DNA of 48,202 bases from positions 1 through 48,202 of the forward strand of contig JARRNO010000001.1 of NCBI GenBank assembly GCA_037384885.1, written 5' to 3'. The notes beneath the pieces are model-generated. The model had not been told where the DNA came from, did not search any database, and was given only the letters and a program-made list of their open reading frames with translations. The translations under genes and the position numbers were made by a program. The DNA comes from Acidobacteriota bacterium (GTDB lineage: Bacteria > Acidobacteriota > UBA4820 > DSQY01). Below, piece after piece: positions 1 to 48,202 of this stretch (positions within the stretch are counted from its first letter, which is position 1; each line of letters starts with the position of its first letter).

Positions 1-93
1 GTCTACTTGTCGGACGAAGAGGTGCAACGCTACTACGAGAATTTTTCCAACGGCGTACTCTGGCCTCTTTTTCATTACCTGACGGACAAGTAG
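1..93 (+). pseudogene. otsA: Internal fragment of trehalose-6-phosphate synthase (GT20) lying in inverted orientation at the window edge
   Basis: Frame +1 from base 1 reads VYLSDEEVQRYYENFSNGVLWPLFHYLTDK*. This contains the GT20 hallmark FSNxxLWPLFHY. It is the natural continuation of the minus-strand fragment at 75..296 but sits on the opposite strand. Confidence 0.55.
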
Positions 94-296
94 ACCGGCG
101 CCGTCTTGAAACCAGCCAGCTTCTCTTCCAGGCGGGGAAGGGCTCCGGGCCAGCCGATCCACAGTGAGTCCGACCTCTGGTGAGGTCCGCGAAGTCCCGT
201 TGCCAAGCCTCCCGCCGAAGGGGTAATTTCGAAATCATCCCCCTTCGGCTTCACCGTAACCGGCAACCGATTCGAAACGATGAGTACCTTGCCCAT
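75..296 (-). pseudogene. otsA: N-terminal 73 codons of trehalose-6-phosphate synthase, truncated at an inversion junction
   Basis: The ORF MGKVLIVSNRLPV...SAGGLATGL...WIGWPG...APVYLSVR* matches the OtsA N-terminus. The reading frame is lost right after VYLS, exactly where the 11-nt inverted repeat (1-11 / 85-95) ends. Confidence 0.6.
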
Positions 297-402
297 GTCT
301 TCCCTGATCCTTCCCGAGTACGCCCGGCTTCGCTTACTCTAACCTTAAGACCTCGCGTTTTGCGCAGCAAGTAGAAGCGCTTTAAAAACCCCGGCCCGCC
401 TG

Positions 403-750
403 TCAGCCGAATGTTCCGCCGTTCCAGCCCCAGTCCCATGCTTCCACTTCCCTGAAATTCAGATAGACTCGGTCGCCCTTGATGCCCAGGGTCTCCCCAA
501 GAATCTCGCAAACCCGGCGGGACAGCTGCGTGTTGACATTTCCCCCGAGCCCGCCGATGCTCCGGACTTCGGCAAAAGCGGCTTCGCCCGATCTTCCCCC
601 CATCATGAGCGGCGTTGAATCCAGGGCGATCATGACATATTTCTCCGGTTTGCCGATGGTCTCCGATACGACTGTGGACAGCGACTTCATAAGATGCTCG
701 CGGACTTCATCGGCAAGCGCCATAGATGTTTCGACCTTCAGATACGGCAT
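403..750 (-). CDS. MIF / phenylpyruvate tautomerase family protein
   Basis: 115 aa starting MPYLKVET, with Pro directly after Met. Collinear resemblance to macrophage migration inhibitory factor over the full length (..GKPEKYVMIAL....GG.....A.AEVRSIGGLG...N..LS..VC.IL...LGI..DRVYLNF.......WGWNGGTF). Confidence 0.8.
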   Translation of the reverse strand: MPYLKVETSMALADEVREHLMKSLSTVVSETIGKPEKYVMIALDSTPLMMGGRSGEAAFAEVRSIGGLGGNVNTQLSRRVCEILGETLGIKGDRVYLNFREVEAWDWGWNGGTFG

Positions 751-809
751 GATGGCCTCCTATTCACATGTTGCGTGGCCCATCGCTCAAAACCCAGCCA
801 CACTCTCTC

Positions 810-1520
810 TTACGGGAGGGACCGGTCACCGTCAGGGCCACTCAGCCACCGCCCGAATTCACCCAGTGCGGTGGAGTGCAAAAGATAGAGGACGCGGTGG
901 CGACGGGCGAGTTTGACAACAGCCCGGAAGATCGCGCCGGAATCGTCCAGGTCCACGGGTTTCTCTGCAAATTTCTTGACGTAGCCCCACATGTGGTGAA
1001 GAGCGTTTCGCAGACATCCCGACGCGGGCTTTTCCCTCAAGAGTTCCGTCAAGACTTCAGCAAGCTCATGGAATCCTATGGCGCCGGCCGCCGCCTCCGG
1101 TCCGATGTCCTTGTATTTTCCCGGACTCCGGGCCATGACCGAGTACTTATGGTGCGCCCAGAGCGGTTGCGGCGCGGAAGGGAGGGGAATCCGTCCCGGC
1201 CCCTTTTCTTCGTACTTTTTTCGCAAGATCGCGAATTGCTCCCCGGGAGGGTTGATAAAGGCGCCCGGCCAGACGACCACCCCGTTCCGTGCGCCGAGAG
1301 GGCTTCTGTGAGAAAACCCTCTTAACTGCATTTCCGCAATGAGGGCGTCGTGTCGCGCCGCCAGAGCCGGGAGACGGCTCTTCCACCGCAGTGTTTCCGG
1401 ATGCCTGGAATATCCCTTTTTACCGTTGAGGAGAATCGAGTAGATCCCGTGAAGCTCCCGGTGCTCGCCCAAGAGGCTCCTGTCGTTCAAATAGCCCGGA
1501 TCGACATCCCAGATTCGCAT
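810..1520 (-). CDS. Pyrimidine dimer DNA glycosylase (Pyr_excise) fused to a DUF1722-like C-terminal domain
   Basis: The N-terminus MRIWDVDPGYLNDRSLLGEHRELHGI is typical of the Pyr_excise family. The central LWAHHKYSVMARSPGKYKDIG resembles DUF1722 (YbgA-like). The start abuts the stop of the upstream gene (1521). Confidence 0.65.
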   Translation of the reverse strand: MRIWDVDPGYLNDRSLLGEHRELHGIYSILLNGKKGYSRHPETLRWKSRLPALAARHDALIAEMQLRGFSHRSPLGARNGVVVWPGAFINPPGEQFAILRKKYEEKGPGRIPLPSAPQPLWAHHKYSVMARSPGKYKDIGPEAAAGAIGFHELAEVLTELLREKPASGCLRNALHHMWGYVKKFAEKPVDLDDSGAIFRAVVKLARRHRVLYLLHSTALGEFGRWLSGPDGDRSLP

Positions 1521-1967
1521 CTACCTTCCAGATTCCCCTACCGGCTCCTTCCCCTGAAACAGAAGACGCACCGGCTCACGGAAAAGGACCAGGAGCGTCA
1601 ACAGCCCGAGAATCGTACCGTAGGGGAAGCTCAGGCAAGACAGAACAGCTACGACCACGCAGAAGGTGTGGTGTCGGCGGGCGGCGATAAACCGCCCGGT
1701 CAGGTAACTGAGGAGCGCGACCGCGCCCACGGCGAAAGCAGTCATCCCTGCAATGATCAAGAACAGCCCGCCCACAAAGGCCGGCGGCGCCTCGACCTCT
1801 TTGCTCGAAACTGCTGCGGCGGCCATGAGAACAAACCCCGTAGCGCCATAGATGGCCGGGAGGAAAAGAAACATGGCGGCGAGGCCCGCCCTGATATACC
1901 AGAACCACGTCAGGAGCTTCAGGTGTTCCGCGTCCAGTATGGTTTGTCTTTCGCCTTCCCGCGTCAT
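1521..1967 (-). CDS. Small integral membrane protein, about 4 TM segments, function unknown
   Basis: I chose the internal ATG at 1967 (MTREGERQTILDAEHLKLL...) because the longer ORF would overlap the upstream gene. Four hydrophobic segments. It lies 1 nt after the stop of the upstream gene and is directly followed by the next start. Confidence 0.55.
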   Translation of the reverse strand: MTREGERQTILDAEHLKLLTWFWYIRAGLAAMFLFLPAIYGATGFVLMAAAAVSSKEVEAPPAFVGGLFLIIAGMTAFAVGAVALLSYLTGRFIAARRHHTFCVVVAVLSCLSFPYGTILGLLTLLVLFREPVRLLFQGKEPVGESGR

Positions 1968-1968
1968 G

Positions 1969-2916
1969 TTACCGGCTCCTTTCTGCCGTCGCTCCGGATG
2001 CCGTTCCAGCAGCCTTGGGGGCGTTCTTCCAAACGGACTCGACAGGATGCGAAAACCGCGTCTCCCCCAAATGCGCAAGTCCGTACATATCTTCGAGCGT
2101 CCTCAGCACCGAGTAATGGTTGATCCGTGATTCGCTGACGCCGGGACGGATCACTCCGCCCGAAAACATCGTCACGATATGGTTGGCGCGGGTAAAATCG
2201 TCTTCGTCCCAAGTCAGGATAAAGAGGCTGTTGTTCCGGCCGGCCCAGCGGATATACGGCCCCATGTTTTTCCGCAGCCAGGCGTCACCCTGGGTAATGC
2301 TGCCGTCATGCATGTCGTGATCCAGATTCGGGATCACGAAGTTGACGGTGGGAAGTTTGGAGAAGTCGCGCGGAAAACTCCTGAAAGGCAGGTTCCAGGA
2401 GGGGGGGAAACGCCCCCGGCGCTGCCAGTTCACCGCAGGATTGTGTTTACGGACATACGTGCCTCTCCGGCAACCTGTATACCCTTGGTCCGGCATGGAT
2501 TCGCTGAACACTGCAAAATCGAGGTCTGCTGCGCGAAGTTCACTCGCCAGGTTAGCGCCTGAGAGGTCATGCGGGCAGGAATCATCGGCGATCCCCTGCA
2601 TGGACCCTGAAAAAAGCGCCAGGTAGTTGGGCTGGCTTGGATGTGTCAAGGCATAGGACCTCTTGAACAAGACGCTCCGACTTGCGAGAGAGTTGATATA
2701 GGGCGCCTGCGGATTCCCAATGATCTGTCCGTACCCCTTGTTTTCTTCGATCACCACCACCACATGGCCGGGTCGTGGGAGGCTTTTTACGCGAACAACT
2801 TCGGGGCGAGCCGCCTGGCCTTTTCCGCCTTCGGCCCCGGCGTTGCGGCGGCAGGCGCTCCCTCCGGCTGTCAAGCCGGCCAGGAACACGAGACAGGCGA
2901 TGCGGCTTCTCCTCAC
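1969..2916 (-). CDS. Phosphoesterase-family (acid phosphatase / phospholipase C type) lipoprotein
   Basis: Lipoprotein-like signal LAGLTAGGSAC. Motifs VVVVIEENKGY, HPSQPNYLALFSG and NLDHDMHDG are typical of the Pfam phosphoesterase family. Confidence 0.75.
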   Translation of the reverse strand: MRRSRIACLVFLAGLTAGGSACRRNAGAEGGKGQAARPEVVRVKSLPRPGHVVVVIEENKGYGQIIGNPQAPYINSLASRSVLFKRSYALTHPSQPNYLALFSGSMQGIADDSCPHDLSGANLASELRAADLDFAVFSESMPDQGYTGCRRGTYVRKHNPAVNWQRRGRFPPSWNLPFRSFPRDFSKLPTVNFVIPNLDHDMHDGSITQGDAWLRKNMGPYIRWAGRNNSLFILTWDEDDFTRANHIVTMFSGGVIRPGVSESRINHYSVLRTLEDMYGLAHLGETRFSHPVESVWKNAPKAAGTASGATAERSR

Positions 2917-2917
2917 G

Positions 2918-3949
2918 TCAGGAATCCATCCTGAGCACTTCCGCGCCCCTGAGATGTCCCGCCTTCATGTCCAGAAGCGCCTGGTTTGCATCCGCCAGGG
3001 GATACTCTGTCACTTCGGGCTCGATCGGGATCTCGGCGGCCAGTTCTAAAAACTCCGTCACATCTTTGCGGGAGACGTTTGCCACGCTCTTGATTTCCTT
3101 CTCCATCCAGAGATGCTGCGGATAGTCGAGATTGAGCAGGTATGCCTTGTCGGCGTCCTCTTTACGGATGGCGTTGATCACCAGCCGGCCCCCTGCGTCC
3201 AGATTCTTGAGCGCGTCCACGACCGGCTTCCAGACGGGAGTGGTATCCACGATTGCATCCAGCTTTTCCGGAGACTCCGCTTCGGAGGGGCCGGCCCATT
3301 CCGCACCAAGCTCCATGGCGAAAGCCCTTTCCTTCTCACTGCGAGCAAAGACGTAGATCCGCGTTTCAGGCCAGCGGCGGCGCGCCATGGCAAGCATGAG
3401 ATGCCCCGAAGCGCCGAAGCCCGTCAGGCCAAGCGCTGCGCCGTTGGCGATCCCGGCCAGATTCAAGCTGCGGTACCCAATGGCCCCGGCGCAGAGAAGG
3501 GGCGCGGCCTGCGCGTCGGAGAATGTCTCGGGAATGGGATAGACGAAATCCTCCGGCACGACCATGTATTCCGCATATCCGCCGTTTGCATCCCGGCCGG
3601 TGGCCCGGAACTCGGGGCAGAGGTTTTCGTTCCCGCTCCTGCAGAACTTGCAGCGGCCGCAGGACGAAAACACCCACGCGACGCCGACCCTCGATCCCTC
3701 GGCGTGCCGGTGGGTTCCCGGACCGGTTTTGACAACCCGGCCCACGGCTTGGTGACCGAGAACAAGCGGCAGCGACGCGGGTGGGGTCCGGCCCTCGATT
3801 TCATCGAGTTCGGTGTGACAGACGCCGCACGTGGAAACGCGGACCAGCACCTCTCCGCTCTCGGGTTCGGGAATGGGAAGGTCCCCCAAATGGAGAGGAG
3901 ACGGATTGTCCCTCAGGGCGCCCAGTTCGCTCAGGATCATTGCTTTCAT
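2918..3949 (-). CDS. Zinc-dependent alcohol dehydrogenase (MDR superfamily)
   Basis: Start MKAMIL at 3949 with AGGGAG 8 nt upstream. Contains GVCHTELDEIEG, GHQAVGRV, the structural-Zn cysteine cluster CGRCKFCRSGNENLC, and the Rossmann motif GLTGFGASGH. Confidence 0.85.
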   Translation of the reverse strand: MKAMILSELGALRDNPSPLHLGDLPIPEPESGEVLVRVSTCGVCHTELDEIEGRTPPASLPLVLGHQAVGRVVKTGPGTHRHAEGSRVGVAWVFSSCGRCKFCRSGNENLCPEFRATGRDANGGYAEYMVVPEDFVYPIPETFSDAQAAPLLCAGAIGYRSLNLAGIANGAALGLTGFGASGHLMLAMARRRWPETRIYVFARSEKERAFAMELGAEWAGPSEAESPEKLDAIVDTTPVWKPVVDALKNLDAGGRLVINAIRKEDADKAYLLNLDYPQHLWMEKEIKSVANVSRKDVTEFLELAAEIPIEPEVTEYPLADANQALLDMKAGHLRGAEVLRMDS

Positions 3950-4112
3950 GGCCGTACTCCCTGGTTGGGGCCGGACCCAAAGGTCCGGGCGAATCATAAG
4001 AAGCAGCAATCCCCTCTTGTTTCAGTATAAACCCACAAGCTGAGACGCGTCTTTCCGTCGCGTGCCGCGCCGGGTGAGGCCATGGGAGATTTTCGCCGGG
4101 AGGAAGGGGATG

Positions 4113-4655
4113 TCAATTCGTAGCCGCAGCGCCCGGAGCATCCGGAGGAAGAGGTTTCTTGAACAGCCCGAGCTGCCGGAAGGCCGCCATGTTGTCCCAG
4201 GTCACCCACGTCTCTGCGATCTTCCCTTCTTTGAGCCGGTGGATACCCGACATGTCCAGGCGCATGGCCCGGTCCGTCGGCTGGAAGTCACCCAGCGGCC
4301 CCCGCTGTGTGCCGTGATAGACAGCCAGGAACGCGACGTAATCCCCTTCCGCCACCAGCCGGACCACCTCGATTTTCCTGTCCGGAAACGTTCTTTTGTC
4401 CGCCTCGAGAAACTCCTTGAAGGCGGTCAGGCTGTCCACGACCAGATCCGGCGTAGCCTGGCAGTGCCGGACATAATCCGTCCTTATCAAGGCGTCGAGG
4501 GCCGCAAGGTCGTTCCGGTTGACCGACTCGAACATTTCGGCGACGACATCCCTGTTCCGCGTTTCCGTCCCCGCAGGCCCCCGGCAGGTGCTCAAGAGGA
4601 GCAGCGCCGGCAGAAGCCCGAACGCCACCATCCACTCCCAACCCTTTCTTGTCAT
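4113..4655 (-). CDS. SnoaL-like / predicted ester cyclase lipoprotein
   Basis: Signal peptide ending LLLLSTC. The body (NRDVVAEMFESVNRNDLAALDALI..DYVRH...) resembles SnoaL polyketide-cyclase-like proteins. SD GGGAGAG lies upstream of the ATG. Confidence 0.65.
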   Translation of the reverse strand: MTRKGWEWMVAFGLLPALLLLSTCRGPAGTETRNRDVVAEMFESVNRNDLAALDALIRTDYVRHCQATPDLVVDSLTAFKEFLEADKRTFPDRKIEVVRLVAEGDYVAFLAVYHGTQRGPLGDFQPTDRAMRLDMSGIHRLKEGKIAETWVTWDNMAAFRQLGLFKKPLPPDAPGAAATN

Positions 4656-4756
4656 GGCATCTCTCCCGTGCGGGATTTTTTTGAGAATCCCCAGTTTCTC
4701 CTGCTATCAATGTAAGACTCGCCGGGAAGCTCCGCAAGAAGGACGCCCATCTGCAA

Positions 4757-7700
4757 TCACACGGCGCGCCTGGCTCCTTCGCCGTCTCTCCGGAGCCCCT
4801 GCAGGCCCCTGTGAACGACGACCCCCCGAATCGCCCAGGCGCGGTCCGCCGTGACCGTCAGCCCTCCGCGGTTGTTCTCGGCCTTCCCCTCGACCACCAG
4901 GGGTTTTCCGCGCGTGAGCAGCTGGCCGAAACGCCGGAAGGCATCTGGAAAGAGTACCAGTTCGGACAGCCCCGTGGGGTCCTCCAGTGTCGCGAAAGCC
5001 ATCCCTTCCCGGTGTCTGCGTGTGACAATCCGTTTGTTGGTGATCACCTGTCCCCACACCCGGACCCGCCGGCCGGCGCAGCCGGAAAGATCTTTCGCAT
5101 GAACATATCCCCTCGCCTCCGCCCATCCCAGAAGAGGCGCAAGGGGGTGCGCCGTGACGCAGTAGCCGAGCGTACGACGTTCTCCCGCCAGCACCTCCGC
5201 CAGGCTCAGGGGCCGTCCGGGATCGTCCGAGCGCTTCGCCTCGCGCCCCCAGGCGGCCGCCATTCGCGCGGGCCCGGGAGCACCCGGCGGCGGGCCGCAT
5301 GGGACGTAAAGTTCGATCCCGTCCTCAGCATTCGGAGCCGGACGCAGAACCGGGTCCCATCTCACCCGGTCTTCGGCCCGGGCCATCGCCTTGACGTCGC
5401 CCCCAAACGATTGAAGAAGGTACAGCATCATTCCCCGGTGTAATCCAAAACCGTCACAAGCGCCCGCGCGGATCAGAATCTCAAGATCAGCGGGCGCCAC
5501 GTGCGCCCTCAAGCGCGACCATAGGTCCGCCAGGGAGGAGAACGGCCGCTCGCCCCTTTCCTCGTAGAGCCTGTCCAGGACTGCGCGGCGCACTCCCCTC
5601 AGAGTGAGAAAGCCGCAGCGCAGACGCCGGTCCTTTCCGGCAAAATCCTCTTCAGAGGCGTTCACATCCGGGGACAGCACGGCCAACCCCCACCGCCGCG
5701 CCTCTTCCACGTAGGCCGGCGTCCCGTAGAATCCGCCCTGGTTGTTGATAAGCGCCGCGAAAAATTCAGCCGGGTGGTGCGCCTTCAAGTAGGCCACCTG
5801 GTAGGAAAGTTGGGCGAACGATGCGGAATGCGCCTTGCAGAACGCGTAGCCCGCGAAGCTCCGGATCTGCCGCCAGAGCTCTTCCATAACGGCGGGCGCG
5901 ATTCCGCGCTCTCCGCCCCTTTCGAAAAAAGCTCTTTCCAGGCCCGCCATCTCATCGCGGCTCCGATACTTTCCACTCATGGCCCGCCTCAGCAAGTCCG
6001 CTTCCCCCAGCGAAAGCCCGGCGAACTCGTGGGCCACGCGGATCACATCTTCCTGGTAGACCATGACCCCGAACGTATCGCGCAAAATGGGCTCCAGCGC
6101 GGGATGGGCATAGACCGGAGGCTCTTCTCCCAGCCGGCGCGCCACGTAAGCATCCATCATGCCTGACTCGCTTACGCCGGGACGGATGATGGAGGAAACC
6201 GCGGTGAGGTCACGGAAAGTGCGTGTTTTCAGGCGCTGGAGGAGGAGACGCATCCCGGGCGATTCGATGTAAAAGCAGCCCATGGTCTTTCCCTGTTGGA
6301 GAATCGCGTTTGTTGGCGCATCGCCGTAGGCCCGCTCAGGCGGGAAGACAGAAGGAACCGCCCCCGTGTGCCGCTTGACCGCATCCACAGCGTCGATCAG
6401 AACCCCGAGCGAACGGTTGCCCAGCAGGTCGATCTTGACAAGCCCCATTGCCTCCACATCGAACATGTCGGCCTGCGTGACGGCAAGGCCCCGCGCCGAG
6501 CGCTGGAGGCTCAGCCTGCGGGTGAGCGGCTGGGGGGACACCACCACGCCGCCGCAGTGAACGGAGAGGTGGCGCGGAAAGCCGTCGACCCACGAGGCCG
6601 CCCGCAGGATGTCACGCCATGGGTGGTCCCGAAGCGGGGCGCCTCGCCCTGCGGGAGAACACTTCAAGGCCAGGGCAAAGTCCTTGGCCGCCGTGTGGGG
6701 GACGGCTTTCGCCACCAGCCCCAGCTCTTCTTCCGGCACGCCCATGGCCTTACCCACCTCCCGGAAGGCCGAGCGCATGGAAAAGCAGTTGTGCGTGGCG
6801 ATCATGCAAACGTTCGCTTCGCCGTAGGTATCGTAGACATGGCGGATCACCAGATCGCGCTCACGCCATGAAAAATCCAGGTCGATATCGGGCGGATTCC
6901 TCCGCTCCGGATTCAGAAAGCGCTCGAAATACAGCCCCTCCTTCACAGGATCCACGTGCGTAAGCCCGAGGCAGTAAGACACGAGGCTGGACGCACCGGA
7001 CCCTCTTCCGATGTTGGGGATGCCTTCCCGCCTGGCGAAGCGGGCGATATCTTCCACCACCAGGAAATAACCCGCAAACCCCATCCTGGAAATCACGTCG
7101 ATCTCATTCTCCAGCCGCCGGAGATATGCCGTCGTTACGTTGTTCACCCTACGGGCCAGGCCCGCGTAAGACAGCGCGGAAAGTCGTGATCCAGCCGTCT
7201 CTCCGGGCGGCAGCGGCGGGGCGGGAAGCTGCCAGTTCCCCAGGGGCAGTTCCACGTTGCATGCGGCGGCCAGATCCGCCGCGGCTTCCAGGGCCCCGGG
7301 GCGGGAGGCGAACCGCGCCTTCATTTGCTCCGGAGAAAGAAGGTAGTCGCCGGGCGCGCTTTCCGGCGGCCGGTGCTTGGCGGCGCGGAGAATGCGGTGA
7401 ATGACATATCCACCGGGATCGCAGAAGGCCGCCGTGGGCGCCGCCAGGACGGGGAGACCGAGCCATTCGGCCACGGCGCAGGCCTCCCCGTCTCCTTCGC
7501 GGTCCCGGCCCGTCAGCCGGGCATAGAGCCGCCCCTTTTGGGCGCCCGCTTTTTTCAAGCGGTAGAGCAGCTTGCGCCCGGAAGCCGCCAGCGCCACATG
7601 TCCTCCCGCCGTGGCGGCGGCCGCCTCTCCGGCGCGGTCGAACCGGCCGGGTTCGAGCTGCCGGCGGGTGATCAGCCCGCACAACCGCGAATAACCTTCG

Positions 7701-7960
7701 AAATCGAGAGCAAACGCGAAGAGGCGGCCGCTCCCGGGACGCACCCCTTCCGGAGACGTCAACTCCACGCCGAGAATGGGCTTGAGATTCGCCCGCTTCG
7801 CCAGGTTGTAAAAACGGACCGCCGCATAGAGCCCGTCGCGGTCGCACAATCCCGCCGCACCATACCCCTTCGCCGCGGCCTGCTCCACAAGGCCTTCCAC
7901 GCTCATGGCGCCGGAATAGAAGGTATAGGCGGTGCGGTTGACCAGCGGTACGGCGGACAT
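4757..7960 (-). CDS. dnaE2: Error-prone DNA polymerase III alpha-subunit paralogue (DnaE2 / ImuC type)
   Basis: 1067 aa. Pol III alpha core motifs GRGSGASSLVSYCLGLT and FERFLNPERRNPPDIDLDF. The N-terminal PHP region is degenerate, without the HxH motif. C-terminal OB fold. AGGAG lies 7 nt upstream of the ATG. Confidence 0.85.
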   Translation of the reverse strand: MSAVPLVNRTAYTFYSGAMSVEGLVEQAAAKGYGAAGLCDRDGLYAAVRFYNLAKRANLKPILGVELTSPEGVRPGSGRLFAFALDFEGYSRLCGLITRRQLEPGRFDRAGEAAAATAGGHVALAASGRKLLYRLKKAGAQKGRLYARLTGRDREGDGEACAVAEWLGLPVLAAPTAAFCDPGGYVIHRILRAAKHRPPESAPGDYLLSPEQMKARFASRPGALEAAADLAAACNVELPLGNWQLPAPPLPPGETAGSRLSALSYAGLARRVNNVTTAYLRRLENEIDVISRMGFAGYFLVVEDIARFARREGIPNIGRGSGASSLVSYCLGLTHVDPVKEGLYFERFLNPERRNPPDIDLDFSWRERDLVIRHVYDTYGEANVCMIATHNCFSMRSAFREVGKAMGVPEEELGLVAKAVPHTAAKDFALALKCSPAGRGAPLRDHPWRDILRAASWVDGFPRHLSVHCGGVVVSPQPLTRRLSLQRSARGLAVTQADMFDVEAMGLVKIDLLGNRSLGVLIDAVDAVKRHTGAVPSVFPPERAYGDAPTNAILQQGKTMGCFYIESPGMRLLLQRLKTRTFRDLTAVSSIIRPGVSESGMMDAYVARRLGEEPPVYAHPALEPILRDTFGVMVYQEDVIRVAHEFAGLSLGEADLLRRAMSGKYRSRDEMAGLERAFFERGGERGIAPAVMEELWRQIRSFAGYAFCKAHSASFAQLSYQVAYLKAHHPAEFFAALINNQGGFYGTPAYVEEARRWGLAVLSPDVNASEEDFAGKDRRLRCGFLTLRGVRRAVLDRLYEERGERPFSSLADLWSRLRAHVAPADLEILIRAGACDGFGLHRGMMLYLLQSFGGDVKAMARAEDRVRWDPVLRPAPNAEDGIELYVPCGPPPGAPGPARMAAAWGREAKRSDDPGRPLSLAEVLAGERRTLGYCVTAHPLAPLLGWAEARGYVHAKDLSGCAGRRVRVWGQVITNKRIVTRRHREGMAFATLEDPTGLSELVLFPDAFRRFGQLLTRGKPLVVEGKAENNRGGLTVTADRAWAIRGVVVHRGLQGLRRDGEGARRAV

Positions 7961-7972
7961 GAATAAACTCCT

Positions 7973-7996
7973 TCAAGGAATGGGAATAGCGCGCAT
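7973..7996 (-). other. 7-codon upstream ORF (MRAIPIP*) in the dnaE2 leader
   Basis: Its ATG, with SD GAGGATAG, is part of the module duplicated from the S24 repressor gene. The stop TGA is followed directly by AGGAG and the dnaE2 ATG 12 nt later. Whether it is translated is unproven. Confidence 0.35.
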
Positions 7997-8015
7997 GACT
8001 ATCCTCTAACCACAA

Positions 8016-8044
8016 AATATAGTCATTTATGACCATTTTTTCAA
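8016..8044 (-). promoter_or_regulatory. dnaE2 promoter with overlapping palindromic operator
   Basis: The minus strand reads TTGAAA-17 nt-TATATT. The spacer and -10 contain TGGTCATAAATGACTA (core GTCATNNATGAC at 8022-8033). It aligns without gaps to 14345-14373. Confidence 0.6.
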
Positions 8045-8078
8045 GTAAAAAAGAGGGCGGAGACAACCCCGCCCGCTC
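8045..8078 (-). terminator. Rho-independent terminator of the S8 protease gene
   Basis: The minus strand reads GGGCGG-8 nt loop-CCGCCC followed by TCTTTTTTAC. It lies about 80 nt after the stop at 8155. Confidence 0.7.
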
Positions 8079-8154
8079 CCGAAAGGAGGGAAGTTTCAAT
8101 GAGGACTTGGTGCGGCAAATCTTGGCGCTTGCAGTAGCTGCCTTTCCAGCCTTC

Positions 8155-10743
8155 CTACCAGCTCAAAACCACGTCGTTCCCCTGTTTCTGGACGTGGAGC
8201 GTACTGTTTCTCCCGACGCGATAGAAGTAGAGCGTGCTGTTTCCCGCGGCCCCGCTGTCGGTATAGTTGGTGCCCACAACACCCTGCAGCGCCGCCAGAT
8301 TGCTCGGATCCGTTCCGCGGTAAACCAACCCTCCGATCGCGGAAAAGGAGCTGTCCAGCGTCAGCTTGCCAAATCCCCAGAGGTCGTTCGGTGTGGTCCC
8401 TGTAAAGCTGTCCGACCGGGCGCCGTTCTGAAGGTCGTTGCGCACTTCTCCCAGCGTCAGCGTCGGATCGGCGCCCAGGAGAATGGCCGCCGCCCCCGCC
8501 ACCTGGGGCGAACTGAAGCTGGTCCCTTCCATGGCAATGTGCTGGTCGGGCGGCGATTCCTGGACGATGTAGTTCTGAGCCGAACCGGTATAAAAGCTGC
8601 TGGGAAGCTGGCTGGAGAGCGTCGTCACGACCGCTTCACCGGGTGCGGTGATGTTGGGCTTCTGGTCAGTCACGAGGGAGTTGCCCTCGGCGACGCCCCG
8701 CAGCGGCCCGTGCGAGGAATAAGAGGCCAGGTCGTCCAGCGTCTCGCTCGTCGATTGCGTGGTTCCGGTGCTGTCCACCCAGGACGTCCTGCTCGTGTAG
8801 GCGCCCACAGCGATCACGTTGTGCGCCGCCGCGGGCCCGTTGATGAGCATGGCGTCGTCGCCGCCGAGATACCGGTTGATGCAGTCATTCGTCTCCGAGG
8901 CGAAATATCCGTAATACCAGGTTGGAATGTAGCCGTCCAGACGCGCTCCCGACCCGGCGCCGCCGTCCTCCCGGAACTGAAGCACGATGGGGATCGGGTA
9001 GCCGCTTCCGTCGGTCTGGTAGAGATCGCCCCCGAAGTTGCGCGACTCCCGGGTCGTGGCGTAATCATATGCGACGTAGATGTACTGCAGGCTGGAATTG
9101 CTGTAGTACGTCATGGGCTTTTCAAACTCGAGATAGACACCGATCTGGTTCGACGTGGAAGACGTCGTGATGTCACCCACGAAGGAGTCGTATTGGTTTT
9201 GGCCGTGCGTATCGCGGCTAAAAGAATAAATCCCGTCATTCCCGGCGCTTACATTCACCCAACCCGTTGTCGTATAGCCCCATTGCCAGGTTTTGCCGCC
9301 GTCGCTGCTCGAAGCGTATGGAATCCAGGCGTTGACCTGTATGTTGGCCGATGCGGGCGCGTAAAATTCCATGTACATGGGTTCGCCCTGGTAGCCGCTG
9401 CCGTTCCAGTTGTAGGAATAGGCCACCACGTTGGTGTCGTCCGTGTTGTACCCGGTGAGCCGGCTCGCCTCCTGGCAAATCGGCCCGCCGGCGTGCATGT
9501 TGTTGCCGCTGTCGTTTCCGGCGGCGGCCGAAAGGGAGACGCCCTGCGTCCCGTCCCCCACGCCCAGCGTGTTGTCGATGTAGTAGGACAGTTCGTCGCT
9601 GCCGTCATGCGGGCCCCAGCCGTTACCGAAGCTCATATTGATGGAGACCGGCTTGTTGAGGCTCTGCGCTGTGCTGATGATCCACTGCAGCGCGTCTTCA
9701 ATGTGCGCATCCGTCAGGTCCGACTTCACGAGAATAATACCGGCCTGATCGGCCTGGCCGTCATAAACGCCTCCGGTGGAAAGGCCGTTGCCCGCGCCCA
9801 CGCCGCTCGTCGCCGTCCCGTGTCCCCAATCTGTGGAATTGCTGTCGGCTTCGGCGCAGGCACTGTTGTTGATGTCCTGGGCCGTCCAGAGCGTTCCGTA
9901 GCCGAATCCCGAAGGCCCCGGCCCCGTGCTGTCGGTCTGGTCCCAGATGTAAAGGATGCGCGTCGTGCCGTCGGGGTTCTTGAAATCGGCGCTGCTCCAG
10001 TCGATTCCCGTGTCGATCCCCGCGTAAATGGCGTTCTTGCCGTGATAGCCCCATTGGTTGTGGACGATGTCCGTATGCGTTTCCGGCAGCGACTTGTCCA
10101 TCATGGGATGGTTGATGAACGGGGCTCTGACGTTTTTGACGTCCGGATCGGCAAGAAGCGCTCTCACGTTCGCCACGGGCACCACCATGAAGGTGCGCGG
10201 CTGCATGGCGAACTCCTTCCCCACGATTCTTGCGCCGTGCGCTTTCGCCACGAGTGGAAGGACGCCCGGCGACGACGCGGTCACCACAACGCCAATCCCC
10301 AGCTGCCCGCCGATGTTTTCAAAGCGGAAAACACGCCCGGGCCGCTGAACTCCTTCCGCCCCAGTCTTCAGGCGGACCAGCCCCGCATCCTTCAGGCGAG
10401 AGGGATTGATGCGCGACAACCGCGGCACGCTCTTTTTCAGACCTTCGGGCGGTCGCTTGAGCTTCAGCGTCGCCTTGTCGATCTTGAGCGGCATATTCCG
10501 CGCGCAGAACAACATGCCCAACCTCGGCCCCAGCTTGGCGGCGTCCTTTTGCGGCAGCGGGTTTGTTTTTAGGGACTCTCTGGCTTCGCTCAGCGCCTGG
10601 TTCAGCGCCTGCGAATCCGGCGGCGCCGCCCCCGCCGCCAGCCCGGCAGACAGCAAGAGGCCCACCAGTCCAGCCGCAAACAGCAGCCGCGCCGCCCCGG
10701 CGCCCTTCCCGACGTTACAGATTGTTTTCAAATGTGCCCTCAT
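8155..10743 (-). CDS. Secreted subtilisin-like serine protease (peptidase S8) with long N- and C-terminal extensions
   Basis: Signal peptide present. The catalytic triad appears in context: GIDTGIDWSSADF (Asp), WGHGTATSGVGAG (His) and MEGTSFSSPQVAGAAAILLG (Ser). Confidence 0.85.
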   Translation of the reverse strand: MRAHLKTICNVGKGAGAARLLFAAGLVGLLLSAGLAAGAAPPDSQALNQALSEARESLKTNPLPQKDAAKLGPRLGMLFCARNMPLKIDKATLKLKRPPEGLKKSVPRLSRINPSRLKDAGLVRLKTGAEGVQRPGRVFRFENIGGQLGIGVVVTASSPGVLPLVAKAHGARIVGKEFAMQPRTFMVVPVANVRALLADPDVKNVRAPFINHPMMDKSLPETHTDIVHNQWGYHGKNAIYAGIDTGIDWSSADFKNPDGTTRILYIWDQTDSTGPGPSGFGYGTLWTAQDINNSACAEADSNSTDWGHGTATSGVGAGNGLSTGGVYDGQADQAGIILVKSDLTDAHIEDALQWIISTAQSLNKPVSINMSFGNGWGPHDGSDELSYYIDNTLGVGDGTQGVSLSAAAGNDSGNNMHAGGPICQEASRLTGYNTDDTNVVAYSYNWNGSGYQGEPMYMEFYAPASANIQVNAWIPYASSSDGGKTWQWGYTTTGWVNVSAGNDGIYSFSRDTHGQNQYDSFVGDITTSSTSNQIGVYLEFEKPMTYYSNSSLQYIYVAYDYATTRESRNFGGDLYQTDGSGYPIPIVLQFREDGGAGSGARLDGYIPTWYYGYFASETNDCINRYLGGDDAMLINGPAAAHNVIAVGAYTSRTSWVDSTGTTQSTSETLDDLASYSSHGPLRGVAEGNSLVTDQKPNITAPGEAVVTTLSSQLPSSFYTGSAQNYIVQESPPDQHIAMEGTSFSSPQVAGAAAILLGADPTLTLGEVRNDLQNGARSDSFTGTTPNDLWGFGKLTLDSSFSAIGGLVYRGTDPSNLAALQGVVGTNYTDSGAAGNSTLYFYRVGRNSTLHVQKQGNDVVLSW

Positions 10744-11014
10744 CGCTCTTTATCCTCCCTGGAAACCCTCCAAATCAGTGCAGGCCCCAGTGGTAAAGCT
10801 TTTGATTGCAAATATGCTGCCAAAGCGCGGCAGAGCGTTGGAAACGGTCTATCCGGCGCTGCTGGTGAAGGCTTTCGCCTTGCTTCTGCCACGGGATCGC
10901 ACCCGGGTTCACACCGGACTGGAACCATATCACCTCACTACATGTTCCGTAATCGTAACATATCTATCTTTTACTGTGTCAAGACTTCAAAACATGAGGG
11001 GATTTAAGGAAAGC

Positions 11015-11048
11015 GGACAAAAAAAGGAGGCCGCGACCCGGCCTCCTT
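11015..11048 (-). terminator. Rho-independent terminator after pdxT
   Basis: 10-bp stem AAGGAGGCCG / CGGCCTCCTT (11024-11033 / 11039-11048) with a 5-nt loop. On the minus strand it is followed by a T7 run. Confidence 0.75.
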
Positions 11049-11078
11049 CGGTTCCTCTATACAAAGGGTAACGTACGA

Positions 11079-11648
11079 TCAACGCTTACAAAACTTCAGG
11101 AATCGCTTATGCAGGCGATTGTCTCCTGTCAATTCGGGATGGAAGCTTGACGCCCACATCCTGTCCTGGCTCACGAACACCGGCGCGTCTTCGCAGCGCG
11201 CGAGAACCCGGACACCGTCTCCCAACGGTTCGAGAATCGGCGCCCTGATGAAGACGGCGTGAAAAGGCGTGTCGAAATCTTCGATATCCAGAAATTCCTC
11301 GAAGGAGTCCACCTGCCGTCCGAAGGCGTTGCGGCGGACGCAGATGTCCATCAGTCCCAGCCGCTTTTGCGCCGAACCCTCAATTTCGCGAGCGATCCAG
11401 ATCGCGCCGGCGCAGGTCCCCCACACTGCAAGTTCACCGCTGTCATAGCGCTCCTTGACGGCCTGGTCCACGCCGTATTCCGCGGCCAGCTTACCGATGG
11501 TGGTCGATTCCCCGCCGGGAACGATCAGTCCGGACAGCCCTTTCAGGTGCTCCGGAAGACGGACTTCCGCCACGACAGCACCGAGGCTTTGCAACATTCT
11601 CCGGTGCTCACGGAAGTCACCTTGCAGTGCGAGTACACCGATCTCCAT
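11079..11648 (-). CDS. pdxT: Pyridoxal 5'-phosphate synthase, glutaminase subunit
   Basis: MEIGVLALQGDFREH, PGGESTT and catalytic GTCAG. I chose the start at 11648 by homology. An alternative GTG at 11687 overlaps the pdxS stop. Confidence 0.9.
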   Translation of the reverse strand: MEIGVLALQGDFREHRRMLQSLGAVVAEVRLPEHLKGLSGLIVPGGESTTIGKLAAEYGVDQAVKERYDSGELAVWGTCAGAIWIAREIEGSAQKRLGLMDICVRRNAFGRQVDSFEEFLDIEDFDTPFHAVFIRAPILEPLGDGVRVLARCEDAPVFVSQDRMWASSFHPELTGDNRLHKRFLKFCKR

Positions 11649-11683
11649 CTCCGCCCCGAAAAAGCACGCCGGCCCGGCGGGCC

Positions 11684-12565
11684 TCACCAGCCCCGCTTGG
11701 CCATCCGCTCGCTCTCATCCAGTGTGTCCAAGTTGATACCGACCATGGGCTCACCGAGGTTCTCGCTGATTTCCGCCAGGATAGCCGGATCATTGTAATG
11801 AGTCACGGCTCTCACGATCGCCGCCGCCCGCTTTTGCGGATCTCCTGATTTAAAAATGCCCGACCCAACGAAGACGCCGTCCAGACCGAGGTGCATCATG
11901 AGAGCGGCGTCGGCGGGCGTCGCCACCCCGCCTGCCGCGAAATTCACCACCGGCAGCGCGCCGTTTTCGTGGACGTAGCGAACCAGGTCGAAGGGGGCGT
12001 TGATTTGCTTGGCGGCGTCCATCAGCTCGTCGCCGCGCAACCCTTCCAGCCACCGGATCTGCTTCTGCACGGTTCTCGCGTGCCTCACGGCCTCCACCAC
12101 GTTTCCGGTTCCCGCTTCGCCCTTCGTGCGGATCATCGCGGCCCCTTCCCCCACACGGCGGAGGGCCTCACCGAGATCCCTCGCGCCACAGACAAAGGGG
12201 ACCTTGAACGTCCACTTGTCGATGTGGTGTTCTTCGTCGGCCGGAGTCAGCACTTCGGATTCATCGATAAAATCAACTCCCAGCGCCTCGAGGATCATCG
12301 CTTCCACGAAGTGGCCGATCCTGGCCTTGGCCATGACGGGTATGGATACGGCGTCGATAATTTTCTTAATCACGGTCGGGTCGGACATGCGCGCGACGCC
12401 GCCCTGGACCCGGATATCCGCCGGAACGCGTTCAAGGGCCATGACGGCTGTGGCGCCGGCCTCTTCCGCAACGCGCGCCTGCTCGGGAGTGGTCACATCC
12501 ATGATCACTCCGCCCTTGAACATTTCGGCAAATCCTGTTTTTACGCGTACAGTTCCTTTGTCCAT
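11684..12565 (-). CDS. pdxS: Pyridoxal 5'-phosphate synthase, lyase subunit
   Basis: 293 aa. [44 protein letters not shown] is highly characteristic of PdxS/SNZ. Confidence 0.95.
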
Positions 12566-12586
12566 CAGTTCCTCCGAACGGTACCT

Positions 12587-12615
12587 ATTATATGCGCATT
12601 ACCCGGTCGAGACAA
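12587..12615 (-). promoter_or_regulatory. Candidate sigma-70 promoter of pdxST
   Basis: The minus strand reads TTGTCT-17 nt-TATAAT, about 20 nt upstream of the GGAGG SD and the pdxS ATG. Confidence 0.45.
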
Positions 12616-12817
12616 AGCGGGGCGGGCATACCCCCGCCTGAAGCCCGGCGCCCTGATCGGACTGCCGCATGACCCAGACCAGATTGCCAGATTTCTTGGA
12701 CGAGGTCCATTGCCGCTCCCCTCCATGCTGCGCTGGAGGGTGAAAGCACCCCGGGGAGGATTCTTTAGAGAATGGGAGTGTTGCGGAAATACGGAGCCGG
12801 GAGGGTTCCGCAGCGCT

Positions 12818-13732
12818 TCAAAACAGCCTGCGCTGGAAAACCGTGTTGCTGACAGTTTCCAGGTCCGGATAGGCGTCGATAAGACCTTCCGGAACCTGCT
12901 GCCGCTCACCCGTCAACGCGAATTGAAACTGGAAGGCGTTTGCGGCCGCCTTCCCGCGGAAATGGTTGTTGAAGATGACAACCACTTCCCGCGCAAGCAC
13001 TGCACCGTCACGGACCCTCTGAACCCAGGGCGCCAATTCCTGCCCCGAGTAGAGGTAGTCGTAGCGCTCGTTCCGGCCCACGCCCTCGCGGAACCAGGCC
13101 GTCGCATTCCTTCCGTGAAGGCGGCAGTACGCAAGATCGGCGGTAGCCACCATTGATGGGCCCAGACACCGCCCAAGATCGGGTTGATCGATGCTGCACA
13201 GGGCTGCTCCATGCTCACGGCACAGCCCGGCGGCCGCTCCGCCTTCCCACGACGCGTGGCGGAGTTCCACCGCCAGGGGGTACACCGAAAATCTCCGGAG
13301 CAGATCGGCCAGGGCGGCCCGGTTCTCCGGCGTGTTTTTGAAGGACCAGGGCCATTGGACCAGGACGGCCGACAGACGGCCGGTGCGGACAAGGGGCTCC
13401 AGTGCGCGATGAAAGGCCCGCTCGTCCACAAGCGAGGCTTTCCGCGTGTGCGTGAAGCCCTGAAAGAGCTTGACCGAAAAGCGAAATCCCGGTCTGCCGT
13501 CGATCCTTCTCGCCCATTCGGCCGTCCGAATCGGATCCGGTATGCGGTAAAAGCTGCTGTCCACCTCGAGGACCTGGAAGCGTTCGGCCAGAAAGGATAA
13601 CGGATCGAACGCTCTACCCGCCTTCATGGGGTAGACGGTTCCCTTCCAATCCGGGTAGGACCACCCCGCCGTACCGATCCGAATGTTGGATGAAAGGCCG
13701 CGTTCGACGGCGGCGTCCGTCATGATTGGCAT
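12818..13732 (-). CDS. DUF72 (YecE-like, TIM-barrel) family protein
   Basis: The motif IRIGTAGWSYPDWKGTVYP and the overall length are typical of DUF72. The ATG is 2 nt after the stop of the S24 repressor gene. Confidence 0.85.
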   Translation of the reverse strand: MPIMTDAAVERGLSSNIRIGTAGWSYPDWKGTVYPMKAGRAFDPLSFLAERFQVLEVDSSFYRIPDPIRTAEWARRIDGRPGFRFSVKLFQGFTHTRKASLVDERAFHRALEPLVRTGRLSAVLVQWPWSFKNTPENRAALADLLRRFSVYPLAVELRHASWEGGAAAGLCREHGAALCSIDQPDLGRCLGPSMVATADLAYCRLHGRNATAWFREGVGRNERYDYLYSGQELAPWVQRVRDGAVLAREVVVIFNNHFRGKAAANAFQFQFALTGERQQVPEGLIDAYPDLETVSNTVFQRRLF

Positions 13733-13734
13733 GG

Positions 13735-14325
13735 CTACCTTTCCTTGCTCCAGACGACCTTGTAAGCGAAGCGCACCTCTTCGGGGGGCACCACCACGGG
13801 ATCGTAAAGCGTATTGACCGACTCGAGAACAACCATTCCGCCGGCCTCCCTGTACCGCTTGATATATTTTTCGCCGTTCGTCAGGCCCACCACGGCGTAA
13901 TCACCGCTGACAGGGCGCTTACGCGTATCAACGAGAACCACCTGCCCCTTCTCATACTTGGGCGTCATGCTGTCGCCGGAGACCTCCACCGCAAAGCCGT
14001 GGGGATCGGTAAAACTGGGCGGCCGTTCGACGAAGTACATCCCCCCGCCCGCCGGATATCCCTGGTCGGTGAATTCCACGCCGGGGCCCGCTGAAACGAA
14101 TGCGACCACTGGGATTTCCGCTGGGATGGACAGGTTGTCCGCCAGAACGGACACTCGCACGTCAAGGGCCTGGGCGATAGCTTCGAGCGACTTCAGCGAA
14201 GGTGTGATCCGGCCCTTCTCGATCCGGGCGAAATTGGGCGGACTCCACCCAAGCCGCCTCGCCACTTCAGCCTGGGACAGCCCAAGCGATTCGCGCACCA
14301 CCCTGATCCGCTCGCCATAGTTCAT
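13735..14325 (-). CDS. XRE-type HTH / peptidase S24 (LexA- or CI-like) self-cleaving repressor
   Basis: N-terminal HTH_3 (RESLGLSQAEVARRLGWSPPNFARIEKG). Linker contains an Ala-Gly dipeptide (VSAGPG). S24 catalytic Ser in GDSMTP and Lys in KYIKRY. Confidence 0.85.
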   Translation of the reverse strand: MNYGERIRVVRESLGLSQAEVARRLGWSPPNFARIEKGRITPSLKSLEAIAQALDVRVSVLADNLSIPAEIPVVAFVSAGPGVEFTDQGYPAGGGMYFVERPPSFTDPHGFAVEVSGDSMTPKYEKGQVVLVDTRKRPVSGDYAVVGLTNGEKYIKRYREAGGMVVLESVNTLYDPVVVPPEEVRFAYKVVWSKER

Positions 14326-14344
14326 GACTATCCTCCACGTCTAC

Positions 14345-14373
14345 AATATAGTCATATATGACCACTACGTCAA
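14345..14373 (-). promoter_or_regulatory. Promoter of the S24 repressor gene with overlapping palindromic operator
   Basis: The minus strand reads TTGACG-17 nt-TATATT. A perfect 12-bp palindrome GTCATATATGAC (14351-14362) sits within TGGTCATATATGACTA. SD GGAGGA lies 5 nt before the ATG. Confidence 0.65.
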
Positions 14374-14456
14374 GCGCGGCGTCCCGGAACGGCATTCCTG
14401 CGCACAACTTACCCGCCGAAGACGACAGCCGGCGCGAAATAGAAGGCAAGCGCCGG

Positions 14457-16696
14457 CTAACGGTCCTCCCCGGGGGGCCTGTCGAGAACCTCCCGGACCT
14501 TTCTGGCCAGTGCGTCGATCCCGTATGGTTTGGGCAGGAAGTCGAAGTTTTCTTTTTTGACAAAGCCTTCGTGGACCAGGTTTTCCGTATACCCGGATGA
14601 AAAAAGGAAGCGGCACGGGCGCCCCATAGCCCTAACGCTTTCGAAAAGCTCCTTGCCGCCCATCATGGGCATAATCACATCCGTGATCACGAGGTCTACC
14701 TCCTCGGCATCCTCTTTAAGATGCGCCAGGGCGTCGGCGCCGTTCTCGGCTTCAAGAACCCGGTACCCCAGACGAAGAAGCGCTTCCACAAGGACCATCC
14801 GAACCTCACGCTCGTCTTCAACGACCAGGATGGTTTCGTGCCCTGGCATCACCGGCGGCTCGATCTTTGTGCCGACACGGGCGGCGCGTCTTGAGACGAT
14901 GGGGAGATAAACCTTGATCGTCGTCCCCTCCCCCGCTTCGCTGTATGCCCGGATCATGCCCTCATGCTGTTGAATGATGCCGTACGCCGTCGAGAGTCCG
15001 AGGCCCGAGCCCACATCCGGAGCCTTGGTGCTGAAGAAGGGTTCGAACACGTGCGGCAGAACGTCCTTCGGCATCCCCACCCCGCTGTCCGAAACGGAAA
15101 GCAGGACATAGCGGCCGGGACGGGCCCAGGGATGCGACTTGAGATAGGAGCCGTTGATCACCACGTTTTCGGTTTCGATAGGATAATCCGCTCGAGGAGC
15201 GGCAGGAACTCGCGAATCACCTGGTTGAGGTTCAGATCCACCGGTTCGATCACCTGCCGGCGTGCAAAGGCGAGGAGAGCGCGGGTCAGCGCGGCCGCCT
15301 TGTCCGCCATCCTGGCGATCACTTCCAGTTCATTCCGCTCGGGCGCGCGGGCAGGCAGCGTCTTCAAGGCAAACTCCACCGATCCCATGATGGCGACAAG
15401 AATGTTGTTGAAATCGTGGGCGATCCCTCCGGCAAGCTGGCCGATGGACTCCATCCGCTGGGATTCCGCCAAATGATCCTGCAGCTGCCGCTCCCTCGTC
15501 ACATCCCGGCAGACGGCCACGTAATGCGGGAGCATTCCCTCCGATTCCCTCACGGGATAAACATCGGCTGAGACTTCAACGAGCCGCCCGCCCTTTTGAC
15601 GGCTCACCACGTTGCCGCGCCAAACGTCACCCCGCTGCAATGTTTCGACAAGGTTCTCATAGAACGCGTCATCATCTTCGGCGCTCTTTAGAATGTCCGC
15701 CTTCTTCCCCACGAGTTCCGACGCTTTGTATCCCGAAAGCCTCTCGAAGGCCGCATTCGCAAAGATGATCAATCCGGCTCCGTCGGTCATGAGGAACGCG
15801 TCCGAGCTTTGCTCCAGCGCCCGGCTCAGGAGGGTTCTTTCCCGGTCCAGCTGCTTGCGGTCCCCCACATCCCTCAGCACGACCTGCCTTGCATCCACGC
15901 CTTCATATAGGAAAGGGCTGGACACAGCCTCCACCATCACCTTTCCACCATCGCTCCTGATGACGGTCAGCTCGAGCTTACGGGCCGCCCGTCCGCTTTT
16001 CTGTATCTGCTTGACACGCTCATGGTCCTCTGGAACGAGAAAGTCGAGGACGCTGCGTTCCAGCACTTCCGCTTCTTCCGAAGCACCCAGTATCCCGATC
16101 CCGGCGGCATTCACAAAAAGGATGATACCCTGCGCGTCATGCACAAACACCGCGTCGGGCATCATCTCCACGAGATGTCGGTAGCGCGTCTCGCTTTGCT
16201 CGTGAGCATGCCTCGCGCGCCGCGCTTCTTCATCTTGCATCTGCAGTTTGTCCGCAAGGGCATCCAGGGCCTTGGACGCAGCGGACCACCTTCCCGCGAG
16301 GCTCACCGCTCCCATTCGCGAACCGTAGTCTCCTTGGAACAGGCGCCGGCAAGCCGATTCCATATCCATCAGCCTGCGATTGGTCCGTCGCCGGTCCAGA
16401 AACCAAAAGCCGCCGATCAGGAGCACCAGTGCGGCCCCCAAGTACCCCAGCCAAGCCGCCTCCCTATGGTTCCGACGCTGCTCCTGGACAGGCCCGGAGA
16501 AGAAGCACGCCTTCATGATCCTCGGCCCCCGAGGAGCATGCACTGCTGCGGGCCTGGTGTCGTGGCGGCTTTTCGCGCGGGAAACGGCCGAAGGCCACGT
16601 TCCAATGGCCAGTGCGAGCCAGAACAGCGCGGCGCACAAGGCCGGAAGACGGCGGTAACGGCTCTGGTGTAGAGATTGACTCCATGCTTTCAGCAT
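14457..16696 (-). pseudogene. Hybrid sensor histidine kinase (2 TM, 2 PAS, HisKA, HATPase_c, REC) disrupted by an internal deletion and frameshift
   Basis: The upstream piece (15158..16696) ends ...LNQVIREFLPLLERIILSKPKTW*. The downstream piece (14457 to about 15182) resumes in another frame at IETENVVINGSYLKSHP...SDSGVGM...GSGLGL, followed by a receiver domain. The H-box AHDFNNIL and the G1/G2 boxes are present, but the segment that should hold the N-box is absent. Confidence 0.65.
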
Positions 16697-16950
16697 TTTC
16701 CCCCCGCGCACGCCGCCCTCTGTTGATGCGTCACGAATGCGGACGGTCTGCAAAAGACACCCCGGCCCGAAGGCGCGTCGGGACCGAACTTTCCATGGAT
16801 CGTTTTTTGGGAAGAGACAAGGGAAAAGGAGGCGGCAGAGGCGTCTCCATGATCGGATACACGCCGACACCAGCCTCCTGTCAAGGTCTGGCAGAGCGGT
16901 CGGCCTCGGAAGGCCGTGGGCGCCGCAGTTCGAGCGGCGCCTCGACAGCT

Positions 16951-16964
16951 TGTTTTCACGGTTC
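16951..16964 (+). repeat. 14-nt direct repeat, copy 1 (TGTTTTCACGGTTC)
   Basis: An exact copy recurs at 17028-17041 in the same 565-bp divergent intergenic region. Confidence 0.8.
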
Positions 16965-17027
16965 TTCCACAATCACCCTTTTTGAAAGCTCCGCGCGCCT
17001 GCCCGCGGCGGCGGGAGGTCTACCTTC

Positions 17028-17041
17028 TGTTTTCACGGTTC
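17028..17041 (+). repeat. 14-nt direct repeat, copy 2 (TGTTTTCACGGTTC)
   Basis: Exact match to 16951-16964, 77 nt start-to-start. Confidence 0.8.
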
Positions 17042-17168
17042 GGCTTAAGAATACCTGTCTGCGCTCCGCCCTGTCAACCGGGTCACTTTGGTCAAATACC
17101 TCCTGACCCGCACGTGTTCGACGTGCGAGTTGCCTCCTGCCAACAGCCTGACCCACCTGTATTTTCTC

Positions 17169-17198
17169 TTGCATTCTCCCGGGATATTCCCGTAATCT
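17169..17198 (+). promoter_or_regulatory. Candidate sigma-70 promoter of the ABC transporter operon
   Basis: TTGCAT-18 nt-TAATCT, about 65 nt upstream of the GTG start at 17262. Confidence 0.4.
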
Positions 17199-17261
17199 GT
17201 ACCCCTGAAGCCAAGATGCGGTGCAAGTCCGAAGCCATGCAAAACGGGGAGCGTAATTCCA

Positions 17262-18977
17262 GTGAAGGGACATTTCAAATTTTTCTGGGTATTGCTGGCC
17301 TCCATCCTTCTTCTCGCGGGACTGAGCCAGACTGTCTTCCACGCGATTCCCGGATCGGCCGGACCCCGCTCGCCTGCGTCGCTGTCCAGCCTCCCCCTTG
17401 ATACCCTCTATTCGCTGCTCCGCATGACGGCCGCCTATCTCATCTCCCTGCTGTTCTCCCTGCCCTACGGGTACTATGCGGCCGCCAAACCCAAGGTGGG
17501 ACGGATCCTCTTGCCCCTCCTGGACATCCTTCAATCCATTCCCGTCCTCGGCTTCTTTCCCGCAGCGGTCTTCTTTTTCGTGGCATTGACCGGCGGCGGC
17601 CGCTTCGGTGTCGAGATGAGCTGCGTCTTCCTGATCTTTACCGGACAGGCCTGGAACATGGCCTTTGGTGTCTATGAGTCCTGCTCCACGGTTCCCCGCG
17701 ATTTGACGGAGCTTGGCCATTCCTACGGCCTGTCCCGCAGCCAGCTGTACAGGAGGGTGTATCTCCCTGCATCCGTTCCGAAGCTCGTATACAACTCGAT
17801 GATGTCCTGGGCGGGCGGCTGGTATTTTCTCATCGCCTGCGAAATCATTGCGGTGGGGCCGGTGCACTATGATCTTCCCGGGCTGGGATCCTTTCTAATT
17901 CGCACCACAGAGCAGGGCAGAATCGCGGATACCTTCATCGGACTCGGAGCGCTAGTCCTGATCATCGTGGCCATGGATGTCGCTGTCTGGCGCCCGCTGA
18001 CGGGCTGGTCCGCACGCTTCCGCTACGAACTTGCCGCATCATCGCTCGTCCGGAAAGAAGGGAGGCGCCGCCACGAACGCCAGCGCGGGCGCGTCAACCG
18101 CCGCATCCGCTTGTTTTATGGCCGCGTCTTCCGGAGGCGCCTCAAGCACGCTCAGAACCAGTTCTGGGAAAGAATCGTCCGGGTGCGGCTCCGCTCGGAA
18201 AGGGTGGCGCGCGCGGGAAGGTGGGGCTGGACGGTTCTCGGCTGGGCGACGTCATTCCTCTTCGTCTTGCTCATGGGGTACGCCCTATACAAGGTCGCGC
18301 TTGCGCTTGCCCAACCCTGGCCGGCCGAAGCCCGCAGGATCCCCCTTGCCATGCTTTATTCCACTCTTCGGATGATCGTGGCTTATGTCCTGGCGCTTTC
18401 CTGGACCATCCCCATTGCGGTCTGGGCGGGAAGCAGCAAGCGGATCATGCAGATCGTCCGCCCCGCGGCGCAGATCGGGGCCTCCATTCCCGCCACCGCG
18501 CTCTTTCCCATCATCGTAATCCTCGTCATCAATCTCTTCGGTGGAATGAATCTCGCCTCAGTCATCCTGATTCTCACGGGCATGCAGTGGTACCTGCTGT
18601 TTAACCTTCTCTCGGGCGTGGAATCCATTCCTCAAGAGCTCAAGGAAGCCTCTCAGTCCCTGGGGCTGACCAGGTGGCAGCGTTTCCGGCGACTCACGCT
18701 TCCAGCGATTCTTCCCTCCTTGATTACGGGAAGCATCACCGGGTGGGGCGGCGGCTGGAACGCCCTCATCGTTTCGGAGTACCTGAATTTCAGCCATAAA
18801 ACCTACTGGGTGCCAGGCATCGGCGCCATGCTGGACCGGGCGACGTACGACCTCGGGAACATTACCCTGATGGTACTTTCGCTGAGCACCATGGTGCTCG
18901 TAATCGTGCTTTTGAACCACTTTTTCTGGAGAAGGTTGTATAATCTCGCGGCGGAGCGTTTTCGCCTGGACCTCTAA
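17262..18977 (+). CDS. ABC transporter permease, tandem-fused (two BPD_transp_1 modules), NitT/TauT-like
   Basis: 571 aa with a GTG start. The two halves are homologous (LRMTAAYLISLLFSLPYG / LRMIVAYVLALSWTIPIA, and GLSRSQLYRRVYLPASVP / GLTRWQRFRRLTLPAILP) and are joined by an Arg-rich linker. Confidence 0.85.
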   Translation: MKGHFKFFWVLLASILLLAGLSQTVFHAIPGSAGPRSPASLSSLPLDTLYSLLRMTAAYLISLLFSLPYGYYAAAKPKVGRILLPLLDILQSIPVLGFFPAAVFFFVALTGGGRFGVEMSCVFLIFTGQAWNMAFGVYESCSTVPRDLTELGHSYGLSRSQLYRRVYLPASVPKLVYNSMMSWAGGWYFLIACEIIAVGPVHYDLPGLGSFLIRTTEQGRIADTFIGLGALVLIIVAMDVAVWRPLTGWSARFRYELAASSLVRKEGRRRHERQRGRVNRRIRLFYGRVFRRRLKHAQNQFWERIVRVRLRSERVARAGRWGWTVLGWATSFLFVLLMGYALYKVALALAQPWPAEARRIPLAMLYSTLRMIVAYVLALSWTIPIAVWAGSSKRIMQIVRPAAQIGASIPATALFPIIVILVINLFGGMNLASVILILTGMQWYLLFNLLSGVESIPQELKEASQSLGLTRWQRFRRLTLPAILPSLITGSITGWGGGWNALIVSEYLNFSHKTYWVPGIGAMLDRATYDLGNITLMVLSLSTMVLVIVLLNHFFWRRLYNLAAERFRLDL

Positions 18978-18998
18978 ATGCCTTTATGCTAGATTGGA

Positions 18999-19757
18999 TT
19001 GAATATGGGCAAGATTCTCGAGCTGACCAACGTCTCCAAGTCTTTTCCCTACGGGAAAGGCTCCCTGCCTGCGTTTGAAGACGTCTCCTTCAGCGTCGAA
19101 GAAGGCGAATTCGTGGTAATTGTGGGCTCCTCGGGCTGCGGCAAAAGCACTCTTCTCAGAACGATTCACGGCCTGCTCCAACCGAGTTCCGGAGTTGTGA
19201 CCTACCAGGGCAGGACCAGCCAGGGGGTGAATCACGATTTCGCCATGGTATTCCAATCCTTCGCCCTTCTTCCCTGGCTGACCGTTATCCAAAATGTGGA
19301 ACTGGGCCTGGAACCCAAAGGTTATTCGGCCCAGGAGCGCCGGCACAAGGCCATGTTCTACATCGACAAGGTCGGGCTCGACGGCTTCGAGGAAGCCTAC
19401 CCGCGGGAACTTTCGGGCGGCATGAAGCAGCGCGTGGGTCTGGCAAGGGCCCTTGCAGTAGAACCCGCCATTCTCCTGATGGACGAACCCTTTTCGGCGC
19501 TGGACGCCCTGACCGCGGCCTCGCTCCGCGAGGAAGTCATGGAACTTTGGAAAGACCGGGAAATTCCCGTGAACACCATCATCATGGTGACGCATATTAT
19601 AGAAGAAGCGGTGGAAATGGCCGACAGGATCTTGATCTTCAACGGACATCCGGGGGAGCTTTGCATGGACCGTCCGGTGCAGCTGCCCAGACCAAGGGAC
19701 CGGAGGGACCGGTCCTTTTCCGAAATCGTGGACCAGGTTTTCGAAGCTATCGCGTGA
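18999..19757 (+). CDS. ABC transporter ATP-binding protein (NitT/TauT family)
   Basis: Walker A GSSGCGKST, signature LSGGMKQRV, Walker B ILLMDEP. Confidence 0.9.
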   Translation: MNMGKILELTNVSKSFPYGKGSLPAFEDVSFSVEEGEFVVIVGSSGCGKSTLLRTIHGLLQPSSGVVTYQGRTSQGVNHDFAMVFQSFALLPWLTVIQNVELGLEPKGYSAQERRHKAMFYIDKVGLDGFEEAYPRELSGGMKQRVGLARALAVEPAILLMDEPFSALDALTAASLREEVMELWKDREIPVNTIIMVTHIIEEAVEMADRILIFNGHPGELCMDRPVQLPRPRDRRDRSFSEIVDQVFEAIA

Positions 19758-19763
19758 AGGAGC

Positions 19764-20261
19764 ATGTTCATGGACGTGGACCCGTTACCTCTGGCAGAAA
19801 TAAGCAGGATTCTGGGACTGCTGGAGATACTCGACGATCACGGCGGCAGGCAGGACATTTACAAGCTCGCCAAAGAACTTCAGTTTGAATCGAGCGACCT
19901 CGTAGATGTGATCCGGGGCGCGGAGACGCTCGGACTCGTCACCACGCCCGGAGGAGACGTGGACATCCTTGAGAGCGGGACCGAAGTGGCCAAGGGGGAC
20001 GCCAACACCATCAAGGCCATTCTGCGGAGCCGCATGCTCGAAATTCCCCTGTTCCAGTATGTCAAGGGGAAACTCGAAGAGGAAGAAGACCACCAGATGC
20101 CCCGCAGAAAGGTTGAAGAGCTCCTGACGCAAATACTCCCCACCTACAACCCGGAAGAACAGTTTCTCGGCCTGGTCAACTGGGGGCGTTACGCGGAGAT
20201 TTTCGGCTACAACAGAGACCACGACATCTTTTATCTCGACGAAGGCCAGACGCTGGAGTAA
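19764..20261 (+). CDS. Stand-alone AAA-associated C-terminal domain protein (AAA_assoc_C-like)
   Basis: 165 aa, 6 nt after the ATPase gene. LLEILDDHGGRQDIYKLAKELQFESSDL..VIRGAETLGLV resembles the domain normally fused to NitT/TauT ATPases. The family call rests on recall and has not been searched. Confidence 0.55.
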   Translation: MFMDVDPLPLAEISRILGLLEILDDHGGRQDIYKLAKELQFESSDLVDVIRGAETLGLVTTPGGDVDILESGTEVAKGDANTIKAILRSRMLEIPLFQYVKGKLEEEEDHQMPRRKVEELLTQILPTYNPEEQFLGLVNWGRYAEIFGYNRDHDIFYLDEGQTLE

Positions 20262-20435
20262 GCTCGAGGAACGCCGCGGGTTCTGAGACGGACGAGTTCC
20301 TCCCCGAGGAAGCGCGCATGCCGGAAAGGCCGGCGTGCCGGTAAAGGACGGATCGCGCTGCTCAACCGGCGTGCCGCGATGCCGGATCGACGGCGGGGTG
20401 CGAGTTGGCAACGCCGTTCCCCCGACAGGATCACG

Positions 20436-21425
20436 ATGAAGAAAAGAACCCGACGTGTTCTTGCCACCTTTTTCGGACTCATCCTGTTCGGCGTGGCTGT
20501 TTTCGTCCTCTATCACGACATACGCAATTACAACTTTCACAAGGTGCTCGCGTACATCCAGGGGTTTCCCATCCACCGACTCATCCTGGCGTTCGTCTTC
20601 ATGGTGCTGGATTACTGGGTGCTGACCGGGTACGACACGCTCGCCGTACACTACATCGGGCGCAAGCTGAAATACCGGAGGGTCGCCTTTGCTTCTTTCA
20701 TCGGCTATGCCTTCAGCCACAACATGGGAACGCCTGCGTTAAGCGGCGGCGCCGCCCGGCTCCGCGTATACAAAAGCTGGGGGCTCTCCACGATGGAGAT
20801 CACCCAGATCGTCGCGTTCTGCACGCTGACCTTCTATCTCGGCTTTTTCGCCATGGGCGGCACCGTCTTTCTTTTCGAGCCGCTTCCCCTTCCGAAAGAC
20901 TTGAGGCTCCCCTGGGTGACCGTTCGCCCCCTCGGCATTATCTTCCTGTTTCTCCTGGCCGCCGTCACCGTCGCCGTTTTCATTCTCCGCAGGCCCATTC
21001 ACATTTACAAATGGACCATTCCGCGCCTGTCTCCCCGCGTGTTCGGGCTCCAGCTTCTGGTCGCCCTCGGCGATTGGCTTCTGGCCAGCAGCGTGCTCTA
21101 CGCCCTGCTGCCTCCGAGTAAACATATCGCCTACTACAATTTTCTGGGAGTTTTCCTGTTGGCCCAGATCACCGGGCTCGCCAGCCAGGTTCCCGGCGGA
21201 CTGGGCGTCTTCGAAACGGTCATCTGGTTTTTGCTGAAATCGAGCTTCCCGCCTTCGGCCCTGCTAACTTCCCTGCTTGTTTTCAGGGGCATTTACTACC
21301 TGGTGCCTTTCTTCGCGGGCGCGATCATGCTCGGCGTCCACGAGTTGACTGCAAAGCGGAGACGGCGTAAAAGAAGGGCGCTCCCTTCCGGCGGGAAACC
21401 GCGAGACGGGGGAAGAGCGGGTTAA
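20436..21425 (+). CDS. Lysylphosphatidylglycerol-synthase TM-region (UPF0104 / YbhN-like) membrane protein
   Basis: Start MKKRTRRVL with AGGA 5 nt upstream. About 8 TM segments. The motif QVPGGLGVFE is typical of the family. Confidence 0.7.
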   Translation: MKKRTRRVLATFFGLILFGVAVFVLYHDIRNYNFHKVLAYIQGFPIHRLILAFVFMVLDYWVLTGYDTLAVHYIGRKLKYRRVAFASFIGYAFSHNMGTPALSGGAARLRVYKSWGLSTMEITQIVAFCTLTFYLGFFAMGGTVFLFEPLPLPKDLRLPWVTVRPLGIIFLFLLAAVTVAVFILRRPIHIYKWTIPRLSPRVFGLQLLVALGDWLLASSVLYALLPPSKHIAYYNFLGVFLLAQITGLASQVPGGLGVFETVIWFLLKSSFPPSALLTSLLVFRGIYYLVPFFAGAIMLGVHELTAKRRRRKRRALPSGGKPRDGGRAG

Positions 21426-21452
21426 AAGTGCGGGAGCCGCAGGCGTTCGGAT

Positions 21453-22502
21453 TTATCTGAAAACGACGCCGCGGGCGCCAGGCTCGAGTTCTCCGATCAC
21501 ATACGGGTTCTCACCGCGGGATTCCAGCTCGCGCAGAACCCTGTCCGCCGATCCGGCGGCCGTGCAAAGCACGAAGCCCACACCCAGGTTAAACGTCCTG
21601 CGCATGTCTTCCTCCGGGACGTGTCCCGCCTCCTGAAGAACCTTGAAAAGGGGATGGACCCGAAGCGAGGTGGTGTGAATCACCGCGCGGACGCCCTCTG
21701 GCAGAATTCTGGGCAAATTGTCCGGCAGGCCTCCCCCGGTGATATGCGCCAACCCGTGAACGTCCGTACCCGCCTCAAGAAGCTCCATGACGGGCTTCAA
21801 ATAGGACCGATGCACTGCTAATAGAGCATCTCCCACCGTACATCCCAACGCTTCAAGATGCGAATCGATCCGCAGTTTCATGCGTTCAAAGAAAATGCGC
21901 CTGGCGAGGGAATATCCATTGGTATGAAGGCCTGTGGAGGGGAGTCCCACGAGAATATCTCCCGGCCCCACATCCCGGGGCAGGAGTCGCGGGCGGGCTA
22001 CAAGACCGACGATAAATCCGGCCAGATCGAAATCCTCTCCCGCATAAAGCCCCGGCATTTCGGCCGTTTCACCGCCGATGAGGGCACAACCGTTTTCTTG
22101 GCAGGCGGCCGACAACCCTTCCACAACGGACGCGAGGCGATCCGGCACCAGTCTTCCCGCGGCGAAATAGTCCAGGAAAAAAAGCGGGCGCGCTCCCTGG
22201 ACGAGAATATCGTTGACGCAGTGATTCACCAGGTCCCGGCCCACGGTGTCGTAGCGTCCTGCCATCTGGGCCACCTTGAGCTTCGTGCCCACGCCGTCGG
22301 CCGAGGCTGCGAGAACTCGGCTGCCCGGGTCGCCGGGGTCCAGCGCGAACAGTCCGCCGAATGAACCGATGTCGGAAAGGACGCCGGAAGTGAAGGTCGC
22401 CCCAGCCAGCCGCTTGATTTTCGCCAGAGCCCGGTCCTGCGCGTCGATGTCAACGCCTGAGTCCTTATACGTATTTCCGTCTTTCACGGGGGATCCCCTC
22501 AT
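21453..22502 (-). CDS. purM: Phosphoribosylformylglycinamidine cyclo-ligase (AIR synthetase)
   Basis: YKDSGVDIDAQD, SADGVGTKLKVA and GGETAEMPG. The true start may be the GTG at 22487, which has GAGGGGA upstream. Confidence 0.9.
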   Translation of the reverse strand: MRGSPVKDGNTYKDSGVDIDAQDRALAKIKRLAGATFTSGVLSDIGSFGGLFALDPGDPGSRVLAASADGVGTKLKVAQMAGRYDTVGRDLVNHCVNDILVQGARPLFFLDYFAAGRLVPDRLASVVEGLSAACQENGCALIGGETAEMPGLYAGEDFDLAGFIVGLVARPRLLPRDVGPGDILVGLPSTGLHTNGYSLARRIFFERMKLRIDSHLEALGCTVGDALLAVHRSYLKPVMELLEAGTDVHGLAHITGGGLPDNLPRILPEGVRAVIHTTSLRVHPLFKVLQEAGHVPEEDMRRTFNLGVGFVLCTAAGSADRVLRELESRGENPYVIGELEPGARGVVFR

Positions 22503-22510
22503 CGAACAGG

Positions 22511-25054
22511 TTATAACTGGAACTTCCGGACGTCCTGGTTCAGGCTGCCTGTTCCCTGCTGGAGTCTTCCGGCGGCCTCGGACAGGTCGCGGAACCCCTT
22601 TTCGAGGCGGCGGGCGCCTTCCATCAGTTCCGTCATGGCCTCGTAAATCGCCGCCGTCTCTTTCGCCTGGCCCTGAACCGACTGGGTAGTCGCCTGGCTG
22701 TCGTCCGTGATCTTGGAAACGGCTTCAGTAATGACCCGCGCGCCCTTGGCCTGCTCCTGGGTCGCATTTCTCAGCTGGTAAGCCACGTTCCGGACCTTTT
22801 CCGCTTCGCCGTTCAGGAATTGAGTGCTGTTCACCTGTTCCTGCGTCGCCTTCCGGATGCTTTCGATCATTTCGAAAATGCGCTGCATGGTTCTGTTCGC
22901 CGATTGGCCTCCGTGCGCAAGTTCATCGGTCGCCGTGGCGATCCGCTTGCTCATCTCCTCCTGGCTGGACGCCGATTCCAGGATCGTCCGGAGGGTCTCC
23001 GCGGCCTGCTTGGAAAGATCCGCGGAGTTCTCAACCACCTTGAACGAGTTCTGAATCGCGTCCGTCATGGCTTCGCCGCCCGAGGTCAGGGAGCGGATCA
23101 GCGCCCGGATCTCCTTGGCGTTGTTTGCCGTCCTTCCAGATAATTCCCGGATCTGGGTGGCTACTACCGCAAAGGACCGGCCGTGTTCTCCGGCGCCGGC
23201 GGCGATGATCGAAGCGTTGAGCGACAACAGGTTCGTCTGCTCGGTGACGTCCTGGATGACATCCACGATACGGCCGATACGTTCAATGCTTCCGTTCAGT
23301 ACTTCGAGGGTTTTCAGACTTTCTTCACCGGCCAGCCGGCTGCGCAGAATCTCGTCTTCCACGGCCGCCACCGCGCTGAACCCGTCTTCCGCATCTGAGG
23401 TGACCTTCTGGGATGCATCCAGCAGGGCTTTGGCGTTTCGTCTCGTCTCTTCCAGGGCGGCGTCCAGCTCCGTAAGGAAGGAGACAGATTCCTGCGCCGC
23501 CTCGAGCAGCTGGCCGGAACCCTCGCTCACTTCCTGGGCGCTCGCGGCGATCTGGTTGGACGAAGAGGCCGTCTTCTCCACCGTATCCATCAACGTCTCT
23601 GCGTTCCCGGCGATCTCTTCCACACTCGCCTGCATTTCGAGGATCGTGGAAGACACGTCCTGGGTGGTGCCGACGATTTGCCCCATGGAAGAGCCGATCC
23701 TCGACATGCCGTCTTCAAGAGCCTTTGCAGCATGAGTGGTCTTTTCGGCAAAATCCGACTGCCGGTCCACTTCCTGGTTGAGGGTGCGGCTGACCTTTAC
23801 CGTTTTTGCGACCTCTTCTTCAACGACCGCGGAGGCCTGCAGGACCTTTGATGTCATGGTCCTCAGAATGTCGAAGGAAGTACGAAGGTTGTCGGCCACG
23901 TGTCCCAACTCGTCATCCGACCAGATGGGCACCGCCTCGCGCAGATCCCCGGAGGCGAGCCTGCCGCTGTAGGCGTTGATCTTGGCGAGAGGGTTGGACA
24001 TATCGCCGCCCAAAAGCCAGACGTAGCCACCCAGCACGAGAAGCGTCAAGAGGAAGAAGATTGCCGAGATCCACAGGAATCCGACGCGAATCTTTGTGAG
24101 CGACATGGGAGTCGCCGTGATCACAAGCCACTGTTCATGCCCCAGGGGCAAGAGATTTACCCGGCCCTCCGGAGTCCAGACTTCGCCCCTTTGCCTGAAG
24201 GCGTTCACCCGTTTCAGCCAGGCGCCCACCCGCTTGTTCAAAGCGTGAGCCCCTGTTTCGGCGAGAACGCCTCCTGCGCGATTCACTGCCGCCATGTTGT
24301 AGAGATCTGAATGGAAACGCTTCAGAACCCCCTGCCATTGATTCGGCGGAGACCCCTTCAAGGCATTCTGAGCCGCCACCGCGTGAGGATGGCCCTCCTG
24401 AAGCGCCACGCTTTCCATGGCCGCACCGATGCGGGCGTAGAAGAGGATGCCGTAGGCCAGGAATGCCAGGATGGTCATGGCCAGGACGGACAAAACAACC
24501 TTGCTTCGAAAGGAAACGCGCCAGCGCCCCACTGCCGGAACCTTCCCTAGCTGAGACTGCACCTCTTCGAGAAGCTTCCGCAGACGGGACTTTCCGATGA
24601 AATAGGACATGGAAAGGCTGATGGTCGCGAGGATCGCCCCGGTGAACACGAAAGCCAGGGACGACAGGAAGGTCCCCACCAGCCAGATCTGGTCCACGAT
24701 CACAAGAAGTACAACGGCCATGATCCACATGATCAGGCCGAACCGCTGGGAACGCGGCACGAAGGCGGCGAGGTGTTCGTACAGCCTTTCGAGTTCGTCC
24801 TGGCCGAGAGGCCGCCCTTCCCGCCTGGCGGCCTTGTACTCACGAATGGGGGGGAGCAGCTTGGCGCGGAAATAGAGGATTCCGAGAATGCGTGCAAAGA
24901 CAAGGATGACAAGAATACTGATGAGGTAATATTCGAGAAACTGGGAGGCGATGGGGAGGACAACCGTCAGATAGGCGGTGGAGAGAACCAGCCCCGCCAG
25001 GATGACGGAGATCTCCAGGACCCAGGCGGGAAGCTTGAATCTGAAGCGCGTCAT
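22511..25054 (-). CDS. Methyl-accepting chemotaxis protein: 6 predicted TM segments, small extracytoplasmic loop, HAMP, long signalling domain
   Basis: Hairpin-tip motif EQTNLLSLNASIIAAGAGEHGRSFAVVATQIRELSGRT. The start ATG at 25054 overlaps the purF stop (ATGA). Confidence 0.85.
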   Translation of the reverse strand: MTRFRFKLPAWVLEISVILAGLVLSTAYLTVVLPIASQFLEYYLISILVILVFARILGILYFRAKLLPPIREYKAARREGRPLGQDELERLYEHLAAFVPRSQRFGLIMWIMAVVLLVIVDQIWLVGTFLSSLAFVFTGAILATISLSMSYFIGKSRLRKLLEEVQSQLGKVPAVGRWRVSFRSKVVLSVLAMTILAFLAYGILFYARIGAAMESVALQEGHPHAVAAQNALKGSPPNQWQGVLKRFHSDLYNMAAVNRAGGVLAETGAHALNKRVGAWLKRVNAFRQRGEVWTPEGRVNLLPLGHEQWLVITATPMSLTKIRVGFLWISAIFFLLTLLVLGGYVWLLGGDMSNPLAKINAYSGRLASGDLREAVPIWSDDELGHVADNLRTSFDILRTMTSKVLQASAVVEEEVAKTVKVSRTLNQEVDRQSDFAEKTTHAAKALEDGMSRIGSSMGQIVGTTQDVSSTILEMQASVEEIAGNAETLMDTVEKTASSSNQIAASAQEVSEGSGQLLEAAQESVSFLTELDAALEETRRNAKALLDASQKVTSDAEDGFSAVAAVEDEILRSRLAGEESLKTLEVLNGSIERIGRIVDVIQDVTEQTNLLSLNASIIAAGAGEHGRSFAVVATQIRELSGRTANNAKEIRALIRSLTSGGEAMTDAIQNSFKVVENSADLSKQAAETLRTILESASSQEEMSKRIATATDELAHGGQSANRTMQRIFEMIESIRKATQEQVNSTQFLNGEAEKVRNVAYQLRNATQEQAKGARVITEAVSKITDDSQATTQSVQGQAKETAAIYEAMTELMEGARRLEKGFRDLSEAAGRLQQGTGSLNQDVRKFQL

Positions 25055-26436
25055 CTCTTTTCCTTTTCGAAGAGAAGCCTCTGTTTGGCCGGCCATTTGT
25101 CCCATTTTACCGGGTACTCGGCGCCGAAACAAGCGCGGCAGAAGCTTTCGGACTCATCGCTCACCGCCGAAACCAGTCCTTCGTGACTCAGGTATCCCAC
25201 GGAATCGGCCTCCACAAAGCTTCGAATGCCGTCGAGATCGAGATTCGCCGCCAGCAGTTCGGCGCGGTCCGGGGTGTCGATCCCGTAAACGCAAGGGTTA
25301 ACGATTGGAGGGCTCGAAAAACGAAGGTGAACCTCGCGGGCGCCTGCTTCCCTCACCATGCGGACGATTTTCCGGGAGGTGGTTCCCCGAACCAGTGAGT
25401 CGTCCACCAGCACGACGCGGCGTCCTTCGAGGAGCTCCGGCACCGGATTGAGCTTGATGCGGGCCGACAGGTCGCGGATGCTCTGCCTGGGGGCGATAAA
25501 GGTCCTCCCGATATAGTGGTTCCGGATCAATCCCCAAACCAGCGGGATCCCGCTCGCCTCGCTGTAGCCGATCGCCGCCGGTGTTCCCGAATCGGGTATG
25601 GGAACAACGATGTCGGCATCTGCGGGCTGTTCCACAGCCAGATTCCTTCCCAGACGAATGCGGACCGGGAAGACGACTCTTCCGAAGAGCCTCGTGTCGG
25701 GTCTGGCAAAATAGACATATTCGAAAATACAAGGATAGCGTTTGATCTCCGGAAAGGGTTTATGCGATTGAAGACCCTTTTCGTCGATCACGACCACTTC
25801 GCCCGGTTCGATTTCCCTCACGAAATGCGCGCGCAGCAGGTCAAGGGCGCATGTTTCGGAACAGAGAATGGCGGCGCCGTCCATTTCACCGAGAACCAGC
25901 GGTCTGAAACCCCACGGATCCCGCACTCCTACGAGCGCGTTTCCACAAAGCATGACCATGCTGAAGGCGCCGTGAAGGTGGCGGAAGCTGTCGATCAGGG
26001 CGTCGATGGGATCGTTTTGGGAGGAGCGCGCAAACTGGTGGAGCACCACTTCCGAATCGGTCGTGGAGGCGAAAATGGCGCCTTCCCTTTCCAGGCGCTC
26101 GCGCAGTTGTGCGCCGTTGACGAGATTCCCGTTGTGTCCGAGGGCCACATGTCCGTGCTGCGTGGAAGCGACGATCGGCTGGGCGTTCCTCAGCTGCGAG
26201 TCTCCGGAAGTGGAATACCGCACGTGGCCGATGGCGACGTCCCCGGGAAGGTCCGAAAGATCCCGGCCCCCGAAGACCTCGGAAACCAGGCCCATGCCCT
26301 TCTGGACATGCATGAGGCTCCCGTCCCAGGAAACCACTCCCGCGGACTCCTGGCCACGGTGCTGAAGACCGTAGAGCCCGTGAACTGTAATTTTCGCCGC
26401 GTCGGGACACCCGAAAATCCCGAAAACTCCACACAT
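25051..26436 (-). CDS. purF: Amidophosphoribosyltransferase
   Basis: MCGVFGIFG... with N-terminal nucleophile Cys, plus the PRPP-binding VVLVDDSLVRGTT. Confidence 0.95.
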   Translation of the reverse strand: MCGVFGIFGCPDAAKITVHGLYGLQHRGQESAGVVSWDGSLMHVQKGMGLVSEVFGGRDLSDLPGDVAIGHVRYSTSGDSQLRNAQPIVASTQHGHVALGHNGNLVNGAQLRERLEREGAIFASTTDSEVVLHQFARSSQNDPIDALIDSFRHLHGAFSMVMLCGNALVGVRDPWGFRPLVLGEMDGAAILCSETCALDLLRAHFVREIEPGEVVVIDEKGLQSHKPFPEIKRYPCIFEYVYFARPDTRLFGRVVFPVRIRLGRNLAVEQPADADIVVPIPDSGTPAAIGYSEASGIPLVWGLIRNHYIGRTFIAPRQSIRDLSARIKLNPVPELLEGRRVVLVDDSLVRGTTSRKIVRMVREAGAREVHLRFSSPPIVNPCVYGIDTPDRAELLAANLDLDGIRSFVEADSVGYLSHEGLVSAVSDESESFCRACFGAEYPVKWDKWPAKQRLLFEKEKR

Positions 26437-26481
26437 GGGCCTGCCCCTCTAGTGTGGGCCGCCTCGAACCCGGGCGGAGGA

Positions 26482-28707
26482 TTATCCTCCCACGACCCGC
26501 TTCAACCCGTTTTCCCAAGTGCTTCGAAGTCTTCCCACGTCAAGATCTACCAGCCTCTGCCCATCGACGTTGACGACGAACCGGTCCCCCCCGACCGTTC
26601 CCACCAGGGTGGCCTCGATCCCCGCTTCCCGGGCCTTGTTGACGACGGGCTGAACAATGTCGGGGCTGCAGCTTGCCAGGGCGCGGGATGCATCTTCACC
26701 GAAAAGGAGCTCGTCCAAGCGGTGCGACCTCGCCTGGAGCGAGGCGGTCACGCCAAGCCGGCTCCTCTCGCCCAGACAGCATTCGGCCAGGGCGACCGCC
26801 AAGCCGCCGTCGCTGCAGTCGTGAAGGCTGTGGACCTTTCCCTCCGAGGCGAGGTCGCGCAGCAGCTTTTGAAGCGCTTTTTCACGATCCCAGTCGAGAG
26901 GCGGCGGCGCGCCCTTCTCAACGGCATGCACCGCCCAAAGATACTCGGAAGCTCCGAGATGTCCATCCGTCCTTCCCAAAAGGAGAACGGCATCCCCCTT
27001 CTGCTGAAAATGGGAAGGAACGGCCTTGGAAACATCCTCGATCAAACCCGCCATGGCGATGGACGGCGTGGGGTAAATCCCTTCGGAATTGGTTTCGTTG
27101 TAAAAGGAGACGTTTCCAGAAACGACGGGCGTATCCAGTTCGCGGCAGGCGTCGGACAGCCCCTCGATGCTCCGCCGGAACTCCCACATAACCTCCGGCT
27201 TCTCGGGATTGCCGTAGTTGAGGCAGTCCGTAACGGCCAGGGGGAGAGCACCGGAGCAGGACACGTTGCGAGCCGCTTCGGCGACGGCGTGTTTCGCGCC
27301 TTCGTAAGGATCGAGACGGCAGTAGCGTGGGTTCACGTCGAGGCTGAGGGCCACCGCCTTGGAGGTCCCCTTGATCCGGACGATGGCCGCGTCGCTCCCA
27401 GGACCCGCCACGGTATTGGTCCTGACCGTATGGTCATACTGCCTGTACACCCACCTCCTGGAACACAAGTCGACGCTTCCCATCAGCTGCAGCAGCGTCT
27501 CTTCCGGGTCGCGGCAGTCGGGAATGGTGGACAGATCCAGGTGGAGCCTCTCTTTGAAATCCCGGCGCTCAAGGGCGGGCCGGTCATAGGCGGGGGCATC
27601 GTCCACCACCAGGTCCACCGGAAGGTCGGCCACCTTTTCTCCCTTCCAGAAGATTTCGGCCCTTCCGGAATCCGTCACGGAACCGACCGGAGAAGCTTCG
27701 AGCCCCCACTTGGCGAAGAGGGACTTCACATCTTCCTCATGCCCCGATGCGGCCACGATCAGCATCCTTTCCTGGCTCTCGGAAAGAAGCATTTCGTAAG
27801 GCGTCAGACCCTCCTCGCGCAGGGGGACGGCGTCCAAGTCTAGCCGGATGCCCGAGCCGGCGCGGGCGGCCATTTCAAAGGAGGAAGAAGTGAGACCTGC
27901 AGCGCCCATGTCCTGGATGCCGACGATCACGTCTTTTTCCATGAGTTCCAGGCAGGCTTCCAGCAGACGCTTTTCGGTGAAGGGGTCACCCACCTGGACG
28001 GTGGGCCGCTTTTCTTCGCTGGCCTCCGAGAACTCGGCGCTCGCCATCGTAGCGCCGTGAATACCGTCGCGGCCGGTTTTGTTTCCCACGTACCAGACCG
28101 TGTTTCCCACGCCGCTCGCCGAACCGCGAAAGATCCGGTCGCTTCGCAGCACCCCCAGCGTGAAGGCGTTCACCAGGATGTTTCCATCGTAGCAGGGATG
28201 GAAAAAGACCTGCCCCCCCACGGTGGGAACGCCCACGCAGTTGCCGTAGTCGCCTACGCCGGCCACGACGCCCCGCATCAGGGCGGGAGTCTTGGGGTGG
28301 TTCGGGCTGCCGAAATGGAGGCCGTTCAGGTTTGCGACGGGGCGGGCCCCCATGGTGAAGACATCGCGAAGAATGCCGCCGACACCGGTCGCCGCACCCT
28401 GGTAAGGCTCAATGTAGCTCGGATGGTTGTGGGACTCCATCTTGAAGCAGACGGCCCAGCCGTCGCCGATATCCACGACACCGGCATTCTCGCCGGGCCC
28501 CTGGAGCACTTGCGGGCCTTGGGTGGGAAACTTCTTGAGGTGCACGCGGGAGGATTTGTAACAGCAATGCTCGCTCCACATAACCGAAAAGATGCCCAGT
28601 TCCGTAAAGCTGGGCGTCCGCCCCAGTCTCTCCAGGAGGGTGCGCCATTCCTCCGCGCTCAGTCCGTGGGACAGCGCCAGCGCTTCGGTGACTTCCGGTT
28701 CATGCAT
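26482..28707 (-). CDS. purL: Phosphoribosylformylglycinamidine synthase subunit II
   Basis: 741 aa; [14 protein letters not shown] and [28 protein letters not shown]. Confidence 0.95.
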
Positions 28708-29401
28708 GGGCGGCCTCCAGGGTCTTCAAGGCGCTTCGCAAAATCGCCGCGCCGTCTTCATTCCCGAGAACGGCTTCGCTCGCGCGCTCTGGATGGGGCA
28801 TCATTCCAAGCACGTTGCGGCCTTCGGACAGCACCCCTGCGATCGCATCCAGGGAGCCGTTCACATTCCAGGCTTCGTTCACATCGCCGTTCGGATTGAC
28901 ATACCGGAAAAGAATGCGCTCCTCGCGCTGGAGCCGCTTCAGGGTTTTCGGATCGGTGAAGTAATTGCCGTCGTGGTGGGCGATGGGAAGCCTGAGAACC
29001 GTTCCCTTTCCGACGTGCCGGCTGAAGGGAGACTTGGAGGTTTCACACCTCAGATACACATCCTGGCAAAGAAACGCCAACCCCTGGTTCCTCAAGAGCG
29101 CTCCCGGGAGAAGTCCCACCTCGCAGAGAATCTGGAACCCGTTGCAGATCCCAATGACAAGGCCGCCGCTCTTGGCGTGCTCGATGACGGCATCCATGAC
29201 GGGCGCCCGCGCCGCCATGGCGCCGCAGCGCAGGTAATCGCCGTAGCTGAATCCGCCCGGAAGGATCACAAGGTCCGCACCCTTCAAGTGGGTTTCTGTG
29301 TGCCACACCAGTTCGGTGGGGATGTGGAAAAGCCGCGAAGCCCACTCGAAAGCGTCGTGGTCGCAGTTGGAGCCCGGAAATTCGACGACGGCGGCCTTCA
29401 T
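28700..29401 (-). CDS. purQ: Phosphoribosylformylglycinamidine synthase subunit I (glutaminase)
   Basis: [33 protein letters not shown] and MMPHPER. Confidence 0.95.
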
Positions 29402-29643
29402 GGCTCCACCACCTCCACCGAAAAGCTTTCGATGACGGGATTGGCGAGAAGCTTACGGCAGTAGTCCTCAAGACGCCCTTCCTGCTCCTCCCCCGGTACG
29501 GTCCCCGTGTCAATATCAAAGAATTTGCCCTGGCGGACCGAATGGACTTCGGAGAAGCCCAGGCCCTGCAGCGCCTGGCTGACCGCCTTGCCCTGGGGAT
29601 CGAACACCCCGTCCTTGAGAAAAACATGAACCCGAGCCTTCAT
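29398..29643 (-). CDS. purS: Phosphoribosylformylglycinamidine synthase subunit PurS
   Basis: 81 aa starting MKARVHVFLKDGVFDPQGKAV. It overlaps the purQ start by 4 nt. Confidence 0.85.
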   Translation of the reverse strand: MKARVHVFLKDGVFDPQGKAVSQALQGLGFSEVHSVRQGKFFDIDTGTVPGEEQEGRLEDYCRKLLANPVIESFSVEVVEP

Positions 29644-29757
29644 GAGGGTCTCCTTCTTGCCTTCCGCGGATTCTGGAGAACCGGACCTGTCCGGAGTGGA
29701 AAGTTTACCAAACCGGCGCACTCCGATCTACCGTATTGACCAGGCTTACCGAAGGTA

Positions 29758-31059
29758 TCAGTTCTTTGCCCCGAATACCCGCTCAAACAACGTGTCCACA
29801 TGGCTCAGATAGTTTTCCGGCCTGAATTCCTTCGCCAGATCTTCACGGGAGATCCGGTCCGCCACCCCGGGTTGCCCGGCCAGCAGATCCAGAAAATCCC
29901 CCTCCCCGGCCCAGCACCGCATGGCCGCTTCCTGCACCACCCTGTAGGCGTCTTCCCGGCTCAGACCAGTTCGCGTCATCGCCAGGAGGGCCTGCTGTGA
30001 ATAAATTAGTCCATGCGTCCTTTTCAGGTCTGCTTCCATGGCTTGAGGGTAGACCAGGAGATTCTCAAGGATGCCTCCCAGGCGATGCAGCATGTAATCC
30101 AGGAGCGTCGTGGCGTCAGGAAGGGTAATCCTCTCCGTGGATGAGTGTGAAATGTCCCGCTCGTGCCACAACGCGACGTTTTCCAGGGCTGGAATGACGT
30201 AGCCTCGCAGAAGGCGCGCCAGGCCCGTGATATTTTCGCAGCCCACGGGATTGCGCTTGTGCGGCATGGCGGAAGAGCCCTTCTGGCCCTTGGCGAAGGG
30301 TTCCTCAACTTCCCGCACCTCCGTTTTCTGAAGGTGCCGGATTTCCGTGGCGATCTTTTCGAGATTGGCGCCCGCCAGGGCGATCGCCGAGAGGACTTCG
30401 GCGTGCCGGTCCCGCTGGATGACCTGCGTGCTGATGGGATCGGGCGAGAGTCCGAGACGCCGGCAGACCCCCGCTTCCACCTCCGGCGGCAGGTGGGCAA
30501 ACGTGCCCACCGCGCCTGATACCTTACCGACGGCGATGGCTTGCCTCGCCCTGGAAAGTCTTTCCCCGGCCCGGTCCATGTCCGCATGCCAGAGAGCGAA
30601 CTTGATCCCCAAGGTCGTGGGCTCTGCATGGATGCCGTGGGTGCGTCCAATCATAACCTGATCTTTGTACGCATACGCCTGGCGGCGCAGGATCTCCTTG
30701 AAGCGATCCAGCTCTTCGAGGATCATGTCCAGCGCGTCGCGCGTCATGAGCGCAAGCGAAGTGTCTACAACGTCGGAGGACGTGAGACCGTAATGGAAAT
30801 ACCGGCTCAAATCTCCGATGCTGTCGGCGACGCTCGTGGTAAAGGCGATCACATCGTGACGGACCACCGTTTCCACTTCTTCGATCCGCTTGATGTCGAA
30901 CCGGGCGTTCGACACGATGTCTTTGGCGGCTTCCGAAGGAATCAGGCCGAGCTCCGCCTGCGTTTCCACGGCCGCAAGCTCCACCTTCAGCCAAGCCGTG
31001 TAGCGGTTCTCGTCGGACCAGTGCTTTTTCATGCCCTCACGGGCGTAACGTGCAATCAT
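29758..31059 (-). CDS. purB: Adenylosuccinate lyase
   Basis: Start [10 protein letters not shown] with SD AAGGAAG. Fumarate-lyase signature [11 protein letters not shown]. Confidence 0.9.
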
Positions 31060-31081
31060 GGCTCTTCCTTTCGCGCGCCGT

Positions 31082-31849
31082 TCAAGTCTTCCATGGGGTG
31101 GACGGGGCATGCGCCGCCGCAACTTCCAACGCCGTCTTGCCGCCGTTCAATATGTCCCGGGCCGCCATGGCGGCGAGCGCGGGATAGTTGTTGTTGAGCG
31201 AGAGGTGCATCAGGTAGACGGCCCGGGTTCTTCCGTTCGCGGTTTCTTTAAGCAGCGCCGCCCCCTGGTCGTTGGAGAGGTGGCCCAACCCGCTCCTCAG
31301 CCGCATTTTCAGATGGGCCGGATAGTGTCCGTGAAGCAGCGTATCCAGATCGTGGTTGAATTCGATCAGAAGACAATCGCAGCCCTGCATCGAACCGACA
31401 ACCTTTGGAGTCGCCGCGCCGAGATCCGTGGCGTGCCCGATCCGCACCCCCTCCGCCTCGAAGACAAATCCGAAGGCCCGGGCGGCGTCATGGGGCAGAG
31501 CGAAAGGAAGGATGTCGAATCCGCCGATTCGTACGCGCTCCCCGTCGCGCAGCGGTTCGAAGCCTGGGACCTCAATCCTTGAGAGCACGGGGGTATCCAT
31601 GCACTCCGGAGCCGCGTAAACCGGGACAGGGTGCTTCTTCAAAAAAACGCGAAGTCCCTGGATGTGATCCTGGTGCTCATGGGTGAGGAGAACTGCGCCG
31701 ATCCGCGACGGATCAAGCCCAGCTGCCGCCATCCGCATCTCCATCTGCCGGCAGGACAGCCCCGCATCCACCAGGAGGTGTGAATCTCCCGCCGTGAGGA
31801 CCATGGCGTTCCCAGTGGAGCCGCTGCCCAGGATTTGCACCCCGACCAT
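31082..31849 (-). CDS. MBL-fold metallo-hydrolase
   Basis: The HEHQDHIQGL (HxHxDH) motif, with a YycJ/PhnP-like size. The start overlaps the dut stop (TGATG). Confidence 0.8.
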   Translation of the reverse strand: MVGVQILGSGSTGNAMVLTAGDSHLLVDAGLSCRQMEMRMAAAGLDPSRIGAVLLTHEHQDHIQGLRVFLKKHPVPVYAAPECMDTPVLSRIEVPGFEPLRDGERVRIGGFDILPFALPHDAARAFGFVFEAEGVRIGHATDLGAATPKVVGSMQGCDCLLIEFNHDLDTLLHGHYPAHLKMRLRSGLGHLSNDQGAALLKETANGRTRAVYLMHLSLNNNYPALAAMAARDILNGGKTALEVAAAHAPSTPWKT

Positions 31850-32292
31850 CAGAATGTCCCCGTGTGGCCGAAGCCGCCCTCGCCCCGGCTGGTATCGCTC
31901 AAATCAACGTGTTCTTCCGGATCCCACCGCGTAACGGCGGAGATGACGAGCTGCGCCACGCGCATCCCCCTCTCCACTACGAAGGGCTCGCCACCGAGAT
32001 TCGCGAGAATGACCCGCACTTCGCCGCGGTAATCCGAATCAATGGTCCCGGGGCTGTTAAGGCAGGTCACGCCGTGCTTCAGCGCCAGTCCCGACCTCGG
32101 GCGCACCTGTCCTTCGAATCCATCGGGAATTTCGAAAACGAATCCGGTCGGTACGGCCCTGCGTTGCCCCGGTTGAAGCACAAGCGGCTCCTGAACGGCG
32201 GCCCTCAGGTCGGCGCCCGCCGCCCGGGTGGTGGCTCTCTCGGGAAGCGGAAGGCCGTGGGAATGGGGAAGTCTCTTAACGGCGATTTTCAC
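31849..32292 (-). CDS. dut: dUTP diphosphatase
   Basis: 147 aa; [17 protein letters not shown] and [11 protein letters not shown]. Confidence 0.9.
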
Positions 32293-33569
32293 GTAGCCTT
32301 CTCCAAGACAGAGAATTCCAAGCCCTTCAGGGCCGAATCGTAACCCATGACGCCCACCAGGAGGCGGTCCGAATGAAACACAGATTGTGCGGTGTCCACC
32401 AGGTCCCGGACCGAAACGCCCTTGATGGCATCCACCACCTCCTCAACGCTCCGCTGCCGCCTGTAGTAAAGCTCGTTTCTCGCCATTCTGCCCATGCGGC
32501 TCGAGGGGGATTCCATCGAAAGCAGAAAGCCTCCGAGGAGGTTGTCCCGGGCGATGTCCAGTTCGTCTTCCGTGATCCCCTTGCCGAGAACGTCCAGGAG
32601 AACATTCAGAATCTCTTGCACCGTCCGGTTGGCCTGGTCGTGTCCCGCCGCCGCCTGGATGATGAACAGTCCGGCGTCCAGGAATCCGGTGTGCTCGGCC
32701 GAACTCGAGTAAACCAGGCCGAGCTTCTCGCGGATGTCCGTGAACAGGCGGGAGGACATGGTGCCGCCGAGCAGGTTGGCCAGGAGCATGAGCTTGTATG
32801 CCTCGGGGCTGGAAGCGGGTTCGGATCCAAAGGCCATGATCAGCTGCGCCTGCTCCAGGTGGTTCCTTTCGAACACCGCCGTGCCCGGGGAAAGCTTCGG
32901 GGGTTTGGGGGAAGGCGACTCCCCTGTTTCCAGACGTCCAAGCCCTTGCGCCACCTGCCTTCTGACACTCCGCGGGGACACGTTCCCGGTCACCGTGACC
33001 ACCAGGTTCTGGGGCCGCACCATTTCCTGGTAACGCTTGAGAAGCGAGGAGCGCTGGATGGAGGAGATGGACTCGCGGGTTCCCTGGACGGGCCGGCCCA
33101 TGGGATGGCCCGGGTAAGCCCGGGCGAGGAAGAGATCGCCGGCCAGGTCCCCCGGGGAATCGTTGACCATCTTGATTTCCTCCAGGATCACGCCTCGCTC
33201 CCGTTCCACTTCTTCGGGCGGGAAGGAGGGATTGGCGACCATGTCCGACAGCACTTCAAAGGCTTCTTCAAAATGCCCCTGCTGGACCCGGAAGTAGAAC
33301 CCCATGATTTCACGGCTTGTAAAGGCGTCCAGGACGCCTCCCATCCGGTCGAAACACCGGTAGATATCCGAGTAAGTGCGGGACGGCGTTCCCTTGAAAA
33401 GAAGATGCTCGATGAAATGGCTGGTGCCGTTCATGGACGGCTTCTCCGTCCTGGAGCCTCCCTTGACCCAGACTCCCGCGGTGGCTGAGTAAAGATGGGG
33501 CAGGGTTTCTACGACGAGAGTCACGCCGTTGGGCAGGACTTCCCTGTAGATTTTGACCTTGTCCCACAT
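32289..33569 (-). CDS. M16-family (insulinase/pitrilysin-like) zinc peptidase
   Basis: Start MWDKVKIY with SD AAGGGAG. Inverted zinc motif [11 protein letters not shown]. Confidence 0.85.
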
Positions 33570-33664
33570 GTCACCGCTCCCTTGAACTGAAAGGATATCA
33601 CGGCACCGCGGCTTTTGGGAGGGAGCAGGCACGCCGTTTCGCAACGGCGCCGCTTCAGGCTATA

Positions 33665-35290
33665 ATGCTTGCCATGAGAGCCGTTTCCGATTCGGACCCC
33701 CGGGAGGCGCCGTTGTCCCCTGACCAGCGATCCAGACAAAAACGGCTGTTGCTGTTGCTCGCGGGCGTCGGCCTCGCCTTTCTTTTCGGGCTGTTCAACC
33801 ATCCGCCCATTCCCTCCATGGAACCGCGCTTCGCCGAGGCGGTGCGGGAGATGGCCGCGCGGGGGCAGTATCTCATTCCCATCAAGAACGGCGTTCCTTA
33901 CATCGAGTATCCTCCCCTCTATTTCTGGCTCTCTCTCGCCGGCAAGCTGATCGGCCTCCCGGTGGCCGCCGCCATCCGCCTTCCAGGAGCGGCGGCCTTT
34001 CTGCTTTGGCTTTTCTGGCTTTTCAGGCTGCAGAAGCTGGTTCGTCCGCAGTGGCCCGCCGTGCTGTTGCCATTGACCTGCGCCGCCTTGCCCTCTGTCC
34101 TCTATAATTTCTTCACGGCGCAGAGCGACAGCGTGCTCATCCTCGGCGTCCTCATCGCCTTCATGGGGTTTGTTCGATTCCGCAAGCGGGAAGGCCCTTT
34201 CGGCTTCCCCTGGGAATTGTGGCTCGGCATCGCGCTGGCGGTGGCTGCGAAAGGCCCCGTCGGATTGGTGCTGACCCTTCCCATCATGGGGCTGGAGATC
34301 CTATCCGCGGCCTTTTTCGATCTCCCGGAACACAACTCCGCGGGGACCGGGCGCCTCGCGTGGGCCTGGCGCGAAGCTTGGCGCCTTCGCCCCGCGCACG
34401 GACTCGGCCTGGTGCTGCTCCTGAACGGGCCGTGGTACATCGCGGCCGGCCTGACGGTGGGATGGGAATTTTGCCGGGCCGTTCTGGTCTATCAGAACTT
34501 CACCCGCTTCTTCATCGGCTTCGACCACTTGCAGCCTTGGTGGTACTATCTAAAAACACTTTGGCCCGACCTCTTCCCGCTCTCTGTTCTGTTTCCCTTC
34601 GGGCTGTTGATCGCCTGGAAGCGCCGGCGCTATTTCCTATTCCGGCTTTGCGGCCTGTGGGCGCTTTTCACGATCGTCTTTTTCTCCTTCTCCCAGTCCA
34701 AACAGGGAAAGTACATTTTCCCTGCCGCCCCCGCGGTGGCGATCCTGGGCCTCCTTGCCGTCGAGGCCTTCCACTCCGAAGTATTCCGCCGACGCACCTT
34801 CAGGTTTCTCCAGACCTGGGCGGCCTTCCTCCTTACACTTTTCGCCGTGCTGGTCATCGCCGTTCTTCCCTTCTACAGTTCACGGATCGGAGGAGTGGAA
34901 GGCTTTCGAACAGTCCGGAGCGCGGTGGAGGCGCGCCCGGGCCGGCTGGTCACCTATCTCTGGCCGCGTTCCATGATGCTCTATGAACTGGGCGCTCCCC
35001 TCCCCTACGTTCGCTCGGCGCGTGAGCTTTACGAGAAGATCCACGGCGGTGAAATCAAACCCGGGGACTACGTCCTCGTCAACCGCAAGTACCTGCCGGG
35101 CCGGGGAGCACCCAAGCCGCTTGTCCTCTCACCCGCACCCCGGCCTCCCTTCATGGACCTGGTTCTGACCGCCAAAGCCGAGGGACGCCTGGACCTCTAC
35201 CGGATCCTGCCCGGGGCGGAAAAGGTCTCCATTCCGGCCACGCCTTCACCACCGAAACACTACTGGTGGGAAAAATTCGACACGGACTGA
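33665..35290 (+). CDS. ArnT/PMT-like glycosyltransferase (GT39/GT83 type) integral membrane protein
   Basis: 541 aa with more than 10 TM segments. The N-terminal EPRFAEAVREM...IPIKNGVPYIEYPPLYFW is typical of the PMT_2 family. Confidence 0.75.
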   Translation: MLAMRAVSDSDPREAPLSPDQRSRQKRLLLLLAGVGLAFLFGLFNHPPIPSMEPRFAEAVREMAARGQYLIPIKNGVPYIEYPPLYFWLSLAGKLIGLPVAAAIRLPGAAAFLLWLFWLFRLQKLVRPQWPAVLLPLTCAALPSVLYNFFTAQSDSVLILGVLIAFMGFVRFRKREGPFGFPWELWLGIALAVAAKGPVGLVLTLPIMGLEILSAAFFDLPEHNSAGTGRLAWAWREAWRLRPAHGLGLVLLLNGPWYIAAGLTVGWEFCRAVLVYQNFTRFFIGFDHLQPWWYYLKTLWPDLFPLSVLFPFGLLIAWKRRRYFLFRLCGLWALFTIVFFSFSQSKQGKYIFPAAPAVAILGLLAVEAFHSEVFRRRTFRFLQTWAAFLLTLFAVLVIAVLPFYSSRIGGVEGFRTVRSAVEARPGRLVTYLWPRSMMLYELGAPLPYVRSARELYEKIHGGEIKPGDYVLVNRKYLPGRGAPKPLVLSPAPRPPFMDLVLTAKAEGRLDLYRILPGAEKVSIPATPSPPKHYWWEKFDTD

Positions 35291-35334
35291 AAAGAAAGGA
35301 AAGCGCGGCCGCCACCCGCGTCACCGCCGGGCGC

Positions 35335-35577
35335 TCAGGCCTGCGCGCGTATCGTTCCGCCGCATCGGGGACACGTGTGGCGGACGGCCCCGCCCAACGG
35401 GATGGGTGCAAAAAACAGCCACAGGATCGTACGGTGCTTCAGCGCCGGCGCCGCTCCCGTCCATCCGCACTCCGGACAGGTCCCGTACCGGTCCTCCTCC
35501 GGAACACGCTTGCAGCCCCGCGTCACACCGAACATCACGAACAAGATGGCCTCCAAGCACCGCGGCTCCGTCCCCAT
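35335..35577 (-). CDS. Small zinc-ribbon membrane-associated protein
   Basis: 80 aa with two CxxC pairs (CPECG, CPRCGG) flanking a hydrophobic stretch (ILWLFFAPIPLGG). The start codon is uncertain and the SD is weak. Confidence 0.45.
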   Translation of the reverse strand: MGTEPRCLEAILFVMFGVTRGCKRVPEEDRYGTCPECGWTGAAPALKHRTILWLFFAPIPLGGAVRHTCPRCGGTIRAQA

Positions 35578-35663
35578 CTGACGGGACCCGCCAGGGGCTA
35601 TGTTACAATTTTGCCGGCCGGCGCGCACGGAATCGGCCGCAAGCCGGGAAAGGGAGGAACACG

Positions 35664-36458
35664 GTGCCGGAAAAAGTAACGGCGCTTATCCCCGCGGGGA
35701 ACGAGGCCCACCAGATCAAGGAAGCCATCGAAAGCGTCCTCTGGGCCGATGAGGTGCTTGTGGTCGTTGACGAGGCGGCCACGGATGGAACCGCCGATAC
35801 GGCGCGATCCTTTCCCGACCCCAAGGTCAGGGTTCTCGTCCACCCTTACGAATACCCTGCGCTCCAGAAAAACTGGGCCATTCCGCAGGCCTCCCACCCC
35901 TGGATCTTTCTCATCGACGCGGACGAAAGGCCCACGCCCGAATTGTCCGCCGAAATTCGAACCCTTCTTCAAGACGCGCCTCCGGCAAAGGCCTACTGGA
36001 TCTACCGCGAAAATGTCTATTTCGGAAGAGTCCTCAAGCACGGAGGTCTGCGCCGTGACAAAGTCGTCCGCCTTTTCCGGCGCGAGCTGCGGTATGACAC
36101 CAGGCTGGTCCATGAGGAGATCGAAGACAGGAAGGACGCCGGTTTTCTCTCCGGCACGTTGCGCCACTGCACCTTCAGGGACTGGGATCACTACCTTGAA
36201 AAGCTTCACCGCTACACCACATGGGGCGCCCTCCAGGATTACCATAAGGGCAAGCGCTCCGGCGTTTTGAACATCGTGTTCCGTCCGATCCACCGCTTCC
36301 TGAAACAATACGTTCTGCGGCTGGGATTTCTAGACGGGATTCCAGGCGCGCTGGTGGCTTACCTGGCCGTCTACGGCGTTTTCTTGAAATACGCCAAGCT
36401 CTGGGATCTCCAGAAGAGGGGCGGCTTCCCAGGTGAAGAAAAATCGCCTCGCCCCTGA
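35664..36458 (+). CDS. Family 2 glycosyltransferase (WaaE/KdtX-like)
   Basis: GTG start preceded by GGGAGGA. Contains ALIPAGNEA, VVDEAATDGT and LIDADERPTPEL. The 5' part of the tracked ORF (35406-35663) is not protein-like. Confidence 0.8.
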   Translation: MPEKVTALIPAGNEAHQIKEAIESVLWADEVLVVVDEAATDGTADTARSFPDPKVRVLVHPYEYPALQKNWAIPQASHPWIFLIDADERPTPELSAEIRTLLQDAPPAKAYWIYRENVYFGRVLKHGGLRRDKVVRLFRRELRYDTRLVHEEIEDRKDAGFLSGTLRHCTFRDWDHYLEKLHRYTTWGALQDYHKGKRSGVLNIVFRPIHRFLKQYVLRLGFLDGIPGALVAYLAVYGVFLKYAKLWDLQKRGGFPGEEKSPRP

Positions 36459-36494
36459 TTTGGGACCTCGAAAGCCCGTGATTCAAGGATCTTC

Positions 36495-36524
36495 TTGACA
36501 TTAACCGCCGTCGGCGACCATAAT
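36495..36524 (+). promoter_or_regulatory. Candidate sigma-70 promoter of nfeD-stomatin
   Basis: TTGACA-18 nt-CATAAT, about 30 nt upstream of the GGAG SD and the ATG at 36555. Confidence 0.5.
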
Positions 36525-36554
36525 GCTTCGGTAGGATTGCTCAGGAGTTCGGGT

Positions 36555-37928
36555 ATGCGGAAGACGCAAATCTGCCTTGCCGCAATGATTGCGTTCTTGA
36601 GTGGTGTGTCCATCGCCGCCCAGAACGTTTTCCGCATCACCCTGGACCAGGCTATTCAGCCGATTACCGAAGAATACGTTGTAAATTCCATTGTAAAGGC
36701 GAATGCAGACCACGCGTCTCTCATCCTGCTGGATCTGGACACGCCAGGCGGTTACGTGGATTCGGTCGAAAAGATCCAGAAGGCCATACTGGCCTCGCGC
36801 GCGCCGGTCGTCGCCTATGTCACGCCTTCCGGCGCCCGAGCCGCATCGGGAGGCGCCTATATCGCGATCACCTGCGACCTGCTGGTCATGGCGCCCGGCA
36901 CCAACATCGGCGCCGCCCACCCGGTGAGCATGTTTTCCATTCCGACGCCTCCTCCGGCAAAACCTGGGGAGGAGGGTAAGAAGGGACAGGCCTCGCATCA
37001 GCAGGGGTCGGTGGAGATGGAAAAGATCGTCAACGACCTGGCTGCCCACATGCGGACCATCGCCGTGAACCGGCATCGCAACGCCGAACTGGCCGAGAAA
37101 ATGGTCCGGCAGAGCATTTCACTCACCGAACAGGAGGCGCTCAAAGGCGGCTTGATCAACCTGATCGCCGATTCTCCCCAGCAGATCTTCGAATACGTGG
37201 ACACCCATCCGATCCGGCGCTTCAATGGCAAAGAAGAGAAAATCGTCCTGGGACCCGACCCACGCATTGTGGATCTGAACATGACGGTGCGGGAACGATT
37301 TCTTTCAGGCCTGGCGAATCCTTCTCTCGCCTTCATCCTGTTAATCCTGGGAGCGCTCGGCCTCTTCGTGGAATTCAAGAGCCCCGGCCTGATCTTTCCG
37401 GGGGTTCTCGGCGCCATCTTCATCCTGTTGTTTGTGCTGTCGACGCCCATTCTCCCGCCCAACGTCGTGGGCCTGCTTTTGATCATACTCGGCATTATTT
37501 TCTTCGTTCTGGAAATCAAGATCGTCTCATATGGAATGCTGACCATCGGGGGGGTGATCAGCTTGATCGTCGGGAGCATGCTGCTTTACAGTTCGGGTCC
37601 CGTCCCCGAACTCCGGCTGTCGTTCTACGTCACACTGCCCGTGGTTCTGGCCTTTTCCGGCATCGTTGTGTTTCTGCTGACGCTCGTGGCGCGCACATAC
37701 CGCCACCCCGTCACCACCGGGCAGGAAAGCCTCATCGGGCGCGAAGGGACGGTGAAGGTCGCCGTCTACGCCAAGCCGTCCGGGAAGGTCCTCGTCTTCG
37801 GGGAATATTGGAACGCCGTGAGCGACACGCGGCTGGAGCCGGGCGAAAGAATCCGCGTGGTCTCGCGTGAAGGAATGGTCCTGAAGGTTGAACCGTACAA
37901 AAAGGGGGAAAACGATGCCCAACATTAG
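36555..37928 (+). CDS. nfeD: NfeD-family membrane-bound ClpP-class serine protease
   Basis: Signal sequence, ClpP-like domain ([23 protein letters not shown]), 4-5 TM segments and a C-terminal OB domain ([22 protein letters not shown]). Confidence 0.85.
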
Positions 37929-38718
37929 CATTTCGGTGATCGCCGTCATCATTATCGTTCTCGGCTGGCTCTTTTCGTGCATCAACATCCTCAACGAGTA
38001 CGAAAGGGGCGTCGTCTTCCGGTTGGGCCGGGTCCTCCCGCAGCCCAAAGGCCCCGGCTTGATTTTCGTCTTCCGGCCCTTCGACCGGATCGTGCGCATC
38101 TCGACCCGCGTCATTGTCCTGGACGTTCCGCCCCAGGACGTCATCACGCGCGACAACGTCTCGGTCAAGGTCAATGCGGTGGTTTACTTCAGGGTTTTCA
38201 ATCCCCTTAGCGCCGTCCTTCAGGTCGAGAATTACATTTACGCCACGTCCCAGCTTTCCCAGACCACGCTCCGCTCCATCCTTGGCCAGGCCGAGCTCGA
38301 CGAAGTGCTGTCGGAACGCGACAAGCTCAACCGTGAACTGCAGAACGTCCTGGACGAACACACCGACCCGTGGGGCATCAAGGTCTCCAACGTCGAGATA
38401 AAACAGGTCGACCTTCCCCAGGACATGCAGCGGGCCATGGCGCTTCAGGCCGAGGCGGAACGGGCCAAACGCGCCAAGATCATCAACGCGGACGGTGAGT
38501 ACCAGGCGTCCCAGACGCTCGCCGACGCGGCGGGAGTACTAGAGCAGAGCCCTCTGACCATGCAGCTTCGCTACCTGCAGACCCTGACGCAGATCAGCCA
38601 GGACAAGACATCCACGATCATTTTCCCGATCCCGATCGAGCTCATTTCTCTGCTGGGCAAACTCGGTATCGGAGACGAACCTGCGAAAGCCAAACCTGTG
38701 AAGAAGCCCGGAGCATAG
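37915..38718 (+). CDS. SPFH/band-7 stomatin-like protein
   Basis: [14 protein letters not shown]...[18 protein letters not shown]. It overlaps the nfeD end by 14 nt, which is the classic nfeD-stomatin operon arrangement. Confidence 0.9.
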
Positions 38719-38737
38719 TCTCACGTGAACGGAGGTC

Positions 38738-39823
38738 ATGACGCCCCGGCGCATCGGGCGCATTTGGAGCATCAGGATGCCTGAACCCGTACCCAACGAC
38801 CCCGAACTGAAATTGGCCCTATACAGGAGCCTTGCGAAGATCTTCCGGTCCTTCGATCTCAACACGGTGGCCGAAGAGATCCTCGGGACGCTCCAGCGGA
38901 CCATGGGTGTGAACTACGGCACTTTGATGATCCTTTCCGATCAAGGGCGTTACGTGGACAGAGTGTTTCGTGCGGGGTTCGGCCCGGAGCGCCATATTTC
39001 CGAACGCTTCGGACTGACCAAGCTGGAAATCGAAAACCTGGTTCGGGACATGATTCCCAAATATCGCGAGTTCGGGGCCGCAGACAAGGCGGCGCCGGTG
39101 GTCAACGGCGATCCCATGGGTATCGTGGCCGTTTTCCCCTTCCAGCTTCTCTACGACTACAGCGGTCTTCTTATGCTGGCCGTGCAAAAGGACCAGCGGG
39201 ACTCCACCCTCTTGAAGCATTCGGGGTTCCGCCTCCTGGAAAGCGTCATTTCGGATTACGCCTTCGCGTTGAAAAACGCCTTCACCATGCGGCGGATGAA
39301 TGACCTGGTCACCAAGGATGATCTGACGCTCTCCTACAACCGCCGTTTTTTCGAAGAGCACCTTTCCGAAGAACTGGAAAGAGCCAGGCGGTACAACAAT
39401 CCCCTGTCGCTTATCTTCCTCGACCTCGACGGCCTGCGAGTCGTGAACAACCGGTTCGGCCACGCCATGGGATCGAGAACGCTGCAGGAAGCGGCCGCCC
39501 GGATCATGAATTCCGTTCGGAGCATCGATAAAACCGTCCGTTACGGCGGAGACGAGTTCTGCATTATTCTCCCGGAAACCGACTGGCAGGGAGCCATTGA
39601 AGTCGCCGAGCGCATCCGGGCCCGGTTGGCGGGCTCACCTTTCCTGCTGGACGAAACGGGCGGTATTGAAATCACCGGCTCTTTCGGCGTTGCTTCTTAT
39701 CCTACCCACGCCATCACCAAAGAAGAGCTGGTCAAGAAAGCGGACGAGGCGATGTACCTGATCAAGACCCAAAGCAATAACGACATACAGGTGGCCCAAC
39801 CGCTGAAACGGTTCCCATCATGA
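38738..39823 (+). CDS. Diguanylate cyclase (GGDEF) with an N-terminal GAF-like sensor region
   Basis: Intact active site RYGGDEF. The motif RVVNNRFGH is also present. An alternative start lies at 38777. Confidence 0.85.
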   Translation: MTPRRIGRIWSIRMPEPVPNDPELKLALYRSLAKIFRSFDLNTVAEEILGTLQRTMGVNYGTLMILSDQGRYVDRVFRAGFGPERHISERFGLTKLEIENLVRDMIPKYREFGAADKAAPVVNGDPMGIVAVFPFQLLYDYSGLLMLAVQKDQRDSTLLKHSGFRLLESVISDYAFALKNAFTMRRMNDLVTKDDLTLSYNRRFFEEHLSEELERARRYNNPLSLIFLDLDGLRVVNNRFGHAMGSRTLQEAAARIMNSVRSIDKTVRYGGDEFCIILPETDWQGAIEVAERIRARLAGSPFLLDETGGIEITGSFGVASYPTHAITKEELVKKADEAMYLIKTQSNNDIQVAQPLKRFPS

Positions 39824-40911
39824 ACGAAAGCGAAAGCGTCCTTCTATCCGGCGATCTGGCGGAAATCAACCTGCCGACCCTTCTTATGTCTCTCTACAGG
39901 GAACGCGAGACGGGGATTCTCATGATCCACAGCATCCCCTATACGAAAGCCCTCTTCATCAAGGAGGGAAATGTCGTCTTCCTCACTTCCGACGATCCCG
40001 ACGACCGGTTGGGCGAATGCCTCCTTAGAAAGGGCGTGATCTCCGTGCGCCAGTATCTCAAGTCCTCCCGCCAGCTCGGCCCACGCAAAAAAATGGGCGA
40101 GATTCTCGTCGACATGGGCGTCATTACTCCCGATGATCTGGTGGAGGGAGTCTCGCAGCAGCTCACCGAGATTTTCGATTCCATCATCCCGCTCCGAGGC
40201 GGCTCCTATACTCTCCACCTCCAGGAATTCACCACCATGGACCTGATCACCTTTTCCATGGAACTCCCCAGCCTTCTCTACACAAGCATGCAGAAGAACA
40301 AAAAGTGGAGCCAGATCTACGCCTCAGTCGGGAACCCGTCCAGCCGTCTCCGGCTTGTTTCTCCTCCGCCCCCTTTCTGCACTCAGATGGAAATTTCGCC
40401 CGATCACGAGCACCTTCTCAGCTTGTGCCGGAACGGCATTCCCATTTCCGCTCTGCTCGATGCGAGCTACCTGAATTCTTTCGAGACCTATCGCACTCTT
40501 TGGATTTTCCTGATTCTCGGACTCGTCGAAAGAGAAGACAAGGCCCGCAAGGAAGAGGCCGAATGGAACGCGGAACCTTACATCGAGCAACGAAACGACA
40601 TTTTTCTCTACGCCTTTCATATGCTGGGGGACGTTGGGCCGACGGTTTTCCGGAACGCCCTGGACATGGCCCGGATCGCCCATCCTGGGATGGTCGAACA
40701 CCAGGAAGGATTTTCTTCATTCGGCAAACTGGACGTGGACCGGCTGTTGGTTGTGCATCGGGGACTACCGGAACCGGAACGCCGGGACGCCCTGCGTTCC
40801 TTTCTTGACGAAGTTCTTTACGCCTTGCTCTTCAACACCGAAAAACATGCCTCGCACGAAGCGGCCGAAGGACTTCGGCAATACATCGAGACACACGGGA
40901 ATAGTCATTAG
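39820..40911 (+). CDS. DUF4388 (PATAN-type) domain protein
   Basis: The N-terminus LSGDLAEINLPTLLMSLYRERETGIL is typical of DUF4388. The ATG overlaps the GGDEF stop (ATGA). Confidence 0.7.
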   Translation: MNESESVLLSGDLAEINLPTLLMSLYRERETGILMIHSIPYTKALFIKEGNVVFLTSDDPDDRLGECLLRKGVISVRQYLKSSRQLGPRKKMGEILVDMGVITPDDLVEGVSQQLTEIFDSIIPLRGGSYTLHLQEFTTMDLITFSMELPSLLYTSMQKNKKWSQIYASVGNPSSRLRLVSPPPPFCTQMEISPDHEHLLSLCRNGIPISALLDASYLNSFETYRTLWIFLILGLVEREDKARKEEAEWNAEPYIEQRNDIFLYAFHMLGDVGPTVFRNALDMARIAHPGMVEHQEGFSSFGKLDVDRLLVVHRGLPEPERRDALRSFLDEVLYALLFNTEKHASHEAAEGLRQYIETHGNSH

Positions 40912-40920
40912 GAGGCCGCC

Positions 40921-41529
40921 ATGGCTGACAAGGCCCCCCTCAAACCTGGAACGCGGCAGCTGCTGTGGATCATTGCGGCGGTAGTCATTCTGACTGTACT
41001 GGTCGTCGTCTTTTCCTGGATGACGGCGGGCGGCGGATCAAGCGCCCCAGGAATGCCGGCGAAGGGAAGCATCGAAGAGGAGCAGGTCAACCGCTCCACG
41101 TTTCAACCCGAGCAGCCGGCGAACAGGCCGGCGGTAACGGGTGCATCCGAAAGCAACAGCCCCATTATCACGCCTCCGAAATCGGCCCCCAGCCCGGTCG
41201 AAACGGCCCCGGCGCCTTCCAAGCAGGAACCCGCCCCCAAAGCCGAACCACCCAAGCCGGCCTCCAAACCTGCGCCGGCGCCCGCACCCAAATCCAAGAA
41301 GGTTGTTTCACCCTTCGGCGTTCAGGTCGGCGCCTTTGCCAACGAGGCGAACGCCCGCGTCACCCGCTCCCGGCTTGAAGCGAAGGGCTACCGCGTCATC
41401 TTTCTGTCCCGCGCTGGAAAGATTAAAGTGGTCGTGGTGGGACCGCAGTCCCGTCAAGAAGCCGAAAAGCTCAGGGACACCTTGCGCAAAAAGGGATTCC
41501 CGCACGCCTTCACCGTTCCGCTCGAGTAG
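40921..41529 (+). CDS. SPOR-domain (peptidoglycan-binding) membrane-anchored protein
   Basis: N-terminal TM segment, Pro/Ala-rich linker, and C-terminal SPOR domain FGVQVGAFANEANA...GYRV. Confidence 0.8.
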   Translation: MADKAPLKPGTRQLLWIIAAVVILTVLVVVFSWMTAGGGSSAPGMPAKGSIEEEQVNRSTFQPEQPANRPAVTGASESNSPIITPPKSAPSPVETAPAPSKQEPAPKAEPPKPASKPAPAPAPKSKKVVSPFGVQVGAFANEANARVTRSRLEAKGYRVIFLSRAGKIKVVVVGPQSRQEAEKLRDTLRKKGFPHAFTVPLE

Positions 41530-41561
41530 GGCTCAGCGCCAGGCAGGATTGGAAAGAACTC

Positions 41562-41831
41562 ATGACCGCGAAAACCAAGCAGCCCGGATTTGAAGAGAAG
41601 CTCAAGACCCTGGAAGAAACCGTGCAGAAGCTCGAAGCCGGGAATCTTTCTCTCGAAGAAAGCCTGGATCTGTTCGAGCAGGGCATTCACCTCAGCCGCG
41701 AACTCCAGAAGGCCCTGGAGTCAGCCCACGTCAGGATCACAAGGCTTCTCGACGACGGCTCCGAGGTCCCCCTCGAGAAGCCCGGCATGACGAGCGGCGA
41801 CGGGGACGAGGAAAACGGGAGCCCCGAGTGA
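41562..41831 (+). CDS. xseB: Exodeoxyribonuclease VII small subunit
   Basis: FEEKLKTLEETVQKLEAGNLSLEESLDLFEQGIHLSREL. Confidence 0.85.
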   Translation: MTAKTKQPGFEEKLKTLEETVQKLEAGNLSLEESLDLFEQGIHLSRELQKALESAHVRITRLLDDGSEVPLEKPGMTSGDGDEENGSPE

Positions 41832-42718
41832 CACCCGCAGCGCTCCACAAGTGGACGCCCCGCGTTGAGCGTACGTTGGAGAGCCTATTCCAGGCTCCCG
41901 GAAACGCCCCCCCGCATCTTGTAGACGCCATGCGGTACTCCGTCATGGCCGGCGGAAAGCGCATCCGTCCCGTTCTGGCCATGTGCGCTTACGAGCTGTG
42001 CGGCGGCCGGGACGCCGAAGCCGTTCTCCCCGCCGCGGCGGCGCTTGAATGCTTTCACACCTACAGCCTGATCCACGACGATCTCCCCGCAATGGACAAT
42101 GACGATCTCCGGCGCGGGAAACCCACGAACCACAAGGTTTATGGGGAGGCCGCCGCCATATTGGCCGGCGACGCGCTCCAGACACTGGCCGCATGGCTCC
42201 TGGTCACGTATCCGCAAGGAGACGCCTACACGGCCGCCAGGAATAAAACGGCCGCCCTTGTGCTCTACGCGCTCGGCCACCAGGGTATGGCGGGAGGCCA
42301 GGCGTTGGATCTCGAACAGACGGGCGGCATGCCCGTCACCCTTGCTGAGATGGAACGCATCCACGACCTCAAGACAGGCCGGCTTCTGCAGGCCAGCCTT
42401 GAGGCGGGCGGGGTCTGGGCGGGGGCCGGAGATGATGAACTCAAGCTCCTGGCGGGTTACGGCCGCGCCGTCGGCCTCGCCTTCCAGGTCGTAGACGACA
42501 TTCTCGACGTCACCTCGAATGCTGAAGCTTTGGGAAAGACCCCTGGAAAAGACGCTGCGCAGGACAAAAACACCTTCCCCGCAATCCTGGGCCTGGAGGC
42601 TTCCAGGAAACGCGCCGAAGACTTGCTTCACGAGGCGCTTAACGTTCTTGCCCCCTTCGGCGATCGAGCGTCTGACCTCTGTGAACTCGCCCATTTCGTG
42701 GTCCATCGTGACCGCTGA
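41828..42718 (+). CDS. ispA: (2E,6E)-farnesyl diphosphate synthase / polyprenyl synthetase
   Basis: FARM motif HDDLPAMDNDDLRRGKPT and SARM motif FQVVDDILD. The GTG start overlaps the xseB stop. Confidence 0.9.
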   Translation: MTPAALHKWTPRVERTLESLFQAPGNAPPHLVDAMRYSVMAGGKRIRPVLAMCAYELCGGRDAEAVLPAAAALECFHTYSLIHDDLPAMDNDDLRRGKPTNHKVYGEAAAILAGDALQTLAAWLLVTYPQGDAYTAARNKTAALVLYALGHQGMAGGQALDLEQTGGMPVTLAEMERIHDLKTGRLLQASLEAGGVWAGAGDDELKLLAGYGRAVGLAFQVVDDILDVTSNAEALGKTPGKDAAQDKNTFPAILGLEASRKRAEDLLHEALNVLAPFGDRASDLCELAHFVVHRDR

Positions 42719-43493
42719 GACAAAAAAGGCCAAGGTCCGGGCGGATCAGCTGGTTCTCGATCTAGGAATGGCTCCCACCCGTGAAAATGCGCGTGCGCTT
42801 ATTATCTCTGGGGTCAACTTTCTGGGAGAGCAGCGAGTGGACAAACCAGGGACCCGGCTGCCGGCCGGCAGCGCCCTTGAAATCCGGGGGGCCGTTTCGC
42901 CATTCGTCAGCCGCGGCGGCTTGAAGCTCGAGGGCGCTTTGGATGGCTTCAAACTCGATGTGGCCGGCCTGAGCTGCCTGGACGTGGGAGCATCGACGGG
43001 GGGATTCACCCACTGTCTCCTTCTACGGGGCGCTGCTCGTGTTATTGCGGTGGACGTGGGGTACGGCCAGCTGCACCAGAAACTCCGCGAGGACCCTCGG
43101 GTAACGGTCATGGAGCGTGTCAACGCCCGCTACCTGGAAAAAGAAAACCTTCCTTACGCCCCCGACCTTGTCACTGTGGACGCCTCATTCATCTCCCTGC
43201 GTCTGATCCTCCCGGCCGTTCTCAGAGCCGCCCCCGGCGCAAGGGTGATCGCACTGGTCAAACCACAGTTCGAAGCCGGCCGGGGGAAGGTGGGAAAAGG
43301 CGGCGTGGTGAGAGACGAAGAAGTCCGCCGGCGCCTCGTTTCTGAAGTGGCCGACTTCGCCGTCTCTTTGGGGTATACTGAAGCAGGAATGGTCCCCAGT
43401 CCCATTAAGGGCCCAAAGGGTAACCGTGAATTTTTCCTCTTCCTGGAACCCTCCGGGCCGCATCGAGCGAGCGGCGATGAGCGAGAAAAATAG
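42708..43493 (+). CDS. tlyA: TlyA-family rRNA (cytidine-2'-O)-methyltransferase
   Basis: S4 domain (RADQLVLDLGMAPTRENARALI), then SRGGLKLEGAL and DVGASTGGFT. A GTG start at 42708 is proposed. Confidence 0.85.
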   Translation: MTAETKKAKVRADQLVLDLGMAPTRENARALIISGVNFLGEQRVDKPGTRLPAGSALEIRGAVSPFVSRGGLKLEGALDGFKLDVAGLSCLDVGASTGGFTHCLLLRGAARVIAVDVGYGQLHQKLREDPRVTVMERVNARYLEKENLPYAPDLVTVDASFISLRLILPAVLRAAPGARVIALVKPQFEAGRGKVGKGGVVRDEEVRRRLVSEVADFAVSLGYTEAGMVPSPIKGPKGNREFFLFLEPSGPHRASGDEREK

Positions 43494-44355
43494 GGCCACG
43501 ACCGTCGGAATTGTCGTCAAGCCTCAACCTCAGACAGCTGTTCCCGTTCTGAGCAGCCTCGTGTCGTGGCTCGACGAGAACAAACTGGATTATCGGATCG
43601 ACCCCATCGGCACCCAGCTCCTCCAGAGATCCGGCAACGGCGCCGTGGAACGGAGCGAGATGCCCGAACTCTGCGACGTCATCGTGGTCCTCGGCGGAGA
43701 TGGTACGCTCCTGTCAGCGGCAAGGCATCTGCACCGGCGCGAAATCCCCATCATCGGCGTCAACTTGGGCCGGCTCGGGTTTTTGACCGAAATCCCCACG
43801 GCCGAGATGATCGCCACCCTGGATGCGTATTTGGAAGGCCGGGCGGACATCCAGTACCGCATGATGCTCCTGGTGCGCCTGATTCGAGGAGGCGAATGCC
43901 TCGCCACATTCAACTGCCTGAACGACGCGGTGTTGAACAAGGCCGCTCTCGCCCGCATCATCCACTTCAGCGTAGAAGTGGGGGGCCAGTGGCTCACCGA
44001 TATGAGGGCGGACGGGCTGATCGTCGCCACACCCACCGGGTCAACCGCCTATAATCTTGCAGCGGGGGGTCCCATTCTCACACCGGGCATGGGAGCCGTC
44101 ATCATTTCACCGCTCTGTCCTCACACGCTCAGCATGCGCCCGTTGATCATGGAGGGACGCGACACCATCAGGGTGACCCTCCTCCAGGATTCGGGCGAGG
44201 TCTATCTCACGGCAGACGGGCAGATGGGCCATCCGCTCCAGATCAACGACCAGGTCCTTATTTCCAAATCCCCCCACCGCACGCCGCTCGTGGTCAGGGA
44301 AAACCGGGATTACTTCGCCCTGCTTCGGCAAAAGCTCGGGTGGGGAGCGCGTTAG
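43477..44355 (+). CDS. nadK: NAD+ kinase
   Basis: VVLGGDGTLLSAAR, GVNLGRLGFLTE, NDAV and GSTAYNLAAGGPI. Confidence 0.9.
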   Translation: MSEKNRATTVGIVVKPQPQTAVPVLSSLVSWLDENKLDYRIDPIGTQLLQRSGNGAVERSEMPELCDVIVVLGGDGTLLSAARHLHRREIPIIGVNLGRLGFLTEIPTAEMIATLDAYLEGRADIQYRMMLLVRLIRGGECLATFNCLNDAVLNKAALARIIHFSVEVGGQWLTDMRADGLIVATPTGSTAYNLAAGGPILTPGMGAVIISPLCPHTLSMRPLIMEGRDTIRVTLLQDSGEVYLTADGQMGHPLQINDQVLISKSPHRTPLVVRENRDYFALLRQKLGWGAR

Positions 44356-44379
44356 GCCGGCGGATTCTTCAGCGGGCGC

Positions 44380-44408
44380 TTGACAAGGCGCACCCCCCTT
44401 CGTAAGCT
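44380..44408 (+). promoter_or_regulatory. Candidate sigma-70 promoter of the DUF1573 gene
   Basis: TTGACA-17 nt-TAAGCT, followed by the GGAGG SD and the ATG at 44440. Confidence 0.55.
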
Positions 44409-44439
44409 CAGAGTTGATATCTTTCTTGGAGGTAATTCT

Positions 44440-45519
44440 ATGAAATGGTCCGGTTGCATCATGGTTCTTGCTGCAGCAGCAATGATTGCCGGCTGCACCG
44501 TCAAGCAGAACGCCAAGACTCCACAGGCTTCGGCGCCCGTGACCCCCGCTTCCGCCGCCCCCGCCCCCAAACCTTCCGCGGGACCTGTCGCCAGCGTCGA
44601 AAACACGTCTTATAAGGCGGGAAATGTCCGGCAGGGAGAGCTCATCACCCATAAATTCTTCGTCAAGAATACCGGCGACGCCGTCCTGCACATCAAACGC
44701 GTTCAGCCCTCTTGCGGCTGCACCGTCACCAAGTGGGACCACGAGGTCGCCCCCGGGAAGACCGGAACGATCCTGGCCACCGTCCACACCGACAATTTCA
44801 TGGGGCCCATCCATAAAACCGTTTTCGTGACGACGGACGATCCCCACCATCCGTCCTTCCAGCTCAGCATCACGGCGGACGTGCAGGCAATCCTGAACAT
44901 TTCTCCGGAACCCTATGGACAGTTCGGCATCGTGTACACGGGAAAGACGCCCGAAAAGGAATTCACCATCCATTCCACCGACGGCACGCCGTTCCAGATC
45001 ACGCAGGTCCAGTCTCAGAACGGCAAGCTCCCCTACACGGTCAAACAGGAAAACCCGACCACCGTCCTCTTCAAGGTCAAGGTTCCTCCGGACTACCCGG
45101 TTGGGCCCATCCAGGGACGATTCGTGCTCGACACAACTCACCCGAAGGCCAGGCAGCTCCATCTGAGCGTGTTCGGCACGGAGAGGAACCCTCTGACCGT
45201 ATGGCCGAAGGAACTGGTGTTTCATGGCTTGAGCCTGGATTACATCCGAAAGAACGCCGGCAACCCTTCCCTGACAGCCGCCCTGACCGGCACCATCAAC
45301 GTCTCATTCCAGACGGCTCCCAAGCTCCAGATCAAATCGGTCAGATCTTCGCTGCCCTTTCTGCATACAACCTTCAACTCTACCCGCCCCAACCAGAGCT
45401 ACAGCATCCAGGTCAAAATCGATCCGGCGCGGGTCAAGGTGGGGCGCTTCGACGGCACCATCACCATCCGCACGAACATGAAAACGATCAAGGTTCCCGT
45501 TTCCGGCCAGATTTTCTAA
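44440..45519 (+). CDS. DUF1573-domain lipoprotein
   Basis: Lipobox MIAGC. The DUF1573 signature FFVKNTGDAVLHIKRVQPSCGCTV is followed by further beta-rich repeats. Confidence 0.75.
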   Translation: MKWSGCIMVLAAAAMIAGCTVKQNAKTPQASAPVTPASAAPAPKPSAGPVASVENTSYKAGNVRQGELITHKFFVKNTGDAVLHIKRVQPSCGCTVTKWDHEVAPGKTGTILATVHTDNFMGPIHKTVFVTTDDPHHPSFQLSITADVQAILNISPEPYGQFGIVYTGKTPEKEFTIHSTDGTPFQITQVQSQNGKLPYTVKQENPTTVLFKVKVPPDYPVGPIQGRFVLDTTHPKARQLHLSVFGTERNPLTVWPKELVFHGLSLDYIRKNAGNPSLTAALTGTINVSFQTAPKLQIKSVRSSLPFLHTTFNSTRPNQSYSIQVKIDPARVKVGRFDGTITIRTNMKTIKVPVSGQIF

Positions 45520-45545
45520 TCCGGAAATCAGTGAGCAACATCACA

Positions 45546-45572
45546 GGGCCGGGGAAGAGCGATCCCCGGCCC
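45546..45572 (+). terminator. Stem-loop terminator after the DUF1573 gene
   Basis: 10-bp GC-rich stem GGGCCGGGGA / TCCCCGGCCC with a 7-nt loop, then TTCTGTAT, which is only a weak U-tract. Confidence 0.5.
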
Positions 45573-45659
45573 TTCTGTATCGCGCTCGGCGGAAATGCCT
45601 TATGGGGGCCTCCGGTGTTGCCGGGGCGTCTTTGGATCACCTGGAAACAATGAAGAAGA

Positions 45660-45688
45660 TTGACTCTCCCCGTTTCATTGTGTAAATT
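45660..45688 (+). promoter_or_regulatory. Candidate sigma-70 promoter of the zinc-ribbon/GspG-like gene
   Basis: TTGACT-17 nt-TAAATT. The GGAGGGAG SD lies before the ATG at 45720. Confidence 0.55.
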
Positions 45689-45719
45689 GGTGTCAATTGC
45701 TGTCAAAAAGGAGGGAGCG

Positions 45720-46457
45720 ATGGCGTGGAGGTGCGGTCAATGTCAGTTCGAAGAAAACCCTGATTCCGGCAAGTTCTGTGCGCAGTGCGGCGCGCCCCGT
45801 CCGGACGCCGTGGAGCCCGCCGAAGCGAAACAACCTGCTCCACCTCCCGCAGAGCCTCCCGCCCCCTCACCGCCGCCCCAGGCGCCTGAAGCCGCGGTTC
45901 CGCCGCCCCCGCCGCCAAAGCCGAAGTCACGGAAGGGCCTGATCATCGGGATCGTGGTGGCGGTCGTCCTTCTCTGCGCCGTCTGCCTTATTGGGATTAT
46001 CGCCGCCATCGCGATTCCCAACTTTCATAACGCCGTTCAACGCGCCAAGCAAAAACGCGCCATGGGTGAAGTCCGGACCATGGCCACGGCCGTCCAGTCC
46101 TACATGACCGATCACAATCAGGCCGCGCCGGACACGGGCCACAACAAGACTTCCTATTACACAACAGCGGAAGCCTCCGCCTTGGCGAAGCTGCTGCAGC
46201 CCGATTATATAAAACAAGTGCCTTCGAAAGACCCGTGGGGGCATCCGTACATTTACGGCGTTTCTCCCGACGACAAGGAATTCATCATTATCTGCACGGG
46301 CTCCGACGGCGTCCGGGAAATCAAGCAAATTCCACAGCAATACACCACCACGCATTGTTTCCAGAGCGACATCGTCTGGCAGAACGATGCGTTTGTGCAG
46401 GTCCCCGGAGGTAAGCAGAAGAACTGCTCGGAAGCCCAGGTGAAGCAGGAGCCCTAA
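45720..46457 (+). CDS. Zinc-ribbon / Pro-rich linker / TM / GspG-like (T2SS pseudopilin G fold) fusion protein
   Basis: N-terminal CGQC...CAQCG, then a 50-aa Pro/Ala linker. The TM helix ends IIAAIAIPNFHNAVQRAK, which is a pilin-like alpha1 segment. The C-terminal KDPWGHPYIY....ICTGSDG is typical of the GspG C-domain. Confidence 0.7.
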   Translation: MAWRCGQCQFEENPDSGKFCAQCGAPRPDAVEPAEAKQPAPPPAEPPAPSPPPQAPEAAVPPPPPPKPKSRKGLIIGIVVAVVLLCAVCLIGIIAAIAIPNFHNAVQRAKQKRAMGEVRTMATAVQSYMTDHNQAAPDTGHNKTSYYTTAEASALAKLLQPDYIKQVPSKDPWGHPYIYGVSPDDKEFIIICTGSDGVREIKQIPQQYTTTHCFQSDIVWQNDAFVQVPGGKQKNCSEAQVKQEP

Positions 46458-46539
46458 GCCGTTCACGGCATCTTGCACCCGCCTCGCCCCGTTTCCGTTT
46501 TTTCCTGCCCCATCTCACCCTGTCCGCTCCGGGGCAGCC

Positions 46540-46567
46540 GGATCACCCTTGCCGAACAGGGTGATCC
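46540..46567 (+). terminator. Stem-loop (10-bp stem) after the GspG-like gene
   Basis: GGATCACCCT-8 nt-AGGGTGATCC followed by TCTTTATAATT. Confidence 0.55.
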
Positions 46568-46577
46568 TCTTTATAAT
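46549..46577 (+). promoter_or_regulatory. Candidate leuS promoter overlapping the preceding stem-loop
   Basis: TTGCCG-17 nt-TATAAT. AGGAGGA lies 7 nt before the ATG at 46601. Confidence 0.45.
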
Positions 46578-46600
46578 TCACGGCTCAGGAGGACCGCCGT

Positions 46601-48202
46601 ATGCCCTACGATCCGCACTCCATTGAAACCCGTCTCCAGGAACGGTGGCACGACCGGGGAATCGCCTCCGTCAGCGAGGATCCGGACCGGAAGAAGTTCT
46701 ACTGCCTTGAAATGTTCATGTACCCCTCCGGCAAGATCCACATGGGGCACGTCCGCAACTACACGATCGGCGACGTGGTGGCGCGTTTCTGGCGCATGCG
46801 GGGCGTTAATGTCCTCCACCCCTTTGGCTTCGACGCCTTCGGGCTGCCTGCCGAAAACGCCGCCATCAAGGGAAATACGCACCCAAGGGTCTGGACCGAC
46901 GCGAACATCCAGTACATGAAAACCCAGCTTAACCGTCTCGGCTTTCTCTACGACTGGAACCGCGAAGTCCGGACGTGCGACCCGGACTACTACCGTTGGA
47001 ACCAGTGGTTCTTCCTGAAAATGTTTGAGAAGGGGCTCGCTTATCGCGCCGAGCGCTATGTGAACTGGTGCCCCCAGTGCGCCACCGTTCTGGCCAACGA
47101 ACAGGTGGAAGGTGGAACTTGCTGGAGATGCGGCAGCGCCGTAACCCAGAGGGAAATGGCACAGTGGTTTTTGCGCATCACGGACTATGCGCAGGAACTG
47201 CTTGACGACCTGGATTCTCTCCAGGAGTGGCCGCCTGAAGTGGTGACCATGCAGCGCAACTGGATCGGAAGGTCTCAAGGCGCGTATGTCAATTTCCCCC
47301 TTGCCGAAGGCGGTTCTTCCATCCGCGTTTTTACGACCCGCATCGATACGATTTACGGCGCCACTTACATCGTACTCGCTCCGGAACACGATCTCGTGGA
47401 CGCCATGACCACGGATCAGCAGCGGGGCGAGGTAGATGCCTTCCGGAAAAAGATGCTTTCGCAAACCGCCCACGAGCGCTCCATGAGCCGGGAAAAGGAA
47501 GGGGTCTTTACGGGGGCTTTCGCCCTCAATCCCTTCTCGGGAGAAAAGATCCCGGTCTATTTGGCCAACTTTGTGCTTGCGGATTACGGCACCGGCGCCA
47601 TCATGAGCGTCCCAGCCCATGACCAGCGGGATTTTGAATTCGCAGCGTCGTACGATCTTCCCGTTCGTATCGTCGTCCGCCCTCCCGGCTGGGACGGCGC
47701 CCCGCTCCAGGAGGCGTATAGCGGAGACGGTGTTCTCCAGGACAGCGGTCCATTCACCGGCAAACCCAACCGCGAGGCGATGCCGCTCATGGCGGCTCAC
47801 GCGAAGAAAAGCCACTTTGGAGAATCCGCCGTCACTTTCCGCATCAAGGATTGGGGTATTTCTCGGCAGCGTTACTGGGGGACGCCCATCCCCATGATCT
47901 ACTGTCCAAAATGCGGAACCGTTCCCGTGCCTGAAGAGGCTCTCCCGGTCCTCCTGCCGGCAAACGCGCCGCTGACAGGAAAGGGCGAAAGCCCCTTGGT
48001 CTCCGAGCGCTCCTTCGTCGAGACCACCTGCCCCGTTTGCGGTGGGGCCGCCCGGCGTGAAACGGATACGATGGACACTTTCGTGGATTCTTCGTGGTAT
48101 TTCTTCCGGTACGCCAATCCGCACGAGACCTCATTCCCCATTGACCGGGAGGCTGTGAACTATTGGACGCCGGTCGACTTTTACATCGGCGGCATCGAAC
48201 AC
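46601..48202 (+). CDS. leuS: Leucine--tRNA ligase (5' part, runs off the window)
   Basis: Not in the ORF track because no stop is reached. My translation gives MPYDPHSIETRLQERWHDRG...FYCLEMFMYPSGKIHMGHVRNYTIGD (HIGH-type motif), the zinc CxxC pairs, and ends ...DFYIGGIEH in frame at 48202. Confidence 0.95.
   Translation, partial: MPYDPHSIETRLQERWHDRGIASVSEDPDRKKFYCLEMFMYPSGKIHMGHVRNYTIGDVVARFWRMRGVNVLHPFGFDAFGLPAENAAIKGNTHPRVWTDANIQYMKTQLNRLGFLYDWNREVRTCDPDYYRWNQWFFLKMFEKGLAYRAERYVNWCPQCATVLANEQVEGGTCWRCGSAVTQREMAQWFLRITDYAQELLDDLDSLQEWPPEVVTMQRNWIGRSQGAYVNFPLAEGGSSIRVFTTRIDTIYGATYIVLAPEHDLVDAMTTDQQRGEVDAFRKKMLSQTAHERSMSREKEGVFTGAFALNPFSGEKIPVYLANFVLADYGTGAIMSVPAHDQRDFEFAASYDLPVRIVVRPPGWDGAPLQEAYSGDGVLQDSGPFTGKPNREAMPLMAAHAKKSHFGESAVTFRIKDWGISRQRYWGTPIPMIYCPKCGTVPVPEEALPVLLPANAPLTGKGESPLVSERSFVETTCPVCGGAARRETDTMDTFVDSSWYFFRYANPHETSFPIDREAVNYWTPVDFYIGGIEH

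Follow-up and report, generated by a model that had tools for sequence, protein, structure and literature searches.

An S24 repressor gene with an XRE-type HTH is followed by a DUF72 gene

The DNA analysed in this work (hereinafter the window) is a stretch of 48,202 nucleotides from an Acidobacteriota genome, the minus strand of which carries a repressor gene (13735..14325), a gene coding for a DUF72 protein (12818..13732) and a gene coding for a DnaE2-type C-family DNA polymerase (4757..7960), with pdxST and a subtilase gene lying between the polymerase gene and the repressor-DUF72 pair. The repressor (196 aa) combines an XRE-type HTH (residues 3-62) with an S24 self-cleaving peptidase domain (residues 70-194). 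Pfam searches recovered HTH_3 and HTH_31 (E-values 8e-13 and 1.5e-14), additionally HTH_19, and Peptidase_S24 (E-value 2e-18), which is the combination that the first-pass annotation had expected of an HMM search, and they found no LexA_DNA_bind domain (PF01726) in the protein; the TIGR00498 model matched the C-terminal part only, at 30.5 bits against a cut-off of 110.95. The repressor lacks the N-terminal winged helix of a canonical LexA and possesses the Ser/Lys dyad and the Ala-Gly pair of the S24 family, in the motifs GDSM (Ser119), IKRY (Lys156) and VSAG (Ala79-Gly80). This bears out the earlier claim that an XRE-type HTH takes the place of the LexA winged helix upstream of an intact S24 domain with a linker Ala-Gly. 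In a multiple alignment of 28 repressor homologues, S119 is invariant, and conservation is 90% or higher for K156 and A79-G80. The residues of lambda CI (3bdn) to which they align are Ala111-Gly112, Ser149 and Lys192, and on both grounds we consider Ser119 and Lys156 the putative catalytic dyad and Ala79-Gly80 the predicted cleavage site. In the AlphaFold model (pLDDT 85), the N-terminus adopts a five-helix XRE fold matching DdrO and C.AhdI, the closest HTH being that of Deinococcus DdrO. The top PDB match of the model is 8gmu, the lambda CI C-terminal domain on the RecA filament (TM 0.82), with LexA next; together with the conserved residues, this similarity to the CI-RecA and LexA-RecA complexes suggests that RecA* may stimulate self-cleavage of the repressor.

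We also considered whether the protein might be a LexA with a swapped N-terminus, and rejected this because its identity to LexA from sister cassettes is no more than 27-30% and is restricted to the S24 domain, whereas its match to a prophage repressor reaches 37% over the full length. By these comparisons the repressor is lambda-CI-like and of phage-CI ancestry, not a true LexA. A defence-system identity was likewise rejected, since the PADLOC match is limited to the generic HTH.

The DUF72 gene starts 2 nt past the repressor stop codon and is accordingly co-transcribed with it. Its product, a TIM-barrel protein of 304 aa, matches Pfam DUF72 (PF01904; E-value 4e-54, 184 bits against a cut-off of 25.3) and is homologous to the solved TIM-barrel members TM1631 (1vpq, E-value 6e-40) and 1vpy (E-value 5e-27). 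The TM1631/YecE family, to which E. coli YecE belongs, is widespread, and three of its structures have been solved. DUF72 occurs 3′ of the repressor gene in all orthologous loci with downstream sequence, except that of a stand-alone homologue (P0080), and is therefore a conserved third member of the cassette, which the first-pass annotation had overlooked. Earlier studies have described DUF72 as a putative DNA-damage endonuclease, EndoIV/UVDE-like, which is enriched beside polB2 translesion operons (PMC3828134, PMC11791011); none of the papers searched links it to dnaE2.

Two promoters in the window share a predicted operator

A promoter scan identified a sigma-70-type promoter of the form TTGACG-17-TATATT upstream of the repressor gene (14373..14345, minus strand), with the -35 TTGACG at 14368..14373, of which TTGAC is conserved in all orthologues, and the likewise conserved -10 TATATT at 14345..14350. 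The spacer is occupied by a predicted operator, TGGTCA-TATA-TGACTA (TGGTCATATATGACTA; 14349..14364, minus strand), conserved at 16 orthologous repressor promoters, and the scan thus agrees with the original reading of a palindrome that fills the spacer and runs into the -10. The overlap with the -10 is 2 nt, so that a bound repressor would exclude RNA polymerase. An auxiliary half-site, TAGTCA (14325..14330, minus strand), oriented like the left half of the operator, lies 18 nt 3′ of it and overlaps the start codon, downstream of the Shine-Dalgarno sequence GGAGG (14332-14336).

The same arrangement recurs before the polymerase gene, where the promoter TTGAAA-17-TATATT (8016..8044, minus strand) encloses a predicted operator, TGGTCA-TAAA-TGACTA (TGGTCATAAATGACTA; 8020..8035, minus strand), an arrangement shared by eight other genomes, and a TAGTCA half-site (7996..8001, minus strand) again lies 18 nt 3′ of the operator and overlaps an ATG, so that the half-site earlier noted at the repressor start is found at both promoters. 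Directly 5′ of this promoter, an intrinsic terminator (8046..8074, minus strand; 8-bp GC-rich stem, then a T run) closes the upstream subtilase gene. The copied repressor Shine-Dalgarno sequence and ATG open a seven-codon uORF (MRAIPIP and stop; 7973..7996, minus strand), the stop codon of which abuts the Shine-Dalgarno sequence AGGAG of the polymerase gene (7968-7972). We rejected a conserved leader peptide as an explanation: other genomes have a different uORF or none, and several have lost the ATG, so that the seven-codon uORF is probably left over from a duplication of the promoter.

As first reported, the blocks 14323-14374 and 7994-8045 align without gaps, with 40 of the 52 positions identical; no other 52-mer of the window exceeds 27/52, and the flanking 52-nt blocks are at chance level (9-16/52). 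Identity between the two blocks is limited to the -35, the operator with the -10, and GAGGATAGTCATG. At up to three mismatches, the window contains only these two operator matches, as against 0.05 expected at random, and this count was not equalled in any of 100 shuffles.

The promoter and predicted operator are conserved in a group of Acidobacteriota

We found the promoter and operator at 25 independent promoters from about 15 Acidobacteriota genomes (16 of repressor and nine of polymerase genes), with TTGA conserved at 88-100%, TGGTCA at 92-100% and TGACTATATT at 88-100%. Across these promoters, the operator hexamers are 92-100% conserved, as against 32-56% for the N4 spacer between them and 28-48% for the flanks. 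One genome (L009) shows a symmetric change, GTCAC-AC-GTGAC, which retains the palindrome, and GTGAC is also present in the polymerase operator of the same genome. In 17 of the 25 promoters, a GTCA tetramer stands 35-37 nt from the first position of the operator, and polymerase promoters devoid of the ATG are among them; the auxiliary half-sites accordingly stand at fixed, mirror-image distances also where the ATG has been lost. Wherever the polymerase gene is separate, as in the window and eight other loci (L006, L007, L009, L138, L140, L150, L151 and L152), it has an operator of its own; in L010 and L011, the repressor, DUF72 and polymerase genes are contiguous as one tight operon with a single operator. 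The stand-alone homologue P0080 (53% identity) also retains the operator before the S24 gene. In 98 kb of sequence from the Acidobacteriota loci of the genome scan described below, every operator site with 0-1 mismatches lies at a cassette promoter.

The repressor has 88 homologue clusters, most of them 59-80% identical to it, and all those with an organism name are from Acidobacteriota; synteny with DUF72 is retained over this range of identity amid differing neighborhoods. Phage genes are absent from the window and from all orthologous loci examined, and the best IMG/VR relative is 37% identical; the closest relatives outside the Acidobacteriota group are prophage repressors. The repressor is thus chromosomal, located outside prophages and vertically conserved, and the cassette occurs in a clade of soil Acidobacteriota that includes the Thermoanaerobaculia. 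Two features expected of CI-type cellular SOS regulators, namely an XRE/CI-type HTH with an S24 domain, and a palindrome in the regulator's own promoter (16 repressor promoters) as well as in that of a putative translesion gene (nine polymerase promoters), are both present.

As a measure of specificity, the stringent pattern TTGA-N5-TGGTCA-N4-TGACTATA was scanned against 185,579 species genomes; it contains the -35 and part of the -10 and so favours copies of this promoter and misses operators in other promoter contexts. It gave 52 matches overall. Acidobacteriota account for 16 of them, spread over 11 genomes, and each of the 16 precedes a repressor or polymerase gene. The first-pass annotation had predicted an autoregulatory operator common to the repressor and an error-prone polymerase and proposed a genome scan for the motif; with a pattern of this promoter context, the Acidobacteriota matches are confined to the two cassette genes rather than scattered, and the comparative genomics strongly supports that prediction. 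In Planctomycetota and a few other phyla, TetR-family genes carry TGGTCA-N4-TGACTATA-TGGTCA in their own promoters. We rejected the Planctomycetota matches as a wider spread of the cassette, as these are TetR-family autoregulatory sites; as these unrelated genes use the same hexamer arrangement, the repressor described here has no exclusive claim to the motif. In viral contigs, the 14-base operator pattern gave single, chance-like matches among the matches listed. The statement that the operator differs from LexA boxes also holds for the boxes compared: GTTC-N7-GTTC, GAAC-N4-GTTC and CTGT-N8-ACAG are absent from both promoters of the window, as are the Geobacter, Bdellovibrio, Verrucomicrobia and Xanthomonas motifs, two Bacteroidetes motifs, the Francisella motif and the Deinococcus RDRM.

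The polymerase has a DnaE2-type architecture

The polymerase (1067 aa; Pfam and NCBIfam) comprises PHP, Pol3 core, HhH2 and OB domains, and its C-terminal domain is missing. The catalytic DIDLDF and KIDLLG motifs are retained, the metal-binding histidines of the PHP domain are replaced (VPLVNRTAYTFYSGA), and a QxxLF clamp motif was not found in the sequence. Loss of the C-terminal domain, of QxxLF and of the PHP histidines matches the description of Timinskas 2014 (PMC3919608). The nearest relatives outside the group (40-45% identity) lie in canonical lexA-PolY-dnaE2 operons in four out of four cases. The name dnaE2 given in the first-pass annotation is therefore reasonable with regard to architecture and to the neighborhoods of these relatives, but it is not upheld by the NCBIfam model for 'error-prone DNA polymerase', against which the protein scores 604 with a cut-off of 939 (DnaE1: 685 against 1002). 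DnaE2 normally requires ImuB. The cassette has the S24 repressor associated with DnaE2, and in every locus examined it contains no Y-family, ImuA or ImuB gene, that position being taken by DUF72. The enzyme is probably a spare, error-prone polymerase.

A candidate damage-inducible cassette and the competing explanations

We propose, with a probability of roughly 70%, that the three genes form a self-contained DNA-damage-inducible cassette, with a CI-type repressor in place of LexA and a DUF72 protein in place of the Y-family partner; from the conserved sites and residues, we infer operator binding, repression, induction by damage and dependence on RecA. A repressor dimer would bind the 16-bp TGGTCA-N4-TGACTA between the -35 and the -10, and the two promoter copies would serve different units, one driving the repressor-DUF72 operon, which would thereby be autoregulated, and the other the polymerase gene. 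The single half-sites, which stand 18 nt away from the operator (22 nt from core to core, GTCA/TGAC), probably aid cooperative binding of further dimers. Upon DNA damage, RecA-ssDNA filaments would stimulate a cut at Ala79-Gly80 by Ser119/Lys156, parting the HTH from the dimerisation domain and freeing both promoters. In evolutionary terms, the cassette may be the counterpart of the lexA-PolY/imuB-dnaE2 cassettes, with a CI-type repressor having displaced LexA and DUF72 standing in the Y-family place; in the window, the polymerase gene carries a copy of the whole promoter, including the repressor Shine-Dalgarno sequence and ATG. A bolder version, which we regard as doubtful, holds that DUF72 and the DnaE2-type polymerase make up an unrecognised two-enzyme damage-processing module and that the CI-type repressor is the sole SOS-type regulator of these Acidobacteriota, LexA having been displaced entirely. 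DUF72, as a UVDE/EndoIV-like enzyme, would then incise at the lesion, leaving the polymerase to fill or bypass the gap without ImuB or a Y-family protein.

The trigger might also be something other than RecA*, with the repressor bound to the operator as proposed and released by a dedicated protease (as in DdrO/IrrE), by a ligand or by slow constitutive self-cleavage, in which case the cassette would respond to some stress outside classical SOS signalling. The repressor HTH is indeed most similar to that of Deinococcus DdrO, and LexA-independent XRE regulators of dnaE2 are known, such as M. xanthus DdiA (bioRxiv 10.1101/2025.02.19.639066). However, DdrO is devoid of an S24 domain, whereas the repressor has a complete one in which Ala-Gly, Ser and Lys are all conserved, the structure that it matches best is RecA-bound CI, and an IrrE-like metalloprotease gene adjoins none of the loci examined, making such a trigger unlikely. 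It is very unlikely that the palindrome is bound by another factor encoded elsewhere, for example of the TetR type, while the S24 protein regulates something else: the TetR-family genes of Planctomycetota and a few other phyla do use the same hexamers in their own promoters, but there the gene directly 3′ of the site is the regulator, and the same logic points to the S24 protein here, the gene of which keeps the site even in the 53%-identical stand-alone homologue. Further, a TetR gene was not found near any Acidobacteriota locus examined.

Since the shared block includes expression signals (-35, -10, Shine-Dalgarno sequence and ATG) and leaves a relic start codon before the polymerase gene, as is typical of a copied fragment, one could suppose that the two blocks are nothing but a duplicated strong promoter, conserved for transcription and translation, with a spacer that the repressor does not bind. 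Yet promoter spacers are normally unconserved, and here the hexamers within the spacer are conserved at 92-100% over 25 promoters around four variable nucleotides; moreover, the hexamers form an inverted repeat that underwent a symmetric double change in one genome, and the half-sites keep their fixed mirror-image distances even without the ATG. Hence, we give little credence to this explanation. Least probable by our estimate, and very improbable in itself, is that the protein serves a prophage, or the remnant of one, as immunity repressor and is linked to the polymerase only incidentally. JGI annotates it as 'phage repressor protein C', and distant relatives (25-37% identity) do reside in prophage immunity regions with integrase, terminase and divergent early genes, but neither the window nor the orthologous loci contain phage genes, DUF72, the polymerase and housekeeping genes make up the neighborhood, lineages with repressors only 59% identical still share the trio, and IMG/VR relatives are all at most 37% identical.

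Relationship to known damage-response systems

SOS-like networks governed by CI-type S24 repressors have been described in Bacteroidetes (PMC8565304) and Francisella (PMC13148647); as such regulators were already known, the cassette proposed here is a variant rather than a new principle. With the non-canonical LexA of Bacteroidetes (Sanchez-Osuna et al. 2021, PMC8565304), it shares a chromosomal S24 peptidase with a CI/XRE-type N-terminal domain, autoregulation through a short palindrome and error-prone polymerases as targets (both predicted here), and a proposed origin from phage repressors. The systems differ in phylum and in that the Bacteroidetes regulon is broad (recA, umuDC, dinB and uvr, among others) and validated by EMSA and expression, whereas ours has two known promoters per genome and is predicted from sequence. 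FddR of Francisella (Perez-Varela et al. 2026, PMC13148647) is also a co-opted phage-type S24 repressor that governs itself and a few adjacent genes, and both systems are small self-contained damage-response units (predicted in our case); FddR, however, uses GTG-N11-CAC and acts on divergent neighbors, in contrast to the co-directional operon, second promoter copy and C-family polymerase seen here. In the lexA-(imuA/imuB-C)-imuB/PolY-dnaE2 cassettes (Erill et al. 2006; Timinskas & Venclovas 2019, PMC6511836), an S24 repressor likewise comes first and a DnaE2-type polymerase lacking the C-terminal domain last, and these cassettes too are either contiguous or split, with the split parts retaining the operator; unlike them, the present cassette has a non-LexA repressor, DUF72 in the middle position and no Y-family protein, ImuA or ImuB-C. 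Finally, the repressor resembles CI of lambda and other temperate phages in its two-domain architecture, cleavage site, catalytic dyad, promoter-overlapping operator and possible auxiliary sites for cooperative binding, but it is encoded by a non-prophage gene without a cro or lytic promoter opposite, and its predicted targets are cellular DNA-repair genes.

The cassette would bring in one more phylum where mutagenic DNA synthesis is predicted to be under a phage-type S24 repressor instead of LexA, and it supports the view that SOS-like circuits have repeatedly been rebuilt from co-opted phage repressors. TGGTCA-N4-TGACTA is a new and sharply defined candidate operator. In the cassette, DUF72 is for the first time consistently tied, at the genomic level, to a C-family polymerase predicted to be damage-regulated, which offers a lead to the function of DUF72, and the cassette also poses the question of how a DnaE2-type enzyme might work without ImuB. 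Comparison of split with unsplit cassettes illustrates how a broken operon can keep its regulation by copying the whole promoter, start codon included.

A repressor, a DUF72 protein and a DnaE2-type polymerase under matching promoters

In this Acidobacteriota metagenome-assembled genome, the repressor gene (13735-14325), whose product is 100% identical to the NCBI entry 'MAG: helix-turn-helix transcriptional regulator [Acidobacteriota bacterium]', is followed by a DUF72 gene (12818-13732) starting 2 nt past its stop codon, and then by pdxS (11684-12565), pdxT (11079-11687), an S8 subtilase gene (8155-10743), an intrinsic terminator (8046-8074) and the DnaE-type polymerase gene (4757-7960), all on the minus strand; GCA_037384925.1 carries the same locus. 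Two further assemblies of this organism, L001 and L002, have 136 bp that the window lacks at ~15180, between the minus-strand ORFs 15158..16972 and 14457..15164. The resulting frameshift breaks a PAS-HisKA-HATPase-receiver hybrid histidine kinase, a single 791-aa gene in L001, into two ORFs; its cause is a true deletion or a difference in assembly.

A promoter scan recovered the TTGACG-17-TATATT promoter that the first-pass annotation had read upstream of the repressor gene, and detected TTGAAA-17-TATATT upstream of the polymerase gene. Both spacers hold the 16-mer TGGTCA-N4-TGACTA, which overlaps the -10 by two bases and has no other match in the 48 kb at ≤3 mismatches (chance expectation 0.05). 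The likeness of the 52-nt blocks upstream of the two genes, also pointed out in that annotation, is borne out by 40 identical positions of 52, against 27 for the runner-up 52-mer in the window and 9-16 for the adjoining 52-nt blocks. Only three islands carry this identity: the -35, the operator together with the -10, and GAGGATAGTCATG. In the polymerase copy the ATG of GAGGATAGTCATG, part of a copied Shine-Dalgarno sequence and ATG of the repressor gene, gives rise to a seven-codon ORF (MRAIPIP*, 7973-7996, minus strand), whose stop abuts the polymerase Shine-Dalgarno sequence. It is probably a relic, because other genomes do not conserve the peptide, though an effect on translation is still conceivable. 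The half-site and operator also yield a weak opposite-strand promoter match (ATGACT-17-TATAGT, 9/12 matches) at 14324-14352 and 7995-8023 (plus strand), with no gene suitably placed downstream of either; the match probably arises from the palindromic layout itself.

Conservation of the operator

The repressor homologues fall into 88 clusters, mostly at 59-80% identity, and all those bearing an organism name are from Acidobacteriota; we compared loci from five diverged groups. Scanning 185,579 species genomes with the pattern TTGA-N5-TGGTCA-N4-TGACTATA returned 52 matches, 16 of them in 11 Acidobacteriota or Thermoanaerobaculia genomes. Each of these 16 immediately precedes a repressor-DUF72 pair or a polymerase gene, in agreement with the earlier proposal of an operator common to repressor and polymerase. 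Because the pattern demanded promoter context, placing other operator contexts outside its reach, the scan favours copies of one promoter. A relaxed scan of those Acidobacteriota loci (98 kb) added two polymerase-promoter sites and found no operator with 0-1 mismatches away from cassette promoters.

Across the independent operator-bearing promoters (16 repressor and 9 polymerase), column conservation is 88-100% in TTGA, 92-100% in TGGTCA and 88-100% in TGACTATATT, with 32-56% in the four central bases of the operator and 28-48% in the surrounding sequence. Promoter spacers are not normally conserved in such a pattern. One genome (L009) has a symmetric double change that preserves the palindrome (GTCAC-AC-GTGAC), and its polymerase operator likewise has GTGAC; together with the conservation pattern, this is what a binding site for a dimeric HTH protein would look like. 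Further afield, a repressor homologue of 53% identity without an adjoining DUF72 or polymerase gene (L186, 3280-3322) has TAGTCA-ATTT-TGACAC between the -35 and -10, and its start codon carries GGTCATG; both the GTCA-N4-TGAC core and the half-site at the start codon therefore predate the sampled cassette clade.

Additional half-sites flank the operator. In 17/25 promoters a GTCA core occurs 35-37 nt from the start of the operator; it overlaps the start codon in repressor promoters. Five of nine polymerase promoters (L006, L140, L150, L151, L152) have a TGAC core before the -35, 24-25 nt upstream. Three related repressor promoters (L167, L183, L184) have GTCA at -25/-26, before the -35, and in the polymerase promoter of the window the terminator occupies the upstream half-site position. 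Upstream and downstream half-sites make up a mirror-symmetric array, TGAC-22-GTCA-4-TGAC-22-GTCA, and may assist cooperative binding as auxiliary sites, much like those of phage operators.

The genome scan also matched genes for TetR-family proteins (~210-245 aa, with a GKGTFYRHF motif) in Planctomycetota and other genomes (L137, L141, L146, L153-L155, L158, L163, L164, L168, L169, L171-L173, L176, L179), with TTGAC-N4-TGGTCA-N4-TGACTATA-T(G/A)GTCA upstream. Their start codons lie only ~9-11 nt past the -10, a spacing suggestive of transcripts that are leaderless and autoregulated. This system is unrelated, a different repressor family using the same hexamers; the operator hexamers are thus not unique to the S24 repressor.

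Origins of the repressor and the polymerase

Profile searches found HTH_3, HTH_31 and Peptidase_S24 in the repressor and no LexA_DNA_bind, as expected from the initial reading of an XRE-type HTH in place of the LexA winged helix. Ala79-Gly80, Ser119 and Lys156, conserved in the family, are the counterparts of lambda CI residues Ala111-Gly112, Ser149 and Lys192 in an alignment. The top structural match of its AlphaFold model (pLDDT 85) is the lambda CI C-terminal domain on the RecA filament (TM 0.82), followed by full-length CI and then LexA; for the N-terminal domain the matches are DdrO and restriction-modification controller proteins. A relative with 37% identity over the full length, on an IMG/VR contig, has an integrase gene on one side and divergently transcribed replication genes on the other, and two other distant relatives are likewise in prophage-like regions. 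We considered whether the repressor is a LexA whose DNA-binding domain has been exchanged and rejected this on its identity of only 27-30%, in the S24 domain only, to the LexAs of related polymerase cassettes; that it is part of a prophage was rejected on the absence of phage genes from all loci examined. The CI-like residues and fold, the prophage-type relatives and the low LexA identity therefore point to a co-opted CI-type repressor.

In the polymerase the catalytic DIDLDF and KIDLLG motifs are present, the DnaE C-terminal domain and the QxxLF clamp motif are missing, and NRT stands in place of the PHP histidines, a replacement conserved across the clade; these traits are DnaE2-like (PMC3919608). 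It scores below the cut-offs of both the NCBIfam DnaE1 model (685 versus 1002) and the error-prone model (604 versus 939). Orthologues down to 47% identity sit in repressor-DUF72-polymerase cassettes. The next relatives (40-45%) come from several phyla, and each of the four inspected (P0189, P0169, P0135, P0122) directly follows a canonical lexA and a gene for a DinB-like Y-family polymerase; the Acidobacteriota cassette is thus a lexA-PolY-dnaE-type unit with two parts exchanged, a CI-type repressor replacing LexA, and DUF72 the Y-family partner beside the DnaE2-type polymerase.

Whole and split cassettes

In L010 and L011, with repressors 59% identical to that of the window, the three genes overlap or abut, with one operator only, ahead of the cassette. 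Where unrelated genes part the polymerase gene from repressor-DUF72, as in the window, L006, L007, L009, L138, L140, L150, L151 and L152, it has its own promoter and operator copy. A decayed repressor Shine-Dalgarno/start region (GGATAGTCA.. and similar) is visible in several polymerase-promoter copies, even without the ATG, and the regulatory unit was therefore carried along or copied whole at the split. Insertions have also split a Methylomirabilia lexA-PolY-dnaE mutagenesis cassette (L193, 3877-6876), whose dnaE is parted from the Y-family polymerase gene by a RhuM-family gene, an unknown gene and a DDE transposase.

Predicted function of the cassette

The DUF72 protein is a clear member of its family and a TM1631 homologue; to our knowledge, no function has been proven for the family. 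An EndoIV/UVDE-like endonuclease role has been predicted for it (PMC3828134), and it has been noted adjoining polB2 translesion operons (PMC11791011); we found no DUF72-dnaE2 link in the searchable literature library. Given the endonuclease prediction, and given that DnaE2 is reported to fill excision-repair gaps in Caulobacter (PMC8102061), an 'incise and fill' partnership with the polymerase is plausible, purely as a hypothesis.

Alongside the observed anatomy, conservation, synteny and homology of the cassette, we infer operator binding, repression, induction and RecA dependence: a repressor dimer on the operator would block both promoters, DNA damage would bring about its self-cleavage, with RecA filaments as the most probable mediator, expression of the repressor-DUF72 operon and of the polymerase gene would follow, and newly made repressor would reset the system. 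Bacteroidetes (PMC8565304) and Francisella (PMC13148647) provide established cases of damage responses run by CI-type S24 repressors; what appears to be new here is the phylum, the operator and the composition of the cassette.
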